This document shows, piece by piece, positions 1 to 64,000 of a stretch of 64,000 bases of DNA. Origin of the DNA: Minisyncoccota bacterium (GTDB lineage: Bacteria; Patescibacteriota; Minisyncoccia; Phycocordibacterales; DSPV01); NCBI GenBank assembly GCA_041662545.1, contig JBAZSH010000002.1:2239-66238 (forward strand). Direction: 5' to 3'. The notes beneath the pieces are model-generated. The model was not told the origin of the DNA, searched no databases, and saw only the letters and a list, made by a program, of their open reading frames with translations. The first letter of the stretch is position 1; every line of letters begins with the position of its first letter. Made by a program: the position numbers and the translations under genes.

Positions 1-423
1 CTTTTCCACGTCGGCATTTGGCTTATCAATTTTATTGATGGCGACAACAAACGGAATGGCGCTTTTTTTAATACAATCTAGTGCTTCTAAAGTTTGCGGT
101 TTGACGCCGTCTTCGGCCGAGATCACCAGAATTGCCACATCGGCAACACTGGCTCCACGACTGCGGATGCCGGCAAAAGCGGCGTGGCCTGGTGTGTCCA
201 AAAAAGTAATCCGGTGCTCTTTGCCCTCGTCGTCTTTGTGAGTGGCTTCGTAAGCGCCGATGTGTTGGGTAATACCGCCGGTTTCTTTTTCGGCGACACT
301 GGTTTTTCTGACATAGTCCAAAAGTGTTGATTTTCCGTGATCAATATGACCCATCACAACAACCACCGGCGGTCTGTCCGCCGGCACTTCTGCCGCCTTT
401 TGTTTTTCCGTTTTAGCTTTCAC
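1..423 (-). CDS. infB: translation initiation factor IF-2 (N-terminal/G-domain portion; gene continues beyond window start)
   Basis: reverse translation gives [20 protein letters not shown]...DTPGH...NKIDK GTPase motifs typical of IF-2; probable GTG start near 423. Confidence 0.8.
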
Positions 424-469
424 CTGCGCACTATACCACAAAAATTATCGGATAAGAAGTGGTGGGGTA

Positions 470-498
470 TTGACAGTAAAAAACCCTTGGCTATACTA
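470..498 (+). promoter_or_regulatory. sigma70-like promoter (TTGACA-17nt-TATACT) upstream of 23S rRNA
   Basis: TTGACA at 470-475, TATACT at 493-498, 17-nt spacer. Confidence 0.5.
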
Positions 499-584
499 TC
501 AGCACAATACTATATATGTTTACCTTAAACAAAATCATTTCAAAGCGGAAAAAATTGCTAACGCCTCTCTTGGCTGTTATCTAA

Positions 585-616
585 AAATCCCGCTTTGAAA
601 AGCGGGATTTTTGTTT
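585..616 (+). terminator. hairpin + T-run (aaatcccgctttgaaaagcgggattt TTTTGTTT) between promoter and 23S; possible small RNA 3' end or attenuator
   Basis: perfect 10-bp stem, GAAA loop, U-tract. Confidence 0.4.
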
Positions 617-750
617 CAAGGTTTTACCGGCCGACTGCTTTTTGTCAATTAAATTCCATCGTGGCGATTAAGACCTAAAGGGTCTTTTCGGTTGTCGCAG
701 ATGGGGCAGGTAAAAAGTAAGTATAAGAAAGCCCGCCAGTGGGCGGGTAG

Positions 751-4052
<3,302 letters not shown>

Positions 4053-4076
4053 ATTTTTTTACCTTTGAAAATTTTG

Positions 4077-4191
4077 TTTTGGTGACTCATCGCGGGGGCA
4101 ACACCTCTTCCCATTCCGAACAGAGCCGTTAAGCCCCGTTGAGGCGATGATATCTCGATTAATTTTGGGAGAAAGTAGCTAGTCGCCAAAA
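4077..4191 (+). rRNA. rrf: 5S ribosomal RNA
   Basis: CCCATTCCGAACAGAGCCGTTAAGCCC loop C/helix III motif; terminal helix ttttggtgac / gtcgccaaaa. Confidence 0.85.
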
Positions 4192-4217
4192 CAAAGTTTT
4201 TAATTTATACTATTATT

Positions 4218-4970
4218 ATGAGTATTTGGTCGGCTAAAAGAAAATTTTTTTACTTCGCCGGCGCAACTTTGTTTGTGTTGCTTTTTGTCGGTTTGCCGAT
4301 TTTTCTTTTGGTTTATCGTGTGCCAACTTGTTCAGATGGTAAACAAAATCAAGGTGAGACTGGAATTGATTGCGGTGGTTCTTGTCGGGCGGTGTGTGCT
4401 TCGGTTGCCATTGAACCAATTGTTTGGTGGCAAAGATTTTTCCAAATTTCTCCTGGTGTTTATAACACAGTCGCGCGTGTGGAAAATCCCAATACCGATT
4501 CGGCGGTAGCGCGAGCGAAATATATTTTTCGGTTGTATGATAAAGCCAACGCTGTAATTGCTTGGAGAGAGGGTGAGACCAATATTCCTCCCCACCAGAT
4601 TTTTTATATTTTTGAGGGTAGTTTATCAACTGGAGAACGCCTGCCTGTTAAAGCCACTTTTGAATTTGTCGCCCCACTTAATTGGGTTGTAGAAAAAACA
4701 TTAACACCACTTTCAGTTACCGGACAAATTTTATCCAAAACTTCGACCGTGCCCCGATTGGATGCGATTTTAAGGAACAATAGTGATAATGATGTTCACG
4801 ATGTGGAGTTGGTGGCAGTGATTTTTGACGCTGATGGCAACGCCATTAATGCTTCTAAGACTGTTATTGATGCGGTTCTTAGCGAATCAGCCGTGCCGTT
4901 CTTTTTCACTTGGCGTCAGCCGTTTGATAAGGAACCGACGCGGGTGGAAATAATTCCAAGGCTAAAGTGA
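4218..4970 (+). CDS. hypothetical membrane-anchored protein (N-terminal TM, Cys-rich segment)
   Basis: 250-aa ORF, hydrophobic N-terminus, stop overlaps start of next gene (ATGA). Confidence 0.5.
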   Translation: MSIWSAKRKFFYFAGATLFVLLFVGLPIFLLVYRVPTCSDGKQNQGETGIDCGGSCRAVCASVAIEPIVWWQRFFQISPGVYNTVARVENPNTDSAVARAKYIFRLYDKANAVIAWREGETNIPPHQIFYIFEGSLSTGERLPVKATFEFVAPLNWVVEKTLTPLSVTGQILSKTSTVPRLDAILRNNSDNDVHDVELVAVIFDADGNAINASKTVIDAVLSESAVPFFFTWRQPFDKEPTRVEIIPRLK

Positions 4971-6094
4971 AGCGGATTTTTTTGGCATTCAAAAATATTG
5001 ATTGGTTACTACTGGCAGCGGTTTTACCTTTGCTTTTTGCCGGTCTATCGGTAATGAATTCTTTTACTGGTGAGAGTCAGTATTATGACCGGCAGTTAGT
5101 TTGGATTGCCTTTGCGCTAGCCATCTTTTTTATCTTCAGTTTTATTGATTTTCGATTTCTCCGTTCTAGTGGTGTTTTGGTCGCTTTATTTTTAGCGGCT
5201 ATCGGCACTCTGTTGCTTTTGTTTTTTATTGCCAATGTTGTTCACGGTACCAAGAGTTGGTTTTCCATTGGAACTTTTTCATTTCAGCCTTCCGATCCAG
5301 CCAAATTGATTTTAATTTTAGTTTTAGCTAAATATTTTTCCCGTCGGCACATTGAAATCGCTGACCTCAAACATATTATTGTTTCTGGACTTTATGCTCT
5401 GCTAATTTTTCTTTTGGTTTTGTTTCAGCCGGATTTTGGCTCGGCGATTATAATTTTTATGATTTGGCTTGGTATGGTATTGGTCTCTGGCATTTCCAAA
5501 AAACATCTGCTCTTAGTTTTTTTGACAACCCTTTCTGTTTTTTTAGTAATGTGGAGTTTTGTTTTAGCTGATTATCAAAAACAACGGGTATTAACTTTTC
5601 TTAACCCACTAACTGATATCCAAGGTGCTGGTTACAACGCTTACCAATCAACTATCGCTGTTGGCTCCGGTGAACTTTTGGGCAAGGGGGTTGGTTATGG
5701 CACACAATCGCGTTTGAAATTTCTTCCCGAATACGAAACCGATTTTATTTTTGCCGCTTTTGCCGAAGAATGGGGTTTTGTCGGGGTGGTGATTTTGTTT
5801 GGATTGTTTGGGGTTGTCATCTGGCGAATTTTAGCCACCGCTTTTTATGGTGCAACCAATTTTGAAATCTTGTTTGGTCTCGGTTTGGTGATTTTTTTGA
5901 CTAGTCATTTTGCTGTGCATATTGGTATGAATATTGGTTTGTTGCCAGTAACTGGTGTAACTTTACCATTCTTGAGTTATGGTGGCTCGCACCTTCTGAC
6001 CGAATTTGCTGGTCTTGGAATTTTGATGGGCATGCGCCGTTATCGCCGTGTTGCCCACAAAGAGGTAATGAAGAATGAATTTTTGGGGGTGTAA
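4967..6094 (+). CDS. FtsW/RodA/SpoVE family peptidoglycan glycosyltransferase
   Basis: 10-TM profile, conserved SEDS family blocks (GTKSWF, DFIFAAFAEEWGF, LPFLSYGGSHLL). Confidence 0.85.
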   Translation: MKRIFLAFKNIDWLLLAAVLPLLFAGLSVMNSFTGESQYYDRQLVWIAFALAIFFIFSFIDFRFLRSSGVLVALFLAAIGTLLLLFFIANVVHGTKSWFSIGTFSFQPSDPAKLILILVLAKYFSRRHIEIADLKHIIVSGLYALLIFLLVLFQPDFGSAIIIFMIWLGMVLVSGISKKHLLLVFLTTLSVFLVMWSFVLADYQKQRVLTFLNPLTDIQGAGYNAYQSTIAVGSGELLGKGVGYGTQSRLKFLPEYETDFIFAAFAEEWGFVGVVILFGLFGVVIWRILATAFYGATNFEILFGLGLVIFLTSHFAVHIGMNIGLLPVTGVTLPFLSYGGSHLLTEFAGLGILMGMRRYRRVAHKEVMKNEFLGV

Positions 6095-6127
6095 GACAAA
6101 TTATGGTTTTTTTGATAGTATTTAACT

Positions 6128-6409
6128 ATGTTAAAGCTTGAGGAAATAGAAAAGCTGGCGAAGTTGGCGCGATTGGAAATTCCGGCGGAGGAGAAGGAAA
6201 TTCTACGAAAAGAAGTGGGGGAAATTCTGGAGTATGTGGGGCAGATTCAACAACTTTCGCCCAAAGAACCGCCGAAGGAAGCGGGTGTTGTTCGCAATGT
6301 TTTTCGTGAAGATAAAGAACCGCATCAAACCAGTGAATTTACCGACGCACTTTTAGCTAATGTGCCGGAGAAAGAAAACGGTTACATCAAAGTCAAAAAG
6401 ATTTTATGA
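6128..6409 (+). CDS. gatC: Asp/Glu-tRNA amidotransferase subunit C
   Basis: 93 aa, EEIEKLAKLARLEI...GEILEYVGQIQQL typical GatC. Confidence 0.8.
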   Translation: MLKLEEIEKLAKLARLEIPAEEKEILRKEVGEILEYVGQIQQLSPKEPPKEAGVVRNVFREDKEPHQTSEFTDALLANVPEKENGYIKVKKIL

Positions 6410-7806
6410 AAATTGATTTAGAAAAATTGACGATTAAAAAAGCCCATGACGCTCTTTTGAAAAAAGAATTTTCGGCGCGGGATTTGACGGAGGCGTATTT
6501 GGCGGAAATTGATAAAAAAAATTCAGGACTGAACGCCTATTTGGAAGTTTTTGCCGATGCTTTAGAGCAAGCCGGCGCGGCGGATGAGAAGATAAAAAAA
6601 GGCGAGGTGGGTGTGCTAACCGGCATTCCGCTTGCCATCAAAGACAACATTTTGATAAAAGGTCGCCGCGCCGGCGCTGCTTCCAAAATTTTGGAGGGTT
6701 ATGTGGCGCCCTATGACGCAACGGTGATTAAGAAGCTCAAGGAAGCCGGCGCGGTTTTTTTGGGCCGCGTGAATATGGATGAATTTGCTATGGGTGGTTC
6801 CACTGAAAATTCCGCTTATGGTGTGACAAAAAATCCCCACGATGAGACACGCGTTTCGGGCGGCTCCTCCGGCGGTTCCGCCGCCTCCGTCGCCGCCAAT
6901 TTAGCGTTGGCAGCACTCGGTTCTGATACTGGTGGTTCTGTTCGTCAACCTGCCGCCTTTTGTGGCGTTGTCGGTTTGAAACCAACTTATGGTGCCGTTT
7001 CTCGTTCCGGTTTGATGGCAATGGGTTCGTCTTTAGATCAAATTGGACCTTTGGCAAAAACGGTGGAAGATGCGGAAATAATTTTTAATATCATCCGTGG
7101 ACAAGATCCAATGGACAGCACCACAATTTCTGAAAAAACTTATTCGCGCTTACCTTTACTGAAAAAATTTGTCATTGGCGTGCCTCGCGATTTTTTAGGT
7201 GAAGGTGTTGATAAAGAAGTTTTGGAAAATTTTGAAGTCGGATTGAAAAAACTAGAAAAAGCTGGCGTTGAAATTCGCGATATTGAATTACCAAATTTAA
7301 AATATTCTCTTCCCGCTTATTATATTATTATGCCAGCCGAAGTTTCTTCTAATCTGGCGCGTTTTGATGGCGTTAAGTTCGGGGCGAAAATTGCCGGCGC
7401 CAATCTTCTGGAAGATTATCTTAAAACCCGCGGCCAATTGTTTGGCAAAGAGGCGCGCCGCCGAATTATTCTCGGTACCTATGTCTTGTCTGCTGGTTAC
7501 TACGATGCTTATTACAACAAAGCTATTGCGGTACGAAAAATGATTGCCGACGACCTAAAAAAAGTTTTTGATTCTGGTATTCACGCTATTGCTACGCCCA
7601 TTACACCGACGCTCGCTTTCAAAATCGGCGAAAAAATAAACGACCCGCTTCAGATGTATCTTGCAGATATTTTTACCGTGACTGCCAATATTACTGGCAT
7701 ACCCGCCATTTCTATTCCATCTGGTTCCACCGGCTTCCAACTTCAAGCTCCTTGGGGTCGCGAAGATATCCTCTTTGAAATTGGTGAGAAGTTTGAGAAG
7801 ATATAA
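6406..7806 (+). CDS. gatA: Asp/Glu-tRNA amidotransferase subunit A (amidase signature)
   Basis: amidase signature GGSSGGSAASVA, catalytic Ser-cisSer-Lys context; overlaps gatC stop. Confidence 0.9.
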   Translation: MKIDLEKLTIKKAHDALLKKEFSARDLTEAYLAEIDKKNSGLNAYLEVFADALEQAGAADEKIKKGEVGVLTGIPLAIKDNILIKGRRAGAASKILEGYVAPYDATVIKKLKEAGAVFLGRVNMDEFAMGGSTENSAYGVTKNPHDETRVSGGSSGGSAASVAANLALAALGSDTGGSVRQPAAFCGVVGLKPTYGAVSRSGLMAMGSSLDQIGPLAKTVEDAEIIFNIIRGQDPMDSTTISEKTYSRLPLLKKFVIGVPRDFLGEGVDKEVLENFEVGLKKLEKAGVEIRDIELPNLKYSLPAYYIIMPAEVSSNLARFDGVKFGAKIAGANLLEDYLKTRGQLFGKEARRRIILGTYVLSAGYYDAYYNKAIAVRKMIADDLKKVFDSGIHAIATPITPTLAFKIGEKINDPLQMYLADIFTVTANITGIPAISIPSGSTGFQLQAPWGREDILFEIGEKFEKI

Positions 7807-7808
7807 TC

Positions 7809-9320
7809 ATGGCCGAAGATAAAAAAGAAAAAAAAGATAAAAGTTCAACCACCGGTTTTGGGGAGGTTTTTTTAATCCTCATAGTACTTTTCTTTTTGTG
7901 GCGCGCTCTCGCTGGTGCTTTCGCTGGTGGGATAGGTGGTGTCGGCGATTTTTTCAATCGTCTTAATATTTCATTAAATCCTTTTTCCAATACTGCGCCA
8001 TTGGGATCGATTTATTTAGAAAAGGATGAAACGCTAATTGGCAAGACGGTTTTCAACAAGGAAAACGGCAAAGTCGGCAAAATTGTCAGTGGTCCAGAAC
8101 TTAGGAATGGTAATCGTTATTGGTCGGTAAGTTATGATGACGGCACCAATGGTTGGGTGGCGGAAGACGCGTTGAGCGAGCCGGTCGCTATAAAGTTTAT
8201 TCCGGGCGAAACTCCGGTTGGTGAACGCGCCGTTGCTGATGGTCCAATGCCAGTTTACGATAAGCCGGGCGGTTTAGTGATTGGCAATCAATTGGACGGT
8301 TCGCCCGGCACCATTACCAAGGGTCCGGAAAATTTCGGTGGCAAAGATTATTTTTTCATGGATTTTGATAATGGTCCGGATGGTTGGGTCGTCGCTGATA
8401 AATTGACTGATGAAAACGGTGTGCCGATTAAATACGGCAAAACTGCTCTCGGCGGTTCTGTTATGACGAAAGACGGGAAAATTGGGAAAATTACTCAAGG
8501 TCCGGAATTTAGAAATGGCGAACGCCACTGGTTTGTCCAATTTCTAGACGGCAGTAGTGGTTGGGTAAAAGAGAGTGATTTATTTGGCGTTGGGCTAAAA
8601 AATTTTGATGCTGGTAATCAGATAATTGGTATGAAAGTGGCGGTGGCGCAGAGCACGGCGGTCTATGACGAACCAGGTGGAAATATTATCGGTTACCAAA
8701 AAAGAGGCACGAGCGGCACGATTTTTAAAGGTCCGCTTCTTGGTGCTGATGGCAAGCGCTATTGGTTTGTGGATTTTGAAAATGTCGAGGATGGTTGGGT
8801 GGCGGAAGATAATTTGTTTGTCATCGTGGAACATCCCTTAGCGAACAAATTCTCGTCTTTGGCGAGTTCCGCGTTGACAATTTTCAATCTTTTTATGTTG
8901 ACTGGTATTGTTTATACTTTAATCAGAATAATTCAAATTTCTTCAGCTCATAGTCATAAGATAAAAGTTGAGGAGACCAAAATGCGAGTTGGTCGAGAAG
9001 TTTCGCATCCGCGTTGGGAAAAAGTCCGAGATCATTTGTCATCGGAAAATCCGAGCGATTGGCGATTGGCGGTAATGGAAGCCGATATCATTCTAGGTGA
9101 GATGCTGGAAAAAATGGGTTACATAAAAGGGGAAACGATTGGTGATAAATTAAAAACCATTGAAAAAAGTGATTTTACTTCTCTGGATCAGGCCTGGGAA
9201 GCCCACCGAATTCGCAATATGATTGCCCACGAAGGCGCTGATTATATTTTAACTGACCGCGAAGCCAAGCGCGTGATAGGTCTTTATGAGCAGGTGTTTA
9301 AAGAGTTTAGATATATTTAA
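7809..9320 (+). CDS. membrane protein with 4 SH3b-like repeats (predicted extracytoplasmic) and C-terminal HEPN-like (RNxxxH, DUF4145-like) domain
   Basis: N-terminal KK-rich + TM; four ~45-60 aa repeats each ending ...G(N/S)xGWV(A/K)E(D)xL; second TM (LTIFNLFMLTGIVYTLIRII); C-terminal helical domain with HRIRNMIAHEG (R-x4-H / R-N-x3-H HEPN motif). Confidence 0.5.
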   Translation: MAEDKKEKKDKSSTTGFGEVFLILIVLFFLWRALAGAFAGGIGGVGDFFNRLNISLNPFSNTAPLGSIYLEKDETLIGKTVFNKENGKVGKIVSGPELRNGNRYWSVSYDDGTNGWVAEDALSEPVAIKFIPGETPVGERAVADGPMPVYDKPGGLVIGNQLDGSPGTITKGPENFGGKDYFFMDFDNGPDGWVVADKLTDENGVPIKYGKTALGGSVMTKDGKIGKITQGPEFRNGERHWFVQFLDGSSGWVKESDLFGVGLKNFDAGNQIIGMKVAVAQSTAVYDEPGGNIIGYQKRGTSGTIFKGPLLGADGKRYWFVDFENVEDGWVAEDNLFVIVEHPLANKFSSLASSALTIFNLFMLTGIVYTLIRIIQISSAHSHKIKVEETKMRVGREVSHPRWEKVRDHLSSENPSDWRLAVMEADIILGEMLEKMGYIKGETIGDKLKTIEKSDFTSLDQAWEAHRIRNMIAHEGADYILTDREAKRVIGLYEQVFKEFRYI

Positions 9321-9956
9321 ATGCGAAAAAGTGAAATCATAATTTTGGTGGTAACGGTCGTGGCGTTTGTGGTTGCTTATTTAATTTATCCCGTCTTGCC
9401 GGAGAAGATGGCATCGCATTGGAATGCGGCCGGCGAAGTCAATGGTTATATGAGCCGATTTTGGACGGTGGCGATGTTACCTTTTATGATGGCGATTTTT
9501 TCGCTGATGTTTATTTTAATTCCACGCATTGACCCGCTCAAAAAAAATATTGCCCAGTTCCGGAAATATTTTGACTGGTTTATTTTTGCCATTACCGCCT
9601 TTTTGGTTTATGTTTACGCTCTGACAATTTTGTGGAACTTTGGCTGGCGATTTAATTTTGCCGTGGTGATGACGCCGGCTCTGGCCGCGTTGTTTTATTT
9701 TTCCGGAGTTCTGATGAGCAAAGCCAAGCGCAATTATTTTATCGGTATTCGGACGCCCTGGACTTTATCAAATGATGTTGTTTGGGATAAAACTCATCGA
9801 TTAGCCGCGAAGCTTTTTAAATGGGCTGCCGGTTTTTCCTTAATTGGAATTTTCTTTGGAAAACTCGCCATTTATTTTGTTCTTATTCCGGTTGTTGCCG
9901 CTGCTCTGATTTCTGTTGTCTATTCCTATGTCGCCTATAGGCAAGAAGTAAAATAG
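9321..9956 (+). CDS. DUF1648/SdpI-like integral membrane protein
   Basis: N-terminal TM then HWNAAGEVNGY motif, 4-5 TM segments. Confidence 0.5.
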   Translation: MRKSEIIILVVTVVAFVVAYLIYPVLPEKMASHWNAAGEVNGYMSRFWTVAMLPFMMAIFSLMFILIPRIDPLKKNIAQFRKYFDWFIFAITAFLVYVYALTILWNFGWRFNFAVVMTPALAALFYFSGVLMSKAKRNYFIGIRTPWTLSNDVVWDKTHRLAAKLFKWAAGFSLIGIFFGKLAIYFVLIPVVAAALISVVYSYVAYRQEVK

Positions 9957-9979
9957 TCGTCGTGATATAATAAATCTCA

Positions 9980-10738
9980 ATGGATTATCTTTGGGGTTTA
10001 TTTATTTTGGCGATTGGGGCAATAGTAGGTAGTTTTTTGAATGTGGTTGCCTTACGATATGGCACAGGTAAATCGCCATTAACCGGTCGGTCGTTTTGTT
10101 CGGCTTGTAATAGAAAACTTTCTGCCGTTGATCTGGTGCCAGTTTTTAGTTTTATTTTTCTTGGTGGCAAGTGCCGAACTTGCAAGGCAAAAATTTCTTG
10201 GCAATATCCGCTAGTGGAAATCCTGACCGCTATTATTTTTCTTTTTCTGTTTAAGTCGCCATTGGCGCTGGTTGCTTGGTGTATTTTGATTGTTATTATG
10301 ATTTACGATTGGCGGCACAAAATTATTCCCGACGGTTTGGCTTTGGCTTTTGGTATTTTGACTTTAGTAATGGCGATTTTGGCCAATTTTGACGGTAACT
10401 TGTTTTTGGCGTTACTTTGGGGTCCACTTTTTGCCACGCCATTTTTCTTACTCTGGTATTTTTCCGGCGGCAAATGGATGGGTTTAGGCGACGCTAAACT
10501 CGGTTTGGGATTGGGCTGGCTTTTGGGCGTTAAAAGCTTTGACGCTTTTATTTGGGCCTTTTGGATTGGCGCGGCGGTTTCTTTGCTAATTGTTTTTTGG
10601 CAAAGCTGGCAAAAGAATCAGAAAAAGCTTACAATGAAGAGCGAAGTGCCGTTTGCCCCTTTTCTATTTGTGGCAACTTTTCTGGTTTATTTTTTCAATA
10701 TCAGCGCACTCGGTTTAATTAATAATTTATTTTATTAA
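9980..10738 (+). CDS. pilD: prepilin peptidase (A24 family, PilD-like)
   Basis: zinc-binding CSACNRK...CRTCK tetracysteine motif, multiple TM, catalytic Asp context. Confidence 0.8.
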   Translation: MDYLWGLFILAIGAIVGSFLNVVALRYGTGKSPLTGRSFCSACNRKLSAVDLVPVFSFIFLGGKCRTCKAKISWQYPLVEILTAIIFLFLFKSPLALVAWCILIVIMIYDWRHKIIPDGLALAFGILTLVMAILANFDGNLFLALLWGPLFATPFFLLWYFSGGKWMGLGDAKLGLGLGWLLGVKSFDAFIWAFWIGAAVSLLIVFWQSWQKNQKKLTMKSEVPFAPFLFVATFLVYFFNISALGLINNLFY

Positions 10739-11337
10739 TGTCACAGATTACACCTCACAGGTTGTCAAATAGTCGGGGTTTTACTCTCATTGAGACAATG
10801 GTTGCCTTGGGAATTTTTGTAATAGTTACCACCATTGTTTTCGTGGGTAATGGCCGTTTCAATAATACTCTTCTTTTGACCAACTTGGCTTACGATTTAG
10901 CATTAACCGTATCGCGAGCGCAATCCTATGGTATCAATGTCAGGCCATTTGACGATGCCACCAAGCCATTTGAGGTTGGCTATGGTGTTCATTTTAAGCT
11001 TGGTACTACAGTTGACCCCAAAGAATCAGATAAAGTTTCTTTTGTTTTATTTGCTGATATAAATAACAGTAAAAATTATACCACCGATGAATTTTTGGAG
11101 CGTTATCTTATTCGTCACGGTAATAAAATCAGTAAACTCTGGTTCACTTCTGATGGTAATTCGATTAATGAACTTAATATTACTTTCCTTAGGCCCAATC
11201 CCGATGCTATATTTAACTGTGTTGGTTGTTCTGGCGCTAGTAAAGTTGGCATAGAGGTTTCTTCAGCGGATGGTGTTACCACAAAAGTTATTACTATTGA
11301 ATCAACGGGACAAATTTCCGTTCAGTCAAAAATATGA
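10738..11337 (+). CDS. type IV pilin-like (class III signal peptide) protein
   Basis: leader ending ...SRG|FTLIETMVALGIFVIV prepilin N-methylation motif. Confidence 0.75.
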   Translation: MSQITPHRLSNSRGFTLIETMVALGIFVIVTTIVFVGNGRFNNTLLLTNLAYDLALTVSRAQSYGINVRPFDDATKPFEVGYGVHFKLGTTVDPKESDKVSFVLFADINNSKNYTTDEFLERYLIRHGNKISKLWFTSDGNSINELNITFLRPNPDAIFNCVGCSGASKVGIEVSSADGVTTKVITIESTGQISVQSKI

Positions 11338-11858
11338 ATTGGAACTTGGAACTTGGAACTTGGAAATTCCGCGCCAGCGGCGGGTTCAGTTTAGTGGAGA
11401 TTCTTGTTTCCCTCGCCATTTTTTCTGTGGTGATGGTAACGGCCGCAGGTGCTTTATTAACAACTATTGATGCCAACCACAAAGCTCAAGCTGTTCAATT
11501 AGCAGTGAATAATTTAAGTTTTGCTTTGGAAAGTATGTCGCGACCGATTCGGGAAGGCAATAGTTATCCTGCGGATGGAGTCAGTAGTTCCTTCACTTTC
11601 AAAAAAAATGATAGTAGTGAAGTTTCTTATTATTTAGACAATGGCCGAATTATGCGAAAAGAGGGGGGCAATTTAGCTCAAGCCATTACCTCATTAGGAG
11701 TTACGGTAACTAAATTAGCGTTTTATGTAAGTGGATCAAGTGATCCAAAAAAACAACCACTGGTAACGATTGTTATTCAAGGCACAGCTGGTGAGACGGC
11801 AAAAATCCAGACCACATTTAATTTGCAAACGACTTTATCACAAAGAATACCAAGATGA
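11334..11858 (+). CDS. type IV pilin-like protein
   Basis: ...ASGG|FSLVEILVSLAIF prepilin motif. Confidence 0.75.
   Translation: MNWNLELGTWKFRASGGFSLVEILVSLAIFSVVMVTAAGALLTTIDANHKAQAVQLAVNNLSFALESMSRPIREGNSYPADGVSSSFTFKKNDSSEVSYYLDNGRIMRKEGGNLAQAITSLGVTVTKLAFYVSGSSDPKKQPLVTIVIQGTAGETAKIQTTFNLQTTLSQRIPR
11339..11366 (+). repeat. tandem octamer repeat (tggaactt x3) inside pilin leader coding region
   Basis: aattggaacttggaacttggaacttggaaatt read directly. Confidence 0.9.
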
Positions 11859-12400
11859 TAAAAAACACAAAAAAAGGATTTACGCTTATAGAAACTCTGG
11901 TGGCAATTGCGATTTTGCTTTTGGCAGTAACAGCACCTTTGTCATTGGCGAATAAGAGTTTGAATTCTGCTTCTTTGTCAAAACAACAGATCATCGCTAG
12001 CTTTTTGGCGCAGGAAGCGATGGAATATATTCGCAATGTCCGTGATGAAAATGTTCTCAAACACAATGGCAGTTGGTTGCACCCAGATAGTGGTATTCAG
12101 TTTTGTTTCAACGGCAAATGCACCGTGGAACCGACGGGCACTTCTGGCACTGATAAAATAAAAAAGTGTCAGGAAACAGGTGGTAGTTGTCTACCATTGC
12201 GATTTGATCCATCAAATGGTGTTTATAGTTATTCTGACGGTGGCGACACCGAAGAATCCATTTACACCCGTTTTGCGCAAATGGACGAAATAGAAAATGA
12301 CGAAGAGGTGGCGGTCTTGGTGACGGTCTCGTGGCAGGGAACAAATGGCGCGAATTATGAAGTCGTCGCCCGTGAGAATTTAACCAATTGGCAATTTTAA
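11855..12400 (+). CDS. type IV pilin-like protein
   Basis: KKG|FTLIETLVAIAILLLAV prepilin motif. Confidence 0.75.
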   Translation: MIKNTKKGFTLIETLVAIAILLLAVTAPLSLANKSLNSASLSKQQIIASFLAQEAMEYIRNVRDENVLKHNGSWLHPDSGIQFCFNGKCTVEPTGTSGTDKIKKCQETGGSCLPLRFDPSNGVYSYSDGGDTEESIYTRFAQMDEIENDEEVAVLVTVSWQGTNGANYEVVARENLTNWQF

Positions 12401-12401
12401 A

Positions 12402-14955
<2,554 letters not shown>

Positions 14956-14984
14956 ATTAAAAATGTTTGTGATATAATATTTTT

Positions 14985-17405
14985 ATGGACAAAAATAAAG
15001 CAAACATAATTTGGTTTAAGGATTTGGGAATTGAGGATGTGCCGATTGTCGGCGGTAAGAACGCGGCATTGGGTGAAATGTTTGCTAACCTAACCCAGCT
15101 CGGTATTAATGTGCCGAATGGTTTTGCCATCACCGCCCAGGCCTATAACAACTTTTTGGACAAAGCCGGCATTCGGGTGGGTATGGAAAAAATTCTAAAA
15201 GATTTAGACACTGGTAATATGCGAGCGTTACAGAAAGCCGGCAAGCAAACCCGTAAATTAATTTTGAAAAGTAATTTGCCGAAAGAATTGGAATATGAAA
15301 TTGCCGCCGCCTATAAAGAATTAGGCAAGCAATTTGGTACCGAAGAGCCGGATGTGGCCGTGCGTTCGTCGGCAACAGCAGAGGATTTACCCGACGCTAG
15401 TTTTGCTGGTCAGCAAGAAACTTATTTGAATATCGTTGGTGTTAAAGATTTGCTTTACGCTGTTAAAGAATGTATCGCTTCGCTTTTTACCGATCGGGCA
15501 ATTTCTTACAGAAAAGACAAGGGATTTTCTAGTACGGGAGTGGCGCTGTCGGTGGGTGTGCAAAAAATGGCGCGCGCCGACAAAGGCATTTCAGGTGTGG
15601 CTTTTTCTATTGATACCGAAACCGGTTTTGATAAGGTGGTGGTTATTGATGCTTCCTACGGTTTGGGTGAAATGATTGTTCAAGGCAAGGTAACGCCGGA
15701 CGAATTTGTAGTTTTTAAGCCGACATTGGCTGAAGGCAAACGCGCCATCATTGCCCGCGACATTGGAGTGAAAGATGTGAAAATGATTTATGGTCGTAGG
15801 GGGACTGAAATTGTAAAAACTTCACCGGCCGAGCAGGCGGTATTGTGTTTAACTGATGATGAGATTTTGAAATTGGCTGATTGGGTCGTAAAAATTGAAA
15901 AATATTTTTCCGATAAAAAAGGCCATTATCAGCCGATGGACACCGAATGGGCGAAAGATGGTGTTTCGGGAGAATTATTTATTGTCCAAGCTCGGCCGGA
16001 AACGGTTCAGGCGATGCGTGATAAAACTCTTTACATTGAGTATCGTTTGAAAGAAAAGGGGAAAGTTTTGACGACCGGCACAGCAGTGGGCGCAAAAATT
16101 TCCACCGGGAAAGTGCGAGTGATCCGCGATGCGAAAAATATCGGTCGGTTTCAAAAAGGTGAAGTTTTGGTAACGGAAATTACTGATCCTGATTGGGAAC
16201 CGATTATGAAAATTGCCAGCGCTATTGTCACTGACAAAGGTGGTCGCACCAGCCACGCGGCCATTGTTTCGCGCGAGTTGGGCATCACTTGTATTGTTGG
16301 CGCTGTTAATGCCACTAAAGTTTTGCGTGATGGTATGGAAGTAACAGTAGATTCGTCGGGTCCAGTTGGTTCTGTTTATGAAGGTAATTTACCGTTTGAA
16401 AAAATTGAGCATCGCTTAGATAAAATTCCCGAGACCAAGACCAAAATTATGGTCAATATCGGTTCTCCCGATGAGGCCTTTGAAAAATGGCAATTGCCGG
16501 TGAAAGGTGTTGGTTTGGGGCGATTGGAATTTATCATTACCGAGCATATTAAAATTCACCCTAACGCTCTGATTGATTATGAAAAATTGAAAGCCGATTC
16601 TGGTAATGCTGAAAAACAGAAAATCGTTCAGGAAATTGATAAGCTAACCGTTGGCTATACCAACAAGACCGATTTCTATGTTAGCGAATTGGCCGAGGGC
16701 GTGGCAAAAATCGCCGCTGCTTTTTACCCCCACGAAGTGATCATTCGTTTTTCTGATTTCAAAACAAATGAATACCGAACTTTGGTTGGTGGCGCGCTTT
16801 ACGAGCCGGTTGAAGAAAATCCAATGATCGGTTGGCGTGGCGCTTCAAGATACTATGATCTTAAGTTTAAAGAAGCGTTCGGCTTGGAATGCCGGGCCTT
16901 AAAAAAAGTGCGTGAGGAAATCGGTTTGAAGAATGTTTCTACCCTAATTCCATTTTGTCGGACGCCGGAAGAAGGCAAACAGGTTTTGGAAGCGATGAAA
17001 ATTAATGGTTTGGAACGCGGCCAAAATGATCTCAAGGTTTACATTATGTGCGAGATTCCTTCCAACATTCTTTTGGCGGACGAGTTTTTGGAAATTTGTG
17101 ATGGTATGTCTATTGGCTCAAATGATTTGACCCAACTAACACTTGGTTTGGATCGGGACTCGGGTATTGTTGCCAAGATTGCCAATGAAAGAAATCCGGC
17201 GGTGAAAAAACTTATTGCCGAGATTATTAAAAAGTGTAAAGAAAAAAATAAATACATCGGTATTTGCGGCCAAGCGCCTTCCGATTTTCCTGATTATGCT
17301 GAGTTTTTGGTGGAGCAGGGAATTGAGAGTATCTCCTTAAATCCCGATACCATTATCAAAACTTTGGAATTAGTGGCGGAGAAAGAAAAACAACTTGGCA
17401 AGTAG
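14985..17405 (+). CDS. ppsA: phosphoenolpyruvate synthase (pyruvate, water dikinase)
   Basis: N-terminal ATP-grasp (VAVRSSATAEDLPDASFAGQ), mobile His domain (GGRTSHAAIVSRELGITCIVG), C-terminal PEP-binding TIM barrel. Confidence 0.85.
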   Translation: MDKNKANIIWFKDLGIEDVPIVGGKNAALGEMFANLTQLGINVPNGFAITAQAYNNFLDKAGIRVGMEKILKDLDTGNMRALQKAGKQTRKLILKSNLPKELEYEIAAAYKELGKQFGTEEPDVAVRSSATAEDLPDASFAGQQETYLNIVGVKDLLYAVKECIASLFTDRAISYRKDKGFSSTGVALSVGVQKMARADKGISGVAFSIDTETGFDKVVVIDASYGLGEMIVQGKVTPDEFVVFKPTLAEGKRAIIARDIGVKDVKMIYGRRGTEIVKTSPAEQAVLCLTDDEILKLADWVVKIEKYFSDKKGHYQPMDTEWAKDGVSGELFIVQARPETVQAMRDKTLYIEYRLKEKGKVLTTGTAVGAKISTGKVRVIRDAKNIGRFQKGEVLVTEITDPDWEPIMKIASAIVTDKGGRTSHAAIVSRELGITCIVGAVNATKVLRDGMEVTVDSSGPVGSVYEGNLPFEKIEHRLDKIPETKTKIMVNIGSPDEAFEKWQLPVKGVGLGRLEFIITEHIKIHPNALIDYEKLKADSGNAEKQKIVQEIDKLTVGYTNKTDFYVSELAEGVAKIAAAFYPHEVIIRFSDFKTNEYRTLVGGALYEPVEENPMIGWRGASRYYDLKFKEAFGLECRALKKVREEIGLKNVSTLIPFCRTPEEGKQVLEAMKINGLERGQNDLKVYIMCEIPSNILLADEFLEICDGMSIGSNDLTQLTLGLDRDSGIVAKIANERNPAVKKLIAEIIKKCKEKNKYIGICGQAPSDFPDYAEFLVEQGIESISLNPDTIIKTLELVAEKEKQLGK

Positions 17406-17433
17406 CCATTATTCTTGTAGTTTAATTGTTGTT

Positions 17434-17517
17434 GCCGTGGTGGCGGAATTGGTATACGCGCTGCGTTCAGGACGCAGTTCCAGCAATGGATTGAGAGTTC
17501 AAATCTCTCCCACGGCA
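17434..17517 (+). tRNA. tRNA-Leu (anticodon CAG)
   Basis: 84 nt cloverleaf with long variable arm; anticodon loop cTTCAGGAc; acceptor gccgtgg/cacggc. Confidence 0.8.
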
Positions 17518-17670
17518 TTGGTTTGACCAGTGATTATAGGGTTGACAGATTTTGTGGGGTGTGCTAGGCTATTGGCAGTTAATTAAAACAGGGTGTTCTA
17601 GTCACTCTGTTTTCGTTCCAAAAAAACAAACGCGATTTACTAGGAATCGCAAAATTCCTGAAAGGATCAA

Positions 17671-17965
17671 AATGAAAAAGTTTCTGAACTTCCTGAAGTC
17701 CCTTCTTGGTCTCGGTCGCCGGACTGAAATGCCTCAATTGGTGTCGGTGGAAACATTCTTGGTGCCGGAGAGACAGGTGCCGGTGCGGGTCCGTCCGTTG
17801 ACCTGTGCTCCAATTAAACCAGAAGGAAAAAAGGTTCGATTCGTCACTCGTCGTGGCCACCAAATGGTGGCGGAAATTGTTGACCGAAATGGCGGTGGGG
17901 AAGTTTTTCTCCGCCGACCACACCACCGTTTTGGCCCGACCTTTCGCCGGGTTTTGGTTGAATAG
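17671..17965 (+). CDS. small hypothetical protein (98 aa)
   Basis: ATG preceded by AAAGGA; followed by strong terminator; track ORF 17552 start rejected. Confidence 0.4.
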
Positions 17966-17982
17966 GGGATTCAGTTTGGTAA

Positions 17983-18018
17983 GGCCCTGCTTCGTTGCGA
18001 AGCAGGGCCGTTCTTTTT
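17983..18018 (+). terminator. rho-independent terminator
   Basis: ggccctgcttcgttgcgaagcagggcc + TTCTTTTT. Confidence 0.7.
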
Positions 18019-18033
18019 ATATACCCGATGGAC

Positions 18034-18063
18034 TTGACAAATTGTCAAGGATTTGCTAAGATA
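18034..18063 (+). promoter_or_regulatory. sigma70-like promoter with perfect palindrome TTGACAAaTTGTCAA over the -35
   Basis: TTGACA(18034)-18nt-TAAGAT(18058); inverted repeat 18034-18048. Confidence 0.5.
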
Positions 18064-18180
18064 TTAACAGATTGAACATCGGAAATTCTGGCAAGTTTTC
18101 AGCGCGGTTGCGTTGAAAATGCTAAACAGCAAGTCGGGATTTTATCCGATGTTCGCAGTAAATTGAAAGGTTAAATAAAA

Positions 18181-18927
18181 GTGAAAACTTACACATTCGC
18201 GAGTGGATCGGTTAGTCGGGGTTTTGTCCTGACTGAAGACGAGAAACGCGGGCCGACACTGACCTTGGGCGAATACGGTCCAGGATCGTGGGCGGTCTGG
18301 ATTCCTTTGAACAGGATTCCGGAAAACGCGCCGGTAATCAATGGCAATGTCGTGCAGGATGCTTTCCTGCTGAATGCCAGCCAGAATGATCAACCATTCT
18401 TTGTCTTGTCGAAAGATAAGAGCCAAAGTAACGGTTGTTGCCTAATCCGTTTCCTCACCATTGGCGAGGGCGGTAAGGGTAACGGTTATGTTGACCGGAT
18501 CACAGGTTTCCGGTCCAAGAGATTGGCAGGGGGCCACGGTCGAAACAGTGGCATCACTCCCACCAATGGCACATGGAGCGACGAGATCTGGGTCGTCCAC
18601 GAGCGGGAGCTCGTGCGAGTCCAGCTCGCCGGATGCGAAACGGCTTTCGCCGTTCGCGTCTGCAATGGTGAACCCACGGTGGAACCGTGGGTTGAGCGCG
18701 AACCCCGCCAGAAACCGCAGTCGTCCGACAATGGTGGTGGCAAGCACCAGTGGCGGACCCTCAAGGGTTCGCACGTGGCTCCTGAGCCAGCTTGGTCGCC
18801 GGGCATCGATGCGATCGAGCCGGAACAAACTGAGTTCGACGCCGAACTCGAGGAAATGGCGCGAGCCACTAGTGGTCGGCGGGCAGGAACAAAAACTTGT
18901 CGCCCCGACCAGTTGGTCATGGCCTAA
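18181..18927 (+). CDS. GC-rich (~60% GC) orphan hypothetical protein, GTG start
   Basis: 248-aa ORF with GC3-skewed codons in a ~40% GC genome; RBS AAAGG upstream; flanked by terminators at 17983-18018 and 18947-18980. Confidence 0.45.
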   Translation: MKTYTFASGSVSRGFVLTEDEKRGPTLTLGEYGPGSWAVWIPLNRIPENAPVINGNVVQDAFLLNASQNDQPFFVLSKDKSQSNGCCLIRFLTIGEGGKGNGYVDRITGFRSKRLAGGHGRNSGITPTNGTWSDEIWVVHERELVRVQLAGCETAFAVRVCNGEPTVEPWVEREPRQKPQSSDNGGGKHQWRTLKGSHVAPEPAWSPGIDAIEPEQTEFDAELEEMARATSGRRAGTKTCRPDQLVMA

Positions 18928-18946
18928 GCCAGACCGCGATATCACG

Positions 18947-18980
18947 CCCCTCCGATGAACATCGGAGGGGTTTTTGTTTT
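18947..18980 (+). terminator. rho-independent terminator
   Basis: cccctccgatgaacatcggagggg + TTTTTGTTTTT. Confidence 0.75.
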
Positions 18981-19134
18981 TAGATTTAATTCCTCCTTTG
19001 TAAAAGGAGGTGCCCGAAGGGCGGAGGATTTTAAAATCCCCCCGGCTTTCAGCCACCCCCTTTTTCAAAGGGGGATTCCAGAGAAAGGGATTTAAATTCC
19101 AAAGGGAGATTTTTTATGCTACCATAACCACATT

Positions 19135-21609
19135 ATGGGAGTTTTTTCCAAGATTTTTGGCGATGAAAATGAAAAAGCGGTAAAAGTGATTCAGCCCTTG
19201 GTGGCGAAAATCAACGCTTTGGAGCCGGAGTTTGAAAAACTTTCGGCGGAGGATTTGCGCGCCAAAACCGATGAATTTAAAAAACGCCTGGCGGCTGGAG
19301 AAACTTTAGATGACATTTTACCGGAAGCTTTTGCCGTTGTCCGTGAATCAGCAAAGCGAACGCTTGGCCAAAGACATTTTGATGTGCAATTAATTGGTGG
19401 CGTGATTTTACATCGCGGCGGTATTGCCGAAATGAAAACTGGTGAAGGTAAAACTTTGGTCGCTACTCTGCCGGTTTATTTAAATGCTCTGGAGGGTAAA
19501 GGTGTTCATATTGTTACCGTCAACGATTATCTTTCTCGCCGCGATGCTGTTTGGATGGGGCAGATTTACAATTATCTTGGACTTTCGGTTGGAGTGATAA
19601 ATCATGAATCTAGTTTTCTCTATGATCCAACTCACACCGAAGCGGACCAAACTCGCGACGAGCTCGGCTCTTTTAAAGTGGTCCATGAATTTTTGCGGCC
19701 GGTGACTAGACGAGAGGCCTATCAAGCCGATATTACTTATGGGACAAATAATGAATTTGGTTTTGATTATTTGCGCGACAATTTGGAATATGAAGAAACG
19801 GTTTTGCGTCAGCGCGATTACCACTTTGCCATCGTTGACGAAATTGATTCCATTTTAATTGACGAGGCGCGGACGCCTTTAATTATTTCCGCGCCTACTA
19901 GCGAATCGGAAGATTTGTATCGCAAATTTGCCGGCATTGCTCGAACATTGGTAAAAGAGAAAGATTTTACCGTTGACGAAAAATTTCGCTCCATTGCTAT
20001 GACTCAAGAAGGCATTGACCAAGTAGAGAAATCTTTGGGCGTGGGCAATATTTACACCGAAGGTGGAATGAAATTTGTTCATCATTTGGAAACGGCGGTG
20101 CGAGCGGAGGCGCTTTTTCGCAATGATAAAGAGTATGTCGTTAAAAACGGTGAAATTGTAATCGTGGATGAATTTACCGGTCGGCTTCAGCCGGGTCGGC
20201 GTTGGAGCGAGGGCTTACACCAAGCCATTGAAGCCAAAGAAGGAGTTCAAGTGCAAAAAGAGTCGCGGACTTTTGCTAGCATTACTTTCCAAAATTATTT
20301 TCGGCTCTATAAAAAGCTTTCCGGTATGACTGGCACGGCGGTAACTTCCAAAGAAGAATTTTTGAAAGTTTATGGTTTGAATGTTGTTTCAATCCCAACT
20401 AATCAACCATTGGTGCGTCATGATTTGAATGATGTAATTTTCAAAACCGAGCACGGCAAGTTTATCGCTCTGGCGCGACGAGTAAAAGAATTAAATAAAA
20501 AAGAACAGCCGGTTTTGATTGGCACAGTTTCCATTGAAAAAAATGAAGAGTTGTCGCAATACCTGCAAAGAGAAGGAATAAAGCATGAAATTTTGAATGC
20601 CAAAAATCACGAAAGAGAGGGTGAAATTATTGCCCAAGCTGGCCGGCGCGCCGCCGTGACCATTGCTACTAATATGGCTGGCCGAGGAGTGGACATTAAA
20701 TTAGGTGGTAATCCGACCTCGCCCGAAGAAATGAAAATGGTTCGAGATGTTGGCGGTTTGGTGGTATTGGGAACAGAACGGCACGAAGCTCGGCGTATTG
20801 ATAATCAGTTGCGTGGTCGTTCCGGCCGGCAAGGCGATCCGGGCGAAACGCAATTTTTCGTCTCTTTGGAAGATAATTTATTGCGAGTTTTTGCCGTGGA
20901 CACCATTAAAAAAGTGATGGGTTTTTTGAAGGTGGCCGAGGACGAACCGATTGCCAATAATATGATTAGCAAATCATTGGAAACCGCCCAAACGAAAATT
21001 GAAGGTTTTAATTTTGACGCTCGCAAACATATTTTGGAATACGATGATGTCTTGAATCATCAAAGAAAAACTATTTATGACCGACGAAGAAAAATTTTGA
21101 CTGGCGGTGGGGAAGCGGTAGATGAATATTTGGAAAATCTGGCGAGTGGCTTGCCGGTGGAAGAGGCGGAAAAATTGGAGAAATTGATTGCGGAAAAAAG
21201 AACTGCCTTGGGCAATGATTTTTATTTGGCGCTTAAACGGATGATTTTACAGACCATTGATATGTTTTGGGTGGAGCATTTAGAATTAATGGATTACACC
21301 CGTTCATCAGTTAATTTGCGGGCTTATGGTCAGCGCGATCCATTGGTGGAATACAAGCGTGAGGGTTTACGATTGTTTAAAGAAATGGAAGAAGCGGCGC
21401 GGGCGCAAGTAATTCGATTAATCCCCAATCTCGCTGCCGGTATGGGCGCGGTTTCGGTGGAGCAGAAAAACTTGCGGGAGGTGGAACGCCAAGCTCAAGA
21501 AATAGGAAATGTTACAAAATCATCCACTGGTGACAAAAAAACCGTTGGCCGAAATGACCCCTGTCCTTGTGGTTCGGGAAAGAAATTTAAGAAGTGTCAT
21601 GGGAAGTAG
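19135..21609 (+). CDS. secA: preprotein translocase ATPase SecA
   Basis: DEAD-motor Walker A (MKTGEGKT), C-terminal Zn-binding CPCGSGKKFKKCHG. Confidence 0.95.
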   Translation: MGVFSKIFGDENEKAVKVIQPLVAKINALEPEFEKLSAEDLRAKTDEFKKRLAAGETLDDILPEAFAVVRESAKRTLGQRHFDVQLIGGVILHRGGIAEMKTGEGKTLVATLPVYLNALEGKGVHIVTVNDYLSRRDAVWMGQIYNYLGLSVGVINHESSFLYDPTHTEADQTRDELGSFKVVHEFLRPVTRREAYQADITYGTNNEFGFDYLRDNLEYEETVLRQRDYHFAIVDEIDSILIDEARTPLIISAPTSESEDLYRKFAGIARTLVKEKDFTVDEKFRSIAMTQEGIDQVEKSLGVGNIYTEGGMKFVHHLETAVRAEALFRNDKEYVVKNGEIVIVDEFTGRLQPGRRWSEGLHQAIEAKEGVQVQKESRTFASITFQNYFRLYKKLSGMTGTAVTSKEEFLKVYGLNVVSIPTNQPLVRHDLNDVIFKTEHGKFIALARRVKELNKKEQPVLIGTVSIEKNEELSQYLQREGIKHEILNAKNHEREGEIIAQAGRRAAVTIATNMAGRGVDIKLGGNPTSPEEMKMVRDVGGLVVLGTERHEARRIDNQLRGRSGRQGDPGETQFFVSLEDNLLRVFAVDTIKKVMGFLKVAEDEPIANNMISKSLETAQTKIEGFNFDARKHILEYDDVLNHQRKTIYDRRRKILTGGGEAVDEYLENLASGLPVEEAEKLEKLIAEKRTALGNDFYLALKRMILQTIDMFWVEHLELMDYTRSSVNLRAYGQRDPLVEYKREGLRLFKEMEEAARAQVIRLIPNLAAGMGAVSVEQKNLREVERQAQEIGNVTKSSTGDKKTVGRNDPCPCGSGKKFKKCHGK

Positions 21610-21790
21610 AAAGAAAAAAGCCAGTGTCACATTGACAACTGGCTGGGGGCGTCAGCCTCCGAGATTTTGTCTCTTGTAGGCGTCCCACAAACGCCTCGTT
21701 CTTCGGCCAAAGGCCTACACTGACGTTAAATGTATGGTATTCTTATCTCAAAAGATTGTCAATATTTTTGTAGTCAAAGAAAGATAAAAA

Positions 21791-21955
21791 ATGCTACGAT
21801 CAGTGAAAAAATTCAGAAGTGTTGAGAAATTACACCATTTTGTTTGCCGAAAATGTAAAAAGTGGTGGACGGTTGGCGATGCGCCAGTCGCTAAAAAAAT
21901 CTGGTTTTGCCCGTGGTGTGGTAAGAAAAATAACTATAGAATTATGAAATCCTAG
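21791..21955 (+). CDS. small zinc-ribbon protein (54 aa)
   Basis: CRKCKK...CPWCGKK two CxxC pairs; below ORF-track size cutoff. Confidence 0.35.
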   Translation: MLRSVKKFRSVEKLHHFVCRKCKKWWTVGDAPVAKKIWFCPWCGKKNNYRIMKS

Positions 21956-21977
21956 ATCTGATTTAGTACAATATCAA

Positions 21978-22238
21978 ATGAAAATCAAAAAGAAAATTTG
22001 GCCGGAGTATTTTGAGGCGGTGGCGAGTGGCAAGAAAAAATTTGAGTTGCGCCTCAATGATTTTGAAATTAAAGAAGGCGATATTTTGGTTTTGGAAGAA
22101 TGGAATCCGAAAACCAAAAAATACACCGGCCGGAAAATGAAAAAGAAAGTTACTTATGTTTTGAAATTCAAACTGGATGATTTCGGCCAAAAAGAAGAGA
22201 TCGAGAAACTCGGTTTGCAAATCATTTCTTTGGAATAA
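21978..22238 (+). CDS. DUF3850/ASCH-like small protein
   Basis: 86 aa, IWPEYFEAVASGKKKFELRLND...GDILVLEE pattern. Confidence 0.45.
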   Translation: MKIKKKIWPEYFEAVASGKKKFELRLNDFEIKEGDILVLEEWNPKTKKYTGRKMKKKVTYVLKFKLDDFGQKEEIEKLGLQIISLE

Positions 22239-22306
22239 TATCGGGGGGGGGTAATATTTTAAATTTATCAATACACTTATAATTTCCTATAGTGTATAAT
22301 AAGTGT

Positions 22307-22885
22307 ATGGGAATTTTGGAAAAACAAGCCAAAAAAAGATTAAAGAGGGAAACCTTAAAGAAAATCGTCTTGGGAACAGTGGCTGCGGCTGGCGTTTTGA
22401 GTGTTACTTTAGTGGCACCGAACGCTTTACAGATTTTGAAAATGTTTGGAGTAATGCCGTACAAAAGGAGAAAGGAATTAATTAAAAGAGTGTATGACAA
22501 GTTGATAAATCAAGGCTATTTGGTTAGAAAAGATGGTTTTTTAGAAATAACCGAAAAAGGTAGCTTAACATTAGAATTATTAAGTGAGGGAAAAGCTAAA
22601 TTAAAGAAACCAAGAAAGTGGGACAAAAAGTGGCGCATTTTGATTTTTGATATTGATGAAAAAAGGCGACCCAAAAGAGATAAGCTGAGAAGATCGTTAA
22701 TCTCTGTTGGTTTCATGAGATTACAAGATAGCGTTTGGATATATCCTTATGATTGTGAAGATTTTGTCGCATTGCTGAAAAAAGATTTTAAGTTGGGAAA
22801 AGAACTGCTTTATTTGATAGTTGAAGAAATTGAGGGAGATTCTTTTTTGCGTCAGTGGTTTGGTTTACCCGAAAGAGAAAATTAA
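22307..22885 (+). CDS. winged-helix + Cas2/VapD-like fold protein (stand-alone)
   Basis: central wHTH (KELIKRVYDKLINQGYLVRKDGFLEITEKG); C-terminal WRILIFDIDEKRRPKRDKLRRSLISVGFMRLQDSVWIYP matches the Cas2 beta1/KRRxK/G-x-R-hQ-SV core pattern; start moved to the second ATG because the track start overlaps a TGTATAAT box. Confidence 0.4.
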   Translation: MGILEKQAKKRLKRETLKKIVLGTVAAAGVLSVTLVAPNALQILKMFGVMPYKRRKELIKRVYDKLINQGYLVRKDGFLEITEKGSLTLELLSEGKAKLKKPRKWDKKWRILIFDIDEKRRPKRDKLRRSLISVGFMRLQDSVWIYPYDCEDFVALLKKDFKLGKELLYLIVEEIEGDSFLRQWFGLPEREN

Positions 22886-23029
22886 TTTAATTATCGATCG
22901 ATCTTGCTAATTTTGCTACGCAATTCACTTATAATACATTTTACCCCATACACTTATAATATCCTATAGGAAAAATTAAGTGTAAGGCAAATAATTTCGT
23001 TAAAAATTTGTTATAAAAAATAAAAATAA

Positions 23030-23066
23030 AATAAAAAAGCCCCCGCGGTGAGGCGGGGGGTGTTTT
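23030..23066 (-). terminator. bidirectional rho-independent terminator for receiver gene
   Basis: A-run, gcccccgcggtgaggcgggggt, T-run. Confidence 0.7.
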
Positions 23067-23072
23067 GGGATA

Positions 23073-23444
23073 TTACAATTCTATCCCGTGTTTTTGAAGA
23101 AGTTGGTCAATTTTTCCAATGCCGGCAAAATCAAGTTTAGAGACAAAGTCATCCAATCCCAGTTGCACAGCTTTTTCGCGGGCATCAGTTGTACTCATAA
23201 GGATAACCTTTGCTTCCAGCAAAGCTTTCTTGAACTCGCCTGCGACATAGGCGCCTCTTTCCGTTGGTGCGTCAAGGGCGACAAACACCATTGCCACCTC
23301 GTTGATTGATGGGAGTTTTTCGAGCGCTTCGTTAAACGACAGAAAGTCCACGACTTTTGCCCGGTCTTTCAAGAAACGCGAGAGTATCACGACCATGAAT
23401 TCACAAACTTCTTTGTTTGGTTCAACAATAACAAATGTTTTCAT
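23073..23444 (-). CDS. single-domain response regulator receiver (atypical acidic pocket)
   Basis: CheY-like fold, phospho-acceptor context VFVALDAP, conserved T and K positions. Confidence 0.6.
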   Translation of the reverse strand: MKTFVIVEPNKEVCEFMVVILSRFLKDRAKVVDFLSFNEALEKLPSINEVAMVFVALDAPTERGAYVAGEFKKALLEAKVILMSTTDAREKAVQLGLDDFVSKLDFAGIGKIDQLLQKHGIEL

Positions 23445-23537
23445 ATTTCCTTTCGGTTTTTTTGGCTGATGACTGTTCTAGTATAAAAATTATACTTTTC
23501 CCTTGCGCTGTCAAGCAGTTAGGATAAAATATACGCA

Positions 23538-24950
23538 ATGGATCCACACTTACTTATAACCAATGTTATTTTTCTTATTGCCGTTGTGATAGCACTTGGC
23601 CTCGGGATTTATGTTTTGTTTTTGAATTGGCGCAAGACCGCCCGCTATTTATTTTCCCTCGCCTCACTTTCGGTAATTATCGCCATCATTGCTCACCTAG
23701 CTGGCACTAACGCCATTGACGCCGAAGCGTCGCGACAAGCTTTTTTTTGGACTTTAACGCTAATTCCAGCAGTTTTCTTTATTGCTCACTGCGGTTTGAT
23801 TTTGGTTAATAGAAATTTTGAGCAGCGGCGAGCGCTTGTTGTAATTTATTCTTCAGGCATCGCTCTGGTAATTTTTTTCTTGCTTTTTCCCTCCACTTTT
23901 CTTTTGCCATCAGTACCGACGGGGTTTAGTCCAAACTTTTATCAGCCCGGCGCTTTTTATTTAGTTTTCTGGTTTTATTTTTCTTTGGTCGCTTTTTACA
24001 TCTCATACCAAATGCTTGTTGCTTACAAAGTAGCTGACTTGGCCACCAAAGATAAAATAAAACATTTTTTTGTTCTAAAGCATTTTTTGATTTTTCTTTT
24101 TTTGGCCTTTCTCATTACCGGAGTGATTGGCTTAGCGATTTTTGTTGCCAACTCATTGACCGAAAGTTTACCGACAATTTCTCCGTTTGTAATTTACGGG
24201 ATATTTGGCTTAGTAATCGCTGGCTTAACTATGTCTTTTTTCCGGCGCGCGCAACTGGCCGACGCTTTGAAATATGAATTTATCGCCGTGGTAACCCATA
24301 AGTTGCGCGCGCCGGTAACCCATATCAAATGGGCTTTAAACGAATGGTCCAATGCTCGACAGGATTCCGATAAGGCCAAAATTATTGGGCAGGTTGAAAG
24401 TGCTAATAAGCGGCTTTTTGAATTAACCGATGTCTTGATGGGTTTGGTAAAAATTGATGCCGATGATTATCAATATAATTTTGAAAAAAGGGATTTGGCA
24501 AGTTTTGCTGACAACGCCCTAGAGGGTCTTTTCCTTAGAATAAAAGAAAAGGGAATTAATTTAGTAAAAAGTTATGAGAGCGGTTTGCCGGAAGTGTTGC
24601 TGGATGAAAAACGATTTCGTTTCGCTTTGCAAGTGATTGTGGAAAATGCCGTTAATTACACCAAACGAGATGGAACAGTTGAAATAAAATTGGCGCGCGA
24701 TAGCCGGACGGCCTCGGTTCTAATCTCGGTTAAAGACAGCGGTATCGGCATTACCAAAGAAGAATTGCCCCATTTGTTTTCCAAATTTTATCGAGCTGGT
24801 CGAGCGCGGACAGAAGACGGCGAAGGGATGGGTATCGGTTTGTATATGGTCAGAAAAATTGTGGAACGGCATAATGGTAAAGTTTGGGCTGAGTCAGCCG
24901 AAATTAACCACGGCGCTACCTTTTTCATTCGTCTTCCCGTAGGAGTGTAA
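23538..24950 (+). CDS. sensor histidine kinase, multi-TM N-terminal domain
   Basis: HisKA H-box FIAVVTHKLRAPVTHIKWAL, HATPase N/G boxes (DSGIGI, GMGIGLYMV). Confidence 0.85.
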   Translation: MDPHLLITNVIFLIAVVIALGLGIYVLFLNWRKTARYLFSLASLSVIIAIIAHLAGTNAIDAEASRQAFFWTLTLIPAVFFIAHCGLILVNRNFEQRRALVVIYSSGIALVIFFLLFPSTFLLPSVPTGFSPNFYQPGAFYLVFWFYFSLVAFYISYQMLVAYKVADLATKDKIKHFFVLKHFLIFLFLAFLITGVIGLAIFVANSLTESLPTISPFVIYGIFGLVIAGLTMSFFRRAQLADALKYEFIAVVTHKLRAPVTHIKWALNEWSNARQDSDKAKIIGQVESANKRLFELTDVLMGLVKIDADDYQYNFEKRDLASFADNALEGLFLRIKEKGINLVKSYESGLPEVLLDEKRFRFALQVIVENAVNYTKRDGTVEIKLARDSRTASVLISVKDSGIGITKEELPHLFSKFYRAGRARTEDGEGMGIGLYMVRKIVERHNGKVWAESAEINHGATFFIRLPVGV

Positions 24951-24952
24951 AA

Positions 24953-26740
24953 ATGTCTGAAGAAAAATTAGAAAAACCAAAGATCAAGGCCGGCTTGTTG
25001 GCGATTTGGAAGTTCGCTCGGCCCTTTAAAAAACAGCTGACGATTTTAATTTTTCTCGGTGTGATTTCGGCTATCGCCAACGGTTCCGTACCTTTTGTCA
25101 CCGGTCGATTTTTTGATGCTCTTATCAACATTTCGCAACCCCAAACCACATCTTTCGGTTCTTTTCCGCTTTGGGGTCTGCTTTTGGCAATTTGGGCAAT
25201 CGTCCAACTTGTTGCCAACAATATTGATTGGATAATGGACTGGCTCCGTCGGAAAATTGACACTCGTATTCATTTCAACATCCAAACCGAGGGCTTCATC
25301 CATTTTTTTAAATTACCTTTATCTTTCCACAAAAATACTCACATTAGTGGCGATTTGCAAAAATTAAGCACTGCTGGTTGGCGCATTTCCTCTATCATGC
25401 AAATCTTAATCAATTTTGCCCCGCAATTTTTAAGTATTATTATTGGCATTGTTTTGGCGGCCAGTATCAATTTTTTGCTGGCGAAAATTCTGGTGCTTGG
25501 TGTGCTGTTGTATATTTGGTTGTTAATAAGAATTCTTTCACCTGCCGCGAAAATTGATTGGGCGGCGCACCGCGCTTGGAATCAAAGTTGGGACGATTCG
25601 GCAGCGGCGGTACTTCAAGTGGAAAGCGTTAAGCAAGCAGCAGCGGAAGAATATGAGGCAAGAAAAGTTCGAGGAGCTTTACTCGGCAAGACTTTTAATT
25701 TGTGGTACAAACTAGAAAAAATTTGGAGTAATGTTGGATTTTTTCAGAGGATGATTGTTTTTTTGACCCAATTGGCAGTTTTCATTTTGTCGGTGCAATT
25801 TGTTGCCAGTGGTAATCTGACTGTTGGTGAATTGGTGGCACTGAACGGCTACGCCATGATGTTTTTTGGGCCATTTGTTTCGCTCGGTTACAGCTGGCAA
25901 ACTATTCAAAACGGTATTAGCTCGGCGGCGCAGGCGGATGAAATTTTTCGCCAACCAATTGAAAATTACGCACCGGTCGGGGCGGTACTGAAAGTGCCGC
26001 TCAAAGGCGAAGTCAGATTTGATAAAGTTGGTTTTCGTTACACTTCTGATCAGCCTCAAGTACTTTCCGATATTTCTTTTTCTGTTCAACCCGGAAACAT
26101 TGTTGCTATGGTCGGCGAGTCGGGCGTCGGCAAAAGCACTGCTATTTCATTGATTTCCGGTTACAATTTTCCCACCGAAGGTGCAGTACTGATAGACGGC
26201 ATTGAAACGCAGAAATTGAATCTTACTAATTTAAGACAACAAATCGCCGTTGTGCCGCAGGAAGTGGCTTTGTTTAATGACACTATTAAAAATAATATCC
26301 GCTATGGCTCGTTCAGCGCGTCGGATGAAAAAATTTTCATTGCAGCGCGAGAAGCCCATATGGAAGAATTTATCAATACTTTACCGGAAAAATACGAAAC
26401 AACAGTGGGGGAAAGAGGTATAAAACTTTCGGTTGGTCAAAAGCAAAGGGTGGCCATTGCTCGGGCGATTTTGCGCGAACCAGCGATTTTGATTTTGGAC
26501 GAACCAACTAGTGCCTTAGATGCCAAAACCGAAAAAATTGTTACCGAGGCGTTGGAGAAATTAATGACTGGCCGGACAACTTTCATTATTGCTCACCGCT
26601 TGTCTACGGTCCGCAAAGCTAACGAAATTTTAGTTTTTGATAAAGGCAAAATTGTGGAGCAGGGCACTCACCAAGAATTAATTGCCAAAACCGGTGGCGT
26701 TTACCACCACCTCTACGAATACCAAATCGGGTTGCATTAA
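24953..26740 (+). CDS. ABC transporter permease/ATPase fusion (type I exporter)
   Basis: 6 TM + Walker A GESGVGKST, signature LSVGQKQRVAIARA, Walker B ILILDEPTSALD. Confidence 0.9.
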   Translation: MSEEKLEKPKIKAGLLAIWKFARPFKKQLTILIFLGVISAIANGSVPFVTGRFFDALINISQPQTTSFGSFPLWGLLLAIWAIVQLVANNIDWIMDWLRRKIDTRIHFNIQTEGFIHFFKLPLSFHKNTHISGDLQKLSTAGWRISSIMQILINFAPQFLSIIIGIVLAASINFLLAKILVLGVLLYIWLLIRILSPAAKIDWAAHRAWNQSWDDSAAAVLQVESVKQAAAEEYEARKVRGALLGKTFNLWYKLEKIWSNVGFFQRMIVFLTQLAVFILSVQFVASGNLTVGELVALNGYAMMFFGPFVSLGYSWQTIQNGISSAAQADEIFRQPIENYAPVGAVLKVPLKGEVRFDKVGFRYTSDQPQVLSDISFSVQPGNIVAMVGESGVGKSTAISLISGYNFPTEGAVLIDGIETQKLNLTNLRQQIAVVPQEVALFNDTIKNNIRYGSFSASDEKIFIAAREAHMEEFINTLPEKYETTVGERGIKLSVGQKQRVAIARAILREPAILILDEPTSALDAKTEKIVTEALEKLMTGRTTFIIAHRLSTVRKANEILVFDKGKIVEQGTHQELIAKTGGVYHHLYEYQIGLH

Positions 26741-26855
26741 GATATGCGGATTTCTGTGCCTTTTGCGGTAGAGAAATGTTATGATAAGAGAGCAAATGGT
26801 CTATTTTCGTCACATAAAGCATCGGGTATGAAGATTTAATTGTTGTTTTAATAAA

Positions 26856-28070
26856 ATGAAAAAAATATCTGAAGCGGTAAATTGGGTCAAAAAACATGGA
26901 CTTTTTCCGAATGTGCCCGTGGTTGAAAGTCCACACGCGCCGGAGGTTATTGTGAATGGCAAAAAAGTTTTAATGTTCGCCACAAACAATTATCTCGGAA
27001 TGATGAAGGACGAAAGGGTAATAGCGGCGGCAAAAGAAGGATTAGAAAAATGGGGTATCGGTAACGGTAGCGCTCGTCTGCTAACCGGCAATTTGTATTT
27101 TCATCAAGAGTTAGAAGACAAAATTGCTAAATTTAAAAACCGACCAGCTGGTTTATCTTTCGTTACCGGTTATATGGCAAATGCTGGTGCTATTCCACCC
27201 CTCGTCAATGTTTTCAAACCATCGCTGATGTCTCTTATTAGAGGTAAGATTCTGAAAGACAAAGAAACCATTGTTTTCAGTGATGAATATAATCACGCCA
27301 GTATTATCGCCGGAGTTCGTTTGAGCAAAGCAGAAAAAGAAATTTACAAACATTGCGATGTCGCCGACCTTGAAGAAAAGTTAAAAAAATATCCGCTCTC
27401 GCAAAGAAAACTTATTGTTTCCGATGGTGTTTTCAGTATGGACGGCGACATCGCTCCCCTGCCACAAATTTTGGAGCTGGCAAAAAAATACAAAGCGATG
27501 ACTTACATAGATGACGCTCACGCCACGGGAATTTTAGGTCCAAACGGCCGGGGTATTGAAGATTATTTTGGCGTTGAGGGTCAGACGGATGTGATAATGG
27601 GGACTTTCACAAAAGCTTTCGGTGGTGTTGGGGGGTTCGTTGTCAGTAGCCAAGATATAATTGACTATCTGAAAATCCGCGCTGATTCGTTCATTTTCAC
27701 CGCGCCAATTGCTCCGCCTATTGTTTACGGACTTATCAAAGCCATTGAGTTGGTAGAAAAAGAAACTTGGCGTCGGGAAAAATTACTTACGAACGCGAAG
27801 TATCTTAGAGAAAAATTAACCGAGTTTGGAATTGATTTCCGAAATTCGCAGACCCAAATCATTCCGATAATGATCGGTGACGAAAAGAAAGCTATGAAAG
27901 CGAGCGAAGAACTTCTCAAAAACGGAATCTTCGTTCCCGCCGCCCGCTGGCCAGCCGTGCCACTCGGCCAAGCCCGCCTCCGCGTGACAGTAACTTCCGA
28001 ACATACACAAGAGCAGATAGACCAATTGGTTATAAATCTGAAAAAAATAAAAGCTAATGTAAAGTTTTAG
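26856..28070 (+). CDS. alpha-oxoamine synthase family PLP enzyme (KBL/BioF/serine palmitoyltransferase-like)
   Basis: class II aminotransferase fold; PLP-Lys in GTFTKAFGG; DDAHATG motif. Confidence 0.75.
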   Translation: MKKISEAVNWVKKHGLFPNVPVVESPHAPEVIVNGKKVLMFATNNYLGMMKDERVIAAAKEGLEKWGIGNGSARLLTGNLYFHQELEDKIAKFKNRPAGLSFVTGYMANAGAIPPLVNVFKPSLMSLIRGKILKDKETIVFSDEYNHASIIAGVRLSKAEKEIYKHCDVADLEEKLKKYPLSQRKLIVSDGVFSMDGDIAPLPQILELAKKYKAMTYIDDAHATGILGPNGRGIEDYFGVEGQTDVIMGTFTKAFGGVGGFVVSSQDIIDYLKIRADSFIFTAPIAPPIVYGLIKAIELVEKETWRREKLLTNAKYLREKLTEFGIDFRNSQTQIIPIMIGDEKKAMKASEELLKNGIFVPAARWPAVPLGQARLRVTVTSEHTQEQIDQLVINLKKIKANVKF

Positions 28071-28151
28071 GCGGAAAAATATTACCTAAAAAAATCTCAA
28101 ACTCTCCTCCGCGATTTTCATCAAATCCTCTTTTTGTTTCTGTCCCATACT

Positions 28152-28199
28152 TTTTTAAAGTTTTTAATTGGTAAGTTTTCTAATAGGGGTATTATCCAC
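28152..28199 (+). promoter_or_regulatory. shared promoter-like element X (copy 1)
   Basis: ttttttaaagtttttaattggtaagtttt..gggtattat.cac; 29/29 identical core with 36941-36988. Confidence 0.5.
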
Positions 28200-28225
28200 C
28201 ACAGAAGCTGGAATCAGCTAGCTAA

Positions 28226-28330
28226 TTGACAAAAATAAGACAATTATTGTAAAGTGATAATCGGCAAAAGAGGCCACGGTGGTTTCTTTTAATCCAAGTT
28301 CTTTAACATTTTTTCAAAGGAGGTGTCGTC
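28226..28330 (+). promoter_or_regulatory. shared promoter + 5' leader element Y (copy 1) ending at ATG of dikinase-like gene
   Basis: ~100 nt near-identical to reverse complement of 33782-33889; contains TTGACA, TGATAAT, hairpin aaagaggccacggtggtttcttt, SD AAAGGAGG. Confidence 0.6.
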
Positions 28331-30913
28331 ATGTTCAAAGTCAATTCGAATGATGTGTGGTCAATTACTAACGAGCGACATAATGCCAGTCCGTTATTGG
28401 GATTTCTTCCCTTGTTTTCTTCGATGACAATCGATATTGAGAAAATCCTTAACGTGGGTCTTAATTTAGAGTTTCTCGTTGAATTTTCCAATCGTCATGT
28501 CAGAATGGCGGCCGTAGCGTCGCATTGGGAAAAAGCAGGTTTGCTCACTGTCGAGAAGCTTAATGCTGTTGAGTTTGTGGACCAAATTACAAATGGTCTC
28601 GCAAATGGAACGGTTAATCTTAATCGTCTAGGCGACTTTCTTTATTTTGCTGATTTTTCAAAGTTTACGGATCACAATCTCGCAAAAGAGATTTCCGTAA
28701 TGGTAGATGTACTCGGTGATTTTATTGTTTTTAACAATATTATCAATACATCCGATTTTTACCATGAAGTATTCACTCGCAAAATATTGGAGTGTTTACG
28801 AACTTCTTTGGGTGTCGCTTCGTCTCTTAAAGCAGAGACAGTGTACTCTGTTTTAACAACTCCCGAGAAGACTGTGTGGATACAGGAAGAGGAGACCAGT
28901 TTGCTTGAAATTCTTACTCTGGTCTGTAAAAATCCTCGCCTTGTGTCTCTTGCGCATGATGAAAAATTAGATGAATTTTTCCATGGCGTCAGCAACATGT
29001 TTGGGTCGGAACTTGAGATGCATGTTAAAAAGTACTTCTGGATTCGGTACGAACAGGAAGGAGAAATTCTTTCTGGCAAACATTTTTGCAATGAACTAGC
29101 CAAAATGTTACGCGACGGAGTTGATGCTACAAACGCTTTAAATTCTGTTAATGAGAGAAGATTGCGTGCTAAAGAGCAATTTGACTCAATTAACTCGACG
29201 GTTGTTTTCAATTCCGAAGCAAAGCACTTACTTGAGGTAGCTCGTAAATTCGTTTACTGGAAACTTCATTTAAGAGAGGTGAAGGTACGATTTTATTGCT
29301 GCGCAGACAAGTTATTGGATGAGGCAGCAAAAAGGCTTAACCTGAACCGCTACCAAGTACGACACTTGACTGTCGAAGAGCTAACTGGTGCATTGTGCGG
29401 GACAATTCAACTGGATACTGTCTCCTTGGATAAGAGAATGGAATACAGCGTATTTTATTTTGCCTCGGGGTGTATTACAGTTTACGAAGGCCAGGATGCT
29501 CGGGATATTTTTAGTGTTGTCAAACAGGAATCTGTTGTTACCACAGATAGTGTTAGTGGTGTTTGTGCCTTTCCTGGTTTAGCGGAAGGCGTGGTAAAAC
29601 AAGTTCTTGATGTGAGTGATGGGGATAATTTTCTTCGAGGAAGTATCCTTGTTGCTTATATGACAGATGTTGGCGTTGTACCTGCTATGAAAAAAGCGAG
29701 TGCGATTGTCACAGATGTTGGCGGAGTTACATGTCACGCCTCAATCATTGCTCGTGAATTTGGTATTCCGTGTCTCATCGGAACAAAAATCGGAACCAAG
29801 GTTCTTCTGGATGGATATACCGCACGAGTGAATGCCACGGAGGGTTTTTCTAAGGTTTTATCCAAAGACGTTAATCCTCAAAAAGCATTAACTGCAAACT
29901 TAGCCGGAGATGAAGACTTGATCGTTTGTAACTTTCAGATTCCCGTGTCTGGTTTTTCAAGAAAAGAAGCCAGTCATGTTCGGAGTCTCCAAAAAACTCT
30001 TTCAAGTGATGTGCAAATCGCAGGAGGAAAAGGTGCTTCATTGGGGCAAATGCTACAATTGAGTTTACCTGTTCCAAAAGGGTTTGTCGTCCTAACATCA
30101 GCTTTCGAAGAGGTTTTCTTTGGAACCGAATACGGCGCGCGCATAAATCAACTTCTTCTTGAAATTCGTGATCAGCGCTCTCTGCGCCGAGTTTCGAAAA
30201 TGATTCAAGAGTTGGTTATCAATGTGGAAATTCCTTTCCAAATTGAACATGACATCAGGGATTCCTTTGCAGATCTGCCCTTTGACTATGTTGCGGTTCG
30301 TAGCTCGGCAACTTCCGAAGACTCGGCCACAGCATCTTGGGCGGGTCAACTTGATAGTTTTCTCAACACCACTCATGACGACTTATTACTTAATATTCGT
30401 CAGTGTTGGGCATCACTCTTTTCGGATCGTGCCATTTCGTATCGTATTCATTGCGATTCGAAAGACATGTCCGTTGCCGTTGTGGTTCAAGGAATGCTTG
30501 ATAGTCGAATTTCGGGAACTGCATTCTCTGTGCATCCGGTTACAGGACAGAGCGATGTCATTCTCATCGAGAGCTGTATTGGTCTTGGTGAGACGCTCGT
30601 TCTCGGAAAAGAGATGCCAACCACATTCCTTGTGAAAAAAGATAGTTTAGCTATCTCTCATAAGGATGTCGGTGAACAGAAAAATGGTTTGAGGCGTTCT
30701 GCCAACGGAAAGGGAAATGAGTTGTTTGTGGTGGATTTTACTATGCAGCCTCTTTCCGATTTGGAAGCAAAAGAAGTAGCTCGACTCGTCATTGATGTTG
30801 AGCAAAAATTTGGCTTCCCTGTTGATGTTGAGTGGGCGTACGAAGGGAATTGTCTTTGCTTACTGCAAAGTCGTCCCATCACTACAACGTCAAAGATTCC
30901 AAAAGTTCAATAA
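28331..30913 (+). CDS. PEP-utilizing-enzyme family dikinase-like protein with permuted domain order (helical N-domain - phospho-His swivel domain - C-terminal ATP-grasp)
   Basis: His domain VTDVGGVTCHASIIAREFGIPCLIGT at ~aa 460-490; PPDK_N-type ATP-grasp at C-terminus (GGKGASLGQM, VAVRSSATSEDSATASWAGQ, VVVQGML, SCIGLGETLV). Confidence 0.7.
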   Translation: MFKVNSNDVWSITNERHNASPLLGFLPLFSSMTIDIEKILNVGLNLEFLVEFSNRHVRMAAVASHWEKAGLLTVEKLNAVEFVDQITNGLANGTVNLNRLGDFLYFADFSKFTDHNLAKEISVMVDVLGDFIVFNNIINTSDFYHEVFTRKILECLRTSLGVASSLKAETVYSVLTTPEKTVWIQEEETSLLEILTLVCKNPRLVSLAHDEKLDEFFHGVSNMFGSELEMHVKKYFWIRYEQEGEILSGKHFCNELAKMLRDGVDATNALNSVNERRLRAKEQFDSINSTVVFNSEAKHLLEVARKFVYWKLHLREVKVRFYCCADKLLDEAAKRLNLNRYQVRHLTVEELTGALCGTIQLDTVSLDKRMEYSVFYFASGCITVYEGQDARDIFSVVKQESVVTTDSVSGVCAFPGLAEGVVKQVLDVSDGDNFLRGSILVAYMTDVGVVPAMKKASAIVTDVGGVTCHASIIAREFGIPCLIGTKIGTKVLLDGYTARVNATEGFSKVLSKDVNPQKALTANLAGDEDLIVCNFQIPVSGFSRKEASHVRSLQKTLSSDVQIAGGKGASLGQMLQLSLPVPKGFVVLTSAFEEVFFGTEYGARINQLLLEIRDQRSLRRVSKMIQELVINVEIPFQIEHDIRDSFADLPFDYVAVRSSATSEDSATASWAGQLDSFLNTTHDDLLLNIRQCWASLFSDRAISYRIHCDSKDMSVAVVVQGMLDSRISGTAFSVHPVTGQSDVILIESCIGLGETLVLGKEMPTTFLVKKDSLAISHKDVGEQKNGLRRSANGKGNELFVVDFTMQPLSDLEAKEVARLVIDVEQKFGFPVDVEWAYEGNCLCLLQSRPITTTSKIPKVQ

Positions 30914-30918
30914 ACCAA

Positions 30919-30960
30919 AGCCGGTGTATCGCAAAGATACATCGGTTCTTTTTTATTTTT
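30919..30960 (+). terminator. rho-independent terminator
   Basis: ccggtgtatcgcaaagatacatcgg + TTCTTTTTTATTTTTTT. Confidence 0.7.
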
Positions 30961-31034
30961 TTGTTATGTAAATGTTTGGATTTATGATAAAATAACTAAA
31001 TAGATTATGTAAAATTTTAATATGATTTTTATTT

Positions 31035-31661
31035 TTGAATATGAATATTTATCTTATTAGACATGGAGAAAGTACTTCTGATATAAAAAATAAGTATGAT
31101 GGTGATTATGACGACCGTTTGACCGAAAGTGGACTCCAAGACGCCAAGATTATTGCTAAAAAACTAAATGGGAGCAACATTGAAGTTGTTTTTACGAGTC
31201 CAAAAATTCGTGCACGCGAAACATCAAAAATTATCAGCGAGGTTCTTGGTTGTAAAACTTCCATAGTGGACGATCTTGCCGAGCAGGATATTTATGGTGC
31301 ATATTTGGAGCTTGGTAAAAATCAGCCGGAAGAAGAATACAGAAGACTTGGTGAGATTCTTGTAAATCGAGACAATGTCGTTGAAGGTTCTGAAACATAC
31401 AAAAATTTTAAAGAACGCGTAATAAAATGTTTTTTTGACATTACGCATCAATCGTTTGAGAATATTGCAATTGTGACGCATGGCGGATCGATTCGTTGCA
31501 TTTTTCGAGAAATACTCACATTGGGTGAATTCAAGGAGATTGGTAATGGCGCAATAATCGAACTCAAAAAAGAAGGTTCTGCGTTGTCGGTCGTGAATAT
31601 GGATCACGCCATTTTAAAGCAGAGCGTTTTGACTGGTATCGGCCAAGATGTTAAAAATTGA
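31035..31661 (+). CDS. histidine phosphatase family (phosphoglycerate mutase-like)
   Basis: LIRHGES (RHG) motif, second His in VTHGGSIR. Confidence 0.8.
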   Translation: MNMNIYLIRHGESTSDIKNKYDGDYDDRLTESGLQDAKIIAKKLNGSNIEVVFTSPKIRARETSKIISEVLGCKTSIVDDLAEQDIYGAYLELGKNQPEEEYRRLGEILVNRDNVVEGSETYKNFKERVIKCFFDITHQSFENIAIVTHGGSIRCIFREILTLGEFKEIGNGAIIELKKEGSALSVVNMDHAILKQSVLTGIGQDVKN

Positions 31662-31760
31662 AAGACTTTTTATAAAAGAAAAAACCGATGCATCTTTCGA
31701 CACATCGGTTTAAATTATCATCTACGATAGATATCGTGAGTGATTATTTTTAACAAAAAC

Positions 31761-32807
31761 TCAAAGTGGAACGTAATCTTCTTGAAACCCAAACCTTCTT
31801 GGTCCAAGCAATTCGATTCCTTTGTCTGTTTTCCATATCGGAAGCGCTGGCGTTCCAAATACTAGGACATTGATCCCCAATTGCAGGGAGCTATTGGAAA
31901 TGGGCAAGAGTGAGTCGGAATCTATGATCGATATCGAATCGGGTACGCTACAAAGGCATTTTTCACCACAAAACAAAATGATGTTTTCATTTTTGTAATG
32001 TATTGTGAACTTCTTGCCCTCAAATGCTCCCGATCCGCTTATTTGAGTTACCCCAGATAGAAATCCAGGTTCATCTTTAAACGCGTTGCTTCCAACTTTC
32101 CCCGTGACCAGTAATCTTGAATTACATTTTTCACCGAGAGCATTGATAAGCTCCGCTTCACTTTTGCAAGTGAGGATTGCGTCGCCTGTCAAAATCGACC
32201 GAGACATTGTTCCTGGTGGCAGTATCAATTGAGCATCAGCATTGCGAATGGGTCTGCTTGCTATGTAGCAATATCCTCCGGAAGCAACCGCAAAAGCTCG
32301 GTAAACACTTTCTAAGATGGCCCCGTTTTTTGAATCCTTCACTATAAGCACATCTGATTGATCATTAACAACAATTACAGGGGTTGAATTGATATTCAAA
32401 ATCCCGTATATGTCCATATCTTCTTCGGGGACTGCTCTGCCGCCAACCATATCTGTGTCTACAAGTGATATGTTTTTCTTGCTCGCTGTCCATACAGCGT
32501 TTATTTCAGAACCTATTTCACCGGGTATTACACCTTTAATGCTCACTCCCAGATGCTGTTCTAAACATTCTATCGCTAATAGGAAAGTTTTGTACTCTTT
32601 CTTGCTGTGGCCACTTGCTCCTATTGCATAGACCGTACAAAGCCAGTCATCGTCGGAAAGCTCGTCTAAAGATACAAGGCTTACATTTTCAACATTACTC
32701 GAGTTCATTAGTTCGATGCTGTTTTTGTAAGGAACACCTCCCCCACAAGAGAAAAATGATGAGCCAATGAAAAGACCCTTGTAATTACTTCTACTTAGCG
32801 TGATCAT
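31761..32807 (-). CDS. hypothetical protein, possibly DUF917-like
   Basis: 348 aa, Gly-rich SCGGGVPY near N-terminus; overlaps start/stop with GNAT gene; family assignment uncertain. Confidence 0.35.
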   Translation of the reverse strand: MITLSRSNYKGLFIGSSFFSCGGGVPYKNSIELMNSSNVENVSLVSLDELSDDDWLCTVYAIGASGHSKKEYKTFLLAIECLEQHLGVSIKGVIPGEIGSEINAVWTASKKNISLVDTDMVGGRAVPEEDMDIYGILNINSTPVIVVNDQSDVLIVKDSKNGAILESVYRAFAVASGGYCYIASRPIRNADAQLILPPGTMSRSILTGDAILTCKSEAELINALGEKCNSRLLVTGKVGSNAFKDEPGFLSGVTQISGSGAFEGKKFTIHYKNENIILFCGEKCLCSVPDSISIIDSDSLLPISNSSLQLGINVLVFGTPALPIWKTDKGIELLGPRRFGFQEDYVPL

Positions 32808-33778
32808 GATTTCTCCTTGTCGTTGGATGTTTCCACTGACTTCAAATTCATAACGAAAACCCTTCGTTTTTTGAAGCCCAGTGTATCGAGTGACGCCATC
32901 AAATCAAGTGAGACATTTCTTTCCGTAAAAGGATGAATTGTCACACAAGAAATATCTTGCATTGCCAAATATTTTGCCGAAGACAATATGAGCGACCTGA
33001 TAACCGTAGATGCTTCTTTTGAACGATCAATGAAGATGCGTTCAAGGGTTGCCTTACTTGTTGGCTTATGAGCAGATGCTGTTATCAAACCAACAAGAGA
33101 GTCATTTAAAAAAGCACCGTGGATTACTTGCGCCAAATCAAGACTTGGCGTGTCTTGGTGATTCAAATCAGAGATTAGTATGCTTAAAAAGTTGGCATAC
33201 ATTGCTTGGCCTGTATCGCTTATGCCGATCTTCTTGATTTGAAATCCGCCTTCTTCTGATTCACAATTTACGAGCTTAGGCTGATTTACGTACCACTGCG
33301 TCAAAATTCCTTCAGAATAATGATGTTGGGTTAGTAAACTAGACATTGCCGTGTTTGTGGTGTGACAAAATGAGCGAAGTGTTTTTATGCCAACTCTTGT
33401 TGCGCGATTTTCGAATTCGTTGAGTAATTTACTGGCAATACCTTGTTTTCGGAAGCCTTCCTTAACGTGAATATTTTCCAAGGTAGCAATTCGTTCTTTG
33501 TCAAAGATGGCTAATAAAAATCCTACAATATCCTTTTTTTGATTTATAGCCACCAGCATTGAGCCATCTTTTTCCGTGGCCCAATTTTGCAACGCTTCTT
33601 CTGACCAGAAAATGATTTCATAGCCAGTCGCAAATTCCTGCGTGTTTTGTCCAGCTTGCATTACGTATGCAAGATGTTTTTCGGTGCAAAAATCCTCAAT
33701 AGTTACACTATTAAGGGAAGTATAATCAGTACTCATTTTGATGGCCTCGTTTCCACAGTTTGGATTGATTTCAGACAT
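32804..33778 (-). CDS. GNAT N-acetyltransferase with extra N- and C-terminal regions
   Basis: acetyl-CoA binding motif region (HVKEGFRKQGIASKLL) in the middle of a 324-aa protein. Confidence 0.6.
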   Translation of the reverse strand: MSEINPNCGNEAIKMSTDYTSLNSVTIEDFCTEKHLAYVMQAGQNTQEFATGYEIIFWSEEALQNWATEKDGSMLVAINQKKDIVGFLLAIFDKERIATLENIHVKEGFRKQGIASKLLNEFENRATRVGIKTLRSFCHTTNTAMSSLLTQHHYSEGILTQWYVNQPKLVNCESEEGGFQIKKIGISDTGQAMYANFLSILISDLNHQDTPSLDLAQVIHGAFLNDSLVGLITASAHKPTSKATLERIFIDRSKEASTVIRSLILSSAKYLAMQDISCVTIHPFTERNVSLDLMASLDTLGFKKRRVFVMNLKSVETSNDKEKS

Positions 33779-33781
33779 AGT

Positions 33782-33889
33782 AAAGTTTCCTTTGAAAAAT
33801 TGTTAAGGAACTTGGATTAAAAGAAACCACCGTGGTCTCTTTTGCCGATTATCACTTTACAATAATTGTCTTATTTTTGCAAGGGTTCC
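33782..33889 (-). promoter_or_regulatory. shared promoter + 5' leader element Y (copy 2) ending at ATG of GNAT gene
   Basis: reverse complement nearly identical to 28226-28330 over ~95 nt. Confidence 0.6.
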
Positions 33890-34029
33890 ACTTTTTAATT
33901 TTCAATTTTTGCAACCGGTGATAAGATTGTTTTCATGAACCAAGATTGTATCTTTTGTAAAATCGTAAAGAAGGAATCACCGGCGAATATTGTTTTTGAA
34001 AACGATGATTTTCTGGCTTTTTCTCCTAG

Positions 34030-34064
34030 TTCCAAGATATCCGGACGATGGTCTAGATCTTTGG
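34030..34064 (+). promoter_or_regulatory. shared palindromic operator-like motif Z (copy 1)
   Basis: ccaagatatccggacgatggtctagatctttgg; 16/16 core shared with 42977-42992. Confidence 0.45.
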
Positions 34065-34213
34065 CTAAACTAGGACATAATCGATTGTAATTTTGCGGCT
34101 TTTCGTTTTGGCGGTATAATGTTCGTAATGAAAGGTTTGATTTCTGACGAGGATTTATCAAAAAAATATCCGACAAGGGGGAGTTTTGTGGTGCAGGGAA
34201 AAAAGATAGTAAC

Positions 34214-35290
34214 ATGACAAAAGAAGCCGTTATTGAAATACTCGGTAAGCTCCAGGTGCTTAAAAAGAAAACCGGTATAGAAATTGTTGATACCCATGTA
34301 CACCCAGGAGATGTTATGGGTGTGGTTCATTATTTAGAAACAAAATTCAGCGATAATCACTTATCGAAAGATTATCTAGAATCGGGAATTTTAGAGAAAT
34401 TTAATTACAGCAAGTTTGAGAAATTTGGGTCGAGGATAGTGTTCAAAATTTTTCCGGAATTTGTTAACAAAACTGTTCAGCAAACATACGGGACATACAA
34501 TAATACTGACCTTTCGAATGAAATGATAATTTCGCTGGTAGACAAAAGTGTTCTTCTTCCTATTGAACCGTGGCTACCAACAAAAATAGTGGGTGATACA
34601 TATAAAAATAAAAAGAATTTTATTATTCTAGGTTCAATTGATGTCTGCGGAATAGAGAAAGGAAATATTGAAAGGATAATCATTTCTTATATTCAAGATT
34701 ACAAAATAGTTGGCCTCAAGTTTCATCCAAACTTACAAAATTTTAAACCTCAGCCCAAAGATAACTCGCTGGAAATTGCAGACAAGCTGAGGGTAATATA
34801 CGACATCGCACAAAAACACAAACTTTATTTACTTTTTCATGGCGGTATATCTAATTTTACTAAACACATTAATCTAAAATACCACGATGCTTCAAGCCGA
34901 AGCCGCACTAACGCGTTCCTTAAGAATTTTTGCTCGGCAAATGGTCAAAGCGAATTATTTGAGAATTGGAATATGCCAATAATTATTGCTCACCTCGGGC
35001 ATTACGGGATGATCGATGTTGATTATGGTTTACTTAAACTTATAACTAAACGATTTAACAATGTGTGCTTTGATACTTCAGGAATATCGTCAAATGTTAT
35101 CGCAAAAGCACTTCAAGTTGTTCCGAGCGAGCGTATAGTTTTTGGTTCCGATGCAGCATATAATAGAATGGCTTACAATCTTGCTTTTTTGTATAATGCA
35201 ACTATGATAGCAAATAACGGCGAGGCAAAAACTGAAATGTTAGTTAATGTGTTGAGTGGAAATTTTTATAACAAAATCTTAAAACATTGA
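34214..35290 (+). CDS. amidohydrolase-2 family metal-dependent hydrolase (TIM barrel)
   Basis: VDTHVHPGD metal-binding HxH, later HLGHYG and D in FGSD. Confidence 0.65.
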   Translation: MTKEAVIEILGKLQVLKKKTGIEIVDTHVHPGDVMGVVHYLETKFSDNHLSKDYLESGILEKFNYSKFEKFGSRIVFKIFPEFVNKTVQQTYGTYNNTDLSNEMIISLVDKSVLLPIEPWLPTKIVGDTYKNKKNFIILGSIDVCGIEKGNIERIIISYIQDYKIVGLKFHPNLQNFKPQPKDNSLEIADKLRVIYDIAQKHKLYLLFHGGISNFTKHINLKYHDASSRSRTNAFLKNFCSANGQSELFENWNMPIIIAHLGHYGMIDVDYGLLKLITKRFNNVCFDTSGISSNVIAKALQVVPSERIVFGSDAAYNRMAYNLAFLYNATMIANNGEAKTEMLVNVLSGNFYNKILKH

Positions 35291-36879
35291 ATATGGCTTG
35301 GCTTATTTTACTTTCTGGAATTTTAAACTTGTTTTTAGGTCTTATTGTTTGGTTAAGAGATCTAAAAAACAGGTTAAATTTAGGTTTTGGTATATTTAGT
35401 TTAAGCACCGTTGTTTTAATACTATTTGATTTCTTTTTTCGATTTAATCCAACAGTCTTTATTTTGAAAAGTAGTTACGCTTTTGCAGCACTAGTTCCAA
35501 TTACGGCCTTAATTTGGATTTTGGAAATGTGCCACATTGACGCGTCTAGATTCTCACCTTTACGCAAGATTCTGATATTTCTGCCTGGCCTAGTTTTCTT
35601 TGTGCTAACTTATATCGGCAACTTAATTGTTGTTCAAGTCCATTCTCTCACCTTGCTTGGTTATATAGGAAAACTCGGTCCTCTTTTTTCGTTATACTCA
35701 CTTTACTTCTTTGTTTATATTCTTGCTTTTATTATCCTTTTATATCGCACCCAACGAAATACCACTGATAGAATATATAAAATTCAGATTAGATTTGTAC
35801 TTACTGGTGTAATACTCTATGGTCTTACAGCTGTCACATCAAGTCTAATCCTCCCCAAATTTTTTGGAGTTTTTGATTTCACACTTCTTGACGCTCCAAG
35901 TTTAATTTTCTTTGTCGGTTTTACAGCATATGCAATTCTTAAATTACATTTATTTAACATAAAAGTAATTGCCACCGAGTTACTAGTTTTTGCACTTTCC
36001 AGTTTTAGTTTGATAAGGACAATAGTATCTGATCAATTGAATGACCAAATAATAAATGGGGGCATCTTTCTGTGTATTTTAATCGTTGGTGTTTTCCTTA
36101 TCCGGAGTGTTATGCAAGAAGTCGAACAACGCGAGAAGATTGAGAAATTGGCAAAACAATTGGAGAAAGCGAACGAGCGGTTGAAGGAATTAGATAAACT
36201 GAAGACAGAATTTATTTCTTTTGCCACTCATCAATTGCGGGCGCCGATTACGGCGATTAAGGGTTACACCTCGGAAATTCTTCAGGGCGATTTTGGGCAA
36301 TTGCCGGAAAACTTGAGAGCACCGACTGAAGTGATTATGCAGTCCAGCTCATCATTGGCGATTTTGGTGGACGATTATTTGAATGTTTCGCGCATTGAGC
36401 AGGGCAAGATGAAATATGAATTTTCTGATTTCAATCTTGCTGATTTGGTAAATGAAGTGGCGAATGAACAACGACCGAGCGTAGAAAAGAAAGGACTGAA
36501 ATTGGAATTCGCCTCACCGGCTGACAAGGTGATGATTCATGCCGACCGTGGCAAGATTAAGCAGGTGATTCTGAACTTGCTGGATAATTCAATGAAATAC
36601 ACACCGGCGGGGCAAATTACCATAACTTTAACAAAACAAGACAGCAAAGCGCGGCTTTCCATCAAGGACACTGGCGCCGGTATCAAACCAGAAACAATGT
36701 CTCATTTGTTCCAAAAATTCTCTCGCGCTTCCGACGCTTCTAAATATAATTTGTTAGGCACTGGTCTCGGGCTTTATTTGGCCAGTGAACTTTTGAAAGC
36801 TCATCACGGTCGCATTTGGGCCGAATCCGAAGGCGAAAGCAAGGGCTCAACTTTCTTTGTGGACCTACCCGCCATTTAG
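35287..36879 (+). CDS. sensor histidine kinase with 7-TM N-terminal domain (no adjacent response regulator)
   Basis: HisKA FISFATHQLRAPITAIKGY, HATPase (DTGAGI, GTGLGLYLA); coiled-coil linker. Confidence 0.85.
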   Translation: MNMAWLILLSGILNLFLGLIVWLRDLKNRLNLGFGIFSLSTVVLILFDFFFRFNPTVFILKSSYAFAALVPITALIWILEMCHIDASRFSPLRKILIFLPGLVFFVLTYIGNLIVVQVHSLTLLGYIGKLGPLFSLYSLYFFVYILAFIILLYRTQRNTTDRIYKIQIRFVLTGVILYGLTAVTSSLILPKFFGVFDFTLLDAPSLIFFVGFTAYAILKLHLFNIKVIATELLVFALSSFSLIRTIVSDQLNDQIINGGIFLCILIVGVFLIRSVMQEVEQREKIEKLAKQLEKANERLKELDKLKTEFISFATHQLRAPITAIKGYTSEILQGDFGQLPENLRAPTEVIMQSSSSLAILVDDYLNVSRIEQGKMKYEFSDFNLADLVNEVANEQRPSVEKKGLKLEFASPADKVMIHADRGKIKQVILNLLDNSMKYTPAGQITITLTKQDSKARLSIKDTGAGIKPETMSHLFQKFSRASDASKYNLLGTGLGLYLASELLKAHHGRIWAESEGESKGSTFFVDLPAI

Positions 36880-36940
36880 GCGGGGTTGTTGGTGAAATAA
36901 AATTAGGCCGAATTTTTAAACTCTAAAATCCATCACGGGT

Positions 36941-36988
36941 TTTTTAAAGTTTTTAATTGGTAAGTTTTTCGATATGGGTATTATACAC
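36941..36988 (+). promoter_or_regulatory. shared promoter-like element X (copy 2)
   Basis: see 28152-28199. Confidence 0.5.
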
Positions 36989-37100
36989 TAGAAATCGCTT
37001 GTAAATCGATAGGCACTCTTGTTTATAATGTTCGGGGCGTTGGACTCAAGTATTGCCACCAAAGAAAAATTGATGTATAGTAACGGTAAGTTTTGTTATC

Positions 37101-38665
37101 ATGTATAATGACAAACAAAAAATAATTAATGACGAAACTCTTCCAAGGTCTATAAGATCTGTGGTGCGCATGTATCCGTCCAATCAAGTCAACAGACTGT
37201 TTTATGGAGGATTGCCCCACCTTGGGAATGCTCTTTTAGGCTCTTGGAGTTCTCCTGAAATACAGGAAGCGGCCAGAGCCTATGAGGACTACAGTCTTTC
37301 TTCAAATCTTCTTATAAAAGGTTTTAAAAGTCCCACTTTAGATAAAGTAAGATTGGGTGGTGGAAGTCCCGCCCGTTTTAAACCTTTTGATAAATGTCTA
37401 ACTAACATAAAGTATTCTTTGGAAAATAGAGTACTTTCCGATTATCCGCTGGCCGCAGGCGATAATGCCGACAAGGTGCCTATCATCGAATACTTTAAGA
37501 AGCTCTATTCTTTGAAAATAAATGAAAATATATTATTTTCACTCATTCCAGCACCCAAGCGTTCACGCTGGTTATGGAGGCGATATTGGACTATGGAGAT
37601 GTGGTCTTAATGACAGCCCCGAACTACGGTCTTTTTTCGTTTATGCCGGAAAGAGCAGGGGGGCGGGTTAGGCTTTTGCAACTGACAAGTCTTGACGGTT
37701 GGAAGGTTGATCCAAAAAAACTCAAGCGACTTATTGTTGAAATCAATAACGAGCTTGAATCAGATTACGATACAAATCGCGGAAAATATATTTTCAGGCG
37801 GTCCGATTTGCCGCCAAGAGTTTCTGTTTTTGTAAATTTAAATCCACACAATCCGACAGGTATGGTTTACAGTCAGATGGACAAATCGTTATTGTTGGAG
37901 ATTTCCAATGTCTGCAAAGAAACAGGCGTATTTATCGTTGACGATTTGGCTTATGCGGGCCTAGAATATGATAGAAATAACCCCGCGTTGCCTATATGTA
38001 GTTTAAGTGGCCATTTTGATAATACAATAACGTTGTATTCGCTTTCCAAGTCTTACGGCTTAGCCGGCATAAGGTCGGGGATGGTTGTCGCTAACGAAAT
38101 AATCAGCTCTTTGATACGCGATGAAATATTTCAAGTTTCCGACTCGCTGTCTTTGGTGCAATCGTCTGCCATGAGTGCGATTTTTTCATCAGATGGGACC
38201 CTGGCGAAAGAAAGAGAGGACTATCTCGCCCATGTTACAAAGGAGTATTATCAAAGATACATTTTTGTAAAAGCTATTATTGTGGGGGCTGATAACCTCA
38301 AAAAGCAAGAAAAAAAGCTGCTCGATAAAATTCTTAATGATAATAGGCTTAATATTAATGGTGCCGAGTCTATGAACGGCATCAAGGATGTGAGCATAGC
38401 ACTTGAACCGGAGTCGGGGTTTTTTGTAATATTGGATTTAAGCAAGTTACTCGGAAAATCTTACAAAGGATTTAGAATCATTGATGACAAAACCATGTTG
38501 CAGTTCTTATACACTTCAGGCAACATCAAAGTTTTGCCCGGCAAGGCATTTTGTTGGAGTGATCGTGAGCAGCTCGTCGTAAGAGCAACTACCGCATTAG
38601 GATATGCTGAATTGTTAAAATCCTTTTTGAGACTTAAGGCATCTATAGAAGAACTACTAGTATGA
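37101..38665 (+). pseudogene. class I/II aminotransferase interrupted by a -1 frameshift near 37523-37535 (or sequencing error)
   Basis: ORF 37101-37610 and ORF 37574-38665 are parts of one protein; downstream frame extends back to 37526 as KYIIFTHSSTQAFTLVMEAILDYGDVV; NPHNPTG and SLSKSYGLAGIRSG (PLP-Lys) present. Confidence 0.6.
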
Positions 38666-39546
38666 GAATATATATTGCTTCTTCGGATAAGTACATCGGG
38701 AAAATCCAAGAGGATATTTATATGCGCGACGCATATAGAAATGCCGGATTGTTCTCCGAGATTGTCACGCTGAAAGATATTGCGAATATTTCAGAATCTT
38801 CTGATGTGGTTATTTTAAAAAGCATATGGGGGTACCACATATGTTACAAAGAATTTATCGAGGAAGTATCACATCTCAAAAAAAGGGGGGTTAAATTGGT
38901 AAATGATTATAATTTTATTTTTTGGAACATCAATAAGTGTAAATACTTGAACGAAATAAATCACATGAATGTGGTTCCAACAGCATTCTTGCAATTAAAA
39001 GGCGCCGACACAGTGGCAGAAATCAGCGATGTAATTTCAGAAATTAGCAGGAGGTTTAATGCGGATACACTGGTTATAAAGCCTTGCATATCGGAAAGTG
39101 GTTATTTGACTTTCAGGTATGATACAAGTAAAAATAATGAAACGGTAATTGCGGCATTGAAAAATAATAAACAGCTTAATTTTATGGTGCAGCCTTATAG
39201 ACCTGCTGTTTCAGAAGGCGAGATATCAGTCATTACGATTAACGGTGTCTCCCTTTATGGGATTAAGAGGTTTTCTGGAATTTTCAATGATAAATTGAAT
39301 CCGACATATATAAAGTTGGCGAATGTGCCAGATGCAATACAAAGAGAAATTGCCGCATTAAAAAACTTTTTCTTGAAAAAGTTCGGGGCATCGCCTAATA
39401 TATGTAGGGTTGACTTTTTAAAGGCTGATACTGGTTATGAGATCTTAGAAGTTGAGTTAATAGACCCTGATTTATTTTTTAGATTCATACCAGAAAACAT
39501 GAAAAAGAAAGTAGTCTCTATTCTTTGCAAGTCATTAACAATATAA
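38662..39546 (+). CDS. ATP-grasp fold ligase (RimK/glutathione-synthetase-like)
   Basis: LVIKPCISESGY and CRVDFLKADTGYEILEVELIDPDL ATP-grasp C-terminal motifs. Confidence 0.6.
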   Translation: MRIYIASSDKYIGKIQEDIYMRDAYRNAGLFSEIVTLKDIANISESSDVVILKSIWGYHICYKEFIEEVSHLKKRGVKLVNDYNFIFWNINKCKYLNEINHMNVVPTAFLQLKGADTVAEISDVISEISRRFNADTLVIKPCISESGYLTFRYDTSKNNETVIAALKNNKQLNFMVQPYRPAVSEGEISVITINGVSLYGIKRFSGIFNDKLNPTYIKLANVPDAIQREIAALKNFFLKKFGASPNICRVDFLKADTGYEILEVELIDPDLFFRFIPENMKKKVVSILCKSLTI

Positions 39547-39563
39547 ATAAATTCTTACTTATT

Positions 39564-40013
39564 ATGTACAGAAAAGGCGTATCCGCTCTTATAATTAATA
39601 GCAACGACGAATTTCTTTTGGTAAATTTAGAATCTTTTGAAGATAAGTATTTTGCAATTCCTGGTGGTGGGGTTGAGCAGGGAGAAACTTTAGAAAACGC
39701 AGTATATCGAGAGATACATGAAGAGTTGGGTATAGGAAGAAAATCTCTTAAATTTGTGGGTAAAAGTCAGGATCCGGTTAAGTTCAAATTTAAGGTAATC
39801 AAAATGACTCGTGATGGTAAGAACTATGAAGGATCAGAGAGATACTTTTTTGGCTTCCGTTTTCTGGGGAATGACGATGAAATACATCCCAAAGAAGGTG
39901 AGGTAAGAGCTTATAAGTGGATATCATTTGTGCAATTAAAAGATTATTTGCTTTTTGATGATCAACTAAAAGATACTCAGGAAAAAATAAAAGAAATTTT
40001 TACCGATTTTTAA
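39564..40013 (+). CDS. Nudix hydrolase
   Basis: Nudix box GGGVEQGETLENAVYREIHEELG. Confidence 0.85.
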   Translation: MYRKGVSALIINSNDEFLLVNLESFEDKYFAIPGGGVEQGETLENAVYREIHEELGIGRKSLKFVGKSQDPVKFKFKVIKMTRDGKNYEGSERYFFGFRFLGNDDEIHPKEGEVRAYKWISFVQLKDYLLFDDQLKDTQEKIKEIFTDF

Positions 40014-40037
40014 AAATATTGATACTCATTCATTTTT

Positions 40038-40907
40038 TTAATTGTTAGGTAAATAACAAGCAAGAGTTTGCATGACTTCCAATGCTGGAGGAAACTTTTT
40101 GGAGTTAAGCAAAGTCTTAAGGTAATTAATACGAGCAAAAAGTGCAATACTTTCTTTCTCTGTAAGAAGGTCTTCCTTTTCGAGTGCTATTTTTAAGCTT
40201 TGTATTGATTGCTCGGAACCAATAAAGTCATTAAATTTTTCTGCGACTTTTCGTGGAATTTCTTCTCCGCATAACCATCCAGCTTTTCCGATATCCGTAA
40301 GAATGGAAAAGTTACGTAATCGAACATCTCCAAAAGACAATCCATTGTCAGTCGCATAAATTTTCTCTTGGGATTCCAATTGCCCATCTTCTTTTAGCTG
40401 AAATATTTCGTTGAAAAGCGCATTACTTGAATGCCTGTCTGTCTCGTGAATGAGAATATCGAATAAAGCTAATGTAGCCATCATCTCTATTCTTGATTGC
40501 GATTTACTATTTTTTTTGTTCGGTTTTTTATAAGGAGACCATTCACTAAGAGTCTTAGCGTTTGGAATGAATAGCTGAATACTACCCAAGTCGTATTCGT
40601 TTTCTAAATCCCTAATCACCGTAATAGGTACAATATCTAAGCCTAGGTGCTGAGAGACAAGATAAGCTGCCCTCTCGTGTTTATAATAAGTGCCCGGTTC
40701 AATTTTTTCCCAGCCAGGGATAACTTGTTCTAAACTGCGTGGTTTGTAAATCGCTAATCTATTTTTAATTCCAACAACAAAAACACTTTCGTGCCCAAAA
40801 AGTTTTTCTGGTCGCTTAGTTATTTCTCCAGCCAGAAGTTCTTCTTCTGATAAGGAAATTCCTTCAATTGGTGCAATGTTATCTTGTTTATGAAATCCTT
40901 CTTGCAT
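40038..40907 (-). CDS. PI3K/PI4K-like kinase catalytic-domain protein
   Basis: catalytic loop HETDRHSSNALF (DRHxxN) and metal-binding DNG(LSFG) resembling DRHxxN...DFG of PI3/PI4 kinases. Confidence 0.45.
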   Translation of the reverse strand: MQEGFHKQDNIAPIEGISLSEEELLAGEITKRPEKLFGHESVFVVGIKNRLAIYKPRSLEQVIPGWEKIEPGTYYKHERAAYLVSQHLGLDIVPITVIRDLENEYDLGSIQLFIPNAKTLSEWSPYKKPNKKNSKSQSRIEMMATLALFDILIHETDRHSSNALFNEIFQLKEDGQLESQEKIYATDNGLSFGDVRLRNFSILTDIGKAGWLCGEEIPRKVAEKFNDFIGSEQSIQSLKIALEKEDLLTEKESIALFARINYLKTLLNSKKFPPALEVMQTLACYLPNN

Positions 40908-41004
40908 TATTTAGTTATTGACGATCTAAATATTGTATTATAATATGCATATGGTTGGGAATGTAGCAAATTATGCACATTGTAAAAAGAAAGGTCTATG
41001 TTTT

Positions 41005-42249
41005 ATGAAAAGAAAGTTTGATATCAACAAACCGACACTACTTTTTGTGGAAGAATACGAAAACACACTTTCAAGGAGTGTAACATCAAACCAGACCATT
41101 AATCTGATGTTACTCAGATTCAAGCATAGCATGTTTTTTAGCCAGGCACATCTCGATGCCACCGCTGGTATTCCTTGTTTTGTTTTTGACAAAGAAGAAC
41201 CTGTTAAACATATGGTTGAAAAATTCAACAGATTCTGCGCCGAAAATGAAATTGTGGTTAACTACTTCTACAACGATTCTGAATACAATCAGGAAAATGT
41301 TCAGAGATTCGCCTCTTTGCTCAAACTTCCCGGGGCATTAGACGAATATCAAGCTCGTTGTGTGAGGGACAAGGCGGCGATGAAAGACAAATTACGCGAG
41401 CTTGGTTATCGCACTATGCTCTATCGGGAGCTGTCTTCCATTGAAGACGCACTCGAATTCGCAGAAGGACTAGGCGGCTTTCCGTTCATCGTAAAATGGC
41501 GAAGGGGACTATCCTCGAAGGAGGTGTATAAGATTGAGAATAGGAAGCAGTTGGAAGATCTTCAGCTTGACTATTCCACTCAACGGTTCATTGCAGAAAC
41601 ATACTGCCCGTATTTAATCTGGTGCTTTGACTCGCTTGTGCAAGACGGTAAGGTGGTCGGCACTTTTCTGACGTGGCTTCCTTATACCAATCTTAGCTTC
41701 GCCGAGAAAAAAGAAAAATTCGCTCAAATCACGGTAAAGGAGTGTCCAAAGGATATCAAGTTCGATGGGGGAAAAATCACTCAGAACCTCGTCGGCGAGC
41801 TTGGTTTGAAAAACGGTTACATTCAGATCGAAATCTTCGTTGATCCTAATGGACAACCTACGATTTGTGAATTTGCATGGCGAACCGCCGGAGAGCATAT
41901 GTTATCAAACCAGAGTATTGCCTTCGATGTCGACGTTTGTTCTTTGCTGGTTGACATCATGGTCGGCAGAAAAATCCAGCCTATTCCAACGACAGGACAG
42001 CGATGTGTCGGCGACATGTTCTTGCCTTTGGCCGACGGGGTTGTTGCGAAGATTTCTTCGTACGACGATCTTAAAGGACTCGATGGAGTGATTGGCGGCA
42101 ATATCAACTTCAAAGAAGGGGATGTCATCCGATCAAAAAGGCAATACACAAGTTGCGCTGGCTGGGTTCAAGTCACCGGACGGACCGCAGACGAGGTTTT
42201 AAGCAAGATGCTTAAAGTGTACGAGCGGTTTGAAATTGTGACAAGTTAA
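41005..42249 (+). CDS. ATP-grasp fold ligase
   Basis: FPFIVKWRRGLSSKEVYKIEN...YIQIEIFVDPNG...EFAWRTAG; start chosen at internal ATG (MKRKF). Confidence 0.6.
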   Translation: MKRKFDINKPTLLFVEEYENTLSRSVTSNQTINLMLLRFKHSMFFSQAHLDATAGIPCFVFDKEEPVKHMVEKFNRFCAENEIVVNYFYNDSEYNQENVQRFASLLKLPGALDEYQARCVRDKAAMKDKLRELGYRTMLYRELSSIEDALEFAEGLGGFPFIVKWRRGLSSKEVYKIENRKQLEDLQLDYSTQRFIAETYCPYLIWCFDSLVQDGKVVGTFLTWLPYTNLSFAEKKEKFAQITVKECPKDIKFDGGKITQNLVGELGLKNGYIQIEIFVDPNGQPTICEFAWRTAGEHMLSNQSIAFDVDVCSLLVDIMVGRKIQPIPTTGQRCVGDMFLPLADGVVAKISSYDDLKGLDGVIGGNINFKEGDVIRSKRQYTSCAGWVQVTGRTADEVLSKMLKVYERFEIVTS

Positions 42250-42262
42250 AACCAACTTCGCT

Positions 42263-42296
42263 CCGACGCATCACGCGTTGGGGCGAAATTTTTTCT
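42263..42296 (+). terminator. rho-independent terminator
   Basis: cgctccgacgcatcacgcgttggggcg + AAATTTTTTC. Confidence 0.6.
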
Positions 42297-42303
42297 ACAA
42301 CAA

Positions 42304-42329
42304 AAAGCCCGTACAGTGGTCTGTGCGGG
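42304..42329 (-). terminator. terminator hairpin for NDK-like gene
   Basis: gcccgtacagtggtctgtgcgggc, T-run on minus strand. Confidence 0.5.
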
Positions 42330-42335
42330 CAATGG

Positions 42336-42758
42336 TTATAGCATTCGAAAGACTTTAATGCCGTTTTCTGCTTCCGTTTTATTCTGGGACCGATGAATGA
42401 TGTTTTTATAACATCGAACACCGTTAATGATTAACGGTTTATGCCCACCAAACTTAAAGCGTATGCTACTGAGAGCGCAATCGACAGGGTCTAATTCGGT
42501 GCCTGTGATTTGAAGGAGCTTATCGATGGCGTTTTCGCCCATAACCAGCCCCACTTCAACCGATTTTCCTTTAAATTGCAGGAAAACCGCGTCTCGATAC
42601 TTTTCGGGCAGGTCAGAATAAATAATTTCTAGTGCCCAACTATGCACCACAAGTTCCTTGCTTTCTGTGATAGTAAGTCCGACACCTTCAATCATTGCCC
42701 TGACTTCTTCGCGAAACGCCAAACCATGAGGTTTGATGATATAAAAACTAGTTTCCAA
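42336..42758 (-). CDS. divergent nucleoside diphosphate kinase-like protein (TTG start)
   Basis: FYIIKPHG N-terminal NDK motif, NIIH near C-terminus. Confidence 0.5.
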   Translation of the reverse strand: METSFYIIKPHGLAFREEVRAMIEGVGLTITESKELVVHSWALEIIYSDLPEKYRDAVFLQFKGKSVEVGLVMGENAIDKLLQITGTELDPVDCALSSIRFKFGGHKPLIINGVRCYKNIIHRSQNKTEAENGIKVFRML

Positions 42759-42960
42759 TTTGCCACCTCGCTTTCTCTGTGAGAATGTACTGTTCTCAAA
42801 ACCAAGCTCGTTGATTTTTACTGAAATTTATCTTACCATTTTTTCTTAACTTACGCAATGGTAAAGCATTAGTGTATAGTAAGTCACATCGTTTGGGTGT
42901 TTGGGTGTTCGATACAAAGCCATACATAATTGAGCGGGCATTTCCATATTCACATTGTGC

Positions 42961-42992
42961 CGAGATACCCGAATGGTGGTCTAGATCTTTGG
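42961..42992 (+). promoter_or_regulatory. shared palindromic operator-like motif Z (copy 2)
   Basis: ccgagatacccgaatggtggtctagatctttgg. Confidence 0.45.
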
Positions 42993-43024
42993 TTGAAAAA
43001 TAAGTTATAGTTGTAATTATAAAT

Positions 43025-43960
43025 ATGGACGAACAAACACTGCTCAAATTTTGCGATGAAATTTACAAATTGAACGCTGCCCAAGCGAGCATTTTGCGCG
43101 ACGGACCGGATAATATTATCTGGACGTTGGAAACCAAGAGTGGCAAGAAATATGTCGCCCGGATAAGCAAGCGAGAATTAGGTAGCGACATCGCTTTTGA
43201 AGCGGAATGGCTGAAAGTTCTGTTGGCTGATGGTGTGCCAGTTGTTCCGATTATTGAAACCAGAGATAAAAAGCCGTTCGCGATTTTACCGACAGGAAAA
43301 GCCCTGACCGTTTTTGAATTCGTGAATGGTAAACATCTTTTGTTTGGCATTGACCAACCGCCACCACTTCCGGCAGTCAAGTCAGCTGCCGAGGCACTAG
43401 CGAAGCTTCACAATGCTTCTCTCCGACATAATGTGTCTTTGCCTCGTAAACGCACGATATTTACAGAATTGGAACGAGTAATGGAGAAGCAAAAAGAAAT
43501 TGAAGAAAAAGTGCTGGGTGGCAAAAAATTTGTCATTGAAGTGGAAAAAATTTTGACTTGGGGTAAAAATCAAAAGTTTACACCAGTTCTCGTTCACAAC
43601 GATTACCGCATCAGCAATCTTTTTTTTGGTGAGAATGATAAAGTCGCGGCAATTTTAGATTTTGACTGGAGTTGTGTTGGTTCAGCAGTCAAAGATGTCG
43701 CCCACACTCTCGTTGTGTGGTCTTTTCCTGATAGCGCCGAGCAACATTGGCGAGAGGTCTTTGATACTTTCTTGGACAACTACAATCGTTACGCCGAAGA
43801 AATTATCAAACATGACGATAATCTTAAAAACTGGATTTTGTTCAGCTGTCTTTCCGATACCGCCACTTACATCGTTGACCGTTTAGAACGTAATGAAATA
43901 AAGCTGGTCGCTGGGTCGTTTATGTATCAGAAATTCCAGTATTTTGAAAAAAACTTATAA
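43025..43960 (+). CDS. aminoglycoside/choline/homoserine-kinase-type phosphotransferase (APH family)
   Basis: Brenner motif VLVHNDYRISNLFF and ILDFDWSC metal-binding Asp. Confidence 0.7.
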   Translation: MDEQTLLKFCDEIYKLNAAQASILRDGPDNIIWTLETKSGKKYVARISKRELGSDIAFEAEWLKVLLADGVPVVPIIETRDKKPFAILPTGKALTVFEFVNGKHLLFGIDQPPPLPAVKSAAEALAKLHNASLRHNVSLPRKRTIFTELERVMEKQKEIEEKVLGGKKFVIEVEKILTWGKNQKFTPVLVHNDYRISNLFFGENDKVAAILDFDWSCVGSAVKDVAHTLVVWSFPDSAEQHWREVFDTFLDNYNRYAEEIIKHDDNLKNWILFSCLSDTATYIVDRLERNEIKLVAGSFMYQKFQYFEKNL

Positions 43961-43993
43961 AATCATTCCGACATTCTCAAGAATATAAGAATA

Positions 43994-44491
43994 TCATCTA
44001 ATCTCTAATCCTCGTGAAAATTCTAAAGCTTGGTCCATAATTCTGTCGCCGATTGCGCCCCAGTCAAAATACTTTTTGTAATCACTCGGTTCAATTAGTT
44101 TTATTTTGGTAACATCTCCGTCCGGATCATTTTCAAATTTTCCAATTGGCTCAACAAAACATACCGATCTTGTTTGAGTCACAATCTCTTTCGGCTCAAA
44201 AACATCTTGATAACCGATGAGTTTTTGTTTGATGACTCGCATATTGGTTTCTTCTTTTACTTCCCGAATTACAGCATCTTCAATACTTTCACCTTTTTCT
44301 ACCGCGCCGCCCGGCGGCGTCCAGTAACCTTTTTTTTCCGAAAACACGACAACCAATTTGTCGCCGTAAAAACAAAAGGCGCTCACGCTGTCCACCTTCT
44401 TTCCATTTAGTTCCGCCAGCGATTTAATGTCGTGATAAATCACTGGGTACATCTGCCCCCGCAAATTTTTCAAAGTTGATTTGATTTCCAT
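43994..44491 (-). CDS. Nudix hydrolase
   Basis: PPGGAVEKGESIEDAVIREVKEETN; true start may be internal Met (44452). Confidence 0.8.
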   Translation of the reverse strand: MEIKSTLKNLRGQMYPVIYHDIKSLAELNGKKVDSVSAFCFYGDKLVVVFSEKKGYWTPPGGAVEKGESIEDAVIREVKEETNMRVIKQKLIGYQDVFEPKEIVTQTRSVCFVEPIGKFENDPDGDVTKIKLIEPSDYKKYFDWGAIGDRIMDQALEFSRGLEIR

Positions 44492-44933
44492 ATTTGTTTA
44501 TTAAATCTATCACAGTTTTGACGGCGGGCGAACGGTAGGGTGGGATGTCGGCAAGGAAAAACCACTTGGCTTCTTTTATCTCGTCATTGTCAATTTGATG
44601 AGTGAAATTTGGTGTTTCGGAAAAGTAACAATAGACCGTGTCTTTTTTGTATTGTCTGTTGGAATGAAATTCGCCGAGATATTTTAGCGTTGGAACCACC
44701 ACACCGACTTCTTCCAAGGTTTCGCGGCGGGCGGCGGCTTCTGGGGCTTCGCCTCTCTTAACGCCGCCGCCCGGAAAAGTCCAATGTTTTTTGCCGTAGG
44801 AATTACGAATCAGCAAAAACTTTCCCTCGCACCGCAAAATTACTTTTACGCCAAAAGTTTTTGGCCGAAAGACAAACCAATAGATTTTTCTCAGGGGATT
44901 AAAGAGATTGTAAAATATTTGTTTGAGAGTCAT
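44424..44933 (-). CDS. Nudix hydrolase
   Basis: FPGGGVKRGEAPEAAARRETLEEVG. Confidence 0.8.
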   Translation of the reverse strand: MTLKQIFYNLFNPLRKIYWFVFRPKTFGVKVILRCEGKFLLIRNSYGKKHWTFPGGGVKRGEAPEAAARRETLEEVGVVVPTLKYLGEFHSNRQYKKDTVYCYFSETPNFTHQIDNDEIKEAKWFFLADIPPYRSPAVKTVIDLINKYGNQINFEKFAGADVPSDLSRH

Positions 44934-44936
44934 TTT

Positions 44937-45237
44937 TAATTCATCTTTAGTACCTTTTCATAAATTTCCTGGCCGGAAATTTTGAGATTATTTTCCTGAC
45001 GATATTTTTTGAGATGGAGAATTTCTTCGCGCTGTTCGGGTGTGATGTCGGCTTTAGTGATATCAAAATGTTCTCGGTCGAATTTTTCCTGCTCGGTCTT
45101 GCTTACTAACCAAATGTCAATTTTCCATTTTTCATCGGCAAACCAAATTTTTCCAAGACCGGAATCAGCCCAGATTTGGCCAATAACTCATCTGCCATTT
45201 TTTTGTATTTTTTGCTTTCCTCAAGAAGTGAGTTCAT
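44937..45237 (-). pseudogene. small hypothetical gene with frameshift in A-run (about 45121-45132)
   Basis: N-terminal 45 codons (MNSLLEESKKYKKMADELLAKSGLIPVLEKFG...) stop after ...KLTFG; +1 frame continues DIWLVSKTEQEKF...EIYEKVLKMN to stop at 44937. Confidence 0.35.
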
Positions 45238-45303
45238 AAATCCAATCCTACCACCAACTGTTGAAAAATTGAAATTGGGGGGCAAAAGCTGTAAGCTTGT
45301 CTT

Positions 45304-46275
45304 ATGAAATTAAGTATAGGGATTGTCGGATTGCCGAATGTGGGGAAGTCCACGCTTTTCAATGCGCTGACGAAAAAAAGCGTGCCGGCGGAAAATTATC
45401 CGTTTTGTACCATTGACCCGTCAGTGGGCGTGGTGGCAGTGCCGGATCCGCGACTTCAACAATTATTAGAATTTTCCCATTCGGCAAAAACCGTGCCGGC
45501 GGCGGTGGAATTTGTGGACATTGCCGGTTTGGTTAAGGGTGCGGCGGAAGGGCAGGGGCTGGGCAATAAATTTTTGTCGCATATTCGCGAAGTGGATGCC
45601 ATTGCCGAAGTGGTGCGGATTTTTTCCGATGACAAAATTATTCATGTGGATAATAAAATTGATCCACTAAATGATATCGGCGTAATCAATTTGGAATTAG
45701 TGCTGGCGGATTTGGAAACCGTAACAAAACGATTGGCTTCAATTTTGAAAGATGTCAAGGCTCACAAGAAAGAGGCAATTTTGGAAGAAGGTTTGCTCCA
45801 GCGGGTGCGTAAAATTTTGGAGGAAGGAAAATTGGTAAACGGCATATCGTTGCACGACGATGAAAAACCAGTTTTGAAACAACTAAATTTATTGACCGTT
45901 AAACCGATTTTATATGTTTTAAATTCTTCGGAAGCCGGGGAAAATAACGAGACCGTTTTATCCAAAATTCCCGGCGCCTATGTGAAAGTGGATCCGGTTT
46001 TTGAAAAGGGTTTGGACGATTTGATTAAGAAAGGTTACGAAGTTTTAGATTTGATAACTTTTTTCACCACCGGCGAAGACGAAACGCGAGCTTGGACCAT
46101 CAAACGCGGTTCCACAGCGCCGGAAGCCGGCGCCGCCATTCATACTGATTTCCGAGACAAATTCATCAAAGCCGAAGTGATTGAATGGGAAAAGTTACTC
46201 GCAAAAGATCTGACGCGAACTGAGGGAAAAGGATATGTTGTGAAAGATGGGGATGTTATAGAGTTCAAAATATAA
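45304..46275 (+). CDS. ychF: ribosome-binding ATPase YchF (Obg-like)
   Basis: [19 protein letters not shown]1 motif, TGS C-terminal domain. Confidence 0.9.
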
Positions 46276-46280
46276 CGCAA

Positions 46281-46308
46281 AATCCGCCGATGAGGCGGAT
46301 TTTAGCGA
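46281..46308 (+). terminator. terminator hairpin after ychF
   Basis: aatccgccgatgaggcggatt + TTTAG. Confidence 0.5.
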
Positions 46309-46620
46309 TCTACATCTCGCGTCTATAAGCCGAATTCTGTATTCCGATTTTTACATCGGAACGATGGCCATTTATCTAGCCCCGATGTTGCCAGCGGGGT
46401 CAAGCGGCACTTCCCCCGCCGAGGCGGGGGACACGGCCTTGCAGCCAGGTAAGGATTTAGCACGTTTCAGCCGGACTTAACCGGGTCGTTTCTGTTCGCA
46501 CCTCGTGGATTACTCCAGACGGGCGTTACCCGCTACCCTTTTATCTCCCGCTTAGCGGGAGAAGCAGTTCGGACTTTCCTCTCTCCGCCTAAGGCGGAGA
46601 GCAGCCATCCAACGCGAAAC
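46308..46620 (-). ncRNA. rnpB: RNase P RNA (bacterial type, reduced)
   Basis: reverse strand shows P3 hairpin ctctccgccttaggcggagag followed by P4 AGGAAAGTCCG, AAGGGTAGCGGGTAACGCCCG (J11/12-like GGTAACGCC), and 3' P4 strand ACAGAATTCGGCTTAT; local GC-rich island in AT-rich genome. Confidence 0.8.
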
Positions 46621-46689
46621 TATCAATAACCTACCACAAAAAACAAGAATGCGCTATACTTCAACTAATTAAAAGTTAACTAAAAAACT

Positions 46690-47655
46690 ATGGACAAAAT
46701 CAAAACGACTCCAAAAGATTTCTTTTTGCAACTTGGTGTGATGGTGACGCTTTATGTTTCGGTTATTAGTTTAATCAATCTTTTGTTTCAAACGATTAAT
46801 TATGCTTTTCCCGACGCACTGGCTTATTATGGCGACCCGTATTCCAGCGGCATTCGGATTGCTATTGCTTCGCTACTCATCATCTTTCCACTTTTTATTG
46901 TCCTCTCTTATTTTGCCGGGAAAGATATGCGCCAGACACCAGAGAAACGCGAACTACCAGTTCGAAAATGGCTGATTTACCTGACCTTGTTCGTTGCTGG
47001 TGTCGCGGCAGTAATTGATCTGATTGTGCTTATCAACACTTTCCTCGGGGGGGAAATTACTACTCGCTTTTCACTTAAAGTGCTGGTGGTGTTGGTAGTG
47101 GCTGGCGGTGTTTTTGGTTACTTTATATATGATTTGAAAAAGGCGAATGCCCTAGCGCGACAGGATAAACTTTTCGCTTGGCTGGCGGCAATCGTGGTGC
47201 TCGTGTCTATCATTGGCGGTTTTCTTATTATGGGTACACCAGGTGAAGCGCGTGCTCAGCGATTTGATGATCAGCGTGTTTCCGACTTACAAAACATCCA
47301 ATGGCAAATGGTAAATTTTTGGCAACTAAAACAAAAACTACCAGCGACACTCGCCGAACTTGAAGACCCGATTTCTGGTTTTAGAATTCCAGTTGATCCC
47401 GACACCAATACAACTTATGAATATTCTGTAACTGGCCAAACCTCTTTCAGTTTGTGCGCGACATTTTCACGCGATAATGTGGGTGAAGTAGCGAAGCTTA
47501 CCGGCCGCACGATAGCGCCAGTGTCAGTACCAGAAACATTACCTGTTAAGATTGGTGGCCTAGCTGATAATTGGGAACACGCTGCCGGCAAAGTTTGCTT
47601 TACTCGCACCATTGATCCAGAAAAATATCCCCCCATCAAGCAAATAAAATATTAG
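46690..47655 (+). CDS. hypothetical integral membrane protein
   Basis: 321 aa, 5-6 predicted TM helices. Confidence 0.5.
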   Translation: MDKIKTTPKDFFLQLGVMVTLYVSVISLINLLFQTINYAFPDALAYYGDPYSSGIRIAIASLLIIFPLFIVLSYFAGKDMRQTPEKRELPVRKWLIYLTLFVAGVAAVIDLIVLINTFLGGEITTRFSLKVLVVLVVAGGVFGYFIYDLKKANALARQDKLFAWLAAIVVLVSIIGGFLIMGTPGEARAQRFDDQRVSDLQNIQWQMVNFWQLKQKLPATLAELEDPISGFRIPVDPDTNTTYEYSVTGQTSFSLCATFSRDNVGEVAKLTGRTIAPVSVPETLPVKIGGLADNWEHAAGKVCFTRTIDPEKYPPIKQIKY

Positions 47656-47661
47656 AAACTT

Positions 47662-50046
47662 ATGAAGCAGTACGACCACAAGAAGATAGAAAAGAAGTGG
47701 CAGAAGTTTTGGGAAAAAGAAAAACTCTGGCAGGCCAAAGACAAAGACAAAAAACCGAAATTTTACGGCTTAATTGAGTTTCCTTATCCTTCTGGTGAGG
47801 GTCTTCATGTTGGCCACATTCGTTCCAATACAGCCATGGATATCATTTGTCGCAAACGCTGGATGGAAGGTTTTAATGTGCTTTATCCGATTGGCTGGGA
47901 TGCCTTCGGTTTGCCTACCGAAAATTATGCTATAAAAACCGGAATTCATCCGATTAAAGTTACCAAACAAAATACTGACACTTTTCGCCGTCAGTTAAAA
48001 GAACTTGGTTTTTCTTTTGATTGGTCACGAGAAATAAATACCACTGATCCGAAATATTATAAATGGACACAGTGGATTTTCTTGCAACTCTATAAGCACG
48101 GCTTGGCCTATAAAAAAAAGATGCCGATAAATTGGTGTCCGAAAGACAAAATCGGTTTGGCAAACGAAGAAGTGGTTGATGGCTGTTGCGAACGCTGCGG
48201 AACGCCGGTGGAAAAACGCGAAAAAGAGCAATGGATGCTCGCCATCACAAAGTATGCCGACCGATTAGATAAAGATTTGGATTTAGTGGACTTTTTGGAA
48301 AAAATAAAAATTCAACAGAGAAATTGGATAGGTAAAAGCGAGGGAGCGGAAATAGAATTTGGAATCAAGAATCAAGAATCAAAAATAAAAGTATTCACCA
48401 CAAGAGCCGACACACTTTTTGGAGCGACATACTTAGTGCTCGCGCCCGAACATAAGTTATTAATGAATAATGAATTAGGAATTAGGAATTATGGTGAAGT
48501 CAAAAAATACATTGAGACAGCGCAAAACAAAACAGAAATAGAAAGAACGGCGGAAGGCAAAGAAAAAACTGGAGTAAAACTTGACGGAGTGACAGCCATC
48601 AATCCAGCGAATAATGAAGAAATTCCAATTTTTGTAGCTGACTATGTTTTACCTGATTACGGTACCGGCGCCATTATGGCCGTGCCGGCGCACGATGAAC
48701 GGGATTTTGCTTTCGCGAAAAAATATAATTTACTGATAAAAGAAGTTATTACTGGTGGTAATGTTTCAGAAACAGCTTATATTGGGGAAGGCAAATTATT
48801 AAACTCCGGAAAGTTTGATGGAATGGAGAGTAAAGAAGCGGCGAAAGCGATTACGGAATTTGTTGGTGGAAAAATTACTACCAAATTCAAACTTCGCGAC
48901 TGGATTTTTTCCCGCCAACATTATTGGGGCGAGCCGATTCCAGTGGTGTTTTGCGAAAAGTGTGGAGTAGTTACTGTGCCAGAAAAAGATTTGCCAGTAA
49001 AGTTACCAATGGTAGAAAAATACCAACCGACCGATACGGGGGAATCGCCATTGGCAGCGATTACAAAATGGGTAAATGTAAAATGCCCGAAATGTGGTGG
49101 TCCAGCGAAACGCGAAACCGATACCATGCCCAATTGGGCCGGCAGTTCCTGGTATTACTTGCGCTATATTGATCCTAAAAATTCCAAAGAATTTGCCGAC
49201 CGGAAAAAATTGGATTATTGGACTCCGGTGGATTGGTATAACGGTGGAATGGAACACACAACCCTTCACCTTTTGTATTCCCGATTTTGGCACAAGTTTC
49301 TGTTTGATCTCGGTTTAGTGCCGACTTCTGAACCATACAAAAAACGCACTTCGCACGGACTGATTCTGGCTGAAGGTGGGGTAAAAATGTCAAAGTCAAA
49401 AGGTAATGTTATCAATCCGGATGATTTGGTAAAACGCTTTGGCGCCGACGCTTTGCGCATTTACGAAATGTTTATGGGGCCGTTTGATCAAGCAATTGCA
49501 TGGAACACCGACGGCCTAGTAGGTACGCGACGATTTTTGGAAAAGGTGTGGAGAATTGGACAGAAACCAACAACTGAAAACCGACAACTTATCACCTTAC
49601 TTCACCAAACAATTAAGAAAGTTACCGAAGATATTGAAACAATGCGGTTTAACACGGCGATTTCAGCACTGATGATTTTAACCAACGAAATGGACAAATT
49701 GGAAAAAGTGGCGAAAGAGGATTTTGAAATTTTACTCCGCTTGTTGGCACCATTCGCACCGCATATTACTGAAGAGCTTTGGCACGAGCTCGGACATAGG
49801 GATTCTATCCACCTCGCTATCTGGCCCAAACATGATGTCGACAAAATTCAAGCAAGCAGTGTCAAAATTGTTATTCAAGTGAATGGAAAAACGCGCGGGA
49901 CCCTTGAAATAGGCCGTAATTTGACACAAACTGAAATTGAAAAACAAGCCGCTGACCTACCCGAAATTGCCAAATGGTTAGTCGGCAAGAGTGTTAAAAA
50001 AATTATTTTTGTTCCCACTCGGTTGCTTAATTTTGTTGTCGCTTGA
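47662..50046 (+). CDS. leuS: leucyl-tRNA synthetase
   Basis: HVGH (HIGH) and KMSKS motifs, editing domain, Zn-binding Cys pairs. Confidence 0.95.
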   Translation: MKQYDHKKIEKKWQKFWEKEKLWQAKDKDKKPKFYGLIEFPYPSGEGLHVGHIRSNTAMDIICRKRWMEGFNVLYPIGWDAFGLPTENYAIKTGIHPIKVTKQNTDTFRRQLKELGFSFDWSREINTTDPKYYKWTQWIFLQLYKHGLAYKKKMPINWCPKDKIGLANEEVVDGCCERCGTPVEKREKEQWMLAITKYADRLDKDLDLVDFLEKIKIQQRNWIGKSEGAEIEFGIKNQESKIKVFTTRADTLFGATYLVLAPEHKLLMNNELGIRNYGEVKKYIETAQNKTEIERTAEGKEKTGVKLDGVTAINPANNEEIPIFVADYVLPDYGTGAIMAVPAHDERDFAFAKKYNLLIKEVITGGNVSETAYIGEGKLLNSGKFDGMESKEAAKAITEFVGGKITTKFKLRDWIFSRQHYWGEPIPVVFCEKCGVVTVPEKDLPVKLPMVEKYQPTDTGESPLAAITKWVNVKCPKCGGPAKRETDTMPNWAGSSWYYLRYIDPKNSKEFADRKKLDYWTPVDWYNGGMEHTTLHLLYSRFWHKFLFDLGLVPTSEPYKKRTSHGLILAEGGVKMSKSKGNVINPDDLVKRFGADALRIYEMFMGPFDQAIAWNTDGLVGTRRFLEKVWRIGQKPTTENRQLITLLHQTIKKVTEDIETMRFNTAISALMILTNEMDKLEKVAKEDFEILLRLLAPFAPHITEELWHELGHRDSIHLAIWPKHDVDKIQASSVKIVIQVNGKTRGTLEIGRNLTQTEIEKQAADLPEIAKWLVGKSVKKIIFVPTRLLNFVVA

Positions 50047-50105
50047 CTTAAAAACTCAATGATGATAATACTATGTCATTAAAGTCATTAAAAACAGAGT
50101 TTTAG

Positions 50106-51173
50106 TTGATTAAAAATAACATGGCGACTAATACAAATTTGAATTTCAAACCCAAACAAATCACCAAGCGATTGCTGGCGGTTTTACCGACTCGTGCTCG
50201 CGATGTTATTTCCTGCCGATTTGGGCTAGGTGATAATCCAGAACGAATGACTTTGGAATCCATCGGTAAAAAATATGGCATTACCAGAGAGCGCGTTCGT
50301 CAGATTGAAAATTATGCCATTGGTAATATTAGAAAAGCCGATCAATTTGCCAAAGAGAAACCCTCCTTTGATGACTTGGAAAAAATGATTCACAAATTGG
50401 GTGGTATCGTTTCTGAAGAAGTTTTGCTTAATCACATTGCCAAAGATAAGAGCACTCAGAATCATACCAGTTTTCTTTTGGTTTTGGGCGATCCTTTTAA
50501 AAGAGAAAAAGAAGATGACGAATTTCATCACCGTTGGTATGTGGATAAAAGTTTGTCCGAAAAAGTCCACGAATCATTGCGTAAGCTTTACAAAAATATT
50601 GGCGACGATGATTTGGTACCAGAGGCGGAAATTGTTGCTTCCTTTTTGGAACATACTAAGGATGTTTCCGAACAATATAAAAATGAAGAAATTGCCAAAC
50701 GCTGGCTTTCTATCTCTAAAAATATCGGCAAAAATCCTTTGGGCGAATGGGGCAAGACCAGTTCGTCAAACATTAGCGCCAAGGGTGTCCGCGATTACGC
50801 CTTTTTGGTAATTCGCCGCCACGGTTCGCCGATTCACTTCAAAGAAGTAGCTAAAGCGATTGAGAAACTTTTTGGCCGCAAAGCTCATGTGGCCACCACC
50901 CATAATGAATTGATTAAAGACAAACGGTTTGTTTTGGTGGGTCGTGGACTTTATGCTTTGACCGAGTGGGGCTATGTGCCGGGCGTGGTTAAAGATGTGA
51001 TTCGTTATGTTTTGAGTAAAAACGGTCCACTAAGCAAGGAACAAATAATTGAAAAGGTTTTGAAAGAACGCTATGTCAAAGAAAACACCATTCTTGTTAA
51101 TCTTCAAAATCCTAAATATTTCAAGCGCGACAGAGATGGCAAATATGCCGCTGTCCCCCAGTTGGAGAAATAA
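50106..51173 (+). CDS. protein with N-terminal sigma-70 region-4-like HTH and C-terminal HARE-HTH-like domain
   Basis: SCRFGLGDNPERMTLESIGKKYGITRERVRQIENYAIGNIRK (sigma r4 pattern); C-terminal GSPIHFKEVAKAIEKLFGRK...DKRFVLVGRGLYALTEWGY (RpoE-delta/HARE-HTH pattern). Confidence 0.5.
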   Translation: MIKNNMATNTNLNFKPKQITKRLLAVLPTRARDVISCRFGLGDNPERMTLESIGKKYGITRERVRQIENYAIGNIRKADQFAKEKPSFDDLEKMIHKLGGIVSEEVLLNHIAKDKSTQNHTSFLLVLGDPFKREKEDDEFHHRWYVDKSLSEKVHESLRKLYKNIGDDDLVPEAEIVASFLEHTKDVSEQYKNEEIAKRWLSISKNIGKNPLGEWGKTSSSNISAKGVRDYAFLVIRRHGSPIHFKEVAKAIEKLFGRKAHVATTHNELIKDKRFVLVGRGLYALTEWGYVPGVVKDVIRYVLSKNGPLSKEQIIEKVLKERYVKENTILVNLQNPKYFKRDRDGKYAAVPQLEK

Positions 51174-51212
51174 ATTTTTGGTATTGTAAGTTGGATATTG
51201 TATAATATCCAG

Positions 51213-52460
51213 ATGATCAAGGATTTGTTTGTTCAGTTCTACGGCCAGACGGGATTACAGGTAATTTCCTTTATTGTTAGTAGCGCAATCTATTGGTTGC
51301 CGCCAGTTTTGGCTTATGTGCTTTTGAAGGCCTGGACTTCTTATGTTCGATTGGATTATCTCTACAACGAGAAATATCTTTTGTTGGAAATAAAATTACC
51401 ACGGGAATTGACCAAGTCGCCGCAGGCGATGGAGATTTTTTTCTCCTCACTTTTTTACGAAGGCGGCGAGTCCACTTTTATTGATCGAGGTTGGGCTGGT
51501 AAAACTCGTCCGTGGTGGTCCTTGGAATTGGTGTCGTTGGAGGGCCAGGTTCACTTTTACATTTGGACACGAGCATTTTTCAAAAACATGATTCAGGCGC
51601 AGATTTACGCTCAATATCCGTCAGTAGAGATTCATGAAGCTGATGATTATACTCGAGGTGTTTATTATAACAACAAGACAATGTCAATGTGGGGTTGTTA
51701 TTTTCGTAAAGATCCTAAAAAACCTTATGCCTATCCGATAAAAACTTATATTGATTACGGTCTTGATAAAACCAGTGTGGAAGAAGAAGAAAAAATTGAC
51801 CCGATGGCGGCGGTCTTGGAATATTTAAGTTCCGTCGGTAAAGGCGAACAGATTTGGCTTCAGATTATTGTTCGGGCGCATCGCAAAGAGCGACCAATTC
51901 CCGATTTAGTGTTTAACAAAACTGACTGGAAAGATGCCGCCAAGATAGAAATTGATAAATTAATGAAACGCGATAAAAAACCAAAGAAAGGTGAAAAAGA
52001 AACAATAAACTTCGGTGAATTTTTATTAACCAAGGGCGAAAGGTCTTTGGTGGAAGCGATGGAGCGCAACACTAGCAAATTGCCGTTTGACTGTGGTATT
52101 CGCGGTATGTATATAGCAAAAAATGAGAACTTCAATGCCATTGCCATTCCCGGTTTGATCGGTAGTTTTCGCCAATACAGTGCCAGGGATTTGAATGCCA
52201 TAGCTTTTTATGATTGGACCGATTATGATTATCCATGGCAGGATTTTCGCAATATGCGCAAAGATTATATGAAGAGGAAAATTCTCGCCGCCTATAAAGA
52301 ACGGTCTTTTTTCCATCTACCTTACAAGAAAAAGCCTTTCGTTTTGAGTAGCGAGGAATTGGCGACGATTTTCCATTTGCCGGGTAAGGCGGTTGAGACA
52401 CCTTCACTAAATCGGGTAGTTTCCCGCAAGGCCGAAGCACCCGCCAACTTGCCGGTATGA
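51213..52460 (+). CDS. hypothetical protein (N-terminal TM); probably leaderless, ATG 6 nt after TGTATAAT
   Basis: 415-aa ORF; track start MYNIQ lies inside -10 box. Confidence 0.5.
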   Translation: MIKDLFVQFYGQTGLQVISFIVSSAIYWLPPVLAYVLLKAWTSYVRLDYLYNEKYLLLEIKLPRELTKSPQAMEIFFSSLFYEGGESTFIDRGWAGKTRPWWSLELVSLEGQVHFYIWTRAFFKNMIQAQIYAQYPSVEIHEADDYTRGVYYNNKTMSMWGCYFRKDPKKPYAYPIKTYIDYGLDKTSVEEEEKIDPMAAVLEYLSSVGKGEQIWLQIIVRAHRKERPIPDLVFNKTDWKDAAKIEIDKLMKRDKKPKKGEKETINFGEFLLTKGERSLVEAMERNTSKLPFDCGIRGMYIAKNENFNAIAIPGLIGSFRQYSARDLNAIAFYDWTDYDYPWQDFRNMRKDYMKRKILAAYKERSFFHLPYKKKPFVLSSEELATIFHLPGKAVETPSLNRVVSRKAEAPANLPV

Positions 52461-53413
52461 ATTTTAAAAAGTATTTTTCCGATTGGCGTTGTTTACTAGC
52501 AATTTTTATTTTGCTTGGTTTTGCTAATTATTTTTTCTTTAATTATCCGGCAAATTTTCCAAAAAACACTTTATTGTCAGTGGAAAAAGGTGTAACCATC
52601 AGACAAACCGCTAATTTTTTGGAGCAAAATAATTTTATCACTTCGCCTTTTTGGTTTATCGCTTTTAATCGGATGTTGAGTGGTGGTCATGGAGTTTTGG
52701 CTGGCGATTATTTTTTTGGTAAGCCACAGAATTTATTTACTATAAGCCGACGATTATCGAGAGGTGATTTTGGTTTGACGCCGGTAGTGGTTTTTATTCC
52801 CGAAGGCAGTTCTGTCAAAGAAATTGCCGCAATTTTGGATAAGGTTTTACCATCTTTTGATGAGGCAGAATTTATTAAAAAAGCTGAAGATAAGGAGGGT
52901 TATCTTTTTCCTGATACTTATAATTTTTCACCTAATATCAAACCGCTCGCGGTCATTGAAGCGATGGAGAAAAATTTTAATGAAAAAATTGTTTCTCTTG
53001 AAGAAAAGATTTCTGCTTTTGGTCGGCCATTAAAGGAAGTGATTATTATGGCCTCGTTGTTGGAAGAAGAAGCTCGCAAGCTGGAAACAAAACAAATGAT
53101 CTCCGGTATTCTTTGGAAGAGGATAGAAATAGGTATGCCGTTGCAAGTGGATGCTAGTTTTCAGTATGTGAATGGCAAGAATTCTTTTAATTTAACAACC
53201 GAAGATTTAGCCACCGATTCGCCTTACAATACTTACACTCGCAAGGGTTTGCCCCCCGGTCCAATTACCAATCCCGGTTTGGATTCCATCTTGGCCGCCG
53301 TAACGCCAACCGAAAGTCAGTATCTTTATTTTTTAACCGACAAAGATGGCGTAATGCATTACGCTGTTACTCATGATCAACATGTGGCAAATAAAACTAA
53401 GTATTTGAGGTAG
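52457..53413 (+). CDS. mltG: endolytic murein transglycosylase MltG (YceG family)
   Basis: N-terminal TM, YceG-like motifs (LPPGPITNPG, YLYF). Confidence 0.85.
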   Translation: MNFKKYFSDWRCLLAIFILLGFANYFFFNYPANFPKNTLLSVEKGVTIRQTANFLEQNNFITSPFWFIAFNRMLSGGHGVLAGDYFFGKPQNLFTISRRLSRGDFGLTPVVVFIPEGSSVKEIAAILDKVLPSFDEAEFIKKAEDKEGYLFPDTYNFSPNIKPLAVIEAMEKNFNEKIVSLEEKISAFGRPLKEVIIMASLLEEEARKLETKQMISGILWKRIEIGMPLQVDASFQYVNGKNSFNLTTEDLATDSPYNTYTRKGLPPGPITNPGLDSILAAVTPTESQYLYFLTDKDGVMHYAVTHDQHVANKTKYLR

Positions 53414-53431
53414 CAAATTTTGCTAAAAGAT

Positions 53432-53809
53432 TTATTTTGGCAACGGACACCCAGATTCTTGGGACAATTTTTCTAAAGTTTGCAAACCAACGAGCCGATG
53501 GCCATCGGGGAACAGCCAGGTTGGCGTGGCTTCAATTTTATCAATGGTACATTTCTCGGGTTTTTCGCCACAGTCTACATAAGGTACAAGGCGGAAAGAA
53601 TCACCGAAGATTGCTTCTTGTTTCTGACAATAAACACACCAAGCAGTGCCATACATAGTTATTTCTTTGTTGGCAAGGCATTGAGCGAATTCATCTACAT
53701 TAACTGTTGCTATCACATTTTTCTTATTAAAAACAAAAAATGCGGCGGTTAGCACTAATGCTCCGAGCACGATAGCCCCCAAAATTTTTATAGAATTATT
53801 GTCTTGCAT
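53432..53809 (-). CDS. membrane-anchored thioredoxin-like protein (CxxC)
   Basis: TM + WCVYC redox motif. Confidence 0.65.
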   Translation of the reverse strand: MQDNNSIKILGAIVLGALVLTAAFFVFNKKNVIATVNVDEFAQCLANKEITMYGTAWCVYCQKQEAIFGDSFRLVPYVDCGEKPEKCTIDKIEATPTWLFPDGHRLVGLQTLEKLSQESGCPLPK

Positions 53810-54316
53810 TTATTCGTCGCAACAATTAACCAATTTTTCCACAATATCCTGCGATGTCCAAGGTTTTTCACTAGCGGCAATACTTTTAAACTTATCCGCA
53901 TCAACCAGTTTTAAGCGCACTGCCCAGAATAATGAATATAACTGATAGGCTCGGTCAAACATTTCTTTGGCCTCGGTTTTTTTGCCGTCACCTTGTAATT
54001 TAGTACCGACTTCCATCAGGCGCATTGAAGCCGCCAATAAGTGTTTGCTAATACACCAAGTTTCGCCAAGATGCCGGTCAATCAGTTTGGCCAGCATTTC
54101 TTTACGGATTTCTCGTACTTGATTGATGAAATCAAAATATTCTTCGTTGCCGGTTTTTTCGCTGGTGAAGAAAAAGTGTTCCTCCAAGCTGATCAGATTC
54201 ATTATGGCAATGCTCAAATCTTCTTCCGAAGAAAGATCAATGGCTCCACCTTTTTTTAATTCCTCAACTTTTTTCAAAACATCTTCAAGTTTGTAAGTTG
54301 GCGATTTTGTTTCCAT
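53810..54316 (-). CDS. hypothetical protein in CcdA/thioredoxin operon
   Basis: ORF between ccdA-like and trx-like genes, C-terminal CCDE. Confidence 0.45.
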   Translation of the reverse strand: METKSPTYKLEDVLKKVEELKKGGAIDLSSEEDLSIAIMNLISLEEHFFFTSEKTGNEEYFDFINQVREIRKEMLAKLIDRHLGETWCISKHLLAASMRLMEVGTKLQGDGKKTEAKEMFDRAYQLYSLFWAVRLKLVDADKFKSIAASEKPWTSQDIVEKLVNCCDE

Positions 54317-54324
54317 TTTATTTT

Positions 54325-55077
54325 TTATTGAGTGATTAAGATAATAAAGCCGAGAATAATGAGGGCGACAGCACCCCAAATTTTGATGCCGGTGCGTTTA
54401 GTTTTTTTCCATTCTTCCACTTTGCCGTGTAATGCTTTATTACTTGCCAAGGCCAAGATTACCAGCAAAGGTGCGATGAAAATCAAATTATATATTATCA
54501 GATAACCCAGTCCTGACCAAAATGTTTCCTGATCATGAAGCAGGCCGAGCACTAAAAAATACGGGCCGCCGGTGCAAGGGAATTCATACATTGCCACAAG
54601 TAATCCTAAAACAAAAGCGGTGGGCACTGATGCTTTGGCCATAAGTGCCGCTATTTTTGGTTTAGCGCTGGTGGGAATTGTTAATTTGATAGGGAAGTTG
54701 GGGAAAATCTCGCCGGCGATATTTATTAAACCAAAGACAATTAAGATCAAGGCGCCGATTTTTGCCATTATGTGTGGTGCTCCAAAAGCCGTTAAGGTTT
54801 GAAGAATACCTAGACCGATAGAAATGTAGGCGATAAACACACCGAAAATATAAGTACCGCCAATAGCAAGAACTTTTTTCCTGCTGAAGCCCAAACTTAA
54901 CAAAAAACCAAGGGTGATTAACAAAACGGAAAAAGCGCAGGGATTAATGCTATCAATTGCCGCCGCGCCAATAATTACCCAAATCAAATGGTCCATAGTG
55001 AGGGAAACTATAACATAAATTAAAATAAATTGAGAATTGGTGAGTGGTGTGTTAACATTCGAAATATGAAAAGTCAA
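54325..55077 (-). CDS. ccdA: cytochrome c biogenesis/thiol-disulfide transporter CcdA (DsbD core)
   Basis: 6 TM, conserved Cys in INPCAFSVLL and PCTGGP. Confidence 0.75.
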   Translation of the reverse strand: MTFHISNVNTPLTNSQFILIYVIVSLTMDHLIWVIIGAAAIDSINPCAFSVLLITLGFLLSLGFSRKKVLAIGGTYIFGVFIAYISIGLGILQTLTAFGAPHIMAKIGALILIVFGLINIAGEIFPNFPIKLTIPTSAKPKIAALMAKASVPTAFVLGLLVAMYEFPCTGGPYFLVLGLLHDQETFWSGLGYLIIYNLIFIAPLLVILALASNKALHGKVEEWKKTKRTGIKIWGAVALIILGFIILITQ

Positions 55078-56262
55078 GAAGTTAAAAAAGTTTACCCTGA
55101 GCGAAGTCGAAGGGTTTTTGTCGGCCTCTCTGGTGGAGTTGATTCTTCTGTTTCTGCGGCTTTGCTAAAAAAAGCCGGTTATGAAGTGACCGGAGTTTTT
55201 ATCAAGGGTTGGCATCCGGATTGGGGTCCTTGTGGTTGGCAGGAAGATCGTTTGGACGCCATGCGGGTTTGTGCTCATTTGGGCATTCCTTTTTGTGATT
55301 TAGATTTGTCAAAGGAATACAAAAAAGAGGTGGTGGATTATATGATTGATGAATACAAAGTGGGCAGAACGCCAAACCCTGATGTGATGTGCAATCAGAA
55401 AATTAAATTCGGCGCGTTTTTTGATTGGGCATCGGCACAAGGCGCGAATTTTGTGGCGACAGGACACTATGCCCAAATTAAAAATTTGAAATTAAAAATT
55501 TCTAAAGATAAGAACAAAGACCAAACTTACTTTCTGTGGACACTTACGCAGAGAGAACTTTCACGGACGCTTTTTCCCGTTGGTGGTATGATCAAATCGG
55601 AAGTGCGTAAGTTGGCGAAAAAATTCGGTTTGCCAACGGCCGAGAAAAAAGATAGTCAAGGTTTGTGCTTCGTTGGCAAAGTAGATTTACCGGATTTTCT
55701 TTCACACTTTTTGAAGCCGAAACGCGGCGATGTTTTACTTGCCCCGAACGGAGTTGAGGGGGGTAAGGGTGGCACAAAAATCGGCTGGCACAAGGGCGTT
55801 TTCTTTCTGACCATAGGCCAACGGCACGGTTTTACTATTACCAAAAAGACCCCAAATGATTTGCCTTATTACATTGTTGCCAAAGATGTTAGAAAAAACA
55901 CTATCACGGTTTCTCATAAGCTCTTTCCCCAGAGGTCAGACCTTTCTCTGACTTCAAGGTCTGACCTCGCAAACTCTGTTGTCTTGCGCGATGTTAATTG
56001 GATTTCACCCATTTTTGATTTTAGAGGTCAGACCTCTAACTCTAGGAGAGGTCTGACCTCTCCTAACCTTTTTGCCAGATTTCGCTATCGCCAACCGCTT
56101 CAAGAAATTCATCTTAAGAATAAAAGGTTGAACCTTAAATCTGTAGAAAGGTTCAACCTTGAAATCCGATTTCAAAAACCTCAACCCGCCATCGCTCCCG
56201 GTCAGTCGCTAGTAATTTATTCTAAGACAGAAGAATGCCTCGGCGGCGGGATTATTGTATAA
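55066..56262 (+). CDS. mnmA: tRNA 2-thiouridylase MnmA carrying three in-frame 37-nt hairpin insertions in C-terminal domain
   Basis: PP-loop SGGVDSS, catalytic Cys pairs; ~50 aa longer than typical due to insertions at 55933-55968, 56024-56060, 56124-56160. Confidence 0.85.
   Translation: MKSQEVKKVYPERSRRVFVGLSGGVDSSVSAALLKKAGYEVTGVFIKGWHPDWGPCGWQEDRLDAMRVCAHLGIPFCDLDLSKEYKKEVVDYMIDEYKVGRTPNPDVMCNQKIKFGAFFDWASAQGANFVATGHYAQIKNLKLKISKDKNKDQTYFLWTLTQRELSRTLFPVGGMIKSEVRKLAKKFGLPTAEKKDSQGLCFVGKVDLPDFLSHFLKPKRGDVLLAPNGVEGGKGGTKIGWHKGVFFLTIGQRHGFTITKKTPNDLPYYIVAKDVRKNTITVSHKLFPQRSDLSLTSRSDLANSVVLRDVNWISPIFDFRGQTSNSRRGLTSPNLFARFRYRQPLQEIHLKNKRLNLKSVERFNLEIRFQKPQPAIAPGQSLVIYSKTEECLGGGIIV
55933..55968. 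repeat. 37-nt palindromic hairpin element (type B: gaggtcagacct-loop-aggtctgacctc)
   Basis: inverted 12-mers with 13-nt loop, in frame within mnmA. Confidence 0.85.
56024..56060. repeat. 37-nt palindromic hairpin element (type B, second copy)
   Basis: gaggtcagacctctaactctaggagaggtctgacctc. Confidence 0.85.
56124..56160. repeat. 37-nt palindromic hairpin element (type A) in mnmA
   Basis: aaggttgaaccttaaatctgtagaaaggttcaacctt. Confidence 0.9.
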
Positions 56263-56269
56263 TATCCCC

Positions 56270-57106
56270 ATGTCTCAACAAGGAATTCTTATTACCAAAG
56301 CCAATGGCAAAATGGAGCCGTTTGATTATCGTAAGTTGGAAAATTCGCTGAAAAGATCCGGTGCTTCTTCACCGCTGGCCCAAAAAATTTCTACTAAGGT
56401 TGAACGAGAAATCCACGAAGGAGCTAGCACCGGTTTGATTTATCAGCGTGCCCATCGACTTTTGAACGAAACCGAGAGGCCTTCGGCCGCGCGATATTCT
56501 CTGCGTCGCGCCTTGCTTGGTATGGGACCCACTGGTTTTCCTTTTGAAAAATTCGTTGCCCAAATTTTCAAAACTAAAGGTTTCAATGTTCTGAATGACC
56601 AGATGGTCAAAGGCAATTGCGCCGAACACGAGGTGGATGTGGTGGCTTGGAATAAAGAAAAGTTGCTGATGGCCGAGTTGAAATTTCATAATCAAATTGG
56701 CGAGAAGAGCGATTTGAAAGTTGCGCTTTATGTCAAAGCTCGTTTTGATGATTTGCTTGACCAATATTTTGATTACGGCCGGCGGCGGCTGTTGGATGAG
56801 GGTTGGTTGATTACCAATACTAAGTTTAGTAAGAATGCTATTAATTATGGTATGTGCGCTAAGTTGGCGATGATTGGTTGGAGTTATCCGGCCACAGGTA
56901 ATTTACAAGAATTGATTGAAAGCGCCCGGTTGCATCCAATTACTTGTCTAACTACTTTAAGTATGACCGAGAAACAGAATCTTTTGACCAACGGTGTGGT
57001 GCTCTGCCAAGAAGTAAAGGCTGATGCTGGTCCCTTGAAATTTGTCGGTTTAAATGACGAAAAGGTTAAAATAGTGCGTGATGAAGCGGCGCTCTTGTGC
57101 GAATAA
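56270..57106 (+). CDS. ATP-cone domain fused to restriction-endonuclease-like (Mrr-cat/PD-(D/E)xK) domain
   Basis: N-terminal ATP-cone pattern (ILITKANGKMEPFDYRKLENSL), C-terminal FEKFVAQIFKTKGFNV...EHEVDVVAW...ELKFH; leaderless geometry (TGTATAAT 56256-56263, ATG 56270). Confidence 0.5.
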   Translation: MSQQGILITKANGKMEPFDYRKLENSLKRSGASSPLAQKISTKVEREIHEGASTGLIYQRAHRLLNETERPSAARYSLRRALLGMGPTGFPFEKFVAQIFKTKGFNVLNDQMVKGNCAEHEVDVVAWNKEKLLMAELKFHNQIGEKSDLKVALYVKARFDDLLDQYFDYGRRRLLDEGWLITNTKFSKNAINYGMCAKLAMIGWSYPATGNLQELIESARLHPITCLTTLSMTEKQNLLTNGVVLCQEVKADAGPLKFVGLNDEKVKIVRDEAALLCE

Positions 57107-57153
57107 GGGACTTGCGCTATATTGCCAAAGGAATTATTAAATAGAAAAAAATT

Positions 57154-57711
57154 ATGAACGATTTCAATAAAAACAAGAATTTACCTTACAATCCGCCGGT
57201 CCAGCCGATGGAGGCGAAGAGCGAGACGAGTACTTACATCGTGATTGCCATTATTGCTTTTGCCCTAGGTTTGGGTAGTGGTTGGCTTTGGACAAAGAAA
57301 AATGTCGAACCGGTGGATGGAACAAAAAATGATAAAACCACTGAAGTCACTGATAAAACGACAGGCCAAACACCAACTGGCGATTTGGTTACTGGCAACT
57401 CAATTTTAGTGAAAGACCAAACTGCTGGCATTGAGGTGGCGGTGGAACAAGTGGTTTTGACCAATATGGCTTGGGTGGTGGTGCGCGAGGATGATGGTGT
57501 CGGTGCACCGGGTAAAATTTTGGGCGCGCAACTTTTTGAAGTTGGTGTTGGCACAGGCAATGTAGAATTATTGCGAGGGACTGAAGCTGGTGGGACTTAT
57601 TACGCAATGATTTATTCTGACAACGGCGACCGCGCTTTTGATCCAAAATTAGACGCACCAATTCTTGATGGCATTAGCCAACCAATAATCGCAACATTCA
57701 AAGTTAATTGA
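57154..57711 (+). CDS. hypothetical secreted/membrane-anchored protein
   Basis: N-terminal TM/signal, Thr/Gly-rich. Confidence 0.4.
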   Translation: MNDFNKNKNLPYNPPVQPMEAKSETSTYIVIAIIAFALGLGSGWLWTKKNVEPVDGTKNDKTTEVTDKTTGQTPTGDLVTGNSILVKDQTAGIEVAVEQVVLTNMAWVVVREDDGVGAPGKILGAQLFEVGVGTGNVELLRGTEAGGTYYAMIYSDNGDRAFDPKLDAPILDGISQPIIATFKVN

Positions 57712-57733
57712 GATTCTGTGATAGAATGGCGGT

Positions 57734-58546
57734 ATGGCGATTTATACTAAATTTAAGAGCCGGAACTTTGAACCGGAGGCAAAAGAGCCGTTCAAAATTT
57801 CGCGTTCAAAAATTGATTTGTTTTGGGAATGTCCCCGCTGTTTTTATCTTGACCGGCGATTGGGGATTAAACGGCCATCAATGCCGGCTTTTACTTTGAA
57901 CTCGGCGGTGGACTATTTGCTCAAAAAAGAATTTGATATTCATCGGGCGGAAAAAGAGGCGCATCCCTTGATGAAAAAATACAAAATTAGCGCAATACCT
58001 TTCCAGCATCCTGATTTGGAAAAATGGCGGCACAATTTTACTGGTATCAGGTTTGTCCATGAGCCGACCAATCTTTTGGTGTTCGGCGCGGTTGATGATG
58101 TTTGGATTGACGATAAAAATGAATTGCACATTGTGGATTATAAAGCGACTTCCAAGGACCAAATCATTGATGAATTAGCCGACACTCGTTGGCACGACCA
58201 ATATCGTCGACAAATGGAAATTTATCAATGGTTGTTTCGGCAGAATGGCTTTAAGGTTTCCGACACCGGTTATTTTGTTTATGTTAACGCTTACAAAGAC
58301 CGAGCGGCTTTTGATGGTAAACTGGAATTTGATGTGCGAATTATTGCCTACAAAGGTGACGATAGTTGGGTGGGAGAAATTTTGGTGAACGCTAAAAAAT
58401 GTCTAATGTCGGAAAAAATTCCCGAAGCAGGTGAACTCTGTGAATATTGCCCTTACCGCGAAGCGGCCGGCAAAGCATTCAAAGAAAAAGTTTTGAAAAA
58501 GCCCGTCGTTGAAAAACTAGCCAAAAACTCCAACACGCTTTTTTAG
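57734..58546 (+). CDS. PD-(D/E)xK nuclease with Cas4/RecB-like Fe-S cysteine cluster
   Basis: N-terminal CPRCFYL and C-terminal CEYCPYREAAG cysteines, DYK nuclease motif (IVDYKAT). Confidence 0.6.
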   Translation: MAIYTKFKSRNFEPEAKEPFKISRSKIDLFWECPRCFYLDRRLGIKRPSMPAFTLNSAVDYLLKKEFDIHRAEKEAHPLMKKYKISAIPFQHPDLEKWRHNFTGIRFVHEPTNLLVFGAVDDVWIDDKNELHIVDYKATSKDQIIDELADTRWHDQYRRQMEIYQWLFRQNGFKVSDTGYFVYVNAYKDRAAFDGKLEFDVRIIAYKGDDSWVGEILVNAKKCLMSEKIPEAGELCEYCPYREAAGKAFKEKVLKKPVVEKLAKNSNTLF

Positions 58547-58571
58547 AAGCGCGGTTGATGCTACAATAAAA

Positions 58572-58904
58572 GTGATGACTTTTGAGGAATATCAAAAAAA
58601 GTCGAGGAAAACCGCTAAATATCCAAAGATTGGAGCTAGTTTTGTTTATCCTACATTAGGTTTTGCTGGTGAATCTGGGGAAGTAGTGGAAAAAATAAAA
58701 AAGATTTTTCGTGATGACAAAGGTAAAGTAACAGCAGAAAAGAAAAAAGAAATTGAGAAAGAGCTCGGTGATGTTTTGTGGTATTTAAGCCAAATCGCAA
58801 CTGAGCTCGGCTTATCTCTTGATAAAATTGCTTCTGGAAATATTGAGAAACTTTATTCACGCCTCGCTCGCGGAAAAATTCACGGGAGCGGAGATAATAG
58901 ATAA
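58572..58904 (+). CDS. MazG-like nucleotide pyrophosphohydrolase
   Basis: AGESGEV...EKELGDVLWYL all-alpha NTP-PPase motifs. Confidence 0.7.
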   Translation: MMTFEEYQKKSRKTAKYPKIGASFVYPTLGFAGESGEVVEKIKKIFRDDKGKVTAEKKKEIEKELGDVLWYLSQIATELGLSLDKIASGNIEKLYSRLARGKIHGSGDNR

Positions 58905-58908
58905 AAAT

Positions 58909-60378
58909 ATGGCGACGCTTGAAGAAATAAGAAAAAATCGTTTGGAGAAATTGACCGCGTTGAGAAAACAGGGAATTGAACCATATCCGATTTCAGCGAG
59001 CACCGAAAGGCGACAGCTGGCTGATGTGGTAGAAAATTTTTCTAAATACGAAAAAGAAAAAGAAATTATTATCGTCGGTAGGATCATGGCGATTCGTGGC
59101 CAAGGTGGTTTAACTTTCTTTACGCTGGTTGACGGCACAGGAAAATTTCAAGGACTTTTGAAAAAAGATGAGAGCGGCGAAGTTCCCTGCCAGTCGTTTG
59201 TTGATTTTGCTGACATCGGAGATTTTATTGAAGCGGGCGGCACGCTTTTTACTACCAAACGCGGCGAAAAAACTTTGCTGGTAAAAAATTGGCGGATGCT
59301 TTCAAAAAGTTTATTACCTTTGCCAGAAAAGTGGCACGGTCTTCAGGATACCGAAGCTCGCTACCGTCATCGCTATTTGGATTTGCTTTTGAATTCTGAT
59401 TTGCGAGAACTTTTTGTTCGCAAGGCGAAATTTTGGGAAGCGACCCGGGACTTTTTGAAACAACGCGGTTTTTTGGAAGTGGAAACGCCGTCGTTGGAAG
59501 TTACTACCGGTGGTGCTGAAGCTCGGCCGTTTAAAACGCATCACAATGATTTTGATTTAGATTTATTTTTGCGTATCTCGGTTGGTGAGCTTTGGCAAAA
59601 AAGATTGCTTGCCGGCGGTTTTGAAAAGACTTTTGAGATTGGTAAAGTTTATCGCAATGAAGGCACTAGTGCCGAACATTTGCAAGAATTTACCAATATG
59701 GAATTTTATTGGGCTTATGTTGGCGCTAAAGAAGGAATGAGACTTTGTCGCGAACTTTATATTGACATTGCCCAGAAAGTTTTTGGTAAGACGAAATTTG
59801 AAACGCGTGGTTTTGAATTTGATTTAGCGGATGAGTGGTCACTTATTGATTACGCTGAAGAAATAAAAAAACAGACTGGTGTGGATATTGATAAAGCGTC
59901 GGAAGCGGAAATCAAAAAGAAGTTAGATGAATTGGGTGTCGCCTATAAAGGTGAAAATCGCGAACGGCTTTTGGATACTTTGTGGAAACATTGTCGCAAG
60001 ACCATCGCTGGTCCAGCTTTTCTTGTCGGTCATCCGAAAATTGTCGCACCGCTTTCTAAATCAAATCCTCAAGCGCCGGAAAAAACTGAAATGTTCCAGC
60101 CGATTATTGCCGGCAGTGAAGTGGGTCGGGGCTATTCGGAATTGAACGATCCCATTGACCAGCAGGCACGTTTTGACGAGCAGAAAAAACTTTTGGCAGC
60201 AGGGGATGAAGAGGCGATGATGCCGGACGAAGAGTTTGTGGAAATGTTGGAATACGGAATGCCACCGGCTTGCGGTTTCGGTTTTGGTGAACGACTTTTT
60301 GCTATTTTAGAAAACAAATCAGTTCGCGAAACCCAACTTTTTCCTCTGATGCGGCCAAAATTAAGTGAAAAATTATGA
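58909..60378 (+). CDS. lysS: lysyl-tRNA synthetase (class II)
   Basis: OB anticodon-binding domain, class II motifs 1-3 (FRNEG, GGAEARPF..., GFGERL). Confidence 0.9.
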   Translation: MATLEEIRKNRLEKLTALRKQGIEPYPISASTERRQLADVVENFSKYEKEKEIIIVGRIMAIRGQGGLTFFTLVDGTGKFQGLLKKDESGEVPCQSFVDFADIGDFIEAGGTLFTTKRGEKTLLVKNWRMLSKSLLPLPEKWHGLQDTEARYRHRYLDLLLNSDLRELFVRKAKFWEATRDFLKQRGFLEVETPSLEVTTGGAEARPFKTHHNDFDLDLFLRISVGELWQKRLLAGGFEKTFEIGKVYRNEGTSAEHLQEFTNMEFYWAYVGAKEGMRLCRELYIDIAQKVFGKTKFETRGFEFDLADEWSLIDYAEEIKKQTGVDIDKASEAEIKKKLDELGVAYKGENRERLLDTLWKHCRKTIAGPAFLVGHPKIVAPLSKSNPQAPEKTEMFQPIIAGSEVGRGYSELNDPIDQQARFDEQKKLLAAGDEEAMMPDEEFVEMLEYGMPPACGFGFGERLFAILENKSVRETQLFPLMRPKLSEKL

Positions 60379-60683
60379 AATACGAAAAACTCGTTCGTGA
60401 TAAAGTCCCTGAACACATTCGCAGTAAAGGTGAGAATCCAATCACACATATCGCGGAAAGCATGGAGTATTGGCAGAAATTAAAAGACAAACTACTTGAA
60501 GAAGCAAAAGAATTCAACGCCGATGAAAGCTCGGAAGAGTTTGCTGATTTGCTTGAGGTAATTGATGCCATTGCTAAATACAAGGGGTTCAAGATGGACG
60601 AGATTGAAAGAATTAAAGAAGAAAAAGCGAGAAATAAAGGAAGATTCAATGACAGAATAATTCTGGACGAAACAAAGGAGTGA
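60375..60683 (+). CDS. MazG/HisE-like NTP pyrophosphohydrolase (second copy in neighbourhood)
   Basis: YEKLVRDKVPEHI N-terminal motif. Confidence 0.5.
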   Translation: MKYEKLVRDKVPEHIRSKGENPITHIAESMEYWQKLKDKLLEEAKEFNADESSEEFADLLEVIDAIAKYKGFKMDEIERIKEEKARNKGRFNDRIILDETKE

Positions 60684-60702
60684 AATGTGATATAGTGCGG
60701 TT

Positions 60703-61683
60703 ATGAATCTTGGATTTTGGGGAAAACTTCAGCCCAAGGCTGACCCGCCTAGGGCGGGAAAAAAACCGATAATTTGCCAGGCGCCGATGGCTGATGTCAC
60801 CGACGCAGCTTTTCGGCAAATGATTGCGAAATACGGAAAACCTGATGTGATGTGGACTGAATTTATTTCAGCCGATGGCTTATGTTCGGTGGGAAAAAAG
60901 AAATTGCTTCACCTTTTGAAATTTAGCGAAAAAGAGCGGCCGATTGTTGCTCAGCTTTTTGGCGCCAAACCAGAAACGATGCGTTGCGCCGCCGCCCTCG
61001 TAGTAAAGCTTGGTTTTGATGGCATAGATATCAATATGGGCTGTCCCGATCGGGCGGTGGAAAAACAAGGCGGCGGCGCGGCTTTAATAAAGAATCCAAA
61101 ATTGGCCCGTGAAATTATTCGCGCCGCGAAAGCAGGCGTGGAATCCTCTGATCGGCGGATACCAGTGTCAGTAAAAACTCGCATCGGTTACAACAAGAAC
61201 GAGTTGGCTTCGTGGCTTCCAGAACTTCTCGCCGAAAATCTAGCGGCGATAATTATTCACACCCGAACGCGTAAGGAACTTTCTAATGTGCCGGCTCGCT
61301 GGGAACACATTCGCGAAGCAGTGGCGATTCGCAATCAATTAAAAAGCAAAACTTTAATTATCGGTAATGGTGATGTTGCTGATTTGACGGACGCTTATGA
61401 AAAAGTAAAAATGAGCGGTGCTGATGGGATAATGATTGGGCGAGCGTTTTTTGGTAAACCTTGGTTGCTCTCTGATTTTTCAAGTTTGAATCTTTCCATC
61501 TTGTTAGAACACACTAAACTTTTTAATAAGCTTTTGGGTAAACACAAAAATTTCGCGGTAATGAAAAAACATTTTAAGGCCTATATTAACGGTTTTTCCG
61601 GCGCTAAAGAATTGCGCATTAAACTAATGGCCACCAAAAATGTCGCGGAAGTGGAGGAAATATTAAAAACATGGAACCACTAG
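60703..61683 (+). CDS. dus: tRNA-dihydrouridine synthase
   Basis: APMADVTDAAFR, INMGCP FMN/TIM-barrel motifs. Confidence 0.85.
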   Translation: MNLGFWGKLQPKADPPRAGKKPIICQAPMADVTDAAFRQMIAKYGKPDVMWTEFISADGLCSVGKKKLLHLLKFSEKERPIVAQLFGAKPETMRCAAALVVKLGFDGIDINMGCPDRAVEKQGGGAALIKNPKLAREIIRAAKAGVESSDRRIPVSVKTRIGYNKNELASWLPELLAENLAAIIIHTRTRKELSNVPARWEHIREAVAIRNQLKSKTLIIGNGDVADLTDAYEKVKMSGADGIMIGRAFFGKPWLLSDFSSLNLSILLEHTKLFNKLLGKHKNFAVMKKHFKAYINGFSGAKELRIKLMATKNVAEVEEILKTWNH

Positions 61684-62840
61684 CGTCAAAAATTAGGCCT
61701 AAATCATTGAAAGAGTTTGTTGGCCAAGAACATTTGGTTGGCGTCGGTAACCCTTCGACTTCGCTCAGGGCAGGACCACTTTATACAGCGATTCGCGCTC
61801 GGCATCTTTTTTCTTTTATTCTTTGGGGTCCGCCCGGGGTGGGGAAAACCACCTTAGCGAAAATTTATGCCAAAGCACTGGATGCCAAACTCTGGGAATT
61901 ATCCGCGGTTTCCGCCGGCAAAGATGACATTAAAAAAATCGTGAATGAAGCTGATACAGTTTTTGACCAACGCCCGAAACTTTTATTTTTGGATGAAATC
62001 CACCGTTTCAACAAAGCCCAGCAAGATTTTCTTTTACCTTTTGTGGAGAGTGGCAAGTTAACTTTAATTGGGGCCACCACTGAAAACCCAAGTTTTGAAG
62101 TAATTTCACCATTGTTATCTCGTTGTCGAGTTTTCGTTTTAAAAGCTCTCTCTGAAGCGGAAATCAAAAAAATTATTAGACAGACAAAAATCGTTATGCC
62201 GAAAAATGCTTTGGATTGGCTGGCGGTAATGGCCAATGGCGATGCCCGGATTGCTATTACTGTTTTGGAAAATACCCAGCAACTTTACAAAAAAATAACA
62301 GTGGACACTTTGAAAGAAACTTTGCAAAACGCCTTCATTCGTTTTGATAAAAAAGGCGACGAGCACTACGATACAATTTCAGCTTTCATAAAAAGTATGC
62401 GCGCCAGCGATGCTGACGCGGCGATTTATTATTTGGCGCGGATGATTGAGGGTGGTGAAGATCCAAAATTTATCGCTCGGCGGATGGTAATTTTTGCTTC
62501 GGAAGATATTGGTTTGGCTCAACCAACGGCGCTGGTGGTGGCCAATGAAGTTTTTGAAGCAGTGGAGAAAATCGTTTTGCCGGAATGCGCCATAAATTTA
62601 GCGCACGGCGTTGCTTATTTGGCTTTGGCCAAAAAAGATCGTAGCGCTTATGATGCTCTCCGCGCCGCCCAAGAAGATATTCATAAACTCGGCAATCTCC
62701 CGATTCCTTTAAAAATCCGCAATGCCCCAACCAAACTTATGAAAGAACTTGGTTATGGCACTGGTTATGAGAAATATTCCAAGGAAAGCAATCTGCCGGA
62801 AAAAATTAAAGGAAAAAAGTATTTGCGTCGTCGGGGTTGA
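61671..62840 (+). CDS. rarA: replication-associated recombination protein A (AAA+ ATPase)
   Basis: Walker A WGPPGVGKTTLA, Walker B LFLDEIHRFNK, MgsA C-terminal domain. Confidence 0.9.
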   Translation: MEPLASKIRPKSLKEFVGQEHLVGVGNPSTSLRAGPLYTAIRARHLFSFILWGPPGVGKTTLAKIYAKALDAKLWELSAVSAGKDDIKKIVNEADTVFDQRPKLLFLDEIHRFNKAQQDFLLPFVESGKLTLIGATTENPSFEVISPLLSRCRVFVLKALSEAEIKKIIRQTKIVMPKNALDWLAVMANGDARIAITVLENTQQLYKKITVDTLKETLQNAFIRFDKKGDEHYDTISAFIKSMRASDADAAIYYLARMIEGGEDPKFIARRMVIFASEDIGLAQPTALVVANEVFEAVEKIVLPECAINLAHGVAYLALAKKDRSAYDALRAAQEDIHKLGNLPIPLKIRNAPTKLMKELGYGTGYEKYSKESNLPEKIKGKKYLRRRG

Positions 62841-62890
62841 CAAAAATCTTGATTTGAATTATATTTTTTCTAGAAAGGAGGTGAGGTTAA

Positions 62891-63268
62891 ATGTTTCGCA
62901 AAATGCCAAGAAAACGCCGACGATTTAATAAGCGCCAGGCGATGGTTTGTGGTTCTGCTCTCGGGTTGATACTTGAAGACGAGGTTGAGACCTATTTGAA
63001 AGAATTGCTCGCTGGTGGTTTTATAGCAAGTTATGTGCGACATAGTCGTCATTCACTTGAAGATTGTTCCGGAAGGGATTTTACGGTGGGGAAACAAGTT
63101 AGGGGAATACTGGTTTATGTTTCTTTTGGAGTTACAATTTCAGCTGAAAGATGCCTTCGGAGTAGGGACTTACATTGGCCCGTTCCCCAGTTTTGGTTTC
63201 CAATTTGGACAGATAAGACGTTAATTGTCAAGACTATTTTGGATCTATTCAAGCCGTTATCGGTTTGA
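62891..63268 (+). CDS. hypothetical small basic protein
   Basis: strong SD AAAGGAGGTG 8 nt upstream, terminator hairpin 63272-63297 + T7 directly after stop. Confidence 0.45.
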   Translation: MFRKMPRKRRRFNKRQAMVCGSALGLILEDEVETYLKELLAGGFIASYVRHSRHSLEDCSGRDFTVGKQVRGILVYVSFGVTISAERCLRSRDLHWPVPQFWFPIWTDKTLIVKTILDLFKPLSV

Positions 63269-64000
63269 ACTTGGACCCTGACCTTGTGTCAGGGTCCATA
63301 TTTTTTTGAAATTATTTGGTAAAAACCAGTGAATGTTTTTATCTTTTTTAAACCAAGTCATTTGTCTTTTGGCATAGCGCCAGATTTCAGTGAAGAGTTT
63401 TTCAATCATTTCTTCTTTGGATCCGTCAGTCGGCGGATTATTTTTGAGATATTTCGCAAGATAACGGTATTCCAAACCAAGTTCGTTCATTCGTTTCCAT
63501 GATAAACCCTGCTGATGTAATTTTTCTGCTTCAGCGATCATTCCTTGTTTCAAGCGCGCAAGTAGGCGAGTGCGAATTTTTTTCTTCAATTTTTCCGGCG
63601 GTAAAGTTAAGCCAATTTTTATGACTTTAAAAGGTTGAACCTTGGATCTGAAAAAAGGTTCAACCTTTATTTCTTTTTCTTTTGATAAGGCGACCTCTAT
63701 TGCCCGAATTAAACGGCGGGGATTGTGGTGGTCAATTTTTTCTGCCCGCGCCGGGTCCAGTTTTTTTAACATTTCAAAAAGTTCGCTGGCCGATTTTTTT
63801 GCCAATTGGGCGCGAAGTTTTGGATTGGGTGGCGCGGGCGCCAATTCAATTTCGCCAAGCAGGGCAGAAATATAAAAACCAGTGCCACCGCAAATTATGG
63901 GAGTGTGGCCGCGTGAAAAAATCGCGGCGATTTTTTCACGCCCTAATCTGACAAAATCAGCAGCAGAAAATTGTTTTTTTGGATTAGCAACATCCAAGAG
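63257..64000 (-). CDS. miaA: tRNA dimethylallyltransferase (N-terminus beyond window end), carrying a type-A 37-nt hairpin insertion
   Basis: P-loop region PIICGGTGFY near window end; conserved IPT family blocks. Confidence 0.8.
   Translation of the reverse strand, partial: LLDVANPKKQFSAADFVRLGREKIAAIFSRGHTPIICGGTGFYISALLGEIELAPAPPNPKLRAQLAKKSASELFEMLKKLDPARAEKIDHHNPRRLIRAIEVALSKEKEIKVEPFFRSKVQPFKVIKIGLTLPPEKLKKKIRTRLLARLKQGMIAEAEKLHQQGLSWKRMNELGLEYRYLAKYLKNNPPTDGSKEEMIEKLFTEIWRYAKRQMTWFKKDKNIHWFLPNNFKKIWTLTQGQGPSSNR
63272..63304 (+). terminator. rho-independent terminator (overlaps 3' coding end of convergent miaA)
   Basis: ggaccctgaccttgtgtcagggtcc + TATTTTTTT. Confidence 0.7.
63631..63667. 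repeat. 37-nt palindromic hairpin element (type A) in miaA
   Basis: aaggttgaaccttggatctgaaaaaaggttcaacctt, identical to ligA copy. Confidence 0.9.

What the first reader, a model, noticed from the sequence alone, without database searches (positions are those of the whole stretch)
55933..56160. Family of 37-nt palindromic hairpin elements inserted IN FRAME in conserved housekeeping genes (mnmA x3, ligA, miaA)
Two sequence types of perfect 12-bp inverted repeats with 12-13-nt loops, all exactly 37 nt (not a multiple of 3), are embedded in frame in three housekeeping ORFs, each with flanking sequence completing the reading frame. Type A is aaggttgaacctt...aaggttcaacctt at 13242-13278 (ligA), 56124-56160 (mnmA) and 63631-63667 (miaA); the ligA and miaA copies are 37/37 identical. 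Type B is gaggtcagacct...aggtctgacctc at 55933-55968 and 56024-56060, both in mnmA. They add 13-15 residue peptide loops to the MnmA C-terminal domain, to LigA just upstream of the KxDG adenylation motif, and to MiaA. Identical copies in unrelated genes imply recent mobility, analogous to Rickettsia palindromic elements (RPEs) but apparently a different family.
Basis: partly seen in the sequence, partly recalled or inferred. Interest (0 to 1): 0.85.

Follow-up and report, generated by a model that had tools for sequence, protein, structure and literature searches.

The report
Tiny hairpin repeats inside CPR genes
Five copies of a 37-base hairpin-forming repeat sit in frame inside housekeeping genes of an ultra-small (CPR/Patescibacteria) bacterium; they belong to a large repeat family found mainly in that group, which resembles the palindromic repeats that invade Rickettsia genes and for which I found no published description.

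Summary
The window, from a Candidatus Paceibacterota MAG, holds five perfect hairpins with one geometry: a 13-nt arm, an 11-nt loop and the reverse-complement arm. They lie in ligA, in mnmA (three copies) and in miaA, and every copy leaves the reading frame open. A sixth, degenerate solo arm lies in dus. A scan of 185,579 species genomes found this structure almost only in CPR-labelled MAGs. About 72% of copies lie in long ORFs, mostly in one frame (R-x-D/N-L). In MnmA the encoded peptides coincide with low-confidence loops between strands. Relatives carry the same element at the same sites, sometimes decayed, loop-inverted, partly deleted or reduced by exactly 24 nt. Other lineages have different nested palindromes at those sites. 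I found no target-site duplication, no GTAG/CGTC tag, no transposase in the window, no Rfam match and no phage copies. Best reading: a selfish REP/RPE-like palindromic repeat tolerated in protein loops and terminator loops, kept perfect by hairpin-templated correction. How it moves is unresolved. The identical ligA and miaA copies are old and conserved, not recent insertions.

The parts
13242..13278 (.). A-type hairpin element in ligA: AAGGTTGAACCTT / GGATCTGAAAA / AAGGTTCAACCTT. The stem extends to 17 bp over 13238-13282. It is translated as [12 protein letters not shown].
   Evidence: The same element sits at the same site in relatives. It is +14 aa against Bacillus LigA 1b04.
55932..55968 (.). 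B-type hairpin element at MnmA site 1: GAGGTCAGACCTT / TCTCTGACTTC / AAGGTCTGACCTC. It is translated as RSDLSLTSRSDL.
   Evidence: It covers residues 289-301, matching the pLDDT<50 segment 287-301. A decayed remnant is present in L140.
56023..56061 (.). B-type hairpin element at MnmA site 2, with a 15-bp stem and 9-nt loop. It is read in a different frame as RGQTSNSRRGLTS.
   Evidence: It covers residues 320-332, matching the pLDDT<50 segment 321-331.
56124..56160 (.). A-type hairpin element at MnmA site 3: AAGGTTGAACCTT / AAATCTGTAGA / AAGGTTCAACCTT. It is translated as RLNLKSVERFNL.
   Evidence: It covers residues 353-365, matching the pLDDT<50 segment 354-362. It is +8 aa against PDB 2hma. 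It differs by 0-4 of 37 nt from orthologous copies whose flanks are 72-81% identical.
63631..63667 (.). A-type hairpin element in miaA, a minus-strand gene. It is 37/37 identical to the ligA copy and is translated from the other strand as [13 protein letters not shown].
   Evidence: An identical element sits at the same MiaA site in L136/P0243, with flanks 77% identical.
61482..61494 (.). Degenerate solo arm AAGTTTGAATCTT in dus. Relatives carry the full 37-nt element here with the same flanks. The window copy is shorter by exactly 24 nt, that is one arm plus the loop, or 8 codons.
12922..14955 (+). Host gene ligA (NAD-dependent DNA ligase), with an intact reading frame through the element.
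55066..56262 (+). Host gene mnmA (tRNA 2-thiouridine synthase, 398 aa against about 350 aa in typical homologues), with an intact frame through three elements.
63257..64000 (-). Host gene miaA, cut off by the window end. The frame is intact through the element.
60703..61683 (+). Host gene dus (tRNA dihydrouridine synthase), which carries the solo arm.

Best explanation
The five hairpins are copies of a short, non-autonomous, selfish palindromic repeat of the REP/RPE kind, found here almost only in CPR/Patescibacteria-labelled genomes. The unit is a 13-nt mini-palindrome, [A/G]AGGT-NNN-ACCT[T/C]. The full element is two units in inverted orientation around an asymmetric 11-nt loop, giving 37 nt.

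Shown: the element exists in many copies in many genes and genomes. It survives where extra sequence is tolerated, in variable loops of proteins, where the reading frame stays open so translation is inferred, and in or beside terminator-like hairpins. It preferentially uses the one frame that can never contain a stop codon. It decays by arm mismatches, partial deletions, loop inversion and a clean 24-nt loss that leaves a solo arm.

Inferred: because the two arms are almost direct repeats 24 nt (8 codons) apart, slippage or template switching between arms adds or removes sequence without breaking the frame. The excess of perfect stems and the paired (compensatory) changes are produced by hairpin-templated (quasi-palindrome) correction, not by selection for a host function.

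Unresolved: how copies reach new loci. The two candidates are copy-choice or gene conversion primed at arm-like microhomology, which I favour slightly, and a trans-acting hairpin-recognising transposase encoded elsewhere in the genome.
For: Multi-copy and family evidence. There are five perfect copies in 64 kb against none in shuffles. Of 90 CPR-labelled loci, 85 hold perfect or near-perfect inverted copies, while 12 of 16 non-CPR loci hold only direct tandem repeats. The 95 non-redundant copies share the arms and an asymmetric loop consensus (GAATCTGCAAA, GGGAATTCAAA or GGATCGGAAGA).

Copying between loci. The ligA and miaA copies are identical 37-mers. L001, L138 and L140 carry a second copy at MnmA site 1 that matches their site-3 copy exactly or within 1 nt. 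The same element occurs in dus, an RpiB-like gene and another gene. Loop variants are genome-specific while centre triplets differ.

Tolerated sites. 77 of 107 copies lie in ORFs of at least 150 aa, against 82% of random 37-mers. Frame use is 51:18:8. The three MnmA peptides coincide with the pLDDT<50 segments between beta strands and with alignment gaps against solved MnmA and LigA structures. Several intergenic copies sit inside terminator-like inverted repeats.

Decay. In ligA orthologues, three of the four relatives examined have arm mismatches, one of those also has an inverted loop, and the fourth has a partial deletion. The window's dus has a solo arm that equals the full element minus 24 nt. 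The mismatch spectrum is 111 perfect, 25 with one mismatch and 10 with two to four.

Correction. Compensatory G:C to A:T changes occur at MnmA site 3 in L002. Within-arm paired changes occur in the decayed L140 arm. The palindrome extends at least 3 bp into unique flanks in 25 of 96 copies, against about 1.5 expected. The window has 15 perfect hairpins with stems of 10 bp or more, against 1.55 in shuffles.

Precedent. Intragenic REPs and RPEs are documented (PMC3733652, PMC1166351), and a repeat-conversion explanation has been proposed for perfect coding palindromes (PMC6649704).
Against: No insertion event was caught with a clean empty site, so insertion itself is inferred. I saw no target-site duplication and no one-sided target motif. 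Pfam scans of 50 of the window's 58 ORFs, plus homology identification of LigA, MnmA and MiaA, found no transposase or HUH enzyme; the rest of the genome was not available. At MnmA site 3 and in miaA the element differs by only 0-4 of 37 nt between lineages whose flanks are 19-28% diverged. That is more conservation than simple junk DNA should show, and each site keeps its own loop variant, which argues against plain genome-wide homogenisation. Element-free homologues often have a loop of similar length, so 'insertion' may really be replacement. The same protein sites carry unrelated nested palindromes in other lineages, which needs either very few permissive sites or some targeting. Apart from the window, most loci analysed were fetched because they contain the pattern, so copy-number and perfection statistics are biased.
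Confidence: 0.62

Rival explanations
1. The hairpin is a functional nucleic-acid signal kept by the host. It could be a binding site for a dimeric protein, since each arm is a two-fold symmetric AAGGT-N3-ACCTT site. It could be a cruciform or ssDNA hairpin used in replication, recombination or DNA uptake. It could be an mRNA hairpin that affects stability or translation.
For: The outer arm pentamers and the loop consensus are conserved across distant CPR classes. Compensatory changes keep the pairing. At MnmA site 3 and in miaA the 37-mer differs by 0-4 nt between lineages whose flanks are 72-81% identical, and each site keeps its own loop variant. Perfect copies greatly outnumber imperfect ones.
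Against: Orthologous ligA copies carry mismatches, an inverted loop and a partial deletion, and the window's dus keeps only a mutated solo arm, yet all these genes stay intact. In ligA and dus the element diverges about as fast as its flanks. Copies occur in both orientations, in three frames, in unrelated genes and in intergenic DNA. Sense-strand mismatches show no excess of G.U over A.C (6 against 9), which gives no support to RNA pairing. In the window every arm is paired and there are no single sites, unlike uptake sequences or operators. There is no Rfam family.
Confidence: 0.17
2. There is no movement between loci. Each hairpin arises in place through replication template switching that turns chance quasi-palindromes in variable coding loops into perfect palindromes. 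The family resemblance would then reflect mutational and codon convergence.
For: The same genomes hold many unique perfect palindromes: 185 non-family hairpins with stems of 11 bp or more in 840 kb, where about 3 are expected. The miaA palindrome at 63911-63941 overlies conserved coding sequence without changing its length and shows compensatory change. Element-bearing and element-free loops often have equal length. Palindromes extend into unique flanks.
Against: It cannot explain identical 37-mers, including the asymmetric 11-nt loop, in unrelated genes (ligA and miaA; two MnmA sites in L001). It cannot explain a shared loop consensus across about 95 copies in many genomes. It cannot explain genome-specific loop variants shared by copies in different genes.
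Confidence: 0.1
3. The repeat is selected at the protein level, as a reusable 12-13-residue peptide module (for example RSDL...RSDL forming a beta hairpin) that benefits the host proteins.
For: There is a strong preference for one reading frame, 51 of 77 copies. The peptides lie at exposed loops. The same peptide is conserved in orthologues.
Against: The same DNA is read in three frames and from both strands, giving unrelated peptides: RLNL...RFNL in ligA, KVEP...KVQP in miaA, RGQTS..RGLTS at MnmA site 2. About 28% of copies are outside long ORFs. The favoured frame is simply the one that can never contain a stop codon. The segments have low predicted confidence.
Confidence: 0.04
4. The hairpins are assembly or amplification artefacts of metagenomic sequencing.
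For: Only MAGs and metagenome contigs carry them, and fold-back chimeras are known artefacts.
Against: The same elements at the same gene positions were recovered by independent projects and assemblers (GW2011, RIFCSP, NC_groundwater, Hainich, SMAG, JGI, Logan). They show evolutionary variation and preserved reading frames. L139 and L145 reproduce the window's copies in another sample.
Confidence: 0.01

Closest known systems
Rickettsia palindromic elements (RPEs)
   Same: Both are selfish palindromic repeats that invade coding and non-coding DNA. Both are kept in frame and translated as extra peptide segments in housekeeping proteins, tRNA-modification enzymes among them (PMC1166351; PMC3733652). 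Neither has a known dedicated transposase.
   Different: From my own knowledge, the classical RPE-1 type is roughly 100-150 bp, whereas this element is 37 nt. RPEs are confined to Rickettsia, and this family is found almost only in CPR-labelled genomes. In R. felis only 85 of 728 RPEs lie in ORFs (PMC1166351), against about 72% here. RPEs are reported to lose repeat identity over time (PMC6649704 discussion), whereas most copies here are perfect. Sequence relatedness could not be tested.
REP / REP dimers (REPINs), including intragenic GTAG- and CGTC-tagged REPs
   Same: Both are 20-40-nt palindromic units, often paired in inverted orientation to form a larger hairpin. Sub-families differ by complementary stem changes. 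Some REPs sit inside genes for DNA ligase, tRNA synthetases and tRNA pseudouridine synthase (PMC3733652).
   Different: There is no unpaired GTAG or CGTC tag. The unit is only 13 nt, a 5-bp stem with a 3-nt centre. Copies are mostly intragenic rather than downstream of ORFs. No RAYT gene lies in the window. No CPR organism appears in the abstract or the passages of that survey that I read.
Coding palindromes in Nematomorpha mitochondrial genes
   Same: Both are perfect inverted repeats inside translated genes. Imperfect copies are scarce, gains and losses are dynamic, and repeat conversion or template switching is the proposed cause (PMC6649704).
   Different: Those repeats are long (up to 284 bp), unique, and overlie conserved protein regions. 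The 37-nt family here is multi-copy and sits in variable loops. The window's miaA palindrome at 63911-63941 is the closer analogue.
Bacterial MITEs (Correia/NEMIS, Nezha and similar)
   Same: Both are small non-autonomous repeats with inverted ends that can be co-transcribed or occasionally lie in frame.
   Different: From my own knowledge, MITEs are about 100-400 bp, derive from IS elements and make target-site duplications. None of those features is seen here.
Translational bypass elements (byps) of Magnusiomyces mitochondria
   Same: Both are short palindromic elements scattered inside protein-coding genes (cited in PMC6649704).
   Different: Byps interrupt the frame and are skipped by the ribosome. 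Here the frame is always preserved.

Membership tests
Rickettsia palindromic elements (RPE) | Palindromic repeat found in many copies, some in frame inside ORFs | tested here: met
Rickettsia palindromic elements (RPE) | Element length of roughly 100-150 bp (RPE-1 type; own knowledge) | tested here: not met
   The element is 37 nt.
Rickettsia palindromic elements (RPE) | Sequence match to the RPE family models and Rickettsia host range | not testable with these tools
   No RPE models were available. The host is Candidatus Paceibacterota. Rfam gave no match.
REP / REPIN (RAYT-associated) | Palindromic unit of 20-40 nt, often in inverted dimers | tested here: met
   The dimer is 37 nt, made of two inverted 13-nt palindromic units. 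The unit alone is shorter than typical REPs.
REP / REPIN (RAYT-associated) | Unpaired GTAG or CGTC tag at one end (PMC3733652) | tested here: not met
   In the flank profile of 95 loop-oriented copies, position -1 is C or A and +1 is G. The profile is symmetric and shows no tetranucleotide tag.
REP / REPIN (RAYT-associated) | Predominantly extragenic, downstream of ORFs | tested here: not met
   72% of copies lie in stop-free ORFs of at least 150 aa.
REP / REPIN (RAYT-associated) | A RAYT (Y1/HUH tyrosine transposase) gene in the genome | tested here: inconclusive
   None was found among 50 window ORFs. The rest of the genome could not be read, and the lookup of P0241 failed.
IS-derived MITE | Terminal inverted repeats plus a target-site duplication | tested here: not met
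   The flanks hold no direct repeat. They tend to be complementary instead.
DNA uptake sequences (DUS/USS) | Very frequent single copies spread through the genome (about 1 per kb; own knowledge) | tested here: not met
   The window has only 10 exact arms in 64 kb, all in pairs. One-mismatch singles (6) are at the chance level of 5.0.
Translational bypass / spliced insert | The element interrupts the reading frame and must be skipped or removed | tested here: not met
   Frames are open through all five copies and through 77 of 107 copies overall.
Actively converted coding palindromes (Nematomorpha type) | Perfect arms with a deficit of imperfect copies | tested here: met
   111 copies are perfect, 25 have one mismatch and 10 have two to four. 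The sample is biased toward pattern-matching loci.
Actively converted coding palindromes (Nematomorpha type) | Both arms encode conserved protein sequence, with no added length | tested here: not met
   The 37-nt family sits in variable, low-pLDDT loops. Only the separate miaA palindrome at 63911-63941 meets this feature.

The most novel reading that the evidence does not exclude
CPR bacteria may have a lineage-wide hairpin-directed DNA process that writes and maintains nested palindromes of fixed geometry (13-11-13) in coding DNA. It could be an unrecognised structure-specific enzyme, or a peculiarity of replication and repair such as missing hairpin nucleases or exonucleases. Either would repeatedly remodel the same surface loops of essential proteins. 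Alternatively, the hairpins could be a genuine functional signal recognised by a dimeric CPR protein. The evidence that does not exclude this: the recurrence of different palindromes at identical protein sites, a second arm family with the same 13-11-13 geometry (L146), the slower-than-flank evolution at two sites, and the roughly tenfold (window) to roughly sixtyfold (fetched loci, a rough estimate) excess of perfect hairpins.
Probability: 0.15. Interest if true: 0.85.

Novelty: new variant of a known kind. Interest (0 to 1): 0.6.

Why it matters
If confirmed, this would be among the shortest palindromic repeats known to live mostly inside genes, and it is spread across a major, poorly understood branch of bacteria. 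It would explain many of the odd length differences and low-confidence loops in CPR proteins, and it would matter for annotation and for structure prediction. It is easy to search for in metagenomic contigs and may help flag CPR DNA. It offers a natural experiment on how essential enzymes tolerate random loop insertions. The large excess of perfect hairpins, the compensatory changes and the 24-nt in-frame gain or loss point to unusual hairpin handling in CPR DNA replication and repair. That can be tested against gene content, for example SbcCD, ExoI/RecJ, MutSL or HUH enzymes.

Tried and rejected
- Rfam search at gathering thresholds and then permissively on the mnmA region: only sub-threshold microRNA-like noise.
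- IMG/VR scan: 9 hits, all 24-nt direct tandem protein repeats and no hairpins, so there is no sign of a phage vehicle.
- Search for a target-site duplication or a one-sided target motif in loop-oriented flanks: none. The only signal is a symmetric preference for C/A at -1 and G at +1.
- Test for RNA-level selection through G.U against A.C mismatches on the sense strand: 6 against 9, no bias.
- Test for engineered avoidance of stop codons: 3.73 of 6 frames are open. That is above shuffled palindromes (3.04) but equal to random genomic 37-mers (3.72), so it is not distinctive.
- Pfam annotation of 50 window ORFs for a transposase: none found.
- Lookup of the window's MiaA (P0241), intended to read beyond the window: not on record.
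- Six literature searches, one of them for the arm sequences themselves: no description of this family.
- Considered and rejected: parS-like or operator sites (no single sites, variable centre), uptake sequences (too rare, always paired), CRISPR remnants (no arrays), and introns or bypass elements (frames preserved).
Full report
**1. Checking the observation**

All five elements are present at the stated coordinates. Pattern searches found three A-type copies and two B-type copies. None of 100 dinucleotide-preserving shuffles gave any match to either pattern.

- Every copy is a 13-nt arm, an 11-nt loop and the exact reverse complement of the arm.
- Arm starts are exactly 24 nt apart in all five copies.
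- Stems run on into the flanks: 17 bp in ligA, 15 bp at 56023-56061 and 14 bp in miaA.
- Each arm is itself a small palindrome (AAGGTT-G-AACCTT, GAGGTC-A-GACCTC). The two arms are therefore also near-direct repeats.
- As RNA the hairpins would fold at -16.7 to -29.4 kcal/mol, with z-scores of -4.7 to -9.0.

All five lie inside reading frames that stay open.
- LigA reads [12 protein letters not shown] through its copy.
- MnmA reads RSDLSLTSRSDL, RGQTSNSRRGLTS and RLNLKSVERFNL through its three copies.
- MiaA reads [13 protein letters not shown] from the opposite strand.

**2. The organism and its genes**

The MnmA protein is 100% identical to one annotated from a Candidatus Paceibacterota MAG, which belongs to the CPR/Patescibacteria. 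The window also carries:
- a 23S rRNA gene with a group I intron, a 5S rRNA gene, RNase P RNA and one tRNA;
- ordinary housekeeping genes.

Pfam scans of 50 of the 58 ORFs found no transposase, HUH/Y1 enzyme or integrase. Homology searches identified three more of the 58 as LigA, MnmA and MiaA.

**3. This is one large family found mainly in CPR genomes**

I scanned one genome from each of 185,579 species for AGGTYNRACCT-N13-AGGTYNRACCT.

| Record label | Loci | Perfect inverted | Near-perfect inverted | Direct or near-direct repeats only |
|---|---|---|---|---|
| CPR lineages | 90 | 77 | 8 | 5 |
| Non-CPR | 16 | 2 | 1 | 13 |
| Unlabelled | 11 | 8 | 0 | 3 |

The CPR labels include Paceibacterota, Nomura-, Taylor-, Kaiser-, Lipton-, Lloyd-, Yanofsky-, Zambryski-, Campbell-, Nealson-, Doudna- and Moranbacteria, Minisyncoccia and 'Saccharibacteria'. 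The direct repeats in non-CPR loci are 24-nt tandem repeats inside repetitive proteins.

One caveat concerns the labels. Some TPA 'Saccharibacteria' titles are unreliable. CAZVQR01 carries that title, yet it encodes Paceibacterota-like genes.

The 95 non-redundant perfect copies share these features:
- the arm [A/G]AGGT-YNR-ACCT[T/C]; the YNR centre was imposed by the search pattern;
- many centre triplets, always complementary between the two arms (CGG/CCG, CAG/CTG, TCG/CGA, TGA/TCA, TAA/TTA);
- an asymmetric loop consensus (GAATCTGCAAA, GGGAATTCAAA or GGATCGGAAGA).

Loop variants are genome-specific. Most copies in isolate H43-bin105_1 have GGGAATTCAAA or AAGAATTCAAA (in either orientation), and those in one Taylorbacteria MAG have GGATC(C/G)G(A/G)AGA or a close variant, while the centre triplets differ within each genome. 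That pattern is what amplification within a genome would produce.

A metagenome scan for the A-type found the same element in other genes: ligA, miaA, two MnmA sites, dus, an RpiB-like gene and one further gene. IMG/VR viral contigs hold only tandem direct repeats and no hairpins. Rfam has no matching family. Six literature searches, one of them for the arm sequences themselves, found no description of this family.

**4. Where the copies sit**

- 77 of 107 copies (72%) lie in a stop-free ORF of at least 150 aa. The figure for random 37-mers from the same loci is 82%. The family is therefore mainly intragenic and only slightly depleted from genes.
- Frame use among genic copies is skewed at 51:18:8. 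The favoured frame is xxA-AGG-TYN-RAC-CTT (R-x-D/N-L). It is the only frame that cannot contain a stop codon whatever the centre triplet.
- In an AlphaFold model of MnmA (mean pLDDT 76.5, shallow alignment), the segments with pLDDT below 50 are 287-301, 321-331 and 354-362. The element-encoded residues are 289-301, 320-332 and 353-365. Each of these segments lies between beta strands of the C-terminal domain.
- Against solved structures, MnmA site 3 is a +8-aa gap relative to 2hma. The LigA copy is a +14-aa gap just before the KxDG strand relative to 1b04.
- Several intergenic copies sit inside terminator-like inverted repeats: L020, L061, L070, L079, L097, L109 and L117.

**5. History at orthologous sites**

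*ligA.* Relatives with 82-85% protein identity carry the element at the same site.
- In L122, L123 and L125 one arm has one or two mismatches.
- In L125 the loop is inverted.
- In L124 about half of the element is deleted.
- The window and L122 keep about 12 extra nt on each side.
- Element-free CPR LigA proteins have a 15-aa loop at this point. That equals the length of the element-bearing loop in L123.
- Other lineages have RSDL-type or RFDL-type copies at the same point.

*miaA.* P0243/L136 has the identical 37-mer at the same place, with flanks 77% identical. Other lineages have different palindromes there. One of them is AGACACGCCGTGTCCACA-tcc-TGTGGACACGGCGTGTCT in L146. It has the same 13-11-13 layout built on a different arm, GACAC-GCC-GTGTC.

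*dus.* Relatives carry the full element. The window has the same flanks and a mutated single arm at 61482-61494, which is exactly 24 nt (8 codons) shorter. L002 has no trace of the element. A contig whose record title says Saccharibacteria has an RFDL...RSNL copy at the same site.

*MnmA.*
- Site 3 carries the A-type in six contigs representing five lineages. In L002 it shows a compensatory G:C to A:T change.
- L004 has an unrelated 17-bp-stem palindrome at site 3 instead.
- Site 2 holds a B-type in the window and a GGGAGT-CGG-ACTCCC nested palindrome in L002, L004 and L140.
- Site 1 holds a B-type in the window. In L140 it holds a decayed B arm, then part of the inverted B loop, then an A-type element where the second B arm should be.

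*Divergence.* The table gives element differences and flank identity between orthologous copies.

| Site | Element differences (of 37 nt) | Flank identity |
|---|---|---|
| MnmA site 3 | 0-4 | 72-81% |
| miaA | 0 | 77% |
| ligA | 2-6 | 79-84% |
| dus | 0-9 | 76-90% |

The elements evolve no faster than the surrounding coding DNA, and at two sites they evolve much more slowly.

**6. What this says about mechanism**

*Shown.* The family is multi-copy. Copies pass between loci. They persist at tolerated positions. The frames stay open, so I infer the copies are translated. They decay by mismatch, deletion, loop inversion and a clean 24-nt step.

*Not found.* I found no target-site duplication, no one-sided target motif and no GTAG/CGTC tag. 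The flanks show only a symmetric preference: C or A at -1, with G in 2 of 95 copies, and G at +1, with C in 1 of 95. No transposase lies nearby. Sense-strand mismatches show no G.U bias (6 G.U against 9 A.C). Open frames are no more frequent than in random genomic 37-mers.

*Pointers to hairpin-templated correction and copy-choice.*
- Perfect copies outnumber imperfect ones by 111 to 35.
- Compensatory changes occur between arms and even within a solo arm.
- The palindrome extends at least 3 bp into unique flanks in 25 of 96 copies, against about 1.5 expected by chance.
- Solo arms often sit at the tip of longer unique palindromes.
- Arrays of arms occur with 12-, 21- and 24-nt periods.
- Perfect hairpins are in general excess. 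The window has 15 with stems of 10 bp or more, against 1.55 in shuffles.
- The fetched loci have 185 non-family hairpins in 840 kb, where about 3 are expected by my rough calculation.
- A perfect palindrome in the N-terminal coding region of miaA (63911-63941) replaces conserved sequence without changing its length. It shows a compensatory T:A to C:G change between lineages.

*Inference.* The elements are selfish repeats whose perfection is maintained mechanically. The two arms act as 24-nt-spaced microhomologies, so gain, loss and replacement can occur without breaking the frame. Whether new loci are colonised by arm-primed template switching or by a hairpin-recognising enzyme encoded elsewhere cannot be decided from these data.

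**7. Rival explanations**

- *Host-selected DNA or RNA signal.* This is the main rival. It fits the strong conservation at two sites and the conserved loop and arm ends. It fits poorly with the decayed, inverted and deleted orthologous copies in intact genes, with the use of both orientations and three frames, and with the absence of single sites.
- *Purely in-place origin.* This cannot explain identical asymmetric loops in unrelated genes.
- *Protein-level module.* The same DNA gives unrelated peptides in different genes, and 28% of copies lie outside long ORFs.
- *Assembly artefact.* Independent assemblies recover the same elements at the same sites, and those copies show evolutionary variation.

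**8. Comparison with known systems**

The closest known systems are Rickettsia palindromic elements and intragenic REPs. REPs are known inside genes for DNA ligase, tRNA synthetases and tRNA pseudouridine synthase. The R. conorii elements RPE-4 and RPE-6 are CGTC-type REPs (PMC3733652). R. felis has 728 RPEs, of which 85 lie in ORFs (PMC1166351).

The family here behaves like these systems but fails their defining tests.
- It has no GTAG or CGTC tag.
- It is mostly intragenic.
- It is 37 nt long, built from a 13-nt unit.
- It occurs in a different host group.
- No RAYT gene was seen.

The perfect-arm pattern and the conversion idea parallel the coding palindromes of Nematomorpha mitochondria (PMC6649704).

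**9. Verdict**

It is a new family found mainly in CPR genomes, mostly intragenic, and a structural variant of a known kind of selfish palindromic repeat. Several features remain unexplained: the recurrence of different palindromes at the same protein sites, the conservation at two sites, and the fixed geometry.

The main limits of this analysis are:
- most loci were fetched because they match the pattern;
- no empty-site and filled-site pair was caught;
- the rest of this genome could not be read;
- the AlphaFold alignment was shallow.

Noticed in passing
window 63911-63941: A perfect palindrome, GCGTGAAAAAATCG-CGG-CGATTTTTTCACGC, lies inside the conserved N-terminal coding region of miaA. 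It is not an insertion, because the segment has the same length as in L002 and L004. It is present in L136, L140, L146 and L147 with a compensatory T:A to C:G change.
   Followed up: partly
window 765-4037, intron at 3358-3641: The 23S rRNA gene is interrupted by a group I intron (Rfam RF00028, 55 bits). A 134-aa ORF lies on the opposite strand at 3500-3904.
   Followed up: no
window 22271-22308 and 22946-22987, flanking the gene at 22292-22885: A PaaX_M (Cas2-like domain) gene is bracketed by inverted repeats that contain ATACACTTATAAT. A related 12-bp-stem hairpin, ATACACTAACTT-N14-AAGTTAGTGTAT, lies inside miaA in L002 (12031-12068) and L004 (13698-13735) and just after ligA in L123 (10977-11014). 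L124 has four PaaX_M genes scattered among otherwise syntenic genes.
   Followed up: no
window 55737-55775 (MnmA residues about 225-237): The extra MnmA segment LLAPNGVEGG is shared with some CPR homologues and absent from others and from solved MnmA structures. Its DNA is a decayed quasi-palindrome (CCCCGAAC...GTTGAGGGG). pLDDT is below 50 at residues 229-234.
   Followed up: partly
L002 5152-5193, L004 7005-7048 and 7117-7154, L001 3886-3921, L141 about 8285-8345, L146 1881-1919: Other nested perfect palindromes occupy the same MnmA and MiaA loops in relatives. Examples are GGGAGT-CGG-ACTCCC / AAGT / GGGAGT-CCG-ACTCCC with compensatory changes, abutting arms AAGGCTTAGCCTT|AAGGCTAAGCCTT with 12-nt tandem repeats beside them, and a GACAC-GCC-GTGTC element with the same 13-11-13 layout.
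   Followed up: partly
whole window; also 840 kb of fetched CPR loci: There is a general excess of perfect hairpins. The window has 15 with stems of 10 bp or more, against 1.55 in dinucleotide shuffles. The CPR loci have 185 non-family hairpins with stems of 11 bp or more, many with 3-4-nt loops.
   Followed up: partly
L008, L032, L054, L063, L107 (Spirochaetaceae Ncb351_bin45); L049 (Lactiplantibacillus daoliensis); viral loci L126-L134: The non-CPR and viral hits to the search pattern are 24-nt direct tandem repeats that encode repetitive proteins (for example PQKQVRPPTQ, GNNSGSTS, KKVEPKTT). They are unrelated to the hairpin family.
   Followed up: no
L002 / L102 (assembly CAZVQR01): The record title says 'uncultured Candidatus Saccharibacteria', but the contig encodes MnmA, MiaA and Dus proteins close to those of this Paceibacterota window. 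It shares its MnmA with 'Parcubacteria group bacterium Gr01-1014_73'. Some TPA taxon labels therefore look unreliable.
   Followed up: no
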